This document shows, piece after piece, positions 1 through 32,000 of a stretch of DNA of 32,000 nucleotides (the first letter of the stretch is position 1; every line of letters begins with the position of its first letter). This DNA comes from Candidatus Baldrarchaeota archaeon (GTDB lineage: Archaea > Asgardarchaeota > Baldrarchaeia > Baldrarchaeales > DXJG01), in contig DXJG01000009.1 of the NCBI GenBank assembly GCA_019056805.1, positions 1 through 32,000 on the forward strand, written 5' to 3'. The notes beneath the pieces were generated by a model. It ran no database searches and had not been told where the DNA came from. It worked only from the letters and a program-made list of their open reading frames with translations. The position numbers were made by a program, and so were the translations under genes.

Positions 1-2
1 AA

Positions 3-317
3 CCTAATGAATTAATTCTCGAAAACCTCAAAAAACTATCCCGAGAAACAGTTCCAATAATCATAAGAATCCCTTTAGTTCCTGGATACAATGATCAAGA
101 AGAAAATATCAAGTCCACCGCTAACTTCGTTAGAAAACTAGGCGATAACATTGTAAGAGTTGAAATATTACCCTATCATAGACTGGGAATCGCCAAATAT
201 AAACAACTGGGTAGAGAATATCAACTAAATGATGTAAAACCACTTTCTAAAGAACAATTACAAGATGTTGCAAACATAATAGAAGCGTACGATTTAGAAG
301 TTCAAATTGGAGGATAA
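3..317 (+). CDS. Glycyl-radical enzyme activating protein (PflA family radical SAM), C-terminal fragment; gene starts upstream of the window
   Basis: Manual translation of frame 3: PNELILENLKKL...IIIRIPLVPGYNDQEENI...VEILPYHRLGIAKYKQLGREY...GG*. IRIPLxPGxND and LPYHxLGxxKY are characteristic C-terminal PflA-family motifs. Absent from the ORF track. Confidence 0.85.
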   Translation, partial: PNELILENLKKLSRETVPIIIRIPLVPGYNDQEENIKSTANFVRKLGDNIVRVEILPYHRLGIAKYKQLGREYQLNDVKPLSKEQLQDVANIIEAYDLEVQIGG

Positions 318-731
318 CAATGCATGCATAATTTTAATTACTAAAACAATATTCTAGGGTTGTAGTGTTTCTTAATGTGTAATATGTGACGAATTTCTTA
401 GGGGTCGTATTATCGTTGTTGCAAGTTCAGACGATGAGATTATAGAAGATGTTCCTTTATTCGCAAATATATAGCTTCAAAAGTATATCTTATTACTGGA
501 TACAAAAATTTAGAATGTAATGACATTTGTACCTCACCATTTTTGGTTCTCCAAAAGTGTATGGAATTAGAATGTTAAGACAGATCGACTCGAAATACGA
601 GGAAAATCTTGCCAAAATTAATAATAGAACCTAAGAAAAATTTTAAGCAAAGAAAATAAAAATTTAATGAATTTAACTCCAATATTTTAAAAAGTATTAT
701 TTTATATAATATAATTCAAATTTTTACGATC

Positions 732-2030
732 TTATAGATGTATAAGGGTCTCTATTATTTTTAGAGCTGCCATTGAGGCATGCTCAATTGTTTCAGTAAT
801 GTTTTTTGGAGCCTGCGATGTTCCTGCTAAGAATACTCCTTTTATAGGAGTTTCCACGGTATTAAGTTTCATATTTTTCTCTTGGAAAAAGCCGTACTGA
901 CTTAAAGGTAAGTCAAGAACTTTTCGTACGGCTGTGCATGGTGTTATGGCTGTTTCTAATACAACAAGATCCGATATTACAGAGAGCAATTTATGTGTTG
1001 ATGGGTCAAAAATTTCTACATTCAATGATCCATTTGGCAACGGTCTGATCTCTGATGGTTGTCCATGTATAAGAGTAATACCGCTCCTTCTAACTTCTTG
1101 ATAGAATTCCTCAAGCCCTTTACCGACTGTTCGAATATCTATGTAACAAATATAAGCATCAACGTTATCACCGTACTGTTTCTTCAGAATATAAGCGTGT
1201 TTTAGAGCATTTGCACAGCCAATCCTACAGCAGTATGTGTGATATTTTTTATCTCTCGAGCCGACACATAGTAGAAAAACTACGCTTTTAGGCTCTTTTC
1301 CATCGCTTATCTTAACTATTTTTCCGTTTGTTGGGCCTTCTGGATGGGATAATCGTTCATATTCTAACCCTGTAATTACATTTTTGTAAGTACCGTAACC
1401 ATATTGAGCTATTTTTCTTGCATCAAAAAGATCAAAGCCTGTTGCAAGCACAATGATGTCCACTTTCAATTCTACATCAATGGAAGTTTGAGAGAAATCT
1501 ATTGCATTTTCAGGGCAAACTTCAACGCAAGCCTTACATTCATTACCTTTAAAGCGAAGACAGTAGTTCTCATCGATTAGATAAGTTTCTGGGAAAGCCT
1601 TAGGTGGCATATAGATAGCTTTTCGACGCGATAAGCCCATTTCATATTCTTTAGGTATTGAAACAGGGCAAACTTCAACGCATTTTCCACAGGCTACACA
1701 TTTCTTCTCATTAACATATCTGGGTTTTTTTACAATTTTTATTTTAAAGTTCCCAAAAGTTCCGTTTATCTCTTTTATTTCCGCGTTTGTTAAAAGTTGT
1801 ACATTAGAATAACTAGTAACTTCGGAAATTTTTTGTGACAATATTTCATTTGCATCAGTTAACGTTGGAAAAACGCTAGAAAGCAAGGAAACGTGGCCAC
1901 CCAAACTAGGAAGTCGTTCAACAAGATATACTTTTACCCCAAATCTTGCTAGGTCACTAGCTACTTGAAGACCCGCTATCCCACCACCAATCACTAAAAC
2001 TGATTTTTCGTCAAGTTTAAGAGATCTCAT
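732..2030 (-). CDS. hdrA: Heterodisulfide reductase subunit A-like flavoprotein, short form (FAD domain plus inserted 2x[4Fe-4S] ferredoxin; no N-terminal domain, no C-terminal ferredoxin)
   Basis: VLVIGGGIAG FAD motif, VERLPSLGG, KKPRYV, CVACGKCVEVCP and CKACVEVCP, IVLATG, LEYERL, GPTNG, CVGSRD..YCCRIGC, DIRTVGKGLEEFY, GVFLAG. ORF track start is 2099; ATG at 2030 preceded by GGGTGGT is the likelier start. Confidence 0.9.
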   Translation of the reverse strand: MRSLKLDEKSVLVIGGGIAGLQVASDLARFGVKVYLVERLPSLGGHVSLLSSVFPTLTDANEILSQKISEVTSYSNVQLLTNAEIKEINGTFGNFKIKIVKKPRYVNEKKCVACGKCVEVCPVSIPKEYEMGLSRRKAIYMPPKAFPETYLIDENYCLRFKGNECKACVEVCPENAIDFSQTSIDVELKVDIIVLATGFDLFDARKIAQYGYGTYKNVITGLEYERLSHPEGPTNGKIVKISDGKEPKSVVFLLCVGSRDKKYHTYCCRIGCANALKHAYILKKQYGDNVDAYICYIDIRTVGKGLEEFYQEVRRSGITLIHGQPSEIRPLPNGSLNVEIFDPSTHKLLSVISDLVVLETAITPCTAVRKVLDLPLSQYGFFQEKNMKLNTVETPIKGVFLAGTSQAPKNITETIEHASMAALKIIETLIHL

Positions 2031-2249
2031 AAGACCACCCGCGCTGTGTTTTCGAAAGTCATAATATAAGTTTTCAAATTTAAACCAAACCACTTTCATC
2101 GTAATTTCAAATGTTAATTAATTGTTGATCAAATAATGACGCCCTTCACATGCATATTACGAGGGATAAATATTTTATGTTGATTGTGTTTTAAATGTTG
2201 TTAACTCAAAAACATGGTTTCACTTTCGAAGGTATTAAAGGTGTTTAAA

Positions 2250-2762
2250 ATGACAATAGTGGACTTGATGTCTGAAGCGAAAATGAATGTTGAACTTCGA
2301 TCAAAAGCTATTAAAAAGGGGGAATATGAACTTTACAACTGTTTTCAGTGTATGCGCTGCACTAGTGGTTGTACTTCAATGAAGCTACTTGAACTTAAGC
2401 CTCATCAGATCGTAATTATGGTTAAACTAGGGCTCATAGACGAATTAATAACGTCAGGGATAATATGGACATGCGCAATGTGTCTAAAGTGTACGGAGAG
2501 ATGCCCTCAAGATGCTTCACCCAGTGAGCTCATAATAGCCTTAAGAAATTTAGCTTTCGACTTAGAAGCTAACGTACCAGAGGTTTACCTTAAGGTTGTC
2601 AGTGCTATTCTTGATACAGGGCTAATTCAAGAGGAACAAAAAGTTACTTCTAGAGATTTTGAAGTGTACGATAGAGAACAGTTAAATTTACCTAAAATAT
2701 CAAGACCTGGTGAAGTTTTTAAAAATAATTTACTAATGCTTTTGACTCCTGAGGAGGATTAG
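2250..2762 (+). CDS. hdrC: Heterodisulfide reductase subunit C (2x[4Fe-4S])
   Basis: CFQCMRCTSGCT and WTCAMCLKCTERCPQ motifs; 1 nt upstream of hdrB. ORF track start is 2214; ATG 2250 has AAGGTG upstream. Confidence 0.9.
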   Translation: MTIVDLMSEAKMNVELRSKAIKKGEYELYNCFQCMRCTSGCTSMKLLELKPHQIVIMVKLGLIDELITSGIIWTCAMCLKCTERCPQDASPSELIIALRNLAFDLEANVPEVYLKVVSAILDTGLIQEEQKVTSRDFEVYDREQLNLPKISRPGEVFKNNLLMLLTPEED

Positions 2763-2763
2763 A

Positions 2764-3636
2764 ATGGAAGTCGGAGTTTATTGGGGTTGTATGATCTTAA
2801 CTTCACAATATGCTTATGAGGTATCATTAAGAACCGTACTTCCTGAACTCGGTGTTTCAATAGTTGATATTGCAGAAGTTTCATGTTGCGGTACACCTAT
2901 TAAAAACGTCAATCAAAAGGCAGCCATTTATCTTGCTTTGAGAAATCTTGCTTTAGCAGAAAAAACAGGAGTAGAAGATCTACTCGTACCATGCAACGGA
3001 TGTTATCTCTCATTCTCAGAAGCAATTCACCACTGGACTAAAGATGATAATCTACGAACAGAGATCAATAATCTACTTATGGAAGAAGGCTTGAAATTTA
3101 ATGGCAACATTAAGCTTTGGCATACCATAGATTTTCTACATGATAAAATAGGCATAGAAAAAATCAAAACTGCTGTAAAAAAACTTCTAAACGATCTAAA
3201 ATTTGTAAGTCATCCAGGTTGTCATATACTGAGACCAAGCACCATTGTTAATGTTGATAATCCTGAAAAACCAGAGAAACTAGATAACTTGTTAAGAGTG
3301 CTTGGCGCCGAATGTGTTGATTATCCGGAGAAATTAGATTGCTGCGGAGCTGGATTACTCTTGTCACATTCAGAAACAGCTCTTACCATTGCTGGATTAA
3401 AGCTTAAAGCTATAAAAAACCTCGCTGTCGATGGACTAGTGGTATCATGTCCTTCTTGTAAAATTATGTTTGGCGCAAAACAAGAAGCTATAGGAACAAT
3501 TGTTGGAGAGAAATTCGAGATACCTGTCCTTTACTACACTCAACTACTAGGACTAGCCTTAGGATTAGAAGAAAAAAACTTAGGATTAGAGTTAAACCAG
3601 AGTCCTATTGAAAAAATCCTCGAAAAAATATCCTAA
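2764..3636 (+). CDS. hdrB: Heterodisulfide reductase subunit B (two CCG domains)
   Basis: YWGC...SCCG...VPCNGCY and HPGCH...DCCG...SCPSC CCG-domain cysteine sets; coupled to hdrC. Confidence 0.92.
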   Translation: MEVGVYWGCMILTSQYAYEVSLRTVLPELGVSIVDIAEVSCCGTPIKNVNQKAAIYLALRNLALAEKTGVEDLLVPCNGCYLSFSEAIHHWTKDDNLRTEINNLLMEEGLKFNGNIKLWHTIDFLHDKIGIEKIKTAVKKLLNDLKFVSHPGCHILRPSTIVNVDNPEKPEKLDNLLRVLGAECVDYPEKLDCCGAGLLLSHSETALTIAGLKLKAIKNLAVDGLVVSCPSCKIMFGAKQEAIGTIVGEKFEIPVLYYTQLLGLALGLEEKNLGLELNQSPIEKILEKIS

Positions 3637-3647
3637 AATGTTATCTC

Positions 3648-5027
3648 TTAAATTATTTCTCCTATAAGATAAGTTATTTTTGCATCAACCACTTTTATTT
3701 TAACAAAGGTACCTAGAATATTTCTTTCCGAGTATACTACTATTGGTTTATATGCAAAGTTCCTTGCAATAAAACCACCCTTTACTCCTTTCTCTGATAT
3801 TAATGCCTCTCCAACATGCCCTATCCATCTAAGATTTCTTTGTAAAGAGATTTTTCTAACAATTTTAGAAATTTTCCTACTTCTTTCTTTAATCCTCCAT
3901 CCTGGGAGAATCTCATTCATTTTTTCTACTTCAGTTCTAGGTCTAGCAGCAAATCTAGATACATTTGTTATGTCAGGTTGAATATCTTCCAATAATTTAA
4001 TAGTTTCTTGAAAATCTTCCTCTGTCTCTCCGGGAAATCCTACGATTACATCTGTTGATAGCGTAAGCTTTGGAAAAGAACTTCTTAAAACTTCAATGAG
4101 AGCTTTAAATTCTTCTACGGTGTAATTCCTATGCATTTTTTCTAAAATATTGTTACTACCTGATTGAACTGGAATGTGCAAAAATTTGTATATTTTAGGT
4201 GATTTAAACACTTTAATAAGTTCCTCAACAATTTGTGTTAAATAAGCTGGATTCATCATACCTACTCTAATCTTAAATTTAAAAGGTAGATTTTCTACTT
4301 CTTTAAGTAGTTCTGGAAGACTGTATCCTATGTCAATTCCATAAACTGCTGTATCTTGAGCCGTAAGCCAGATTTCTTTGCAACCTTCCTGTAATAATTG
4401 TCTAACTTTTTCTACTATTTCTTCGGGAGGATAACTTTTTAGACGCCCTCTAGCCAGTTTAACTGCACAATAACTACAGTTTCCAAGACATCCTTGAGAA
4501 ATTGGTACAATACCTATTGTTGGATGCGTTTTCACCGAAGGTAAAGTTAATCGTGGAAGAAAATCTTCATCTAAACTAACAATACCTCTTTGCCCGTTTA
4601 CTATTTGAAGAATTATTTCTGGAAGCTTTTCATAACTATCTGGTCCCAATATAGCTGCATAATCTGGCAAAACCTTTTTAATTTTCTCTAAACTTATTTT
4701 CGGCAGACATCCCGCAACGATTATTGGTTTTGAAAACTTTCTAAGCTCTTTCAATCTCTTCAATATTTTAGTTTCTGTTGGAAGCTTTACACCACATGTG
4801 TTAACAATTATGATATTTGCATCATCGATACTATCAGCTATCTCTACACCGTTTTTAACTAGTATTCCAAGTATAACTTCTGTATCTGCCTTATTAAGTG
4901 CACAACCATAAGTTTCCACATATATCCTTATGTTTGAATAATGATTATGCATTTCGAGTCTTTTTGCAACTATCATTTTATTCACATTACACGTTGTTGC
5001 TGTATAATAGAGATACTTCTTAATCAT
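3648..5027 (-). CDS. mtaB: tRNA t6A37 methylthiotransferase, archaeal MtaB/CDKAL1-type (MiaB-like)
   Basis: UPF0004 domain (ETYGCALN, NTCGVK, VAGCLP), radical SAM CLGNCSYC, HIPVQSGS, DVIVGFPGETEEDF, C-terminal TRAM-like ARNFAYKPIV. True start probably 4976 or 4952. Confidence 0.88.
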   Translation of the reverse strand: MIKKYLYYTATTCNVNKMIVAKRLEMHNHYSNIRIYVETYGCALNKADTEVILGILVKNGVEIADSIDDANIIIVNTCGVKLPTETKILKRLKELRKFSKPIIVAGCLPKISLEKIKKVLPDYAAILGPDSYEKLPEIILQIVNGQRGIVSLDEDFLPRLTLPSVKTHPTIGIVPISQGCLGNCSYCAVKLARGRLKSYPPEEIVEKVRQLLQEGCKEIWLTAQDTAVYGIDIGYSLPELLKEVENLPFKFKIRVGMMNPAYLTQIVEELIKVFKSPKIYKFLHIPVQSGSNNILEKMHRNYTVEEFKALIEVLRSSFPKLTLSTDVIVGFPGETEEDFQETIKLLEDIQPDITNVSRFAARPRTEVEKMNEILPGWRIKERSRKISKIVRKISLQRNLRWIGHVGEALISEKGVKGGFIARNFAYKPIVVYSERNILGTFVKIKVVDAKITYLIGEII

Positions 5028-5180
5028 TCATTTTACAGTAACTTACACTAAGGCAATCAACTTTTGTAGACTCTTAAAAATATTCCCTAAGTATTGTCGA
5101 AATTCTAAATTCGTGATAAATAGTTTTCTGAAAACTAATGTTTCCAATACCTAGTATCAAGTTGTTTCAATATATGTATC

Positions 5181-8100
5181 CTATATTTCCACAATCGACG
5201 AGTAACTTCTTAAAATTTCTAAACTTTTTCTAGGATAGATCAAGTTTTTCTCGTTTATTAATTGTTCGAGTGTTTTTATTTTTTCTTTAAATTCTATAGG
5301 ACTCATTTGCATAGTCAGATTACTGTTTCCACATTTTGGACATTTACCAGAAAGAGGTAGCCTACGAAAAGTAGTTCTACAGTTTGTACAAATAAATGAT
5401 TGAGTTAAAAATATCGAAAGGGACTTATGAATTTCAATGTCTAGAACATTTTCAAGAAGCTGTTTCGGATCTATTTCACTAAAACAATAGGTGCAAAATC
5501 GTTTTTCAAGATCCTTAAATTTTAAAGTTTTCCCACAATGAGGACAAACGATCTCTTCTATTATCGTCCTGGATACGGGTTTAATTTCGACAGGTTTCGT
5601 TTCTTTTTCCTCTTCATGGCTTACAAACTTAGTTAAGTCTCGTTGTTTCCCTATTGATAAAAGATCTTGCTTTGCGATTCCTAAGGGCTTAAGGATTCGT
5701 TCAATAGGTGGCAAAAGTTGTTTTTCAATATAATAGTTTGCATCTATTTCTAACTTGTTTTCTTGAACATATTTGGGGTCTTCTGCTCTCTCAGCAATAA
5801 GTCCTCGACCTTTTACAATGACAAAAGGTATTCTTTCACCTATGGTTGGTGCTGATCCAGGAGATCTTTTTGCAAGTTTTAAGGCGAGGTAAGCATGAGG
5901 TTGCTTTGCTTTATATTTTTTCGGGGGCTTTGAAAGTGTTCTAGTCATCACTAATCTTTCGATAGGTATTTGACCATGTTTAAGCTTTTGAAGAATGTCT
6001 CGGACATAATTAACTACGAGATTCACGTCTGGCTGTTTTAATAACATATTTATTACTTTTTCTACAACTTCGCCTACAAGATCGCACCATTCTCTCCTAA
6101 CAGTTTCTATACCTTTCGTATCTATTCTATCTTTCCATTCTCCGTTTTGAGTTTTTTCAAACATCCATCCTGCATATCTCTTTTTACTTAATAACAAGAA
6201 AGATTTGTATATTTTTTCGAATTCTAAAAGCATTGGCCGGGGAAGTAACTTCGATATTTCGTTTGATATTTTTTCTCCAAGCTTGGCTGCAGTTTCAAGA
6301 TTTGAAGTATCAAGTTTAATGAGCACACTATCTGTATCCCCATAAATAGTTTCAAGACCATATTTCTCTTCTATAATCCTTCTGGTAAATTCGATGGTAA
6401 ATCTTCCTAATGCTGTTATTGCGTTAGCTACGTCTAGTGAATAAACCCGTGCTCGGAGATAACCAGTATATCCATAGAAACTATTCATCATGATCTTTAA
6501 GGCTAATTGTCTTGCATCCAACTGTCGACGCTTTTCAGGGTCTTCTTCGGTTTTCATAGCCTTTTTTACTTTTACTCGAAGATTCATAAGATCTTTTAAA
6601 ATTTCTGGAAGTAATCCTTCTTTTATATCTTCTGTGACAAACTTCGCTCCAGTAGGAACTTCAACATATTTTTTAACATCTTTAACATCTTTTAGGAGGG
6701 TTGTAAAACATACATTATATGCCATTATTAATGAGGGATACAAACTATTATGTGATAGTATTCCATTAGCAAAATAATATGGTCTACCTTCCAAAGTTAA
6801 ATCATAAACGTAGCCTTCATAATACTCTAACTTTGTCACCGGCTTTTCTAGAATGTAGTTTTCTTTTGCACGCATCCTTCGCTCAGCAATAATCTTACGT
6901 AACAGTTCCCTTTTTTTCTCTGATATGAAATCAACATTTACTAAGAAATTAATTAGATCTTTTTTCCCGTGAATATTTAATGAATATCTTCCATTTTTTG
7001 AGGTACGTCTAACGCTTGGAGGGGTACCCTTCCACAGGTAATATTTAATACCCACCTTATCAAGTAGTTTGCAGATCAATTTTATCTTTTCTTCATTAAC
7101 TGTAGATTGATTAATCTGAATAGTTTTTCTTTCAAGGTTAATGCTTCCGTCTCCCTCGAAAAATCCCCTTAAAACGGCTTCTGGAATAGCTTTATTTTCT
7201 ATATTATTCAAAACGTCAACAACGTCTGTGTATATTTTCTTACGAGAAAATATGATATCATAACAGGAACCACCATCTTTACTTCTGATATATGGTTTAT
7301 AGTTCCATAGACGCTTGGAAATTTTCAATATTCGATCTAATACTTCTATTTCATGCGACGAAATAGATATTGTAATTCGATACTGCTTTGAAATACGATA
7401 ACTATTCCTTTCGCTAGACCAATATTTTGCGTCCCTTCTAAGTAGGTTTCCCTCCGCTAACACTATACCAGCAAATTCACTTAACAACCATAGGTTAGAA
7501 TCTTCATCTCTACATTTATATTGTATTGGATTACGAATGATAAAACCAGATTTCACTACACCGTTAGCTAGTGTTTCAGCCAACCTATCTTTTAGATATC
7601 CCCACTTATAATAAATAGGAAGTTTGTGTCTTGGAGTGCAAAGTAGACCATTCACATTAATAAGATAGCCTTTATACGGATACACATGTACTTTCCTTAC
7701 TTTGTGCCAGCCATCTATTCCTAAAACATAGTCGCCTTCCTTCACTTCGGAAATATCAACTTCCCCTTTCCCTTTCACGACTACTCTCGTACCCTTTGGA
7801 TGACATCTAAAATCTAGAACTAAAACCATGTTGTTTTTATGATAAAGACCTACCTTTGGATCGAGAACGATAGCACCCTTTAAACCATGTTTCTCTCTTT
7901 CTTTATTTCGTTTTTTAATTTCTTCTTGTGAAGGTTTACATGGAATTATAAGGTTTCTTTTCTTACCATAGCGTAAAAGTAATCCTTCGACTCTAGTAGA
8001 TTGACCACCTGATACTACATCTTGCAGAAGTAAACCACTTACCTTTGAAAGTTCAAAATACTTGTCAAGTAAACGTTTTTCCAGCAAAATTTTAAGAGGA

Positions 8101-9209
8101 AGAATAGCATCTTTCCTAGCATAATCTATAAGCTTATTAATGTCTCTACTTTTTCCCATCCAAAGTTTCGGAATATCTTTATAGTCCACATCTAGTTTTC
8201 CTTCATTAATTAACTTTTCAGCCACATGTTCCAAAGTATATCTCTTTAAATGGAAATCTGCCTTTACAAGCGTTCTAACATCAACAACGACTCTTCCTGG
8301 GACTGATACTCTATTATTTTCCCCCGCGTTTTGTATTGTTACATTTTTATCTTCTGCTCTTCCAAACTTTCGACTTATGTTCAAATTTTTTAATCTCTTA
8401 ACAATATATGGAAAGTCGAAGTTTAAGATATTAAAACCTGTTATAATATCCGGATCGTATTTTTCTACGATTTCTATAAAACCTTTTAACATATCCTCTT
8501 CAGTATCAAAACATTCTATGTCCTTATTTGCTTTTTTAATATATTTTCCCACTAGAACTTTCGTTTCAGACCCCATAAATGCCGGATAGAAAGCTAAGCT
8601 AATTATAACTATTGGATCTCTCGAAGGATCTGGTAAGCTCATTAAATCTTTAGGTACACATTCTATGTCAAAACTCATAATTTTGAGAGGGGCATTTCCA
8701 TTTTCTTTCACTAATTTAATTTCCTCTGCCTCTATTTCATAATCTACTTTTCCTAATGTTGTTTTAACATAATTTCCCTTTACTTCTATCCAAGAAAATC
8801 CCCATATATCATAATCTATCATAAAACGATATTTAAACAGAATATCAGCTTCATATATCTCTTCCACGTCATCTATTTTCTTAATTTCATCTCTTATATC
8901 TTTAACTTGCGATGGTTGGTGCACAGTTACCTTTAACACTTTAGATGGTGATTTTTGAAAACCAATAGGCAGAAATTTTTCTTCGAGAGAAATATTGGTT
9001 ACGATTCCCTTAAACCGGTTTACAATTTCATTTGCAACTTCTTTTTCTTTACCATCTAAGGTTTTAACGTAAAAATAAGGATAAAAACCTTTATAGTAAA
9101 CACAACAGCTTTTTCCTTCCTTATCTTTCCCAAATATTCTAATTATTGGGCCGTCACCTGAACCTACAATGTAATCACAATCAATTACTTGCACTTTCTT
9201 TGTAATCAA
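5181..9209 (-). CDS. polB: Family B DNA polymerase precursor (intein-containing) with C-terminal double Cys4 module
   Basis: ExoI SFDIEC, ExoII GFNILNFDFPY, ExoIII YARKDA; motif A DFR/SLYPS split by the intein, motif B RQLALKIMMNSFYGY, motif C YGDTDS, KKRYAG, KGIETVRR. TTG start with GGAGG upstream. Confidence 0.97.
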   Translation of the reverse strand: MITKKVQVIDCDYIVGSGDGPIIRIFGKDKEGKSCCVYYKGFYPYFYVKTLDGKEKEVANEIVNRFKGIVTNISLEEKFLPIGFQKSPSKVLKVTVHQPSQVKDIRDEIKKIDDVEEIYEADILFKYRFMIDYDIWGFSWIEVKGNYVKTTLGKVDYEIEAEEIKLVKENGNAPLKIMSFDIECVPKDLMSLPDPSRDPIVIISLAFYPAFMGSETKVLVGKYIKKANKDIECFDTEEDMLKGFIEIVEKYDPDIITGFNILNFDFPYIVKRLKNLNISRKFGRAEDKNVTIQNAGENNRVSVPGRVVVDVRTLVKADFHLKRYTLEHVAEKLINEGKLDVDYKDIPKLWMGKSRDINKLIDYARKDAILPLKILLEKRLLDKYFELSKVSGLLLQDVVSGGQSTRVEGLLLRYGKKRNLIIPCKPSQEEIKKRNKEREKHGLKGAIVLDPKVGLYHKNNMVLVLDFRCHPKGTRVVVKGKGEVDISEVKEGDYVLGIDGWHKVRKVHVYPYKGYLINVNGLLCTPRHKLPIYYKWGYLKDRLAETLANGVVKSGFIIRNPIQYKCRDEDSNLWLLSEFAGIVLAEGNLLRRDAKYWSSERNSYRISKQYRITISISSHEIEVLDRILKISKRLWNYKPYIRSKDGGSCYDIIFSRKKIYTDVVDVLNNIENKAIPEAVLRGFFEGDGSINLERKTIQINQSTVNEEKIKLICKLLDKVGIKYYLWKGTPPSVRRTSKNGRYSLNIHGKKDLINFLVNVDFISEKKRELLRKIIAERRMRAKENYILEKPVTKLEYYEGYVYDLTLEGRPYYFANGILSHNSLYPSLIMAYNVCFTTLLKDVKDVKKYVEVPTGAKFVTEDIKEGLLPEILKDLMNLRVKVKKAMKTEEDPEKRRQLDARQLALKIMMNSFYGYTGYLRARVYSLDVANAITALGRFTIEFTRRIIEEKYGLETIYGDTDSVLIKLDTSNLETAAKLGEKISNEISKLLPRPMLLEFEKIYKSFLLLSKKRYAGWMFEKTQNGEWKDRIDTKGIETVRREWCDLVGEVVEKVINMLLKQPDVNLVVNYVRDILQKLKHGQIPIERLVMTRTLSKPPKKYKAKQPHAYLALKLAKRSPGSAPTIGERIPFVIVKGRGLIAERAEDPKYVQENKLEIDANYYIEKQLLPPIERILKPLGIAKQDLLSIGKQRDLTKFVSHEEEKETKPVEIKPVSRTIIEEIVCPHCGKTLKFKDLEKRFCTYCFSEIDPKQLLENVLDIEIHKSLSIFLTQSFICTNCRTTFRRLPLSGKCPKCGNSNLTMQMSPIEFKEKIKTLEQLINEKNLIYPRKSLEILRSYSSIVEI
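6747..7805 (-). mobile_element. Intein with LAGLIDADG homing endonuclease (353 aa) in PolB motif A (Pol-1/pol-a site)
   Basis: Starts at Cys (CHPKGTRVVVKG, TGT 7805-7803), ends ...FANGILSHN (AAT 6749-6747), +1 residue Ser. Removal restores DFRSLYPS. Endonuclease blocks FAGIVLAEGN and LRGFFEGDGS are present. Confidence 0.96.
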
Positions 9210-9490
9210 TATGCTTCCTCCCCGATTATCGTCGAAATACTGGAGACCACAAGCATTTTAGTCCCCCAACAAACTAATAAATGCGAGTCATACCCAGTAA
9301 TGAAAATGCTATAGCTATCTAAGATGATCTTTGTTTCATAAATTTTTCCAGTTGTGCCTATAAGTAATTTCTACTCTCTATATTATTCAAACGATTTCTA
9401 TATACTTGATAATAGATAATATTGAAAACTATAATACTTAGCAATTAAAATATTCATCTATAAAAGTAAAAAGAGAAAAATAGATTTTAA

Positions 9491-11023
9491 CTATTCACTA
9501 CTTTTCTTTAAATACATCTTCCAGGTTAGAAAGAGAGTTTTGGGTCTAGCTGCCATCGCTTCATCAAGTTTAGTAACCGATGTATTATGTGGGGCACTCA
9601 AAACAATTTCAGGATTACTATATGCTTCTTCTGATATTTTTCTAAGCGATTCGATGAACTCGTCCATTTGCTCTTTTGTTGCTGTTTCAGTTGGCTCGAT
9701 CATAAGTGCTTCATGGACTATTAACGGGAAGTACATGGTTGGTGCATGGATACCAAAATCCAGAAGTCTCTTAGCTACATTTAAAGCTCTCACCTTGGTG
9801 TCTCGTTTCAAAGGTGATGCGCTAAAAACACACTCATGTTTTCTAGGTTTATCTTTCCCGTACGGAAGTTCAAAACCTTTTATTTCCTTTAATTTTTTAA
9901 CTAAGTAATTGGTGTTTAATACAGAGATTTCAGCAACTGTTTTAAGCCCTTCTTCACCTAATGCGAGAATGTAGGCAAAAGCTTTGACAAGAACATTGAA
10001 ATTTCCATAAAATCCCTTAACTTTACCAATCGAATGAGGTCTATCCCAATCTAAGTAGTATTTTTCTCCATCATATTCTACAAGAGGTACAGGAAGAAAC
10101 TTTTCAAGTTCCTTTGTAACACCAATTGGACCAGCTCCAGGACCTCCCCCACCATGAGGTGTTCCGAAAGTTTTATGCAAGTTTAAATGAACAATATCAA
10201 AACCCATATCACCAGGTCGAACTTTTCCCACAATAGCATTAAGATTTGCCCCATCGTAATAAAGTAACCCTCCAACGTCATGTACAATTCTTGCAATCTC
10301 CTCTATCCTTTCCTCAAAAATTCCTAACGTATTTGGATTCGTTAACATTAAACCTGCGGTTCTTTCAGAAACTGCAGCCTTTAAAGCTTCTATATCTACG
10401 CAACCATTTTCGTTGGAAGGTACAACAATGACTTTAAAACCGCCCATTGCAGCGCTAGCAGGATTTGTACCATGAGCCGAGTCTGGAACGATAATTTCAT
10501 CTCTTTTATCAAGTTCTCCGTTATACTCATGATAAGCTCTAATTAATTGCACTCCCGTAAATTCTCCATGTGCACCGGCAGCTGGTTGCAAAGTAAATCG
10601 ATGCATTCCCGTAATTTCTGCAAGCCATCTTTCAAGTTTATACATTAATTCTAAGGCACCTTGAACGGTACGTTCGTCTTGATAAGGATGAATCCACATT
10701 ACTTCTTCCATTGAAGCTAGTTCTTCATTTATTCTTGGATTATACTTCATAGTACAACTGCCCAAAGGATAAAAACCTGTATCTACGCCATAGTTCATTT
10801 GAGATAATCTAGTATAATGCTGTACAACTTCTACTTCTGAAAGTTCTGGAAGCTTAGGTTCATCTTTTCGCCTCAACTTTTCAGGGATAAGTTTTTCTAT
10901 ATCTCCTACTTCCTTTTTCACTTCGTCATCAGGATTCGGTACTATATGACCAATTCTTCCTTCTCCACCAATTTCAAATATAAGTGGTTCCAACCATTTT
11001 GCCTGTTGAAATTCCTTAACCAT
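9491..11023 (-). CDS. gcvPB: Glycine cleavage system P protein, beta subunit (PLP-binding)
   Basis: [45 protein letters not shown] lysine motif [26 protein letters not shown] 11023 lies 1 nt after the gcvPA stop (track start 11044). Confidence 0.96.
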
Positions 11024-11024
11024 T

Positions 11025-12434
11025 TTACCTACCCCCTTCAACAATTTCCTTAATTGCTGAAACTAATTCGTCTATATCTTCCTTTGTGTGGATCTCTGTA
11101 ACACAGAGCAACATGGATTCTCCGAATTCTGGAAATTCCCTTTTTACATTTTTTCCTCCATGAATTCCTTTTTCCAAAAGTTTTTCATGAACAGTTTCGA
11201 CACTAATACCCTCTCGGTAGAAAGTAACTAAAAATTCTTTAAAATGAGGAGCCTTGAAATAAGGAGCTTTTACCCCGTCAATCGCATTTAATTTTTTCAT
11301 TGCATAATGAGAATTATAAAGTATAGTTTTACCGAGCTCAACAATTCCCTTTTTACCAAGTAAGGAGAGATATATTGCAGCTGCAACTGCACAGAGAGCT
11401 TCATTACTACATATATTTGAAGTAGCTCTTTCTCTCCTAATATGTTGTTCTCTTGTTTGAAGAGTCATAACAAAACCTCTATATTTTCCATCTTCAGACT
11501 TAGTCATCCCAATTATTCTGCCAGGCATTTGGCGAATAAATTTCATATCGTCTTTTGTCGCAAAAATTCCTAAGAGTGGACCCCCGAAGTTTAAAGGATT
11601 TCCCAGGGGTTGTCCTTCACCAACAACTATATCAGCATCATAGTCTCCCGGTGGACGTATAACACCCAAAGAGGTAGGATCAACACCAACAACAAGTAAG
11701 GATTCATTTCTATGAGCTATATCACTAACTTCGTCAACTTGAGTTTCCAAAAAACCAAGATAGGAGGGATTCTCTATATATACCCCAGCCACTTCACCTC
11801 TAAATTCATTAAACTTAGAGTCCAAGTCATTTAAGTCCAGTTGACCTGTATCCCTGTTAAAGTTCACCTGGACAATTTTAATACCAGCAGATTCTGCATA
11901 TGTTTTGAGGGTGGAAAATCTTTCGGGATGAATGATTTTTGGCACTAAAAATACCTTTTTCTTTGTCAGTCGATTTGTCATTAACGCAGCTTCGCCTAGG
12001 GCACTTGCCCAATCGTACATTGAAGCGTTTACAACAGGCATTTCTAGTAATTCTGCCATTAAACTTTGATATTCAAAAAGAGTTTGTAACATGCCTTGTG
12101 AAATTTCTGCTTGATAAGGTGTGTAACTGGTTAAAAATTCTCCCCTACTAATTAAAGCTTTAATAACAGCTGGAATATAATGCGGCCAGACACCAGCACC
12201 AAGAAAAGTGCACATATCAAGTACAGTTCTATTTTTCTTTAACATCCTTCTAACTTGTTTAAAAATTTCATATTCACTATGTACTTTCGGTAATTTCAGT
12301 TTTCCTTTATAAAAAAGTCTTTCTGGTACATCTGAGTACAATTCGCTAATATCATTTACACCAATTTCCTTTAATAACGTGTTACGTATCTTTCTTGGCG
12401 AATTCGGTATATAGGGATGAGCATCTTTTTCCAA
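11025..12434 (-). CDS. gcvPA: Glycine cleavage system P protein, alpha subunit
   Basis: [65 protein letters not shown]; TTG start with GGAGGTG RBS. Confidence 0.96.
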
Positions 12435-12933
12435 TCAATACACCTCCACACGTATATACAATGAAAGCTATAACTAGGTTCATTTTGACCGTCTCGTTGA
12501 AATGTTAAAATTGCTGCCAACCCCACCTCAGTAGAAACCATAAATACTTAATGATACTAATTGGTATTTAAGATTTGACAGAACATAATATCTTTCCAAA
12601 TTATATTTCATCGAAATAATTTTAAGATACATAATTTACAAGCCTTTAGTATACGTGAAATCCTTATTAAATCTTAATTTCAAATCATGTAGCTGCATCT
12701 TAAAACTAAAATGATTAAATCATTTCATTAAAATAATTGAAGGAAGGCCGATAATATAGTCATTAAGGCATATACATTCCTTCCCAGTCCAATACATGGA
12801 AATTTAATAGAAAATGTTAAAACTAACCACGGCTCTACACATTAAATACCTATTTAACGGTAATTTCACTGGGATGTGGTAAAAGCGTTAGAAATAATAA
12901 TGGATAGGTAAACGTTAAGTTAATAACTAAGAG

Positions 12934-12947
12934 AACAAACTTATATA
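12934..12947 (+). promoter_or_regulatory. Putative BRE/TATA promoter for the ribophorin-like gene
   Basis: AACAAAC followed by TTATATA about 60 nt upstream of the GTG start at 13008; GGAGG RBS just upstream of the start. Motif resemblance only. Confidence 0.35.
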
Positions 12948-13007
12948 CCACTTTTAGGGGTCAACTGCAAACATTCGGAATGAGACAATAAAATAGGAGG
13001 AAAACCT

Positions 13008-14735
13008 GTGAAAAAAACAAATATTTCACTAATACTAATGACTACTATAATACTCCTAACCCTAATAGTAAACTCCACAACGCAAGCACAAACCAGCCAA
13101 AACCTCATAGTTTTGGAAGCTACCCGGACAATAAATGTTGAGAACTTTGGACTCCTAAATGTAACTGATACAATAACTATAAAAAATAATGGAACAATTC
13201 CCGTGTCAAGTTTTAAGATAGCTATTAAGAAAGATTTCGTTAAAAATTTATGTTACATAGGAGTTAAAGATCAAGACAACAGAAAGTTAGAATTAAAATA
13301 CATAGGAGTAGAAGAAACTACCAACTACACTTATTGGGAAGTTTTCTTTAACGAACCAATAAATCCCGAGAAAACTAAGAATCTCATAGTAATAACGGTA
13401 TACGGTGGTTTAATAAATCCAATACCAGAAAGCGAGCAAACGTATGAATTCAACTTTTACTATTATCCTACCTTACCGTATTATATAAAGAATTGTAAAG
13501 TAGAAATAAAAATTCCAAGAGGAGCAACAACAAAAAATGAAACATCACCTATAGAAGTATCAGACCTTTCCCCTCTAACTTACAAAACTTTCTACTTCCA
13601 ATACAACTATACCAGAAATTCGCTGATAAACGTAGAATTCCAAAGAGAAATAAAACCTTATGATATAGCCTACATAAAGGTAAAAGAAACTTATGTGCTA
13701 AAAAATATTGGTTTTTCAACTATCGAAAAATGGGAATTTAAACTACCAGAAGGTGCCACAAAAATATCCGTCTCTGATGCAGCAGGACCAATAAAGGCGG
13801 ATATAGACCAAGGAAACTTAACAACAAAAACAACAGTGACCATATCATTTACCAGTGGAAGAAAGGAAGTACTAGGACCTGGTATCATATATACGATACA
13901 TGTAGCCTACCTACTCCCAGCAGATACTTATCTTAAAAATATAAACACAGCTTACAGATTAATCGTACCAATCTATCCCGAAGTTCCAGCACTCGTAACA
14001 AAAGGAACAACTATTATAATACTACCAATTGACACAAAAGTTAATCCACCAAAAATAGAAACAACGCCAACAGGCCAAATACTCCAGCCACAAATAGAAC
14101 AAAATAAAGTCATCTACACATATTATAATACAACAGCCTCTACAGGAAATCTAAAAATTAATATAACATATAGTGTCAACCCACTTTACACTTTAACGAG
14201 ACCACTAACATATGCTGCAATTCTTACAGCAATAGCAACAATATACATAGCTACTAGAAAAGTCCGAGTCGCAGTAACACCGCCAACTGTAGAAGTTCCA
14301 GTCGCAGTACCTGTGCCTACACCTATCATAAACGAATTCTGTAGAGTATATGAAGAGAAATTAGCATTGCTACTAGAACTAGACAAATTAGAAGAAGCAT
14401 TAAAAACGAGAAAAATAAAGAAAAAGGACTACAAAAGAAGATTAAAGATATACGAACGTGAACTCATGAATGTAAATAAAGAAGTAGAGAAAGTAAAAGA
14501 AGAGCTGAGAAAAGCAGCACCAAAACTCGAAGACTACATAAAACGCATAGAACTTCTTGAAGCAGAAAGAGAAAGCGTAAAAGCAAGCATAAACCAACTT
14601 GAAAGAAGCTACAAAACAGGAAGAATTACAAAACTAGCTTATGCAAAGCTAAGAAGACAATATGAAGGAAGATTAAGAAAAATCTATTCAAATATGGATA
14701 AAGTAATCTTTGAACTCAGAGAAGCAACCAAATAA
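13008..14735 (+). CDS. Ribophorin I / OST1-like type I membrane protein
   Basis: Signal peptide; two similar beta-rich extracellular modules (TRTINV...VTDTITIKNNG and QREIKP...VKETYVLKNIG); at least eight N-x-S/T sequons; one TM helix (PLTYAAILTAIATIYIAT); about 140 aa K/E/R-rich cytosolic helical tail. Architecture matches ribophorin I; no alignment was run. Confidence 0.72.
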   Translation: MKKTNISLILMTTIILLTLIVNSTTQAQTSQNLIVLEATRTINVENFGLLNVTDTITIKNNGTIPVSSFKIAIKKDFVKNLCYIGVKDQDNRKLELKYIGVEETTNYTYWEVFFNEPINPEKTKNLIVITVYGGLINPIPESEQTYEFNFYYYPTLPYYIKNCKVEIKIPRGATTKNETSPIEVSDLSPLTYKTFYFQYNYTRNSLINVEFQREIKPYDIAYIKVKETYVLKNIGFSTIEKWEFKLPEGATKISVSDAAGPIKADIDQGNLTTKTTVTISFTSGRKEVLGPGIIYTIHVAYLLPADTYLKNINTAYRLIVPIYPEVPALVTKGTTIIILPIDTKVNPPKIETTPTGQILQPQIEQNKVIYTYYNTTASTGNLKINITYSVNPLYTLTRPLTYAAILTAIATIYIATRKVRVAVTPPTVEVPVAVPVPTPIINEFCRVYEEKLALLLELDKLEEALKTRKIKKKDYKRRLKIYERELMNVNKEVEKVKEELRKAAPKLEDYIKRIELLEAERESVKASINQLERSYKTGRITKLAYAKLRRQYEGRLRKIYSNMDKVIFELREATK

Positions 14736-14802
14736 AATATGTTTCCTAACTATTTTAAACTATTTTTAATATTTTATTTAAAACTGGTATACAATATCAA
14801 GA

Positions 14803-14830
14803 AACAAAACAAAAACTGGTAAAAAACAAT
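14803..14830 (-). terminator. Oligo-T rich putative terminator downstream of tRNA-Gln
   Basis: Minus strand reads TTGTTTTTTACCAGTTTTTGTTTTGTTT immediately 3' of the tRNA CCA. Confidence 0.4.
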
Positions 14831-14831
14831 T

Positions 14832-14926
14832 TGGTAGCCCGGCCCGGATTCGAACCGGGGTCCCCGGCTTTCTTCGGTTTATTTACCGCCAAAGGCCGGG
14901 AGGCTTGACCGCTACCCCACCGGGCT
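14832..14926 (-). tRNA. tRNA-Gln(UUG) with 19-nt intron at 37/38 (intron 14870-14888); CCA encoded
   Basis: Acceptor AGCCCGG/CCGGGCT, D arm, anticodon stem CCGGC/GCCGG, TTG at 14892-14890, T loop TTCGAAT, ACCA end. BHB: C32-U35 pairs with intron GAAG, plus an intron GGT/ACC helix. Confidence 0.95.
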
Positions 14927-15024
14927 TTAATAATCTTATCATGTTGATTACAGCTTAAGATAGTTGACGCTAAATTATAATGGTAATTGGTTTTTTATTT
15001 TTATTGTATGGATGTAGAGAGTCA

Positions 15025-15050
15025 CCTATATAAGTGGTTCTCTTAAGAGA
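15025..15050 (+). promoter_or_regulatory. Putative TATA box plus 12-bp palindrome upstream of the Vps29-like gene
   Basis: CTATATAAG at 15025-15033 and perfect palindrome TCTCTTAAGAGA at 15039-15050; ATG at 15072. Confidence 0.3.
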
Positions 15051-15071
15051 GATTATTCAGGTGAACAGAAG

Positions 15072-15635
15072 ATGAACATACTTGTTATCGGCGATTTTCA
15101 CATTCCATCAAGAGCCCATGATATTCCAGAGCCTATTAAAAGCTCTATCTCAAAGAAAAAGTTTGACTTAGTTCTATGCACTGGAGACCTTGTCGATGAA
15201 AGAGTTTTGAACATGTTAGAAGAATTTGGACCAGTAAAACGAGTTGTCGGAAACATGGATTACGTCAGCGGTCCTAGAAGTATAAAAGTTAGGATAGGAA
15301 ATTTTGACATAGGGGTGTTCCATGGTAGTGGAATATATCCTAGAGGAAACCCTCAGCAACTGTATTCCGTAGCTAAACAATTAAATGTTGAAGTTTTAAT
15401 TCACGGTCATACACATGCCTTATCAATTCAGCTTTTTGGCGACGTTCTTCTATTAAATCCTGGTAGCGCCACAGGTGTTTGGGGTGGTGGTCCGGCTTCG
15501 CTAAAACCCAGCTTCATGATTCTAAATATCACAAATAACGAATTAATTGTTAAAGGCTACGAACTTGTTGGGCAAGAACTTAGAGAAATTGTTAAAAAAT
15601 ATGTCAAAACAAACAAGGGCATAAAGGAAATATAA
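15072..15635 (+). CDS. YfcE/Vps29-family metallophosphoesterase
   Basis: GDFHIP, LCTGDL, VGNMD, FHG, IHGHTH, NPGSATG, PSFMILNI follow the Vps29/MJ0936 family motif order. Confidence 0.88.
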   Translation: MNILVIGDFHIPSRAHDIPEPIKSSISKKKFDLVLCTGDLVDERVLNMLEEFGPVKRVVGNMDYVSGPRSIKVRIGNFDIGVFHGSGIYPRGNPQQLYSVAKQLNVEVLIHGHTHALSIQLFGDVLLLNPGSATGVWGGGPASLKPSFMILNITNNELIVKGYELVGQELREIVKKYVKTNKGIKEI

Positions 15636-15862
15636 TGTATAATATATCATTTCATGTTCACATTACTTCTCTTAACATTTCTACAGTTTTCTTTTAGAAA
15701 CAAAAGAGATCGAAAGTTCTATAATTATATAAAGGGTCATAACATTACTTAGTAGTATATGAATCAATTTAGATCAGCTCTGTCGCTGTTAAGAGAACGT
15801 GTTCTTTATTTAACGGGTAATTTATTGTTTTAATATTATTTACTTCAGTTCGAGGAGGCACA

Positions 15863-15952
15863 ATGAATATTTTACTTCGAAAATTTAATTATGTTAATAA
15901 CATTATTGAAGTTGGTCTTTTTATGATAAGTTTAGAAGTTGTTATATTCTAA
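15863..15952 (+). CDS. Candidate 29-aa small protein (MNILLRKFNYVNNIIEVGLFMISLEVVIF)
   Basis: GAGGAGG at 15852-15858, four nt before the ATG, in an otherwise empty 350-bp gap; no homology evidence. Confidence 0.2.
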   Translation: MNILLRKFNYVNNIIEVGLFMISLEVVIF

Positions 15953-15986
15953 ATTAATTTGACTATTGTCGATCACGGTGGGATAA

Positions 15987-18173
15987 ATGAAGATAGAGAA
16001 ACTCAGTCAAATACCTGGTATTGGCTCAAAAGTTGCAGAAAGACTCATTAAATACATCGGAAGTGAAGAGGAAACAATAAAGGCTATCATTGAAGCAGAT
16101 ATTACTAAGCTTATGTCAGTTCCTGGTATCGGTCAAGGTCTAGCAACTAAAATTATTAGAAATGCGTACTCAATAATTGAAGGAGTTTCCTTGGAAGAGG
16201 TTTTAAAAACATTAGACGCTAGAAAGATGTATGAAAGAATATTAGATATTATTCGCAACTATACTAGAACTAATTATAGTAAAAATAAATTAACGTTATA
16301 TTTTCCTCTTCCTCCTCGAAAAATAAATGTAATGCTTGAGAGATTAAAGTATTTTGCCGAAGCTAAAAGTCTCGTTGAGAATCTGGATGATGAACTATTA
16401 AATAAAATTAAAAATCAGCTTTCTAAGATTAGACCTCTTCGTGCGGGAAAAATCGAGAGACGGATAAGCGATAGGGTTATACTAACCGACGATGAAGAAG
16501 TTTTCAACAAACTACATGAACTAGAATTAAATAAAATTACCAACTTATTCTTAGTTAAACCCGGTGAAAGCTTGGGAGAATACGTTCAGTCCTATGACCT
16601 TGTACTTTTTATTTCTAGTGGTGCGCCTTACGATACTGCCATAGACTATGCTTTTAATGCTGAAGTTGTTGGAAAAGATGTTTCCATTGAGTTTTTAATT
16701 CCAGAACTAGTTATTTCCTTTTTTTCCACAAATTACGAGGTTATCAAAGCTGCTTGTGAACTTGGGAAATATGTTCATTCTCTTCCTGATAAGCCCGCTA
16801 TTACAAAATTTAAAGACCACATTGACCTACAAAAGCTTGAGGATGTAGAAAAATTACTTTTAACTTTAACTGAGAGTGGTGATATAAAAGAAGAAGTTGA
16901 TGAAGAACTAGATAGGTTAAGAAATGCCTTAAACAATCTACAAACCATAATTGGCGATATAGAAGTTCAGATCAACGATGAAGTAAAAGAAAAAATTATG
17001 GAACATAAAGTTATCATTGAAGGAGAACGACTTCTTGATTTACTAAAAGAAGCTGCTGCAAGCGAAGCCGGAAGCGAAAGTCTCAAATCCGTATTTCCAG
17101 AGTTATCTGGTGAACTTTTAGAGGTTATTACTGAAATCTGTCAACGAGCTGAAGATCTTGTATGTCAAAAATTGAAATTAACAGGGGAAGAACTAGAGTT
17201 TGTTGAAGGATTATTTCCAAGAGACCTAATATTACCGATCCAAGCTGATAGTAGAAAAATCAGTTTATTGGAAGATTTTCTTAGAAAAGAGTATACTTTA
17301 AGAAGATATAAAATGCTTAGGGAAATAGCCCTAAAACTTAACGAGTTGAAAAGAAGCGTTGAAGAAGCCGTTAAGACCCTTCTTGATTTTGATCTCTTCT
17401 TTGCGGTTGGTCTTTTTGCTAAAGATTATTCTTTGAATGTTCCTAATTTAAGCGAAGAATATGTAGGCATTGGGTTTACTAAAGGACGAAACCTGTTCTT
17501 AAGGGAACTAGAACTAAAAAGTAAAATCAAAGTTATTCCAGTTGACTATGTTGTTGGGGATGTTTCTATTCAACCGCCTAACACTAACAAAGAAAGAATT
17601 ATTGTTTTAAGTGGAGCAAATAGCGGCGGAAAAACAACACTACTCAATTTAATCGCCCAAATAGTTATACTGGCACAAATGGGCTTTCCTGTTCCTGCAG
17701 ATGAAGTTTATCTATGTCCCTTTGACGAGATATATCTCTTTTCACGTTCAAGAGGTATCATGGACGCTGGAGCTTTCGAAGCAACTCTTAAAAACTTTGC
17801 CAAAGTTATCACAAGTCCTAAAAAGAAACTAGTACTTGTGGACGAGTTAGAAGCCATCACCGAGCCTGGCGCAGCGGCAAAAGTAATTGCAGGAATCTTA
17901 GAACTCCTATATAGTAGTAAGAATACATGTGCAGTCTTTATTAGCCATTTAGCTGAAGAGGTAATGAAAGTTGTAAAGGTTCCTATTAGAGTAGATGGCA
18001 TTGAAGCCAGCGGCTTAGATGAAAATTTAAATTTAATAGTCAATAGAAACCCCATATACAATTATCTCGCTCGATCCACACCCGAATTAATAGTAGAAAG
18101 ACTCTACCGCTTATCTAAGGGAAGCGAAAAAGAAGTTTATGAAAAACTCCTTGAAGAATTTGGAGGAAAATGA
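15987..18173 (+). CDS. Archaeal MutS-family ATPase with N-terminal tandem HhH motifs (MutS5-like; no mismatch-binding domain I visible)
   Basis: IPGIGSKVAERL and VPGIGQGLATKI HhH motifs; Walker A SGANSGGKTT; DAGAFEATL; Walker B LVLVDELE; FISHL. Confidence 0.85.
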   Translation: MKIEKLSQIPGIGSKVAERLIKYIGSEEETIKAIIEADITKLMSVPGIGQGLATKIIRNAYSIIEGVSLEEVLKTLDARKMYERILDIIRNYTRTNYSKNKLTLYFPLPPRKINVMLERLKYFAEAKSLVENLDDELLNKIKNQLSKIRPLRAGKIERRISDRVILTDDEEVFNKLHELELNKITNLFLVKPGESLGEYVQSYDLVLFISSGAPYDTAIDYAFNAEVVGKDVSIEFLIPELVISFFSTNYEVIKAACELGKYVHSLPDKPAITKFKDHIDLQKLEDVEKLLLTLTESGDIKEEVDEELDRLRNALNNLQTIIGDIEVQINDEVKEKIMEHKVIIEGERLLDLLKEAAASEAGSESLKSVFPELSGELLEVITEICQRAEDLVCQKLKLTGEELEFVEGLFPRDLILPIQADSRKISLLEDFLRKEYTLRRYKMLREIALKLNELKRSVEEAVKTLLDFDLFFAVGLFAKDYSLNVPNLSEEYVGIGFTKGRNLFLRELELKSKIKVIPVDYVVGDVSIQPPNTNKERIIVLSGANSGGKTTLLNLIAQIVILAQMGFPVPADEVYLCPFDEIYLFSRSRGIMDAGAFEATLKNFAKVITSPKKKLVLVDELEAITEPGAAAKVIAGILELLYSSKNTCAVFISHLAEEVMKVVKVPIRVDGIEASGLDENLNLIVNRNPIYNYLARSTPELIVERLYRLSKGSEKEVYEKLLEEFGGK

Positions 18174-18179
18174 TACCAA

Positions 18180-18980
18180 ATGAAGAAGATAATAACTTTA
18201 CTAACAGACTTCGGGTTAAAGGACCCTTATGTCGGCGCCATGAAAGGGGTTATACTCTCAATATGTCCAAATGCAAATATAATAGATATTTCCCATGAAA
18301 TTAGAAAATTTGATATTCGACAAGGAGCTTATGTACTCGCTTCAGCTGCTTCCTTTTTTCCAAAGGGTACAATACATGTTGGTGTGGTCGATCCAGGTGT
18401 TGGAACAACTAGAAAACCCATAATCATAGAAACTAAGAAAAGCCTCTATATAGGCCCTGATAACGGGCTCCTTATACTTGCAGCATTAAAAGAAGGAATA
18501 AAAAAGGTAGTTCACATATCAAATAGAAAATATATGCTCCCCCGTATCTCCCACACTTTCCATGGTAGAGATATTTTTGCTCCTGCAGCAGCACACTTAG
18601 CAAACGGTATTCCAATAGAAGAATTTGGGCCTCCACTTGAAAAATATGAAACATTAACCTTTTCAAAACCAAAAATACATAAAAACCATATTGAAGGGGA
18701 AATAATCTACATAGACGACTTCGGCAACATAGTAACCAATATCTACCGTGAACTCTTAGAAAAAATAAGCATAAATGAAGGAGAAATTATAAAAATACTA
18801 TTTAACGATAGAACTGAGAAAGTTCTAAAGATCTGCAAAGCATACAATGAAGTGAAAGAAGGAGAATTTTTAGCTATAATTGGCAGTGGAGATTTCCTTG
18901 AGATATCTATTAACCAAGGAAATGCAGCTAAAAAACTAAATATAAAAGAGGGAACAAAGGTAGTAGTAGAACTGGTTTAA
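18180..18980 (+). CDS. SAM hydroxide adenosyltransferase / chlorinase-fluorinase family (DUF62)
   Basis: ITLLTDFG..DPYVGAMKGVI, IIDISH, HVGVVDPGVGT, GPDNG, TFHGRDIFAP, IDDFGNIVTN, LEISINQG. Confidence 0.93.
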   Translation: MKKIITLLTDFGLKDPYVGAMKGVILSICPNANIIDISHEIRKFDIRQGAYVLASAASFFPKGTIHVGVVDPGVGTTRKPIIIETKKSLYIGPDNGLLILAALKEGIKKVVHISNRKYMLPRISHTFHGRDIFAPAAAHLANGIPIEEFGPPLEKYETLTFSKPKIHKNHIEGEIIYIDDFGNIVTNIYRELLEKISINEGEIIKILFNDRTEKVLKICKAYNEVKEGEFLAIIGSGDFLEISINQGNAAKKLNIKEGTKVVVELV

Positions 18981-19651
18981 AGGCTCAAATTATCTAATCT
19001 TACTATGTATTTTGGACATACTTTGCCGCTTGATGTAAAACGTACACCTTCCTTTTCTAATAGCTGTCTTTTAACACGAACACCACCTTCTGCAGAGTAT
19101 CCACCAAGCTGACCATCGAAATAAACCACTCTGTGACAAGGTACAGCTAATGGAACTGGGTTTTCTGAAAGAACCTTGGCAACTGCTCTAGAATATTTCT
19201 TTCCCCCTAATAATTCAGCTATATCACCATAAGTGGTCACAAAACCTCTAGGAATTTTCATCGTTAAATATAGAACTTTTTTAGCAAAGAAAGAAAGACC
19301 TTCAAGCGAGATCTCCATTGCAGAAAAGAATGTTTTATTCCCTGTCCAAATAGAATGTAATTTATCTATTATTCTTCTGGCAGTGGATATAAAGTCCTTA
19401 TTCATCATCTGCGGCGAATATTTTGAAACGATTAATCCTTTGAAATTAAAATGAACCTTATTTGCAATTGTGAAGGGGATTTTAACTGTAGACAGTTTCC
19501 TAGAAAGCAGGATGGAAAAAAGTGATTGTAAAGTAGATTTAACATTCAACGAAGGTAAAGTGGAACATACTAACTTAATTTGTTCCGTAAAACCGGCAGA
19601 TACCCATAAATCTTCCCTTTTTTCCAAATAAATATAAACTATTATCTTCAT
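18977..19651 (-). CDS. ogt: O6-methylguanine-DNA methyltransferase (MGMT)
   Basis: IPRGFVTTYGDIA, RAVAKVL..NPVPLAVPCHRVV (PCHR active site), GGYS, KRQLLEKEG; ATG abuts the TrmB stop codon. Confidence 0.93.
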   Translation of the reverse strand: MKIIVYIYLEKREDLWVSAGFTEQIKLVCSTLPSLNVKSTLQSLFSILLSRKLSTVKIPFTIANKVHFNFKGLIVSKYSPQMMNKDFISTARRIIDKLHSIWTGNKTFFSAMEISLEGLSFFAKKVLYLTMKIPRGFVTTYGDIAELLGGKKYSRAVAKVLSENPVPLAVPCHRVVYFDGQLGGYSAEGGVRVKRQLLEKEGVRFTSSGKVCPKYIVRLDNLSL

Positions 19652-20425
19652 TCACTCCCTAAATTTAATGGTATCTGGCATATTCCATAAATAATAGAAG
19701 TAATCTCTAGCCAGAGTAGCCAATTCTATGTGTGTACTCCAAATAGCTAATACCGTATTCCTATCTTTTTCAGCCAAAAGTAACATTACCTCGTGATCAT
19801 CCACAATAACTCCTCCGCCATATAGCCGGTCTCTTATCCTAACCTCACCATATCTGTTCAATTTAGATAATATTTCTGGCTTAGAACTGCTAGAAGTTAA
19901 TATTTCAACTTTAATATTTCGAAGCCTTAAACTTCTAAGAGTATCTTCAATTACCTTAACATCTTCGACATTTATTTCGCTCATAGATATCATTACCTTT
20001 TTCTTAGCACCCTCAAACATTTCTGTTATTCTCGCCAAAATGTTTTCGATTCCTCTTATTATGTAAACCTTAGGTCTCTCGATTGACACCTGTTTTTCAT
20101 ATAGGGGCTGTAATCTTTCGATTACAATGTTTTCATAATTTTCTAATTGCTTTTCTAATTCGGTTTTAACAGTTTTGACTGCTTCGGAAGGTGAGTGAGG
20201 CTTATAAAGTTTAGGTCTTCCACTTAAAGCTTCTATCCAACCCTTTTTTTCTAAACGAGTCAAAACTTCATAAATTCTACTATAAGGTATACCTGAAATA
20301 GAGCTAATTTCAGCTGCAGTCATGGAGCCATTTTCTAATAATGTAATATATACCCTTGCCTCATATTCTGTAAGCCCAAGACCCTTTAATGCTTGAAATA
20401 TTTCCATATCTTCCAAGCCAAACAC
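19652..20425 (-). CDS. TrmB-family transcriptional regulator
   Basis: LGLTEYEARVYITLL, SGIPYSRIYEVLTRLEKKGWI wHTH; C-terminal effector domain (IVDDHEVML). Confidence 0.92.
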   Translation of the reverse strand: MFGLEDMEIFQALKGLGLTEYEARVYITLLENGSMTAAEISSISGIPYSRIYEVLTRLEKKGWIEALSGRPKLYKPHSPSEAVKTVKTELEKQLENYENIVIERLQPLYEKQVSIERPKVYIIRGIENILARITEMFEGAKKKVMISMSEINVEDVKVIEDTLRSLRLRNIKVEILTSSSSKPEILSKLNRYGEVRIRDRLYGGGVIVDDHEVMLLLAEKDRNTVLAIWSTHIELATLARDYFYYLWNMPDTIKFRE

Positions 20426-20569
20426 CTTAAAACCCTAAACTGCTAAATAAGTGTTGAACTATGATGAGATAACTATACCATATTAACCAATAACTTTATT
20501 CATATACTTTAGAAAACATTACGGTCTTCTAAATCTTAAGGCAAATAACAATTATGTTAAACGATCGGG

Positions 20570-21634
20570 GTGAGTAGTATGATAGAAGTAGATGGAAGCT
20601 TTGGCGAGGGTGGCGGACAACTATTACGTTACAGTGTTGCTCTCTCAGCAATACTTGGATCTCCAATTAAAGTTTATAATATAAGAGCAAAAAGATCTAA
20701 TCCAGGTCTTCGTCCTCAACATATGACTGCTGTAAAGCTTATAGCTTCTATAGTTGATGCAGAAGTTGAAGGATTAAAAGTCGGGTCAACGTCTATTATA
20801 TTTAAGCCTAAGACCCCACCTAAAGGTGGAAATTACAATATGAATATTGGAACTGCTGGAAGCATATCCCTTGTTCTTCAAGCTTCGCTTCCAGTCTTAA
20901 CCTTCGCTACCAATACAGTAACGCTTAGATTAATTGGTGGAACCTCTGTTAGGTGGAGTCCTCCAGTACCATATCTTAAGGAAGTACTTCTTCCATTGCT
21001 CAAAAAAATGGGTGTTAAAGCGGAAGTTAGGATTTTAAAGAGAGGATTTTATCCACAGGGTGGAGGTCTTGTAGAAGTACAAGTTGAACCTGTAGATTTT
21101 CTTTCTCCAATTAGATTAGAAACGTTTAGCGAAATTAGAGAAATCAAGGGAATTTCTTATTGTTCTAATTTACCTTCTCATGTCGCCATCCGACAAGCAA
21201 ATAGTGCAAAAGAAGTTTTGAGAAAAGCTGGATATGAAAATGTGGAAATTGAAATAGATATCAAAACTCCAAGCCCAAGCAGGGGAAGTGGCATAGTTCT
21301 ATGGGCGTTAACAGATACTGGTATTGCTGGTGGGGACGCTATTGGAGAACGCGGCAAGAGAGCAGAAATAGTTGGACAAGAAGCAGCCGAAAAGTTGATC
21401 AAAGCTTTGAGAAGCAAAGTTCCTGTTGACGACCACGCATTAGACAACCTTATTATCTATATGTCATTGGCAAAAGGAGAATCTTACATATTTGCTAGAG
21501 AATTAACCTCCCATGCCAAAACAGCAATGAAACTTTGTGAAGACATTACTGGAGCAAAATTTAGTGTCGAAAAAGAAGAAGATCACATAAAAATATTTTG
21601 CAAAGGAATCGGAGTGACAAGAAAAGTTAAATAA
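20570..21634 (+). CDS. rtcA: RNA 3'-terminal phosphate cyclase
   Basis: IEVDGSFGEGGGQLLR, NIRAKRSNPGLRPQH, TAGSISLVLQ, GGT, RGFYPQGGG, GKRAEIVG, VDDH catalytic His region. Confidence 0.95.
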   Translation: MSSMIEVDGSFGEGGGQLLRYSVALSAILGSPIKVYNIRAKRSNPGLRPQHMTAVKLIASIVDAEVEGLKVGSTSIIFKPKTPPKGGNYNMNIGTAGSISLVLQASLPVLTFATNTVTLRLIGGTSVRWSPPVPYLKEVLLPLLKKMGVKAEVRILKRGFYPQGGGLVEVQVEPVDFLSPIRLETFSEIREIKGISYCSNLPSHVAIRQANSAKEVLRKAGYENVEIEIDIKTPSPSRGSGIVLWALTDTGIAGGDAIGERGKRAEIVGQEAAEKLIKALRSKVPVDDHALDNLIIYMSLAKGESYIFARELTSHAKTAMKLCEDITGAKFSVEKEEDHIKIFCKGIGVTRKVK

Positions 21635-21681
21635 GGAGCGATCAGAACTTATAACATAAGATTGATGTGTTCTTCTAGTTT

Positions 21682-22692
21682 TTAAGAGGACTTCTCAAAA
21701 AAGGATCGGAATTTTTCTATTAATTCTTTTATTCCTATTCCTTTTAGAGCAGCCATTTCTATAACATCATCTCCAACTACCTTTTTTGCTTTCTCTAACA
21801 TTTCTGGCGGAGAAACATCTACTTTGTTTATTGTGGGTATTATCGGTATGTTAAAAGATTTCTTAATATCATTATAAAGGGAAAGCTGCATATCCAAAGA
21901 ATAACCGCACGTTTCGGAAGGATCTACCATAAAAACTATTAGATCTGCTACGTGACGAAGCGCCATAATTGCCTGCAGTTCTATTCTATTTCTTTCAGTT
22001 AAAGGACGATCTAAGAGTCCCGGAGTATCCAAAATTTGATACACTCTACCATTCAACTTAATATGTCCTAGTATGAGCGTTTTTGTAGTAAATGGATATG
22101 TTGCTATCTCAGGTTTTGCTGTTGAAACAACCCTTACTAAAGTGCTTTTTCCCACATTAGGCGGTCCAGCAACTACTATTGTTGGCATATCAGGATCTAT
22201 TGAAGGCAATCTTTTAAGCTTCGATCTAGCATCCTCTAGAAAAATAAGTCTTTCATTTAATTTTTTTACAAACGAAGCTATTCTCCCATATGCAGCTTTT
22301 CTCTCTTTTGCCGCTTCATTCGGATCGTTCGCTCTTCTTATCCTTCTTATATGTTCAGTTGCTATTTTCATGATAACCCTTGCAGCTCCCCGTAGTGATG
22401 CTAAATATTTTTTTAAATTATCTACGCCAACAAGTACATCCGTTAAATCCCTGTAGAATGGATGAAGATCATTTATTTTTGGAAATTGTTTTACAATATT
22501 GTTAAATCTAGCGTAGAGAAACTGAGCTACCTTTCTTACTCTTGCTTCTTCCCTTCTTTTAGCCTTTAACAATGGTGGCAATTTTTGTGGAAGCGAAATT
22601 TCTACTTTTGATGCTCTACGAAAAGCCATGTCTATAAATTTATCAGCGTCCTGTATAGGTTTAATTCTAGTAAATGGATTCATGTTCTCCAC
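21682..22692 (-). CDS. NOG1-family GTPase (ribosome biogenesis)
   Basis: LHPFY, G1 GPPNVGKST, PEIATYPFTTK, G3 DTPGLLDRP, RNRIE, DPSETCGY, G4 NKVD. Confidence 0.95.
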   Translation of the reverse strand: MENMNPFTRIKPIQDADKFIDMAFRRASKVEISLPQKLPPLLKAKRREEARVRKVAQFLYARFNNIVKQFPKINDLHPFYRDLTDVLVGVDNLKKYLASLRGAARVIMKIATEHIRRIRRANDPNEAAKERKAAYGRIASFVKKLNERLIFLEDARSKLKRLPSIDPDMPTIVVAGPPNVGKSTLVRVVSTAKPEIATYPFTTKTLILGHIKLNGRVYQILDTPGLLDRPLTERNRIELQAIMALRHVADLIVFMVDPSETCGYSLDMQLSLYNDIKKSFNIPIIPTINKVDVSPPEMLEKAKKVVGDDVIEMAALKGIGIKELIEKFRSFFEKSS

Positions 22693-22951
22693 TCTTCCTT
22701 TTTGACCACAATATTTCTCCAGTCTTCTTATTTTTGATCTCTAATATTCTGTGAAAGGGAATATACGTTTCTTCCCCTATTTCATTTATGTAAATAAATG
22801 CAGACGATTTTACTTCCTTAATCATCATCATTGAAATCGTTTTTTGATCTTGATAAGCCCCTCTATGTATAAAAGTTATCTCATAATCTCCTATGTTCTT
22901 CTTTTCATCAGGATCCCACAAGATCTTGTTAAAAATTTCCTTAATCTTCAT
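22667..22951 (-). CDS. DUF504 / MJ1316-family RNA repair-associated domain protein
   Basis: IKEIFNKILWDP, ITFIHRG, YIPFHRILEI..KKTGEILW family pattern; overlaps the NOG1 start by 26 nt. Track start is 22972. Confidence 0.85.
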   Translation of the reverse strand: MKIKEIFNKILWDPDEKKNIGDYEITFIHRGAYQDQKTISMMMIKEVKSSAFIYINEIGEETYIPFHRILEIKNKKTGEILWSKRKSGEHESIY

Positions 22952-23202
22952 TTTTCCTTTTCTTCTCTTCAACTAAACGAATCCCACCAAAATATGTTTT
23001 TCATCAAATTATAACGAATTAAATCTTTTTATGTTCCAAATGGGACCTTGGTTTATGAAAGTTTTCATGAAACTCGCCTTTCATTAATGTTAGCTAAGTT
23101 TGTGAAGCAGGGTTTAGTACTCATTTGAAATATCATTTATAATTAACCATTCTATCAATATTGATAAAAATTCTTAATAACTCATGTTATCGGGGTTACT
23201 TT

Positions 23203-24444
23203 ATGGTCACTCTACTACTAAGATATACAAAGTGGAACAAATATTCATTTGCCGCACTAGTAGGAGCCCTAGAAGCAGATAGTAGATTTAAGAATTTAAA
23301 AATTTCTTTTTTGAAAAATATAATTCAAGATATTCAACAAGTATTAGATAATGAAGAGTTATGTGTAGTTGCTTATTCACTCCTTTCTTCTCACTTTCTT
23401 AGTATGCAAAGAGAAGTTAAGGAGATTAAAGAAAAATTCGAAGGAAATGTATTTTTAGTTGCTGGTGGACCTCATGCTACAGCCCGTCCTAAACAAGTTT
23501 TGGAAGCTGGATTTGATGCTGTTATAATTGGTGAAGGAGAAAAAAGTTTTCCAGAGTTGCTTTACAGAATAGTTAAAGGATATGAATGGAATGATATACC
23601 CGGTGTAGCCTTCTTTGATCCATCTAGTAATTTTCATGTGAATCCTCCACAAAGAATAGATAATTTAGATGATTTTCCACCTTTTTCTCTTAGATATAGT
23701 TTATTTTCTCCTATTGAAATTAGTAGAGGATGTCCTTTCGGTTGTAAGATGTGTCAGACTCCTCGAATTTTTGGTTTTAAAATGAGACATAGAAGTATAG
23801 ATTGTATTGTTAAATGGGCTAAAATCGCTGTTAAACGCGGCTATGATAAAATGTGGTTTATTTCCCCGAATTCTTTTGCCTATGGAAGTGTCACTGGTAA
23901 AGAATTGAAAATTGAAAAAATTGAGAAGTTGCTTAAAGCGATTTCGGAAATAAATAAGCTTGAAGGCATATATTTTGGTACTTTTCCTTCTGAGGTTAGA
24001 CCCGAATTTGTCACAAAAGAAGTTTTAGATGTGGTTTCTAAATATGTTTCTAACGATAGAATCATTATTGGTGCTCAAAGTGGAAGTCAGAGAATTTTGA
24101 ATATAATTAATAGAGGGCATACCATTGATGATGTTTATCTAGCCATAGATAATCTTCTTGATTACGGATTTATTCCTGATGTAGATCTTATTTTTGGCTT
24201 TCCCTTCGAAAGTGATGAAGACAGAAAGTTAACTCTCAAGATGACTAGATATTTGATTAGCAAGGGATGCAGAATTCATGCACATGTTTTTATGCCTCTT
24301 CCTGGTACTCCTTTCGAAAATTTTCCTCCTGGTAAACTCGATAATAAGACAAAAAAAGTTCTAGGTGATTTAGCAAGAAGGGGGCTATTGTACGGGTCTT
24401 GGGCCACCCAAGAAAAACTTGCAGAAATCTTATCTAGACTTTAG
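23203..24444 (+). CDS. B12-binding-domain radical SAM protein (TIGR04013 / MJ1487-like)
   Basis: YSFAALVGALE, VAGGPHATA, GEGE, IEISRGCPFGCKMCQTP, PNSFAYG, FPSEVRPE, GAQSGS, HVFMPLPGTP. Track start is 23161 (TTG). Confidence 0.85.
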   Translation: MVTLLLRYTKWNKYSFAALVGALEADSRFKNLKISFLKNIIQDIQQVLDNEELCVVAYSLLSSHFLSMQREVKEIKEKFEGNVFLVAGGPHATARPKQVLEAGFDAVIIGEGEKSFPELLYRIVKGYEWNDIPGVAFFDPSSNFHVNPPQRIDNLDDFPPFSLRYSLFSPIEISRGCPFGCKMCQTPRIFGFKMRHRSIDCIVKWAKIAVKRGYDKMWFISPNSFAYGSVTGKELKIEKIEKLLKAISEINKLEGIYFGTFPSEVRPEFVTKEVLDVVSKYVSNDRIIIGAQSGSQRILNIINRGHTIDDVYLAIDNLLDYGFIPDVDLIFGFPFESDEDRKLTLKMTRYLISKGCRIHAHVFMPLPGTPFENFPPGKLDNKTKKVLGDLARRGLLYGSWATQEKLAEILSRL

Positions 24445-24487
24445 TAAAGGTTAACTTAAATGTCTAAATATTGATTATAGTTTATGG

Positions 24488-25138
24488 GTGTGGGAGAGGT
24501 TTTCTATGCTCAACAATATTATTAGTAAAATTAGGAAAGTACTTGATGAAAAAGATCAGGTGAGAGAGAGCACTCTGAAAATCACTAGAGAAGTTGTTAG
24601 ATTGTCAAGTGAGGCTATTAGATCCCTTCACAGGGGGGATTTTCAAACCGCAGAAAACCTGATTAAAGAAATAAAAATAATGCTTGAAAACCTAGCATCA
24701 GAGTTAAAAGAGCATCCTGAGATCTATTTTAGTGGATATGTTTATTCTGCCTATCAGGAATATGTCGAAGCAGCTGTACTTTCGTCAATTTTAAAAGGAG
24801 ATAAAATACCGTCACCTGAGGATCTAAAAACTCCTTATGTTCCTTATCTTTTAGGGCTTGGTGACGTGGTTGGTGAACTTAGGAGACAGCTTCTCGATGC
24901 CATACGAAAAGATCAGCTAGAAAAAGGAGAATTCTTCTTAGGGGTTATAGAAGAAATTTACGAGGCTTTATCAACTTTAGGCTATCCTAATGCTATTGTT
25001 CCAGGCTTAAGACATAAATGCGACGTTGCACGAAGCATATTAGAAAAGGCTCGTGGAGATCTTACGAATGCCATACATAGAGAGAGACTTCTCAAGGGAA
25101 TAAAATCCCTCGCAGAAAAACTGAATGTACAATCCTAA
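24488..25138 (+). CDS. Translin/TRAX (archaeal C3PO-type) RNase
   Basis: LDEKDQVRE..LKITRE, AIRSLHRG, YQEYVEA, YLLGLGDVVGELRR (acidic catalytic positions), LRHKCD. Start may be ATG 24506. Confidence 0.9.
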   Translation: MWERFSMLNNIISKIRKVLDEKDQVRESTLKITREVVRLSSEAIRSLHRGDFQTAENLIKEIKIMLENLASELKEHPEIYFSGYVYSAYQEYVEAAVLSSILKGDKIPSPEDLKTPYVPYLLGLGDVVGELRRQLLDAIRKDQLEKGEFFLGVIEEIYEALSTLGYPNAIVPGLRHKCDVARSILEKARGDLTNAIHRERLLKGIKSLAEKLNVQS

Positions 25139-25240
25139 GTGTGCAACAAGCTTAAGTTTCTACATTAATTATTTATTTTAAAAGACATTAATTCCAACAT
25201 AAGTTTCCTTCTCCTCCGACGACTGCTCTATGGTGATTTT

Positions 25241-25909
25241 ATGAAAACTAGATTTTTCTCTATTGAAAGAGCTAGAAAAGCTCAACGATTACTTGCAAAG
25301 ATGGTTATTGAAAAAAATAACTTTCCCTATCCTCCTAGAACTGTTGGTGGGGTTGATGTTGCTTACGTAGGTGATTATGCTATAGCAGCAGTGGTTGTCA
25401 TGGATTATAACACTTTAGAAGTTAAAGAAAAAGCCGTGAACGTAGTTAAAGTTAAATTTCCATATGTCCCAACGCTTTTATCATTTAGAGAATGTTACCC
25501 GATGATAAAGGCTATAAAAAAACTTAAAGAACTACCTGATATTCTTATGGTTGATGCTCAAGGAAGACTTCATCCCTTTAGACTTGGCGCTGCAAGCCAC
25601 CTAGGAGTTGTACTTGACATTCCAACGATAGGTGTAGCCAAAAAACTACTTTGCGGCAATATCGGAGAAAGAACAAATAATTGGGCTCCAATCTATGACA
25701 AAGGTGAACTTATAGGAGCAGCGGTGTGGACCAAAAAGAATACAAAACCAATATTCGTTAGCGTCGGACATCGTGTAACGCTTAAGACAGCTATTGAAAT
25801 TACAATTAACACGTGCAAGAAATACAAGCTACCCGAGCCAATCAGACAAGCTCATATTGCTGCAACACTGGAAAGAAGATTAATCAAGGAAGGTGTTGAA
25901 CTTGGATGA
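25241..25909 (+). CDS. nfi: Endonuclease V (deoxyinosine/inosine nuclease)
   Basis: GGVDVAY, FPYVPTLLSFRE, MVDAQGRLHP, IGVAK, PIFVSVGH, KLPEPIRQAH. Confidence 0.95.
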   Translation: MKTRFFSIERARKAQRLLAKMVIEKNNFPYPPRTVGGVDVAYVGDYAIAAVVVMDYNTLEVKEKAVNVVKVKFPYVPTLLSFRECYPMIKAIKKLKELPDILMVDAQGRLHPFRLGAASHLGVVLDIPTIGVAKKLLCGNIGERTNNWAPIYDKGELIGAAVWTKKNTKPIFVSVGHRVTLKTAIEITINTCKKYKLPEPIRQAHIAATLERRLIKEGVELG

Positions 25910-26582
25910 CAAACTTTGGTATACCCTTTTCCTATTAGCTAGGAAAGGTGCGGTTAAAAATCCCGTTGAAATTTCATCAACAAGATTCTGCGAGGAGTTA
26001 AATGTAAGTCAACAAACAGCCTCTAGGCGTTTACAAGAGTTAGAAAAACTAGGGTACATAACAAGAGAAATTAAAAGACAAGGACAACTAATAAAAATTA
26101 CTGAAAAAGGTGTAAACATTTTAAAAGAATTATATTATGGTTTAAGAGCGATATTTGAGGAAAAACCAACAATAGTAAAGTTAGAAGGGGAAGTATTTAC
26201 TGGTCTTGGTGAAGGACGTTTTTATCTCTCACTAGAGAAGTATAGAAAACAAATCTTAGAAAAACTGGGCTTCCTGCCATATCCTGGAACACTTAATTTG
26301 AAATTAAAAAACAAAGTGGACCTAGAAACCAGGAAGATGTTAAAATCTTTTTCCGGAATCAGGATAAAAGGATTCAAAAACGATTTAAGAACCTATGGGG
26401 ATGCTATTTGTTATCCAGTGCTTATTAATGAAAAAATTTCAGGAGCAATTATATTTGCACAGAGAACTCACTACGGAGATGATGTTTTGGAAATCATAGC
26501 TCCTGTATGCCTTAGAGAAACCCTAAAATTAAACGACGGCGACACCGTGGTTCTAACAGTAGATTTAAGACAATTATATTAA
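25893..26582 (+). CDS. ribK: CTP-dependent riboflavin kinase with N-terminal wHTH (RbkR-type bifunctional regulator)
   Basis: SQQTASRRLQELEKLGYITR wHTH; GEVFTGLGEGRFY, PYPGTLN, RTHY..DVLEIIAPVCLRE.L.L.DGD kinase motifs. Confidence 0.93.
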   Translation: MLNLDDKLWYTLFLLARKGAVKNPVEISSTRFCEELNVSQQTASRRLQELEKLGYITREIKRQGQLIKITEKGVNILKELYYGLRAIFEEKPTIVKLEGEVFTGLGEGRFYLSLEKYRKQILEKLGFLPYPGTLNLKLKNKVDLETRKMLKSFSGIRIKGFKNDLRTYGDAICYPVLINEKISGAIIFAQRTHYGDDVLEIIAPVCLRETLKLNDGDTVVLTVDLRQLY

Positions 26583-27229
26583 ATATCAAGAGTATGAAAT
26601 ACTTCGTTAATCTTTTTAATTATTTTTGAAGTTTTTGCAAGGGGAGAAGAATCCCATACTTTAAGTCTTATTACTTTACAATGAAGATCATGCTTCTTTA
26701 AGTCTTCTTCTAATTTTCTTTTATTTACCGGCTGATCTCTTCCAAGGGCAATCAAATCTGGTTTCACTTTTCTAATTGGTTCTAAAAAGTCTTTTTCTGA
26801 TCCTAAAATTGCAAGATCGACTGGTTTAAGTGCCTGAACAATAATCTTTCGTTGATTCTCTGGTATTACTGGTAAACGACCCTTTACTTTTTCAACGGTT
26901 TTATCCCTAGCTACTATAACTACGAGAAGGTCCCCACGCTTTTTCGCTTCTTCCAAAGTTCTTATATGCCCCGTATGAATGATATCATATGTACCAGCTG
27001 TTAAAATAACTTTGAATTGTTTTCTTCCACGGTCATCTATGATGTATTTTGCTTTTCTTTTCTCGCTTTTACCTAAACTTTTAATATAGCCGGCTGCATG
27101 AAGTTTTTTTAAAATTGCAGAAGTTCTGCTATAACTTTTTCCTAACAGCTTTGATAAGCTTTCAATCGTAAAGAAACCATGTTTAAGTTGAAGGAGATAC
27201 GCGGTTTTTAAAATATCTCTTGTCTTCAT
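26579..27229 (-). CDS. ribL: FAD synthetase (RibL-type cytidylyltransferase fold) with N-terminal wHTH-like extension
   Basis: AGTYDIIHTGH (HxGH), LVVIVARD, PVIPENQR, KPDLIALGRDQ, KTSKI; about 70-aa basic N-terminal extension. ATG 27229 has GAGGT RBS (track start 27274). Confidence 0.8.
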   Translation of the reverse strand: MKTRDILKTAYLLQLKHGFFTIESLSKLLGKSYSRTSAILKKLHAAGYIKSLGKSEKRKAKYIIDDRGRKQFKVILTAGTYDIIHTGHIRTLEEAKKRGDLLVVIVARDKTVEKVKGRLPVIPENQRKIIVQALKPVDLAILGSEKDFLEPIRKVKPDLIALGRDQPVNKRKLEEDLKKHDLHCKVIRLKVWDSSPLAKTSKIIKKINEVFHTLDI

Positions 27230-27279
27230 ATTTTCTACCTCTCGGTGGGATTCTCTCTGCAATCTAAGTTCCATGGACT

Positions 27280-28008
27280 TTAAACATACATTGGTAAGGA
27301 TCCTGGTTCCTTTTGTACTTTTTCCTCTTGTTCTTTAAGTTGAGCTATTTCTTGTTCTATTTGTTTAGCATCTTTAATAAGCTGTTCTGTCGGAACATTA
27401 AGATTATAAAATCGATTAATTACTTCTATAGCTGTCGCAGCAGCCATCGGATCCGGTCTCCCTCTCTGCGCATACGGTAGTAAGGCAATAGCAGGAAATT
27501 CTTTAATCTCATAGTAGGCTAAAAGAGCTGCTAAAGGACCTACAACATACAGATTTTTATCTAACCTCTTTAATTCCATCTTTTTGTCATTTGATTTGAA
27601 GCTTGATGTAGGAACAACTCTTAATTTTTCTTCTCCTGTCTTTAATTTAATATCTAAACCACCTATTAAAATGGCTTCCTTAAATCGATTTTTAACGGTC
27701 CATTCGGCTAAAATTTTCATTAGAATATTTTGTTCAGATGGAGCTGGTTGAAATCTCGGAAGAAACAACACAATATCCTTATACATGAACAACTCATAAG
27801 GAGTAAGCACTCTTTGGTCATCGAGAGAAACTATCGGCGGATATTGTTCCGTTGTAATGTAACCTATAAGTTCAGCTTTAGTAGATTCTATCATATGGTT
27901 TACTGCAATATACCCGGTATAACCGATACCGTGGAAGCCAGTTATAAAAACGCTGTTTTCTAAGTCAACCTTTTTCTTTAATATAATATCTATATTCAAT
28001 TTTATCAC
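27280..28008 (-). CDS. PAC2-family proteasome assembly chaperone (PbaA/B-like)
   Basis: ITGFHGIGYTGYIA, ILIGGLD, VVGPLAALL, PDPMAAA, LIKDAKQIEQ; C-terminal ..PMYV is an HbYX-type tail. Confidence 0.9.
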   Translation of the reverse strand: MIKLNIDIILKKKVDLENSVFITGFHGIGYTGYIAVNHMIESTKAELIGYITTEQYPPIVSLDDQRVLTPYELFMYKDIVLFLPRFQPAPSEQNILMKILAEWTVKNRFKEAILIGGLDIKLKTGEEKLRVVPTSSFKSNDKKMELKRLDKNLYVVGPLAALLAYYEIKEFPAIALLPYAQRGRPDPMAAATAIEVINRFYNLNVPTEQLIKDAKQIEQEIAQLKEQEEKVQKEPGSLPMYV

Positions 28009-28013
28009 CTCAT

Positions 28014-28301
28014 CTAAGTTGTATAACGCCGTGCACGTATTAACAGAACCTTTAATTTTCTTTCATTCAAAAATATAAAATCCGCGTTTATTTTTATGGC
28101 TGAAAATGGAACAGCGACGCATCCATTTTCATCCATTGGTAACTTATTTAACAATTCACTAAGCTTATTTGGTTTAATAAGCACACCAACTATCTTTCCA
28201 TCTTCTTTTTTAACTAAAAGATCTACAACATCGCCTATTTTTTCCATTTTCTCATTCTTTACTGGCAGATCCAAAAGTTTTGAAAATGATATCTCACTCA
28301 A
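28014..28301 (-). CDS. PRC-barrel domain protein
   Basis: SKLLDLPVKNEKMEKIGDVVDLLV...GKIVGVLI...VPFSAIK matches the PRC-barrel pattern. Confidence 0.85.
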   Translation of the reverse strand: MSEISFSKLLDLPVKNEKMEKIGDVVDLLVKKEDGKIVGVLIKPNKLSELLNKLPMDENGCVAVPFSAIKINADFIFLNERKLKVLLIRARRYTT

Positions 28302-28368
28302 ACCACTTCACCTTACTGAAAAACATTTCAAAATATTATTAAAGTTTGAGTATAAACTAGACACCTAG

Positions 28369-29229
28369 GTGAGTTTATTGAGTATCAATTGGAGGATTGC
28401 TGCTCTTCATCTCGTACCTCCCATCATTTCTACTGCCTTTATTTCAATAATATTCGCATTAATTCACAAACTTTCAAACATAGAGATAGAAGCAACACCA
28501 TTTTCAGAAGCTCAACTGGGTGCAACAGGAGCATTTCTTAATATGATCCTTTACATCTCTTTAGCCTTTATTGGAGGATTCGCCCTATACATATTATTTC
28601 GTAAGGCAAAAATTAATATTCTCAAGTTAATTTTCACCATTTTCTACTTTTTTACTTCTTTCTTTACCTTACTTTTACTCGAGGACGAAGTTCTAATCAT
28701 TTTAGGTATCCAAACTATTAACATATTTATTTATTTCCTTCCAGTTTTTCTATTAGCCTTCCTAATCACATACATTTCCATGTTCTCCAAGTCTAAAAAC
28801 GCCAAAAAAATAACCATAATATTCTTCTCATCTCTAATGGGATTCCTTCTCGGAATCTCTTTACCAATTCTCACCTTAACATTTACCCTAATAGCCCTTT
28901 CTCTCTATGATATTTACTCAGTCAAAAAAGGACCAATTAAAAATATAATGAAAACCATTGAGGAAAATAAAAGTCAATTTGATGAACTAACTCTATCTTA
29001 TACAAGTCAAAATATAGAAATAGGCTTGGGAGACCTCATATTCTACACAGCGCTCAACGTACGTGTAGTAATAAACTACTCAATATTCTCCATCCTCATG
29101 ACTTTCCTCGGTATTTTCATAGGTCTCCTAATAACTTGCAAGTTACTAGAAAAAGAACATATGGTACCAGGATTACCATTACCATCACTATTAGCAATTA
29201 CTTTCCTTTTTATATCATTACTAATTTAA
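28369..29229 (+). CDS. Presenilin-like GxGD intramembrane aspartyl protease
   Basis: About 8-9 hydrophobic segments; YD (D181, 28909-28911) followed by KKGPIK; GLGDLIFY (D222, 29032-29034); PGLP (PAL-equivalent) near the C-terminus. Confidence 0.92.
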   Translation: MSLLSINWRIAALHLVPPIISTAFISIIFALIHKLSNIEIEATPFSEAQLGATGAFLNMILYISLAFIGGFALYILFRKAKINILKLIFTIFYFFTSFFTLLLLEDEVLIILGIQTINIFIYFLPVFLLAFLITYISMFSKSKNAKKITIIFFSSLMGFLLGISLPILTLTFTLIALSLYDIYSVKKGPIKNIMKTIEENKSQFDELTLSYTSQNIEIGLGDLIFYTALNVRVVINYSIFSILMTFLGIFIGLLITCKLLEKEHMVPGLPLPSLLAITFLFISLLI

Positions 29230-29230
29230 G

Positions 29231-29425
29231 TTAAACTTCTACGATCTCGCACGGCACCTTTTTTAGCAGCTCCTCAGCTTCCTCAGGCGTGGTTTTCAAC
29301 GTATACAAGTATTTCTTAGTCCTTAACTTTAGCTTGACAACGTCACCAAGGCGTTTAACTCTACATTCAATAGCTCTCTTAGCAATTTCTAGAAAATCCT
29401 CTGCACTTTTTATTTCCCTAGGCAT
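29231..29425 (-). CDS. rpl38e: Ribosomal protein L38e
   Basis: MPREIKSAEDFLEIAKR...VKLKLRTKKYLYTLK; ATG 29425 (track start 29446). Confidence 0.93.
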   Translation of the reverse strand: MPREIKSAEDFLEIAKRAIECRVKRLGDVVKLKLRTKKYLYTLKTTPEEAEELLKKVPCEIVEV

Positions 29426-29566
29426 GCGACCACCATCCATCTTCACAACTTCCCATCTTCAATACATAAAATACATATAAAATTTTCAGTAAATAAACCA
29501 ACAACAAAATATTAATATTCTAAACCTACTGAGAACATTAAATGTAATTAAGTATAATATTCCAAA

Positions 29567-29676
29567 GGGCCCGTGGTCTAGAGATAGGGAAGCCTTATCA
29601 TCCCGTCGGAAAACCTGGCTATGACGCTACCCTTACGAGGTAGAGGTCGCGGGTTCGAATCCCGCCGGGCCCACCA
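29567..29676 (+). tRNA. tRNA-Val(UAC) with ~32-nt D-loop intron (most likely 29582-29613, position 15/16); CCA encoded
   Basis: Acceptor GGGCCCG/CGGGCCC, anticodon stem CTACC/GGTAG with TAC at 29634-29636, T arm GCGGG-TTCGAAT-CCCGC, ACCA. The gene is 110 nt; removing 29582-29613 restores D loop AGCCTGGCTA. Confidence 0.92.
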
Positions 29677-29759
29677 AGCCCCATCAATTCTATTTTTCAC
29701 AGAAGAAAAGACACCTTAGTGGTAAATTATTTTCATTCACAAATGTTAAAAGAATCAGA

Positions 29760-29921
29760 TTATCGTGAAGCCTCACGTTTCTTCCATCTTAGTCTTTTGC
29801 TTTTACACCGTCTACATTTGACAGCAGATGGTGCGTTTCTTGCGCCACATTTTCTGCAAATTTTTACATATAGCAGGTGTTTCATTGCTATTTCTCTTTT
29901 TATTGGATCGCTTACTGGCAT
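29760..29921 (-). CDS. rpl40e: Ribosomal protein L40e (53 aa)
   Basis: Manual translation MPVSDPIKREIAMKHLLYVKICRKCGARNAPSAVKCRRCKSKRLRWKKREASR; CxxC...CxxC zinc ribbon; GGAGG RBS. Missed by the ORF track. Confidence 0.96.
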   Translation of the reverse strand: MPVSDPIKREIAMKHLLYVKICRKCGARNAPSAVKCRRCKSKRLRWKKREASR

Positions 29922-30257
29922 TTTTGTTCCTCCTATACTATGTGACTACACAAGATTTTCGAACTTTAACAAAATGAAATGAAAAACTACTGTCTAGTTT
30001 GAGTTTTTTCCATTTAAAAGTTTATTGGTTGTTCAAATCTTTTTAAATTAATTTTTTCCAGTACTTAAGGTTTTAAATTCCATGGAATATGGAACAACAA
30101 TTCTCTTTTTCAGGCCTTTTATAATGAAAGTCGACTGGCATATGTTGAATTTATGCAAGTTTAAATTGTCTGCATAGAAGATATAAAATTTTATTTTCAT
30201 TAAGGAAGAAAAGAAGAAGTTTAAAGAAAAGTAATGGTTAAAAAGAAGTGAAGCTGA

Positions 30258-31126
<869 letters not shown>

Positions 31127-31130
<4 letters not shown>

Positions 31131-31999
31131 TCATCTCCTGCTATACGATTTGCTATTTCAACAGCTCTTTTCGCAGCTTCTTCCATGGAATCCAATACAT
31201 CTATCCCTGCTTCCTGTAATATTTTTCTTCCCGCTTCTTCCATTGTTCCAACCATCCTAACAACTAGTGGTACCTGTATCTTAATTCTCTCTCTTGCTTC
31301 TATGATGCCCTTAGCCATCCAGTCACAACGCGTAATTCCACCTAGGATGTTTATAAAAACAACTTTTACTCGTGGATTTGATAAGATGATTTCAAGAGCA
31401 GTTTCCATTCTCTTCGGGTCTGCTCCCCCACCAACATCTAAAAAGTTAGCCGGCTTCCCACCATATAAGCTTACCATATCAAGAGTTGCCATAACTAGTC
31501 CCGCACCGTTTCCAATAATTCCGATATTCCCATCGAGCTCAACGTATGCAAGTCCCTCTTTTCTTGCTTTCAACTCTCTTTCATTAAATTCTTTCCCCTC
31601 AGTTTCCATGGTTTTTTCGAATTCAGGATGTCTGAATAAAGCATTATCATCAATAATTAGGCGAGCATCGGCTGCAATTAGTTTGTCATCTTTTGTTTTA
31701 ATAAGGGGATTAATTTCAACAAGTTCTGCATCGTATTTCTCAACAATTTTCCAAAGTTTATTTAGAATATCAGCTGCAATTATTAGATTTCTACCCTTTA
31801 ATCCAATTTTCTTCACTAGGTCTCTTGCTTCAAAACCTTGAAATCCTAATAAAGGATCTACATAATGCTTTATTATCTCTTCTGGATATTTTTCCGCCAC
31901 CTCTTCTATATCTACTCCCCCTCTAGAACTAACAATAGCTACATATTTTCTTGCAGATCTATCAACAGTTATTCCAAAATACAGTTCATTTTCTATTTC
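31127..31999 (-). CDS. sucC: Succinyl-CoA synthetase beta subunit, partial (gene starts beyond the window end)
   Basis: The frame stays open to 31999 ([14 protein letters not shown]...[12 protein letters not shown]); [39 protein letters not shown]. Confidence 0.96.
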
Positions 32000-32000
32000 T

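Follow-up and report, generated by a model that had tools for sequence, protein, structure and literature searches.

[quoted passage not shown] The genome (G000) is a MAG-like assembly of 1.92 Mb in 18 contigs, 91% complete, and the window lies on contig 17. The fusion is real and had been read correctly from the DNA beforehand, yet it is already known. This earlier sequence-only reading had cautioned that novelty needed checking, and the caution was justified, since the fusion, its binding to DP1, and the Pol delta-like core have all been published (PMC7544198, PMC12680538). The present analysis independently reproduces that published picture.

The gene occupies positions 5181..9209 on the minus strand as a single open frame of 1342 aa, in which the exonuclease and polymerase domains are combined with an intein, a PIP-like motif, and the CTD. 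Pfam models identify one exonuclease module (DNA_pol_B_exo1, E 2e-43) and one polymerase module (DNA_pol_B, E 1e-121), the extra length of the protein being the intein, and the proofreading motifs are of the active type. Between the thumb and the CTD lies the PIP-like motif KQRDLTKF (QxxLxxFV; aa 1188-1195, positions 5625..5648, minus strand), which is conserved among relatives from the same genus and represents a putative PCNA-binding site. Ordinary archaeal PolBs have no C-terminal tail of the kind that follows here, where ~147 aa extend beyond the motif and ~130 residues make up the CTD itself. From its N-terminal side, and with all features on the minus strand, the tail contains a CysA-like site, CPHC-x13-CTYC (C-x2-C-x13-C-x2-C; aa 1222-1242, positions 5484..5546); a 31-residue spacer that, judging from the sequence and an AF2 model, is mostly one long helix (aa 1243-1273, positions 5391..5483); a CysB-like site, CTNC-x12-CPKC (C-x2-C-x12-C-x2-C; aa 1274-1293, positions 5331..5390), which carries an FRRLPLSGK loop and is homologous to the Zn-III finger of DP2; and a helical end of 49 residues (aa 1294-1342, positions 5184..5330), where two helices (aa ~1304-1340) complete a three-helix bundle in the AF2 model. 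The motifs and positions claimed beforehand for the PIP-like motif, CysA, the 31-residue spacer, CysB, and the helical tail were all correct in the 1342-aa translation.

The intein is a LAGLIDADG homing intein in polymerase motif A (DFR/C...SHN/SLYPS; aa 469-821, positions 6747..7805, minus strand), recognized by the Pfam models LAGLIDADG_3, Intein_splicing, and Vint and by the NCBIfam model intein_Cterm. Its presence varies between close relatives, since P0005 (1340 aa) has it and P0003, P0004, P0006, and P0007 (987-989 aa) do not and read DFRSLYPS at this site. The genome encodes two more PolBs, of 791 aa and 1346 aa, both without the tail. The 1346-aa paralogue (L027:1795-5835, minus strand; G000 contig 17, about 180 kb), which has no CTD, contains a LAGLIDADG intein of its own (aa ~669-1099) at a different site of the polymerase domain. 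Judged by eye from their translations, the genes around the PolB in the window (732-3636 and 9491-12434) appear to encode a heterodisulfide-reductase-like flavoprotein, accompanied by two Cys-rich subunits, and both subunits of glycine dehydrogenase, and a radical-SAM methylthiotransferase-like protein is probably also among the neighbors. Replication genes were not seen among these neighbors by the same inspection, and no functional context was gained from them.

All eight cysteines of the tail are invariant in eight aligned PolB-CTDs, one of which is only 26% identical and comes from the other family of the class, showing that the cysteine pattern is conserved and not a product of chance. 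The divergent orthologue of genome G001 (L012:1417-3252, minus strand), which represents this other family, has a second zinc site that reads C-x2-C-x12-C-x-C (CMC) instead of ending in C-x2-C, and its PIP-like motif lacks the Gln (VTLQSFL). The PolB tail of genome G004 (L011) has an in-frame TAA near the end of an otherwise full-length match, which may be a sequencing error or the true end of the gene.

By sequence, the tail is nearest to archaeal DP2. Four NCBIfam models of DP2 match residues 1259-1333 with their last ~75 positions (E about 1e-9), and this stretch is the only part of the PolB to match DP2 models in NCBIfam, so that a full DP2 is not encoded here. In a single-sequence search of the PDB, the spacer helix, the second zinc site, and the following helix align with residues 1100-1176 of Pyrococcus abyssi DP2 (E 1.3e-7), and T. 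kodakarensis DP2 matches the tail equally well (E 1.3e-7). With a profile of eight tails, the DP2 chains improve to E 2e-10, and the human Pol epsilon CTD (5vbn_B) appears at E 0.0016 with 20% identity, followed by full-length Pol epsilon at E 0.012-0.024. When 14 DP2 tails are aligned with the present one, colinearity extends from the spacer helix through the end, and the CysA site alone has no counterpart among these 14. A single-sequence HMMER search of 1.84 billion representative proteins returned 39 matches, of which 2 are PolBs with this type of tail; the remaining 37 are nearly all DP2 or DP2 fragments, with a few unrelated zinc-ribbon proteins that match the CysA part only. Thus, among the 1.84 billion representatives, this single-sequence search found no PolB with such a tail outside two Baldrarchaeia-type clusters.

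Pfam alone was insufficient to reveal the link to DP2, which became visible because NCBIfam and PDB sequence searches were added. When the tail is scanned by itself, Pfam yields nothing but subthreshold matches to generic zinc ribbons (DZR at 26.5 bits, Zn_ribbon_8, and HypA), the CysA region being the part that resembles generic double zinc ribbons (DZR, 26.5 bits, below cutoff). The zf-DNA_Pol model (PF08996) of the Pol alpha zinc-finger family stays below its gathering score (15.6 bits versus a cutoff of 25.7, E 0.014), a shortfall that counts against the reading favored here, and zf-C4pol has no match in the PolB at E values up to 1. The generic matches could be read as a pair of generic zinc ribbons that bind, e.g., DNA or another protein and are unrelated to the docking of a B subunit or DP1, and the finding that the CysA half alone matches unrelated double-zinc-ribbon proteins would fit this reading as well. 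We consider it very unlikely, given that the second half, together with the helices on either side of its zinc site, resembles DP2 specifically, and the fold, the distribution of DP2, and published binding data described below also argue against it. The evidence therefore supports a genuine replicase CTD rather than a generic zinc ribbon.

The AF2 model of the CTD, built from a 22-row alignment, has a pLDDT of 78 and a pTM of 0.64. In model numbering, its helices span positions 53-73 (the spacer, aa 1248-1268), 109-125, and 130-145, and the latter two, which are C terminal, align with the C-terminal helices of DP2. The sequence-only reading had set a match to generic zinc ribbons alone against its own interpretation; what a Foldseek search of the PDB returned were the CTDs of DP2, Pol epsilon, and Pol alpha. 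The top match is the P. abyssi DP2 C terminus (E 9e-5), and the top matches also include the CTD of human Pol epsilon bound to the B subunit (5vbn_B; TM 0.59 by query and 0.68 by target, with an rmsd of 3.4 Å across 122 columns), that of yeast Pol2, and Pol alpha CTDs (4y97, 3flo). The best 36 matches are all DP2 C termini or Pol epsilon/Pol alpha CTDs, and down to E 0.04 solely replicase CTDs occur, in disagreement with a generic ribbon pair. The match to the Pol epsilon tail that the sequence-only reading had proposed is clearer in the fold than in the sequence, where the resemblance is weak and DP2 is nearer.

Sequence, AF2 model, and Foldseek matches agree in placing the two C4 sites, CysA and CysB, at opposite ends of a three-helix bundle, as in CTDs of the Pol alpha/epsilon type. 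As the best 50 Foldseek matches include neither a Pol delta nor a Pol zeta CTD, the tail is assigned to the three-helix DP2/epsilon/alpha type. This bears on the metal content, since a CTD that binds DP1 could also have a 4Fe-4S cluster in its CysB, like Pol delta and Pol zeta, in which case the enzyme would be Pol delta-like in both its CTD and its core. The catalytic core does score best against Pol delta, and four-cysteine sites can take either cofactor. However, CysB is the zinc-ribbon homologue of DP2 Zn-III, the fold is of the three-helix type without a Pol delta/zeta CTD in the best 50 matches, zf-C4pol is unmatched in Pfam, and zinc is what Kazlauskas et al. expect at these CTD sites (PMC7544198), so that we judge an Fe-S cluster to be improbable. 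Both metal sites are thus likely to hold zinc rather than Fe-S.

For the polymerase core, affinity was judged by the ranking of PDB scores together with published trees. The intein-less close relative P0003 has its best PDB match in human Pol delta p125 (453 bits, E 2e-134), followed by Thermococcales PolB (B3, about 385 bits) and Pol alpha (about 295 bits). By this ranking, and by the relatives that share a 90% cluster with named B6-aenigma2 accessions, the core belongs with the archaeal clade related to Pol delta, Pol alpha, and Pol zeta. It is 44% identical to P0009, a PolB with a single terminal zinc site. The resemblance to Pol delta (p125/Pol3) also includes the active-type proofreading motifs and the location of a PIP-like motif between thumb and CTD, but the CTD of Pol delta is of a two-helix type with an Fe-S CysB, a fold that is absent from the best 50 Foldseek matches here.

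The genome search for a DP1 gene that the sequence-only reading had proposed did find one: a 459-aa homologue (P0011; L001:1339-2718, minus strand, on G000 contig 6) with E 2e-49 to P. abyssi DP1. By open reading frame coordinates, this gene adjoins orc1/cdc6 tail to tail with an 11-nt overlap. For DP2, in turn, the core model PF03833 has no match in the genome, and tblastn with two DP2 proteins finds just the tail of this PolB. As the genome is 91% complete and in 18 contigs, the case for a missing DP2 is based on the pattern across the class and not on this genome alone. Across the five species genomes of the class, the CTD tail is present in all five, DP2 in none, and DP1 in four, the one without detected DP1 being 84% complete. 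In the phylum sample, DP2 is encoded by 192 of 201 genomes, and of the nine that lack it, five make up this class and the other four, 81-84% complete, are scattered. The loss of DP2 thus coincides exactly with the occurrence of the tail, which would be unexpected for generic zinc ribbons.

The same distribution bears on the concern that assembly or binning might have attached the 3' end of a DP2 gene to a PolB gene. In favor of such an artifact, the assembly is fragmented into 18 contigs, and earlier copies of the gene had been binned into wrong phyla; on the other side, the frame recurs without interruption on many independent contigs (JGI, ENA, NCBI, and Logan) of up to 156 kb, the fusion is found in 5/5 genomes of the class, the gene sits 5 kb into a 339-kb contig, and the tail carries a CysA motif that is found in no aligned DP2. 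We therefore give an artifact next to no credence and treat the gene as a true fusion.

We then consider how this fusion would engage DP1. When DP1 (aa 95-459) and the tail (aa 1210-1342) were modeled together, the predicted complex scored 0.66, compared with 0.00 for the best of three controls; the corresponding score mark is reached by 51 of 78 solved complexes and by 2 of 108 mismatched pairs. The CTD-DP1 runs share at least 36% of their contacts, with a partner pLDDT of at least 55. The confident contacts are predicted to have the FRRLPLSGK loop (aa 1282-1291) as their core and to involve the spacer helix and the last helix, and on the DP1 side the predicted interface is made up of the OB domain and the phosphodiesterase domain. 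Because PolD and Pol epsilon/alpha CTD-B-subunit complexes have been solved, this pass may reflect likeness to them rather than binding. By yeast two-hybrid and AF3, PolB-DP2CTD is the only one of the Baldrarchaeial PolBs to which the DP1 of Baldrarchaeia binds (PMC12680538), a result that a generic ribbon pair would not explain. Most likely, then, the CTD anchors the small subunit DP1 in the way that a eukaryotic replicase anchors its B subunit, and in this organism we infer both DP1 binding and a replicative role. The proposal of a eukaryote-like, multisubunit replicase that recruits a DP1/B-subunit homologue is thereby supported, with DP1 present, DP2 missing, and a predicted complex that beats its controls.

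The DP1 partners of the class have a divergent active site. The catalytic His of motif III is absent from all four DP1s found in the class (P0011 and those at L014, L015, and L016), which read GEND, GETD, GDAD, or GDSD, and five other Asgard DP1s read G[NG]HD at this motif. The P. abyssi equivalent of the lost residue is H451, which is mutated in PDB 6hmf (PGNHDA to PGNADA). The class DP1s are also without a loop of ~15 residues (GDxVDGxGxYP), and they keep motifs I, II, and V, with motif IV (FHG) kept in 3/4. The DP1 of genome G001 (L016) has an in-frame TGA inside an otherwise full-length match, which may be a sequencing error or a true end. It is about an even call whether DP1 has already become a noncatalytic, B-subunit-like scaffold within an Asgard lineage. 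The DP1 active site is not discussed in the main text of PMC12680538, and the loss of the motif III His may be the only part of the present observations that could still be new.

Archaeal PolB groups with CTDs were described by Kazlauskas et al. in 2020 (PMC7544198), among them "B6-aenigma2," with two zinc motifs related to those of Pol alpha, Pol epsilon, and DP2, and with RLJ05308 and OYT28452 as named members. We found RLJ05308.1 and OYT28452.1 in the 90% cluster of P0004, together with proteins labeled Baldrarchaeia, Baldrarchaeota, and Odinarchaeota; the P0004 tail is 63% identical to the present one in alignments and 69% by local alignment. According to a 2025 study in Nat Ecol Evol (PMC12680538), Baldrarchaeia encode three PolBs, one of them fused to a DP2 CTD ("PolB3"), they have lost DP2, and the B6-aenigma2 sequences are Baldrarchaeial contamination. 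When 185,579 species genomes were scanned for the tail, only five other records were recovered; because the scan used a single CysA peptide pattern, its reach was limited to close relatives. The titles of these records are Baldrarchaeota, Baldrarchaeum yapensis, Odinarchaeota AUK032, uncultured archaeon, and Aenigmatarchaeota contig QMZY01000204.1 (2 kb), the last being the contig reported to carry RLJ05308 (PMC12680538). The gene studied here shares architecture and lineage with PolB3/B6-aenigma2, its relatives being 57-78% identical in the CTD alignment, and its genome likewise encodes three PolBs with only one CTD among them, lacks DP2, and has DP1. Nothing essential sets it apart. This copy has the motif A intein, which is missing in several relatives.

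The single-zinc PolB P0009 has a related core and a terminal C-x2-C-x12-C-x2-C site with the loop FRRPTLSGK, but it lacks both CysA and the helices that follow the zinc site in the present tail. It is apparently of the B6-aenigma1 type of Aenigmatarchaeota, although no source names P0009 itself; for this type the term "degenerate DP2CTD" has been used (PMC12680538), and Aenigmatarchaeota that have it are also without DP2 and retain DP1 (PMC7544198, PMC12680538). The helix, the zinc finger, and the terminal helices of the tail are homologous to those of the DP2 C terminus in complex with DP1 (PDB 6hms, 6t8h, 8ppt, and 6knb; E 2e-10, identity about 29%), and the same conserved loop is predicted here to be used at the DP1 interface. 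Unlike in DP2, the catalytic body is a PolB and not the double-psi beta-barrel core, and an extra CysA ribbon lies upstream. The CTDs of Pol epsilon and Pol alpha with their B subunits (5vbn, 4y97, 3flo) likewise have two C4 sites at the ends of a helical bundle and a DP1/B-subunit homologue as partner, but similarity in sequence is marginal (E 0.0016 with the profile, 16-20% identity). The catalytic subunit of Pol epsilon further differs in having tandem PolB modules, the second of them inactive, whereas a single active module is present here. In a published assay, primase binding was not found for the fusion (PMC12680538).

In sum, the gene encodes a B-family polymerase that is Pol delta-like and brings its own proofreading domain, followed by a PIP-like motif and a CTD of ~130 residues, the latter composed of an added zinc ribbon (CysA) and the C-terminal helix, Zn-III finger, and two helices of DP2. 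The lineage has lost DP2 and kept DP1, and the PolB would, most likely, dock on DP1 via its helical bundle and the zinc loop FRRLPLSGK. The outcome would be a two-subunit replicase built on the plan of a eukaryotic catalytic subunit with its B subunit.

The window adds one more genome with the same arrangement, together with an intein-bearing allele, and no new kind of system. The significance of the fusion has already been recognized and partly tested (PMC7544198, PMC12680538): it is a living example of the intermediate proposed between the archaeal PolD replicase and the eukaryotic arrangement of catalytic subunit plus B subunit, and it is found in the archaeal group closest to eukaryotes.

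Follow-up and report, generated by a model that had tools for sequence, protein, structure and literature searches.

The window analysed here, a stretch of 32,000 nucleotides, contains the gene of an intein-bearing family B DNA polymerase with a C-terminal zinc domain. The gene lies on the reverse strand, as do all its parts described below, at positions 5181..9209, starts with TTG and encodes 1342 aa; a protein identical to its product is already on record (P0002). The N-extein (aa 1-468, 7806..9209) includes the N-terminal domain, the 3'-5' exonuclease domain and the first half of polymerase motif A (DFR). An intein of 353 aa (aa 469-821, 6747..7805) with a LAGLIDADG homing endonuclease (PF14528, PF14890, TIGR01443) is inserted in this motif (DFR/C...HN/SLYPS, with slashes at its borders), and the polymerase part of the C-extein (aa 822-1185, 5655..6746) carries SLYPS of motif A, motifs B and C, KKRY and the thumb. 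Removal of the intein leaves 989 aa, equal to the length of the intein-free homologue P0003; among other close homologues, P0006 has an intein, and P0004, P0005 and P0007 do not.

The C-terminal domain (aa 1186-1342, 157 aa; 5184..5654) is composed of two C4 modules, a long helix joining them and two terminal helices. Between the thumb and this tail there is a PIP-like box, GKQRDLTKF (aa 1187-1195, 5625..5651), which corresponds in the alignment to the RQxxLFDF boxes of DPANN B6 enzymes and probably contacts PCNA. The four CxxC motifs of the tail belong to a first module, CPHC-x13-CTYC (aa 1222-1242, 5484..5546), equivalent to CysA, and a second one, CTNC-x12-CPKC with FRRLPLSGKC (aa 1274-1293, 5331..5390), equivalent to CysB and to Zn-III of DP2.

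In a preliminary description of the sequence, all exonuclease and polymerase motifs were said to be intact in one module, and this was confirmed by inspection of the motifs and by Pfam. ExoI FDIE (180), ExoII NILNFDFPY (260) and ExoIII YARKDA (363) are all preserved. So too are motif A of the polymerase, read across the splice junction as DFR/SLYPS (pattern DxxSLYPS), its motif B (KIMMNSFYG, 905; pattern KxxxNSxYG) and motif C (YGDTDS, 956), and KKRY (1009). The Pfam search revealed a single exonuclease domain (PF03104, aa 117-329, E 2e-43), a single polymerase domain (PF00136, E 1e-121) interrupted by the intein, and no second PolB module in the 1342-aa protein. Exo I, II and III together with Pol A, B and C in one module constitute the equipment of a proofreading-proficient family B polymerase. 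Eukaryotic Pol epsilon, in contrast, consists of two tandem PolB modules, the second of them inactive (PMC2669801).

Phylogenetic position of the polymerase core

When compared with PDB sequences by HMMER score, the core was closest to human Pol delta (426 bits), followed by B3 polymerases of Thermococcus (355) and Pyrobaculum (298) and, further down, by Pol alpha (280) and zeta (231 bits). Over the whole core, the identities to Pol delta (0.32) and to B3 (0.31) are about equal. All five segments quoted in the preliminary description were found in the protein; some of them are nearer to Pol delta, others to B3, in agreement with the claim that they resemble both, and every one of them has its closest counterpart in B6 polymerases.

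A maximum likelihood tree (80 rows x 821 columns) was obtained under LG+C20+F+G4 PMSF. It was built without Pol epsilon, B2, B5 and B7-B10 and with the genome's own enzyme as the single B1, so that the epsilon modules are beyond its reach and its rooting is weak. The homologue search supplied few eukaryotic rows; those of Pol delta are mostly 50% representatives and are anchored by P0169, P0174 and P0188, named or Pfam-marked as Pol delta, and by P0273 (Creolimax). P0189 (Saitoella) was dropped as a Pol delta representative; its long branch joined zeta, and it was handled as zeta-like.

The Baldrarchaeia sequences formed a clade (100/100) with DPANN/Aenigmatarchaeota B6 as its sister (98/95), and both are joined by Methanosarcinales-type B6 (96/98). 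The B3 polymerases constitute a clade of their own (99/95), outside which the window core lies, and the Pol delta clade (99/90) also leaves the window protein out. In this tree B6 joins the eukaryotic enzymes and not B3 (93/97), and alpha, delta/zeta, B4-like and B6 diverge from a polytomy. The window core belongs to archaeal group B6, in an assemblage that also contains Pol alpha and delta/zeta.

Topologies were compared by AU tests on fast constrained searches under LG+F+G4 and PMSF C20. The grouping of Baldrarchaeia with B3 was rejected (p=0.002 under PMSF C20 and p=7e-5 under LG+F+G4); with B3 standing apart in the tree as well, the nesting of the core inside ordinary B3, named in advance as the result contrary to the preliminary interpretation, did not occur. 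The union of the whole B6 with B3 was not rejected (p=0.44 and p=0.22, respectively), and for this reason the deep affinity of the core for delta is only suggestive. A grouping that unites Baldrarchaeia with eukaryotic and viral clades but leaves out DPANN B6 was not rejected either (p=0.21, PMSF C20).

The zinc tail and its predicted DP1-like partner

By sequence, the tail is nearest to the C-terminus of DP2, the large subunit of PolD (NCBIfam, E 7e-8; PDB sequence, E 1.3e-7). The fold of its AF2 model (pLDDT 75.5) gave, as the best of the matches listed, the Pol epsilon CTD 7pfo_B (Z 9.2, 122 residues aligned, rmsd 5.5); another Pol epsilon CTD, 5vbn_B, was matched with Z 9.1 (120 aligned of 125, rmsd 5.1), and the next among these matches were DP2 (Z 7.7-7.9) and Pol alpha (Z 6.9). 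The match with Pol epsilon spans both zinc modules, and the predicted tail has the two-zinc helical fold of that CTD; the match with DP2, both by sequence and by fold, covers the second module and the terminal helices. The second module is common to DPANN B6 tails and DP2; the first has no counterpart in the tails of DPANN B6 or in the alignment with DP2. No match to PF14260 (zf-C4pol) was found in the window protein at E<=0.1. Pol delta/zeta CTDs did not appear among the fold matches listed, which is not evidence of differing folds.

The suggestion that the core and the tail have different affinities is thus supported, since the core is a B6 enzyme grouped with alpha and delta/zeta and the tail is related to DP2 by sequence and to Pol epsilon by fold. 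The likeness of the core is, however, not specific to delta; its nearest relatives are DPANN B6, and the B6+B3 union is unrejected.

A survey of 301 Asgard genomes revealed the full tail only in the same genus, and a diverged form of it in a 1019-aa frame of the one other sampled family of the order. In the rest of these genomes the second module alone was matched, in frames of about 1100-1750 aa, which correspond in size to DP2 and were not individually checked.

No DP2 was detected in the genome that bears the window (G000, 91% complete), where the sole match was the PolB tail itself, or in any of four relatives from this order (82-96% complete). A DP1-like subunit (P0122) is present in this genome, and DP1 was found in 3 of these 4 relatives. 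Separate genes of B3 (P0123, 829 bits to 5mdn) and B1 (P0124, 781 bits to 1s5j) polymerases are also encoded, and either of these PolBs could be the main replicase instead.

It is predicted that the DP1-like subunit binds the tail. The model of their complex scored 0.83, against 0.00 for the best of 3 controls. Among solved complexes, 58 of 80 attained this mark, as did 2 of 110 mismatched pairs; similar complexes have been solved, so the high score may stem from the predictor's familiarity with them. Its runs share at least 90% of contacts, with a pLDDT of 71-72 for the partner. For Baldrarchaeial DP1 and PolB-DP2CTD, support from yeast two-hybrid analysis and AF3 has been reported (PMC12680538, section 6).

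In all 8 DP1 partners from Baldrarchaeia, phosphoesterase motif III is without its Asn-His, with GE[N/A/T/M]D in place of GNHD, and motif II is followed by a deletion. On account of the loss of Asn-His, the partner is probably a structural B-subunit; since motifs I, II (its first Asp), IV and V are kept, some residual nuclease activity is possible.

Identity of the enzyme and rival explanations

The window protein is a member of the group published as B6-aenigma2 (Kazlauskas et al. 2020, NAR, PMC7544198) and as PolB3-DP2CTD (Feng et al. 2025, Nat Ecol Evol, PMC12680538) and is, consequently, already known. Its closest homologues are labelled Candidatus Baldrarchaeia. Close published members also exist: RLJ05308.1 and OYT28452.1, whose accessions were given as B6-aenigma2 (PMC7544198), sit in the 90% cluster of P0004, and identity between P0004 and the window protein reaches at most 88% in the core and is 81% over aa 823-1342. 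The other marks of the published group, namely clustering with B6, a DP2-like CTD with two C4 modules and a retained DP1 where DP2 is not found, are present too.

In our opinion, a CTD-bearing family B polymerase of Baldrarchaeia (Asgard), working in a Pol delta-like holoenzyme, is very probably the correct explanation of this gene, and it is the best one available. It is assumed that protein splicing of the motif-A intein would give a 989-aa enzyme with one polymerase and one proofreading site, both active, with the internal PIP-like box probably touching PCNA. The two-zinc CTD, homologous to the C-terminus of DP2, would dock on the DP1-like small subunit, and this two-subunit holoenzyme would substitute for PolD, whose catalytic DP2 went undetected in the genome. 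With a DP1 partner that probably serves as a structural B-subunit, proofreading would come from the PolB exonuclease. We infer that the window polymerase acts as the main replicase.

According to the preliminary description, a delta-like core with an epsilon-like CTD could represent a state preceding the split of alpha, delta, zeta and epsilon. The data are consistent with such a state, and the model itself has already been published (Kazlauskas 2020, PMC7544198; Feng 2025, PMC12680538) and is not a new inference. Its most serious competitor considers the Baldrarchaeia enzyme a side branch of DPANN/Methanosarcinales B6, perhaps of horizontal or mobile-element origin, whose eukaryote-like architecture may stem from an independent fusion to a DP2 tail and which is no relic of the pre-split state. 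The sister position of DPANN B6, and not of eukaryotes, the polytomy of alpha, delta/zeta, B4-like and B6 and the unrejected union of B6 with B3 agree with this alternative, as does the confinement of the fusion to one order among the 301 Asgard genomes; a viral provenance of B4/B6 was suggested by Kazlauskas 2020 (PMC7544198), and the order of the clades is beyond topology tests according to Feng 2025 (PMC12680538). On the other hand, the tree joins B6 with eukaryotic enzymes, the grouping of Baldrarchaeia with eukaryotic and viral clades without DPANN B6 is likewise unrejected, and eukaryotic catalytic subunits have in common with the Baldrarchaeia enzyme the two-module CTD fold, the order of PIP box and then CTD and the DP1/B-subunit partner. 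We consider an origin as a side branch quite possible, albeit doubtful.

It is very improbable that the gene encodes an ordinary archaeal B3 repair polymerase with an unrelated zinc-ribbon extension, in spite of the name PolB3 used by Feng 2025 (PMC12680538) and the nearly equal core identities to B3 and Pol delta. The genome has a B3 of its own, which ends in QVSLFDFMKK, whereas the window protein continues for about 150 aa beyond the PIP-like box and lies outside the B3 clade; moreover, its placement with B3 was rejected by both AU tests, and its tail shows a specific likeness to DP2, has a fold like that of Pol epsilon/alpha CTDs and is predicted to bind DP1. Mis-binning of a contig from an Aenigmatarchaeote or another DPANN archaeon, which the deposition of homologues as Aenigmatarchaeota, Thermofilum and Odinarchaeota might suggest, is the least credible option and was rejected, because the 338,768-bp contig of the gene also bears the B1 PolB, the window contains an Asgard-type gene (a ribophorin I homologue) and has an even GC of 33-38% throughout, the remaining 3 genomes of the genus all have the gene, and the Aenigmatarchaeota labels are due to mis-assembly according to Feng 2025 (PMC12680538).

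Relation to known polymerases and significance

Nothing essential distinguishes the window protein from Baldrarchaeial PolB3-DP2CTD, described as part of a "Pol delta-like complex" (PMC12680538): the lineage, the fusion of PolB with the DP2 CTD, three PolBs per genome, the lack of a detected DP2 and the retention of DP1 are the same, and the CTD-DP1 binding published for that system is predicted for this one. The window copy has a motif-A intein and several close relatives are without it; neither inteins nor the degenerate motif III of DP1 are mentioned in the main text of PMC12680538. B6-aenigma2 was assigned to a "Delta-like" clade, and its CTD with two metal motifs was found to cluster with those of DP2, Pol epsilon and Pol alpha (PMC7544198); the window protein shares this clade and the two-metal-motif CTD. 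The hosts were given there mostly as Aenigmarchaeota, whereas here the host is from Baldrarchaeia, as corrected by Feng 2025 (PMC12680538). DPANN/Aenigmatarchaeota B6 polymerases (B6-aenigma1), which have the sister core, also carry a PIP-like box followed by a C4 module similar to DP2 Zn-III with FRRxPLxGxC, but their tails of ~34-86 aa contain at most one C4 module and are devoid of the first module and the terminal helices.

The catalytic subunit of Pol delta (POLD1/Pol3), the best-scoring solved relative of the core, likewise combines an active exonuclease and polymerase with, after the thumb, a cysteine-rich CTD for a DP1-homologous B-subunit. The window core lies, however, outside the delta clade, and its tail resembles the zinc-type CTDs of epsilon, alpha and DP2. 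The zf-C4pol CTD of Pol delta has Zn in CysA and Fe-S in CysB.

Two observations may be additions to what the published main texts contain. One is the loss of motif III in DP1: if it abolishes the nuclease, a catalytically dead B-subunit already arose from DP1 in an Asgard lineage. The other is P0246, a B6 polymerase of 1014 aa from a Logan contig, rich in Ala, Arg, Val and Gly and unlike the Baldrarchaeia proteins in its residue make-up, which has a 167-aa two-module tail although the Methanosarcinales-type B6, at whose base it branches, are tail-less. Its tail and basal position suggest that the full two-zinc CTD was ancestral to all B6 and was later truncated in DPANN and lost in Methanosarcinales. 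Taken jointly, these two proposals are tentative and rather unlikely.

All replicative polymerases of eukaryotes share one architecture, a PolB core fused to a zinc tail that derives from PolD and binds a subunit of the DP1 type. The occurrence of this architecture in an Asgard archaeon has a direct bearing on the origin of the eukaryotic replisome. This significance has already been recognised and partly tested by experiment (PMC7544198, PMC12680538), and the window contributes one more genome-resolved example, bearing an intein, together with an independent re-derivation of the main points.

The polymerase, its gene and its host

The polymerase is encoded in the window by a single ORF (5181..9209, minus strand; 1342 aa), in which Pfam and NCBIfam models recognise one PolB exonuclease domain (aa 117-329) and one polymerase domain, the latter split by a LAGLIDADG intein (aa 469-821; 6747..7805, minus strand) within motif A (…LDFR/CHPKG…LSHN/SLYPS…). 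Without the intein the protein has 989 aa, as does the intein-free homologue P0003. Motifs Exo I, II and III, Pol motifs A, B and C and KKRY are all intact, and a PIP-like box, GKQRDLTKF (aa 1187-1195, same strand), comes after the thumb. In the tail of 157 aa, a long helix lies between CPHC-x13-CTYC and CTNC-x12-CPKC, and a pair of terminal helices follows. The single catalytic core placed by the preliminary description at 5650..9209 is exactly the core minus the tail, and all the segments quoted there are present in the protein. The motif-A intein (6747-7805) is polymorphic in close relatives: the window's protein and P0006 (1340 aa) have it, and P0003, P0004, P0005 and P0007 (987-989 aa) lack it.

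The nearest homologues bear the name Candidatus Baldrarchaeia (53-90% identity over aa 823-1342). The contig of 338,768 bp belongs to a 1.92-Mb, 91%-complete genome containing three PolBs: this polymerase; P0123 (791 aa), an ordinary B3 with 829 bits against Pyrobaculum PolB3 (5mdn) and only 213 bits against Pol delta; and P0124 (1346 aa; contig C17:180295-184335, locus L009:3295-7335, minus strand), a B1 with 781 bits against Saccharolobus Dpo1 (1s5j). P0124 carries an intein of 446 aa (aa 654-1099, …PVAE/CLHPD…LVHN/STTAIG…) at a site different from that of the motif-A intein. No replication genes were found among the neighbours of the polymerase. Both glycine cleavage P-protein subunits (PF02347, PF21478; 9491-12434, minus strand) lie directly upstream and a MiaB-like radical SAM/TRAM enzyme (3648-5027, minus strand) downstream. 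The window also encodes a ribophorin I homologue (13008-14735, plus strand; PF04597, E 3e-17) and a protein of 728 aa (15987-18173, plus strand) that has HhH motifs at its N-terminus and an ATPase resembling MutS domain V.

Affinities of the core and the tail

Among PDB sequences, the highest scores of the protein were obtained with human (426 bits) and yeast (384) Pol delta, followed by Thermococcales B3 (about 350), Pyrobaculum B3 (298), Pol alpha (280) and Pol zeta (231). Over 842 profile columns, the core is equidistant from Pol delta (identity 0.32) and B3 (0.31), the highest values belonging to DPANN B6 (0.45) and Methanosarcinales-type B6 (0.37); the five segments quoted earlier as resembling both Pol delta and archaeal B3 follow the same pattern. 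A profile alignment stripped of inteins and insertions was used for a FastTree overview of 270 sequences and for an IQ-TREE analysis of 80 sequences and 821 columns (LG+C20+F+G4 PMSF), rooted on the B1. In the latter, B3 forms its own clade (99/95), and all non-B3 sequences are united (93/97) in four groups of unresolved order: Pol alpha; a B4-like Thermoplasmata/Aciduliprofundum group; delta and zeta with two further groups, c35 and c7 (100/99), one row of which comes from a Promethearchaeota MAG; and the B6 supergroup (96/98), in which Baldrarchaeia (100/100) are sister to DPANN/Aenigmatarchaeota polymerases (98/95).

Grouping of Baldrarchaeia with B3 was rejected by the AU test (p=0.002 under PMSF C20, p=7e-5 under LG+F+G4). 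Baldrarchaeia with the eukaryotic/viral clades, DPANN B6 excluded, gave p=0.21 and 0.086, and the whole B6 group with B3 p=0.44 and 0.22, respectively. Thus, the core belongs firmly to B6 and not to ordinary B3, and its deeper tie to delta/zeta/alpha is the ML topology, not statistically secure. This agrees with the published inability of topology tests to order these clades (PMC12680538). The long-branched B4-like pair P0168/P0170 (Thermoplasmata/Aciduliprofundum, about 1120 aa) falls with the alpha/delta/zeta/B6 assemblage and not with B3, as reported for B4 by Kazlauskas et al. 2020 (PMC7544198).

The tail was matched by PolD large-subunit models (aa 1259-1333; NCBIfam, E 7e-8) and, in phmmer searches of the PDB, by P. 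abyssi DP2 residues 1100-1176 (E 1.3e-7), against only E 0.19 for the Pol epsilon CTD. Its AF2 model, based on an 18-row alignment (mean pLDDT 75.5), retrieved DP2 and the CTDs of Pol epsilon and Pol alpha with Foldseek (E 1e-4 to 5e-4). Among the matches listed, VIA-align placed the human Pol epsilon CTD first, over both zinc modules (Z 9.2, 122 aligned, rmsd 5.5; 5vbn_B, Z 9.1), yeast Pol epsilon next (Z 7.4-8.6) and Pol alpha last (Z 6-6.9); DP2 aligned mostly with the second module (Z 7.7, 95 aligned; 6t8h, Z 7.9 over 121). Neither search listed a Pol delta or zeta CTD among its matches. With the core in B6 and the tail matching DP2 by sequence and Pol epsilon by fold, the two parts differ in nearest relatives, as had been proposed. 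"Epsilon-like" is a fair name for the predicted fold; judged by sequence, "DP2-derived" is the better description.

The predicted DP1 partner

DP2 was not found in this 91%-complete genome: PF03833 gave no match, and the full-length polC model matched only the PolB tail itself. A DP1-like protein, P0122 (459 aa, PF04042; contig C6, locus L006:1339-2718, minus strand), is present. Relatives show the same pattern, DP2 having been found in none of four genomes of the order and DP1 in three; an Asgard genome from outside the order has both. The modelled complex of P0122 with the tail scored 0.83 (best of three controls 0.00), a mark that 58 of 80 solved complexes attained, as did 2 of 110 mismatched pairs. 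At least 90% of its contacts agree between runs, with a partner pLDDT of 71-72, and the interface involves the second zinc module together with the terminal helices. The model supports, but does not prove, binding of P0122 to the tail, and its pass may reflect likeness to the solved DP1-DP2 and B-subunit-CTD complexes.

Baldrarchaeia DP1s have preserved phosphoesterase motifs I, IV and V. Motif III reads GE[N/A/T/M]D in P0122 and seven Baldrarchaeia homologues, against canonical GNHD, and canonical GDxxDGxGIYP is replaced by GDLIN[D/N] with a deletion after motif II. In calcineurin-like/Mre11 phosphoesterases, the Asn of motif III coordinates a metal and the His is a catalytic residue, so that Baldrarchaeia DP1 is probably an inactive, structural B-subunit.

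Distribution of the tail and the published family

Baldrarchaeia B6 tails have about 150 aa and two modules. Those of DPANN B6 have about 34-86 aa and at most one C4 module, with both CxxC pairs in 39 of 70 and one in 31; this module aligns with the second Baldrarchaeia module and DP2 (FRRxPLxGxC). Methanosarcinales-type B6 have no tail. Among 301 Asgard genomes, the whole tail was found only in the window's own genus, and a diverged tail in a 1019-aa frame from the one other family sampled from the order. Some match occurred in 277 genomes, outside the order to the second module only, in frames of about 1100-1750 aa, which is DP2 size, the frames not being individually checked.

Archaeal group B6 was defined within a "Delta-like" clade by Kazlauskas et al. 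2020 (PMC7544198), who described in subgroup B6-aenigma2 a two-motif CTD that clusters with those of DP2, Pol epsilon and Pol alpha, recorded the absence of DP2 and proposed that eukaryotic polymerases originated in a PolB+DP2-CTD+DP1 scenario. Its named members RLJ05308 and OYT28452 share a 90% cluster with P0004, which is closely homologous to the window's protein. These sequences were transferred to Baldrarchaeia by Feng et al. 2025 (PMC12680538), who reported three PolBs per genome with DP2 lost and DP1 kept, backed DP1 binding by AF3 and yeast two-hybrid, tied the enzyme to alpha/delta/zeta in a PolB-domain tree and suggested a stepwise model that places a fusion of this kind earlier than both the delta/alpha duplication and the fusion leading to epsilon. 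The earlier observation and its evolutionary inference, a possible state preceding the split of the eukaryotic polymerases, are thus correct in substance and already in print (PMC7544198, PMC12680538).

P0246 (1014 aa), from a Logan contig of 3678 bp, is a B6 polymerase with a 167-aa two-module tail and an Ala/Arg/Val/Gly-rich composition that looks unlike Baldrarchaeia proteins. It stands apart from Baldrarchaeia, at the base of the Methanosarcinales-type B6 (97/87), which have no tail, a placement suggesting that the ancestor of B6 may already have had the long CTD.

Summarizing, the feature is real, correctly read, biologically important and already known. The window adds one further, intein-bearing member to the family, together with two small leads, namely the degenerate motif III of DP1 and a long-tailed B6 outside Baldrarchaeia.

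Follow-up and report, generated by a model that had tools for sequence, protein, structure and literature searches.

A winged-helix extension on a putative RibL-type FAD synthetase, encoded next to the riboflavin kinase/regulator gene rbkR in a Baldrarchaeota archaeon

The window is the whole stretch of DNA that we analyzed (32,000 nucleotides, positions 1 to 32,000 of contig DXJG01000009.1 from a Candidatus Baldrarchaeota archaeon). It contains two convergent genes for flavin-cofactor enzymes:

25893..26582, plus strand: rbkR, encoding a bifunctional wHTH regulator / CTP-dependent riboflavin kinase of 229 amino acids (PF01982 and MarR_2)
25893..26162, plus strand: wHTH domain of RbkR, residues 1-90, net charge +3 (Pfam and the alignment to 3cta/5trd)
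26007..26030, plus strand: start of the recognition helix of RbkR, SQQTASRR, residues 39-46 (alignment to the T. acidophilum protein, TaRbkR)
26193..26561, plus strand: riboflavin kinase domain of RbkR (PF01982)
26579..26582, both strands: TTAA, where the stop codons of rbkR and ribL overlap by 4 nt (ORF ends and sequence)
26579..27229, minus strand: ribL, encoding a putative winged-helix-RibL FAD synthetase of 216 amino acids plus stop; no other RibL-like gene was found in the genome (ORF, Pfam, 3glv)
26582..27010, minus strand: catalytic domain of RibL, residues 74-216, a nucleotidyltransferase of the FMN adenylyltransferase type (PF01467, 3glv)
26966..26977, minus strand: HTGH nucleotidyltransferase signature, residues 85-88 (alignments)
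27011..27229, minus strand: N-terminal winged-helix domain of RibL, residues 1-73, net charge +14 (AF2, Foldseek, PDB profile)
27047..27082, minus strand: basic wing, residues 50-61, including KSEKRKAK (AF2, alignment)
27095..27133, minus strand: putative recognition helix H3, residues 33-45, YSRTSAILKKLHA (predicted secondary structure)
27237..27243, minus strand: GAGAGGT, resembling a Shine-Dalgarno site, 7 nt before the ATG of ribL (27229)

The rbkR gene ends at 26582 and ribL ends at 26579, and their TAA stop codons are the two strands of the palindrome TTAA. The tail-to-tail overlap of 4 nt that had been claimed for the two flavin genes is this shared TTAA.

The original prediction also held that the riboflavin kinase has the known N-terminal wHTH, and this is borne out. 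Behind a MarR_2-type wHTH (Pfam), the rbkR product matches PF01982 at residues 101-223 (E = 1.2e-43). It matches the model for wHTH/riboflavin kinases (NF010762) with E = 8.5e-75 and 250.9 bits, which does not reach the curated cut-off of 279. The structures of RbkR from T. acidophilum (3cta/5trd) align with it end to end (E = 1.8e-42), and the recognition helix (SQQTAS) is part of the alignment. In TaRbkR, the residues that touch the operator DNA are Ser38-Gln/Glu39-Gln40-Ser41 (PMC5397151), and their counterpart in the Baldrarchaeia protein is SQQT (residues 39-42). S39, Q40, Q41, A43, and S44 are invariant across 27 RbkRs from Asgard archaea, Bathyarchaeia, Thermoprotei, and Verstraetearchaeota. 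To judge from its sequence, the rbkR product is an ordinary full-length member of the published RbkR family. What is apparently new at this locus is the winged helix on RibL.

The catalytic domain of RibL (residues 74-216) matches PF01467, the cytidylyltransferase-like family, with E = 2.5e-19. Among solved structures, 3glv is the nearest (E = 6.6e-29 and 41% identity; by Foldseek, TM 0.91 and rmsd 1.8), against E = 1e-14 or weaker for ECT, GCT, and Fom1. The NCBIfam models of other enzymes all score below their cut-offs. H85, G87, and H88 are invariant in both of our alignments of homologs. Relatives of the protein carry the source names FAD synthase or FAD synthetase, and a cluster of relatives in the ESM Atlas is named archaeal type 3 FMN adenylyltransferase. 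There is just one RibL-like match in the genome, which is 91% complete. From homology, the single copy, and the gene context, we infer that the minus-strand gene encodes the cell's only FMN adenylyltransferase of the RibL type.

The prototype of the archaeal FAD synthetase RibL is MJ1179 of M. jannaschii, as given in two papers that cite its description (Mashhadi et al. 2010, cited in PMC5397151 and PMC11423594). Like MJ1179 and 3glv, which is from T. volcanium, the Baldrarchaeia protein has the nucleotidyltransferase fold, the HxGH motif, and a C-terminal K-T/S-S motif. As for known RibLs, its gene is present in a single copy and is linked to a riboflavin kinase gene. Unlike the characterized RibL and 3glv, which are single-domain proteins of about 140-150 amino acids, it has 73 additional residues at the N terminus, and these form the winged helix. 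The air sensitivity of the M. jannaschii enzyme has reportedly been ascribed to a pair of cysteines. This pair is not conserved in the Baldrarchaeia RibL studied here, which has one cysteine (residue 184), and no cysteine column is conserved in the alignment of homologs.

About 70 extra residues with a helix-turn-helix and wing-like features had been noticed at the N terminus of RibL. The count is 73, the peptide that was quoted lies at residues 6-68, and a winged helix was found by AF2, by Foldseek, and by a profile search against the PDB. The AF2 model of the whole protein has a pLDDT of 88.7 and a pTM of 0.84, with a pLDDT of 89.7 for the extension by itself. A structure prediction for residues 1-70 had been proposed as a check, and this region folds as a wHTH with a pLDDT of about 90, in the order H1-strand-H2-H3-strand-wing-strand. 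All 50 of the PDB matches that Foldseek listed for the extension are wHTH DNA-binding proteins, and nearly all of these are transcription regulators. The fold is closest to the DNA-binding domains of MarR, MepR, IdeR, and MntR (for IdeR, TM 0.86 and rmsd 1.1). The profile of the extension matches wHTH chains in the PDB (best E = 3.8e-6) and, weakly, the wHTH of RbkR (E = 0.022). These models indicate that residues 1-73 are a genuine winged helix of the MarR/TrmB/IdeR type.

The charge of the extension is extreme: 0.19 per residue (+14 in 73), versus 0.105 for the 99th percentile of the proteome and 0.03 for the wHTH of the neighboring RbkR. The wHTH domains of proven RbkRs range from 0 to +10, so they cannot be told apart from the domain of RibL by net charge alone. 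As for the origin of the extension, a profile search of its own genome found no close paralog that could be the donor. The profile comes closest (E = 1e-7) to the wHTH of a regulator of the TrmB family, encoded at 19655-20434. A search of the ESM Atlas for language-model look-alikes of residues 1-73 gave no usable match.

A survey of the distribution of the fusion had also been proposed. We found that it occurs widely among TACK and Asgard archaea and is not a local curiosity. More than 100 protein clusters (at 50% identity) have the two-domain architecture of winged helix plus RibL, and they come from Bathyarchaeia, Nitrososphaeria, Methylarchaceae, and several Asgard families. Among the best 150 clusters at 50% identity, about 90 match from the N terminus, and 125 of the 198 relatives that we collected have an extension of 50-100 amino acids. 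The named loci are from Bathyarchaeia, from Nitrososphaeria/Nitrosopumilus, and from Methylarchaceae. Independent ESM Atlas models for a Bathyarchaeota cluster (169 members) and a Nitrososphaerota cluster (68 members) superpose over residues 1-214 with TM 0.83-0.89, and the geometry of the two domains appears to be fixed.

The extended form is also linked to rbkR. Either rbkR or ribK adjoins ribL at about 43 of 48 distinct loci that encode an extended RibL, versus 12 of 61 loci that encode a plain RibL, where the related genomes are non-independent samples. At most loci, ribL is convergent or in tandem with rbkR. In one Asgard family (f25), RibK, the winged helix, and RibL form a single polypeptide, and this is the only RibK that was found in two Asgard genomes. 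The proposed enzyme-regulator had been called possibly undescribed, and in the literature that we searched we found no paper describing the fusion. The winged-helix extension of RibL is apparently undescribed, yet it is widespread in archaea.

Could the extension be an artefact of the gene call? Plain RibLs of about 140-160 amino acids are found in many archaea, so the true start might lie near residue 74, with the ORF extended wrongly. We consider this extremely improbable. No methionine occurs from after residue 1 up to the catalytic domain, and the Shine-Dalgarno-like site stands before M1; relatives have a similar ribosome-binding site (AAGAGGG) at the same place, and all of the close homologs are also 216 amino acids long. 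Because the extension is conserved as protein in over 100 clusters and folds with high confidence, the idea that it is a start-codon artefact is refuted. We also considered a longer ORF that starts at the ATG at 27274 (231 amino acids). We rejected it because no homolog has the additional 15 residues and because it is the ATG at 27229 that follows the ribosome-binding site.

Across lineages, H3 is the least conserved part of the winged helix. Within the genus, it is 60-93% identical to the helix of the Baldrarchaeia protein, and the residues SYSRT are kept, which suggests a constrained surface. Outside of the genus, the identity of H3 is 0-27%, while that of the catalytic domain is 48-60%. The sole invariant residue of the winged-helix domain in the alignment is G68. 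In contrast, the DNA-reading helix of RbkR is 80-100% identical across the matching lineages and phyla, and its operators have been mapped (Rodionova et al. 2017, PMC5397151). The helix of RibL is not conserved to the extent seen for this proven DNA reader. Also, many relatives have a neutral or acidic domain (-7 to +3, in Nitrosopumilales and in most Asgard families). A subset of the distant relatives does share a helix that starts with GKSY or SY, together with long wings rich in glycine, arginine, and lysine.

We looked for a possible operator upstream of ribL and of the pathway gene ribB. Upstream of ribL we find:

27280-28008, minus strand: gene of the PAC2 family, in the same orientation as ribL (Pfam)
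28014-28301, minus strand: PRC-barrel gene, in the same orientation as ribL (Pfam)
28319..28360, no strand assigned: block of 42 nt in the divergent promoter region in front of the PRC-PAC2-ribL unit (alignment of loci from the genus)

The gene order PRC-PAC2-ribL is also found within the genus, and the three genes are probably an operon with ribL at its end. When we compared loci from the genus, the 50 nt upstream of ribL contained no conserved palindrome. Nothing in this region is conserved besides the ribosome-binding site, so we discarded the idea that ribL is autoregulated from there. The 42-nt block is nearly invariant, with one substitution (A/G) among the three distinct loci that were aligned, and it holds TATA-like boxes and a weak inverted repeat, TCAAA-N12-TTTGA.

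The ribB operon is preceded by a perfect palindrome of 22 bp. A second copy of this palindrome lies in front of a gene for a ribbon-helix-helix protein, which is a simpler candidate than wH-RibL for binding it. A single candidate site for RbkR, TTAC-N10-GTAG (7 of the 8 consensus bases), is found 45-62 nt upstream of ribB. Four relatives with the same basic domain (genomes 82-96% complete) have no ribB that we could find (PF00926), so phylogenetic footprinting of the ribB promoter was not possible. Scanning the genome for the RbkR-type site TTAC-N10-GTAA gave 51 exact matches, which is close to the expectation for an AT-rich genome. One RbkR-type site near the best candidate for an ECF S-component gene was rejected, as it lies within a coding region, about 440 nt upstream. 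No operator for wH-RibL was found in its own promoter or in those of the pathway, and neither the 42-nt block nor the 22-bp palindrome could be assigned to this protein.

We favor, with moderate confidence, the explanation that this protein is a RibL-type FAD synthetase with an old winged-helix module, and that the module is likely to bind nucleic acid in this genus, rather than to read a conserved operator. No flexible linker separates the winged helix of residues 1-73 from the Rossmann-like catalytic domain. It would be an old accessory module of RibL that was inherited together with the neighboring rbkR in TACK archaea and in several Asgard lineages. Across the family, only the structural core of the winged helix has been retained, and the helix that would read DNA is evolving freely. 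In the Baldrarchaeia genus, the module has turned extremely basic; its recognition helix has the canonical form S-x-S-R-T-S, and its wing is rich in lysine and arginine. There, the module would most likely bind nucleic acid, by electrostatic attraction at the least, as the enzyme produces FAD. The charge, the helix, and the wing make such binding plausible.

The original prediction went further and proposed a FAD/FMN-sensing regulator analogous to NadR. NadR consists of an HTH domain, an NMN adenylyltransferase, and a ribosylnicotinamide kinase, and BirA consists of a wHTH and a biotin protein ligase. In both, the ligand state of the enzyme can set repression. Like them, RibL has a DNA-binding-type domain fused N-terminally to a cofactor-adenylylating enzyme, and like RbkR, it is a flavin-cofactor enzyme that starts with a MarR-like wHTH. 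The adenylyltransferase of NadR belongs to the same HxGH superfamily as RibL. The two are not orthologous, however: the catalytic domain of RibL is just a distant relative (NF005988 and TIGR01526, E = 0.014-0.016 and 14 bits versus cut-offs of 201-341), and RibL lacks a kinase domain. Furthermore, DNA binding and ligand control are putative for wH-RibL. As for sensing and regulation, the domain in this genus is basic and looks competent to bind DNA, but H3 is not conserved between lineages and no operator was found.

In its strongest form, the regulatory alternative is that wH-RibL is a bifunctional enzyme and repressor, which would bind as a dimer to a palindromic operator in the promoters of flavin genes, with an affinity that depends on FMN, ATP, or FAD in the active site. 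We consider this unlikely. The canonical fold of the domain speaks for it, as do the recognition helix, which has the usual pattern S..(T/S)S..L..L...G(Y/L)I, and the basic wing; the charge density of the domain is far above that of the proteome, SYSRT is retained in the genus, and RibL has long been closely linked to rbkR. The similar helices and wings of the distant subset, the near-invariant promoter block, and the palindrome before ribB also fit. Against these stand the divergence of H3 and the many members with a neutral or acidic domain. Also, the palindrome has a simpler candidate binder, ribB was not found in the four relatives with the basic domain, and ribL apparently lies at the end of an operon of unrelated genes with no conserved palindrome before it. 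The variability of H3 could reflect lineage-specific operators instead of lost function, and wH-RibL of the genus could be a second flavin enzyme-regulator, though we doubt this. It would then add a FAD-level tier to the FMN/CTP tier of RbkR, as in BirA, NadR, and RbkR, and this two-tier scheme is similarly doubtful. Because the known N-terminal wHTH domains of cofactor enzymes (BirA, NadR, and RbkR) are DNA-binding repressor domains, the prior favors a regulator more than our preferred explanation does.

The winged helix might instead be a protein-protein adaptor. RibL would dock through it to RbkR/RibK, or to some other partner, and the kinase would hand FMN directly to the adenylyltransferase. 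This seems improbable to us. The adjacency of rbkR to extended RibLs is suggestive, although this could be phylogenetic inertia, as the related genomes are not independent. In the Asgard family f25, one polypeptide has RibK, the winged helix, and RibL in this order, and only this RibK was found there. An adaptor would be a non-covalent version of that RibK-wH-RibL fusion and of bacterial RibF, which we likewise think improbable. Some members weakly match HemN_C, which belongs to a cofactor enzyme and resembles a winged helix. The fast-evolving surface of the winged helix would fit a lineage-specific interface, but RbkR is highly conserved and the winged helix is not, which is a poor fit to a co-evolving interface. 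A domain with a charge of +14 facing a mildly basic RbkR (+3/+5) is also electrostatically unattractive. A predicted complex of RbkR and wH-RibL had a score of 0.00, which counts neither for nor against binding.

To our knowledge, only one enzyme for FAD synthesis has been characterized in archaea, and it has a single domain; the literature that we searched describes no regulation of this step in archaea. The winged helix on RibL spans Nitrososphaeria (including cultured ammonia oxidizers), Bathyarchaeia, and Asgard archaea, beside RbkR. It could be part of a second cofactor-sensing enzyme-regulator, or it could be a DNA-binding fold that has taken on a role unrelated to DNA in a core enzyme. 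If it is a regulator, then both the step from riboflavin to FMN (via RbkR) and the step from FMN to FAD (via wH-RibL) would report to transcription. Database annotations now leave about 70 residues of RibL unassigned, which either outcome would correct.

We also found other fusions of RibL: DUF357-RibL, CCA-adding enzyme-RibL, and RibL-Nudix. Like wH-RibL, these indicate that RibL has often acquired extra domains. Of all these, only the winged-helix form has a broad phylogenetic range and a tie to rbkR.

The two flavin-cofactor genes of interest lie tail to tail in the low-GC DNA (about 34%) of this Asgard archaeon, which among named groups is closest to Candidatus Baldrarchaeia:

25893-26582, plus strand, rbkR: an open reading frame of 229 amino acids with a GTG start
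26579-27229, minus strand, ribL: the start was set by homologue length (216 amino acids) and a ribosome-binding site

As originally predicted, they overlap by 4 nt: at 26579-26582, TTAA supplies the TAA stop of each gene, one on either strand. We rejected a longer ribL reading frame (26579-27274, minus strand, 231 amino acids from the first ATG) because the close homologues are all 216 amino acids long and the ATG at 27229 has a ribosome-binding site (GAGAGGT) 7 nt upstream. ribL is apparently the final gene of a PRC-barrel/PAC2/ribL unit. The first 17 nt of rbkR, beginning with its GTG start (25893-25909), lie within the 3' end of an endonuclease V gene (25241-25909). rbkR therefore lacks a separate intergenic promoter here, which differs from the autoregulated rbkR-ribB units in the literature.

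The plus-strand gene encodes a regular RbkR, which is ordinary and already known biology. The original prediction of a riboflavin kinase with the known N-terminal winged helix-turn-helix (wHTH) holds: a MarR-type wHTH precedes the kinase domain (PF01982, E = 1.2e-43), and the whole protein can be aligned with structures of RbkR from Thermoplasma acidophilum (3cta/5trd, E = 1.8e-42). The score against the NCBIfam wHTH/riboflavin kinase model (250.9 bits, E = 8.5e-75) is below the curated cut-off of 279. The recognition helix reads SQQTASRR, and S39, Q40, Q41, A43, and S44 are invariant across 27 relatives from Asgard, Bathyarchaeia, Thermoprotei, and Verstraetearchaeota. In the published RbkR structure, DNA is contacted by Ser38-Ser41 (PMC5397151), the counterparts of these invariant helix residues.

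The minus-strand gene encodes this genome's RibL, with predicted FAD synthetase activity. PF01467 (E = 2.5e-19) identifies residues 74-216 as a cytidylyltransferase-like domain. The family alignments show HTGH (residues 85-88) to be invariant, and the relatives are annotated as FAD synthase by their sources. Among solved chains, 3glv from Thermoplasma volcanium is the closest (41% identity, E = 6.6e-29, TM 0.91 in Foldseek). The minus-strand gene is the only RibL-type gene that we found in this 91%-complete genome. The air sensitivity of the M. jannaschii enzyme has been linked to a cysteine pair (PMC11423594); this pair is not conserved in the window's RibL, which has one cysteine.

The original prediction also placed a helix-turn-helix in about 70 extra residues at the N-terminus of RibL. 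This extension is a winged helix, as three independent lines of evidence agree. An AlphaFold2 model of the whole protein from the family alignment (pLDDT 88.7, pTM 0.84) has a helix (3-17), a short strand, helices at 22-29 and 33-45, a strand, a wing loop, another strand, and a short helix that runs directly into the first Rossmann strand. The topology is unchanged when the domain is modelled alone (pLDDT 89.7). In Foldseek searches of the PDB with the isolated domain, the matches listed are all wHTH DNA-binding proteins, nearly all of them transcription factors (including MarR, MepR, MntR, and BldR); T. acidophilum IdeR superimposes with TM 0.86 and an rmsd of 1.1 Å over 72 columns. Against the PDB, the sequence profile of the domain matches wHTH chains with E-values as low as 3.8e-6, RbkR being among the matches (E = 0.022), and individual family members have sub-threshold Pfam matches to TrmB, PadR, MarR, and Fe_dep_repress. 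We found no close paralogue of the domain in the genome. Its nearest relative there is the wHTH of a TrmB-family regulator (19655-20434, minus strand; PF01978, E = 5.5e-27, plus Regulator_TrmB).

The observation is confirmed. RibL with the extension is a genuine variant of a known enzyme, and it is widespread. In a profile search of 1.84 billion representatives, about 90 of the 150 best clusters match from the N-terminus. Among 198 collected relatives, 125 have an extension of 50-100 amino acids and 43 are plain. Named loci with the extension are from Bathyarchaeia, Nitrososphaeria (including Nitrosopumilus), and Methylarchaceae; plain RibL is found in Methanosarcinales, ANME-1, Archaeoglobi, Thermoplasmata, and Methanomassiliicoccales. 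Across 201 sampled Asgard genomes, the extended form occurs in the window's family, its sister family, and a few others, and most are plain. Two ESM Atlas clusters, one from Bathyarchaeota (169 members) and one from Nitrososphaerota (68 members), superimpose on the whole two-domain model with TM 0.89 and 0.83, so an independent predictor reproduces the relative position of the domains. Among the papers searched, none mentions a winged helix on RibL, which figures in the RbkR paper just as FAD synthetase and an occasional regulon member (PMC5397151). The fusion is apparently undescribed, as had been suspected. RibL has other fusions as well (DUF357-RibL, also an 81-member Thermoproteota Atlas cluster; CCA-adding enzyme-RibL; RibL-Nudix; and LAGLIDADG-RibL), and 580-amino-acid forms have about 360 N-terminal residues without an assigned domain ahead of the winged helix (together, proteins P0097, P0119, P0180, P0048, P0090, P0055, and P0087).

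It had been proposed that the fusion is an enzyme-regulator analogous to NadR. Across the family this is not supported. With RbkR from the same genomes as an internal control, the recognition helix of RbkR is 80-100% identical between the window and other families and phyla, and the RbkR wHTH is conserved about as much as the enzyme domain. In contrast, the putative recognition helix of RibL is 0-27% identical to the window's outside the genus, where the winged helix is 19-29% identical and the catalytic domain 48-60%. Only G68 is invariant in the winged helix (L7 nearly so), and the conserved positions are the hydrophobic core and an L-T-x-x-G-R turn that is common to winged helices. Family members differ in the net charge of the domain, from -7 to +14, with values near 0 in most Nitrosopumilales and in the majority of other Asgard families; since proven RbkR domains span 0 to +10, charge alone is not decisive. 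An accessory winged helix fits the family-wide pattern better than a conserved reader of an operator.

Within the window's genus, it is plausible from the sequence that the domain binds nucleic acid, at least electrostatically, because it is basic, has a wHTH-like helix 3 and a basic wing, and is conserved at SYSRT. The 73 residues of the window's domain have a net charge of +14. This is 0.19 per residue, as compared to 0.105 for the 99th percentile of the genome's long open reading frames, 0.06 for the RibL catalytic domain, and 0.03 for the RbkR wHTH. Helix 3 begins K-S-Y-S-R-T-S and follows the usual wHTH pattern through G-Y-I; SYSRT is present in every member of the genus-level clade; and the wing includes KSEKRKAK. 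A few distant members also have the SY start, together with long wings rich in Gly, Arg, and Lys. A NadR-like role in this genus is possible, but we consider it rather unlikely.

Extended RibL is associated with RbkR. In our fetched loci, a gene for RbkR or RibK adjoins about 43 of 48 distinct extended genes (33 convergent, 10 tandem, and 2 with RibK only, minus two duplicate loci) versus 12 of 61 plain genes; because related genomes are not independent, this is an association and not a test. In one Asgard family (f25), a single gene of 345-348 amino acids encodes a RibK-winged helix-RibL fusion (loci L100/L127, G177:C364, and L128, G110:C20; protein P0141). This is the sole PF01982 match that we found in those genomes, and it does not have RbkR's N-terminal wHTH. 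The convergent order is kept from Nitrosopumilales to Asgard (loci L002-L123), with 3' ends that overlap or lie within a few tens of nucleotides; 15-42 nt separate the matched segments in most of these loci, and more in a few. Convergent gene pairs are seldom conserved so deeply, and antisense or termination coupling could be the reason.

We also searched for operators and could assign none. Between ribL and the PAC2-family gene are 50 nt in which only the ribosome-binding site is conserved within the genus. Farther upstream are:

28319-28360: a conserved block of 42 nt in the divergent promoter between a presenilin-like gene and the PRC-barrel/PAC2/ribL unit
28369-29229: the presenilin-like gene, divergent from that unit

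The block has a single A/G difference among the three distinct genus loci aligned, and the coding flanks differ more. Within it are TATA-like boxes and an inverted repeat, TCAAA-N12-TTTGA, that is only weak.

The ribB-ribC-ribH operon is on another contig of the same genome (C11). We did not find ribB (PF00926) in four relatives that are 82-96% complete (G029, G039, and G018 from the same genus and G007 from the same order), so its promoter cannot be footprinted by comparison; this group may recently have acquired or lost the riboflavin pathway. TTAC-N10-GTAG, 45-62 nt upstream of ribB (L082:1417-1434, contig C11), matches 7 of 8 bases of the RbkR operator consensus reported for Thermoplasmata and Thaumarchaeota (PMC5397151). 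The conserved SQQT recognition helix of RbkR fits this candidate RbkR operator. A perfect 22-bp palindrome, TATACATGAATATTCATGTATA (C11:52899-52920; L082:1278-1299), is found upstream of the operon at a distance of about 180 nt. It has one near copy in the genome, with 2 mismatches (C17:306662-306683; L092:3163-3184; roughly 0.01 expected by chance, by our own estimate). About 50 nt downstream of the near copy is a ribbon-helix-helix gene; next come genes for ATP sulfurylase and for a protein of the nucleotide pyrophosphatase family (PF01663). The ribbon-helix-helix protein is the simplest candidate to bind the palindrome.
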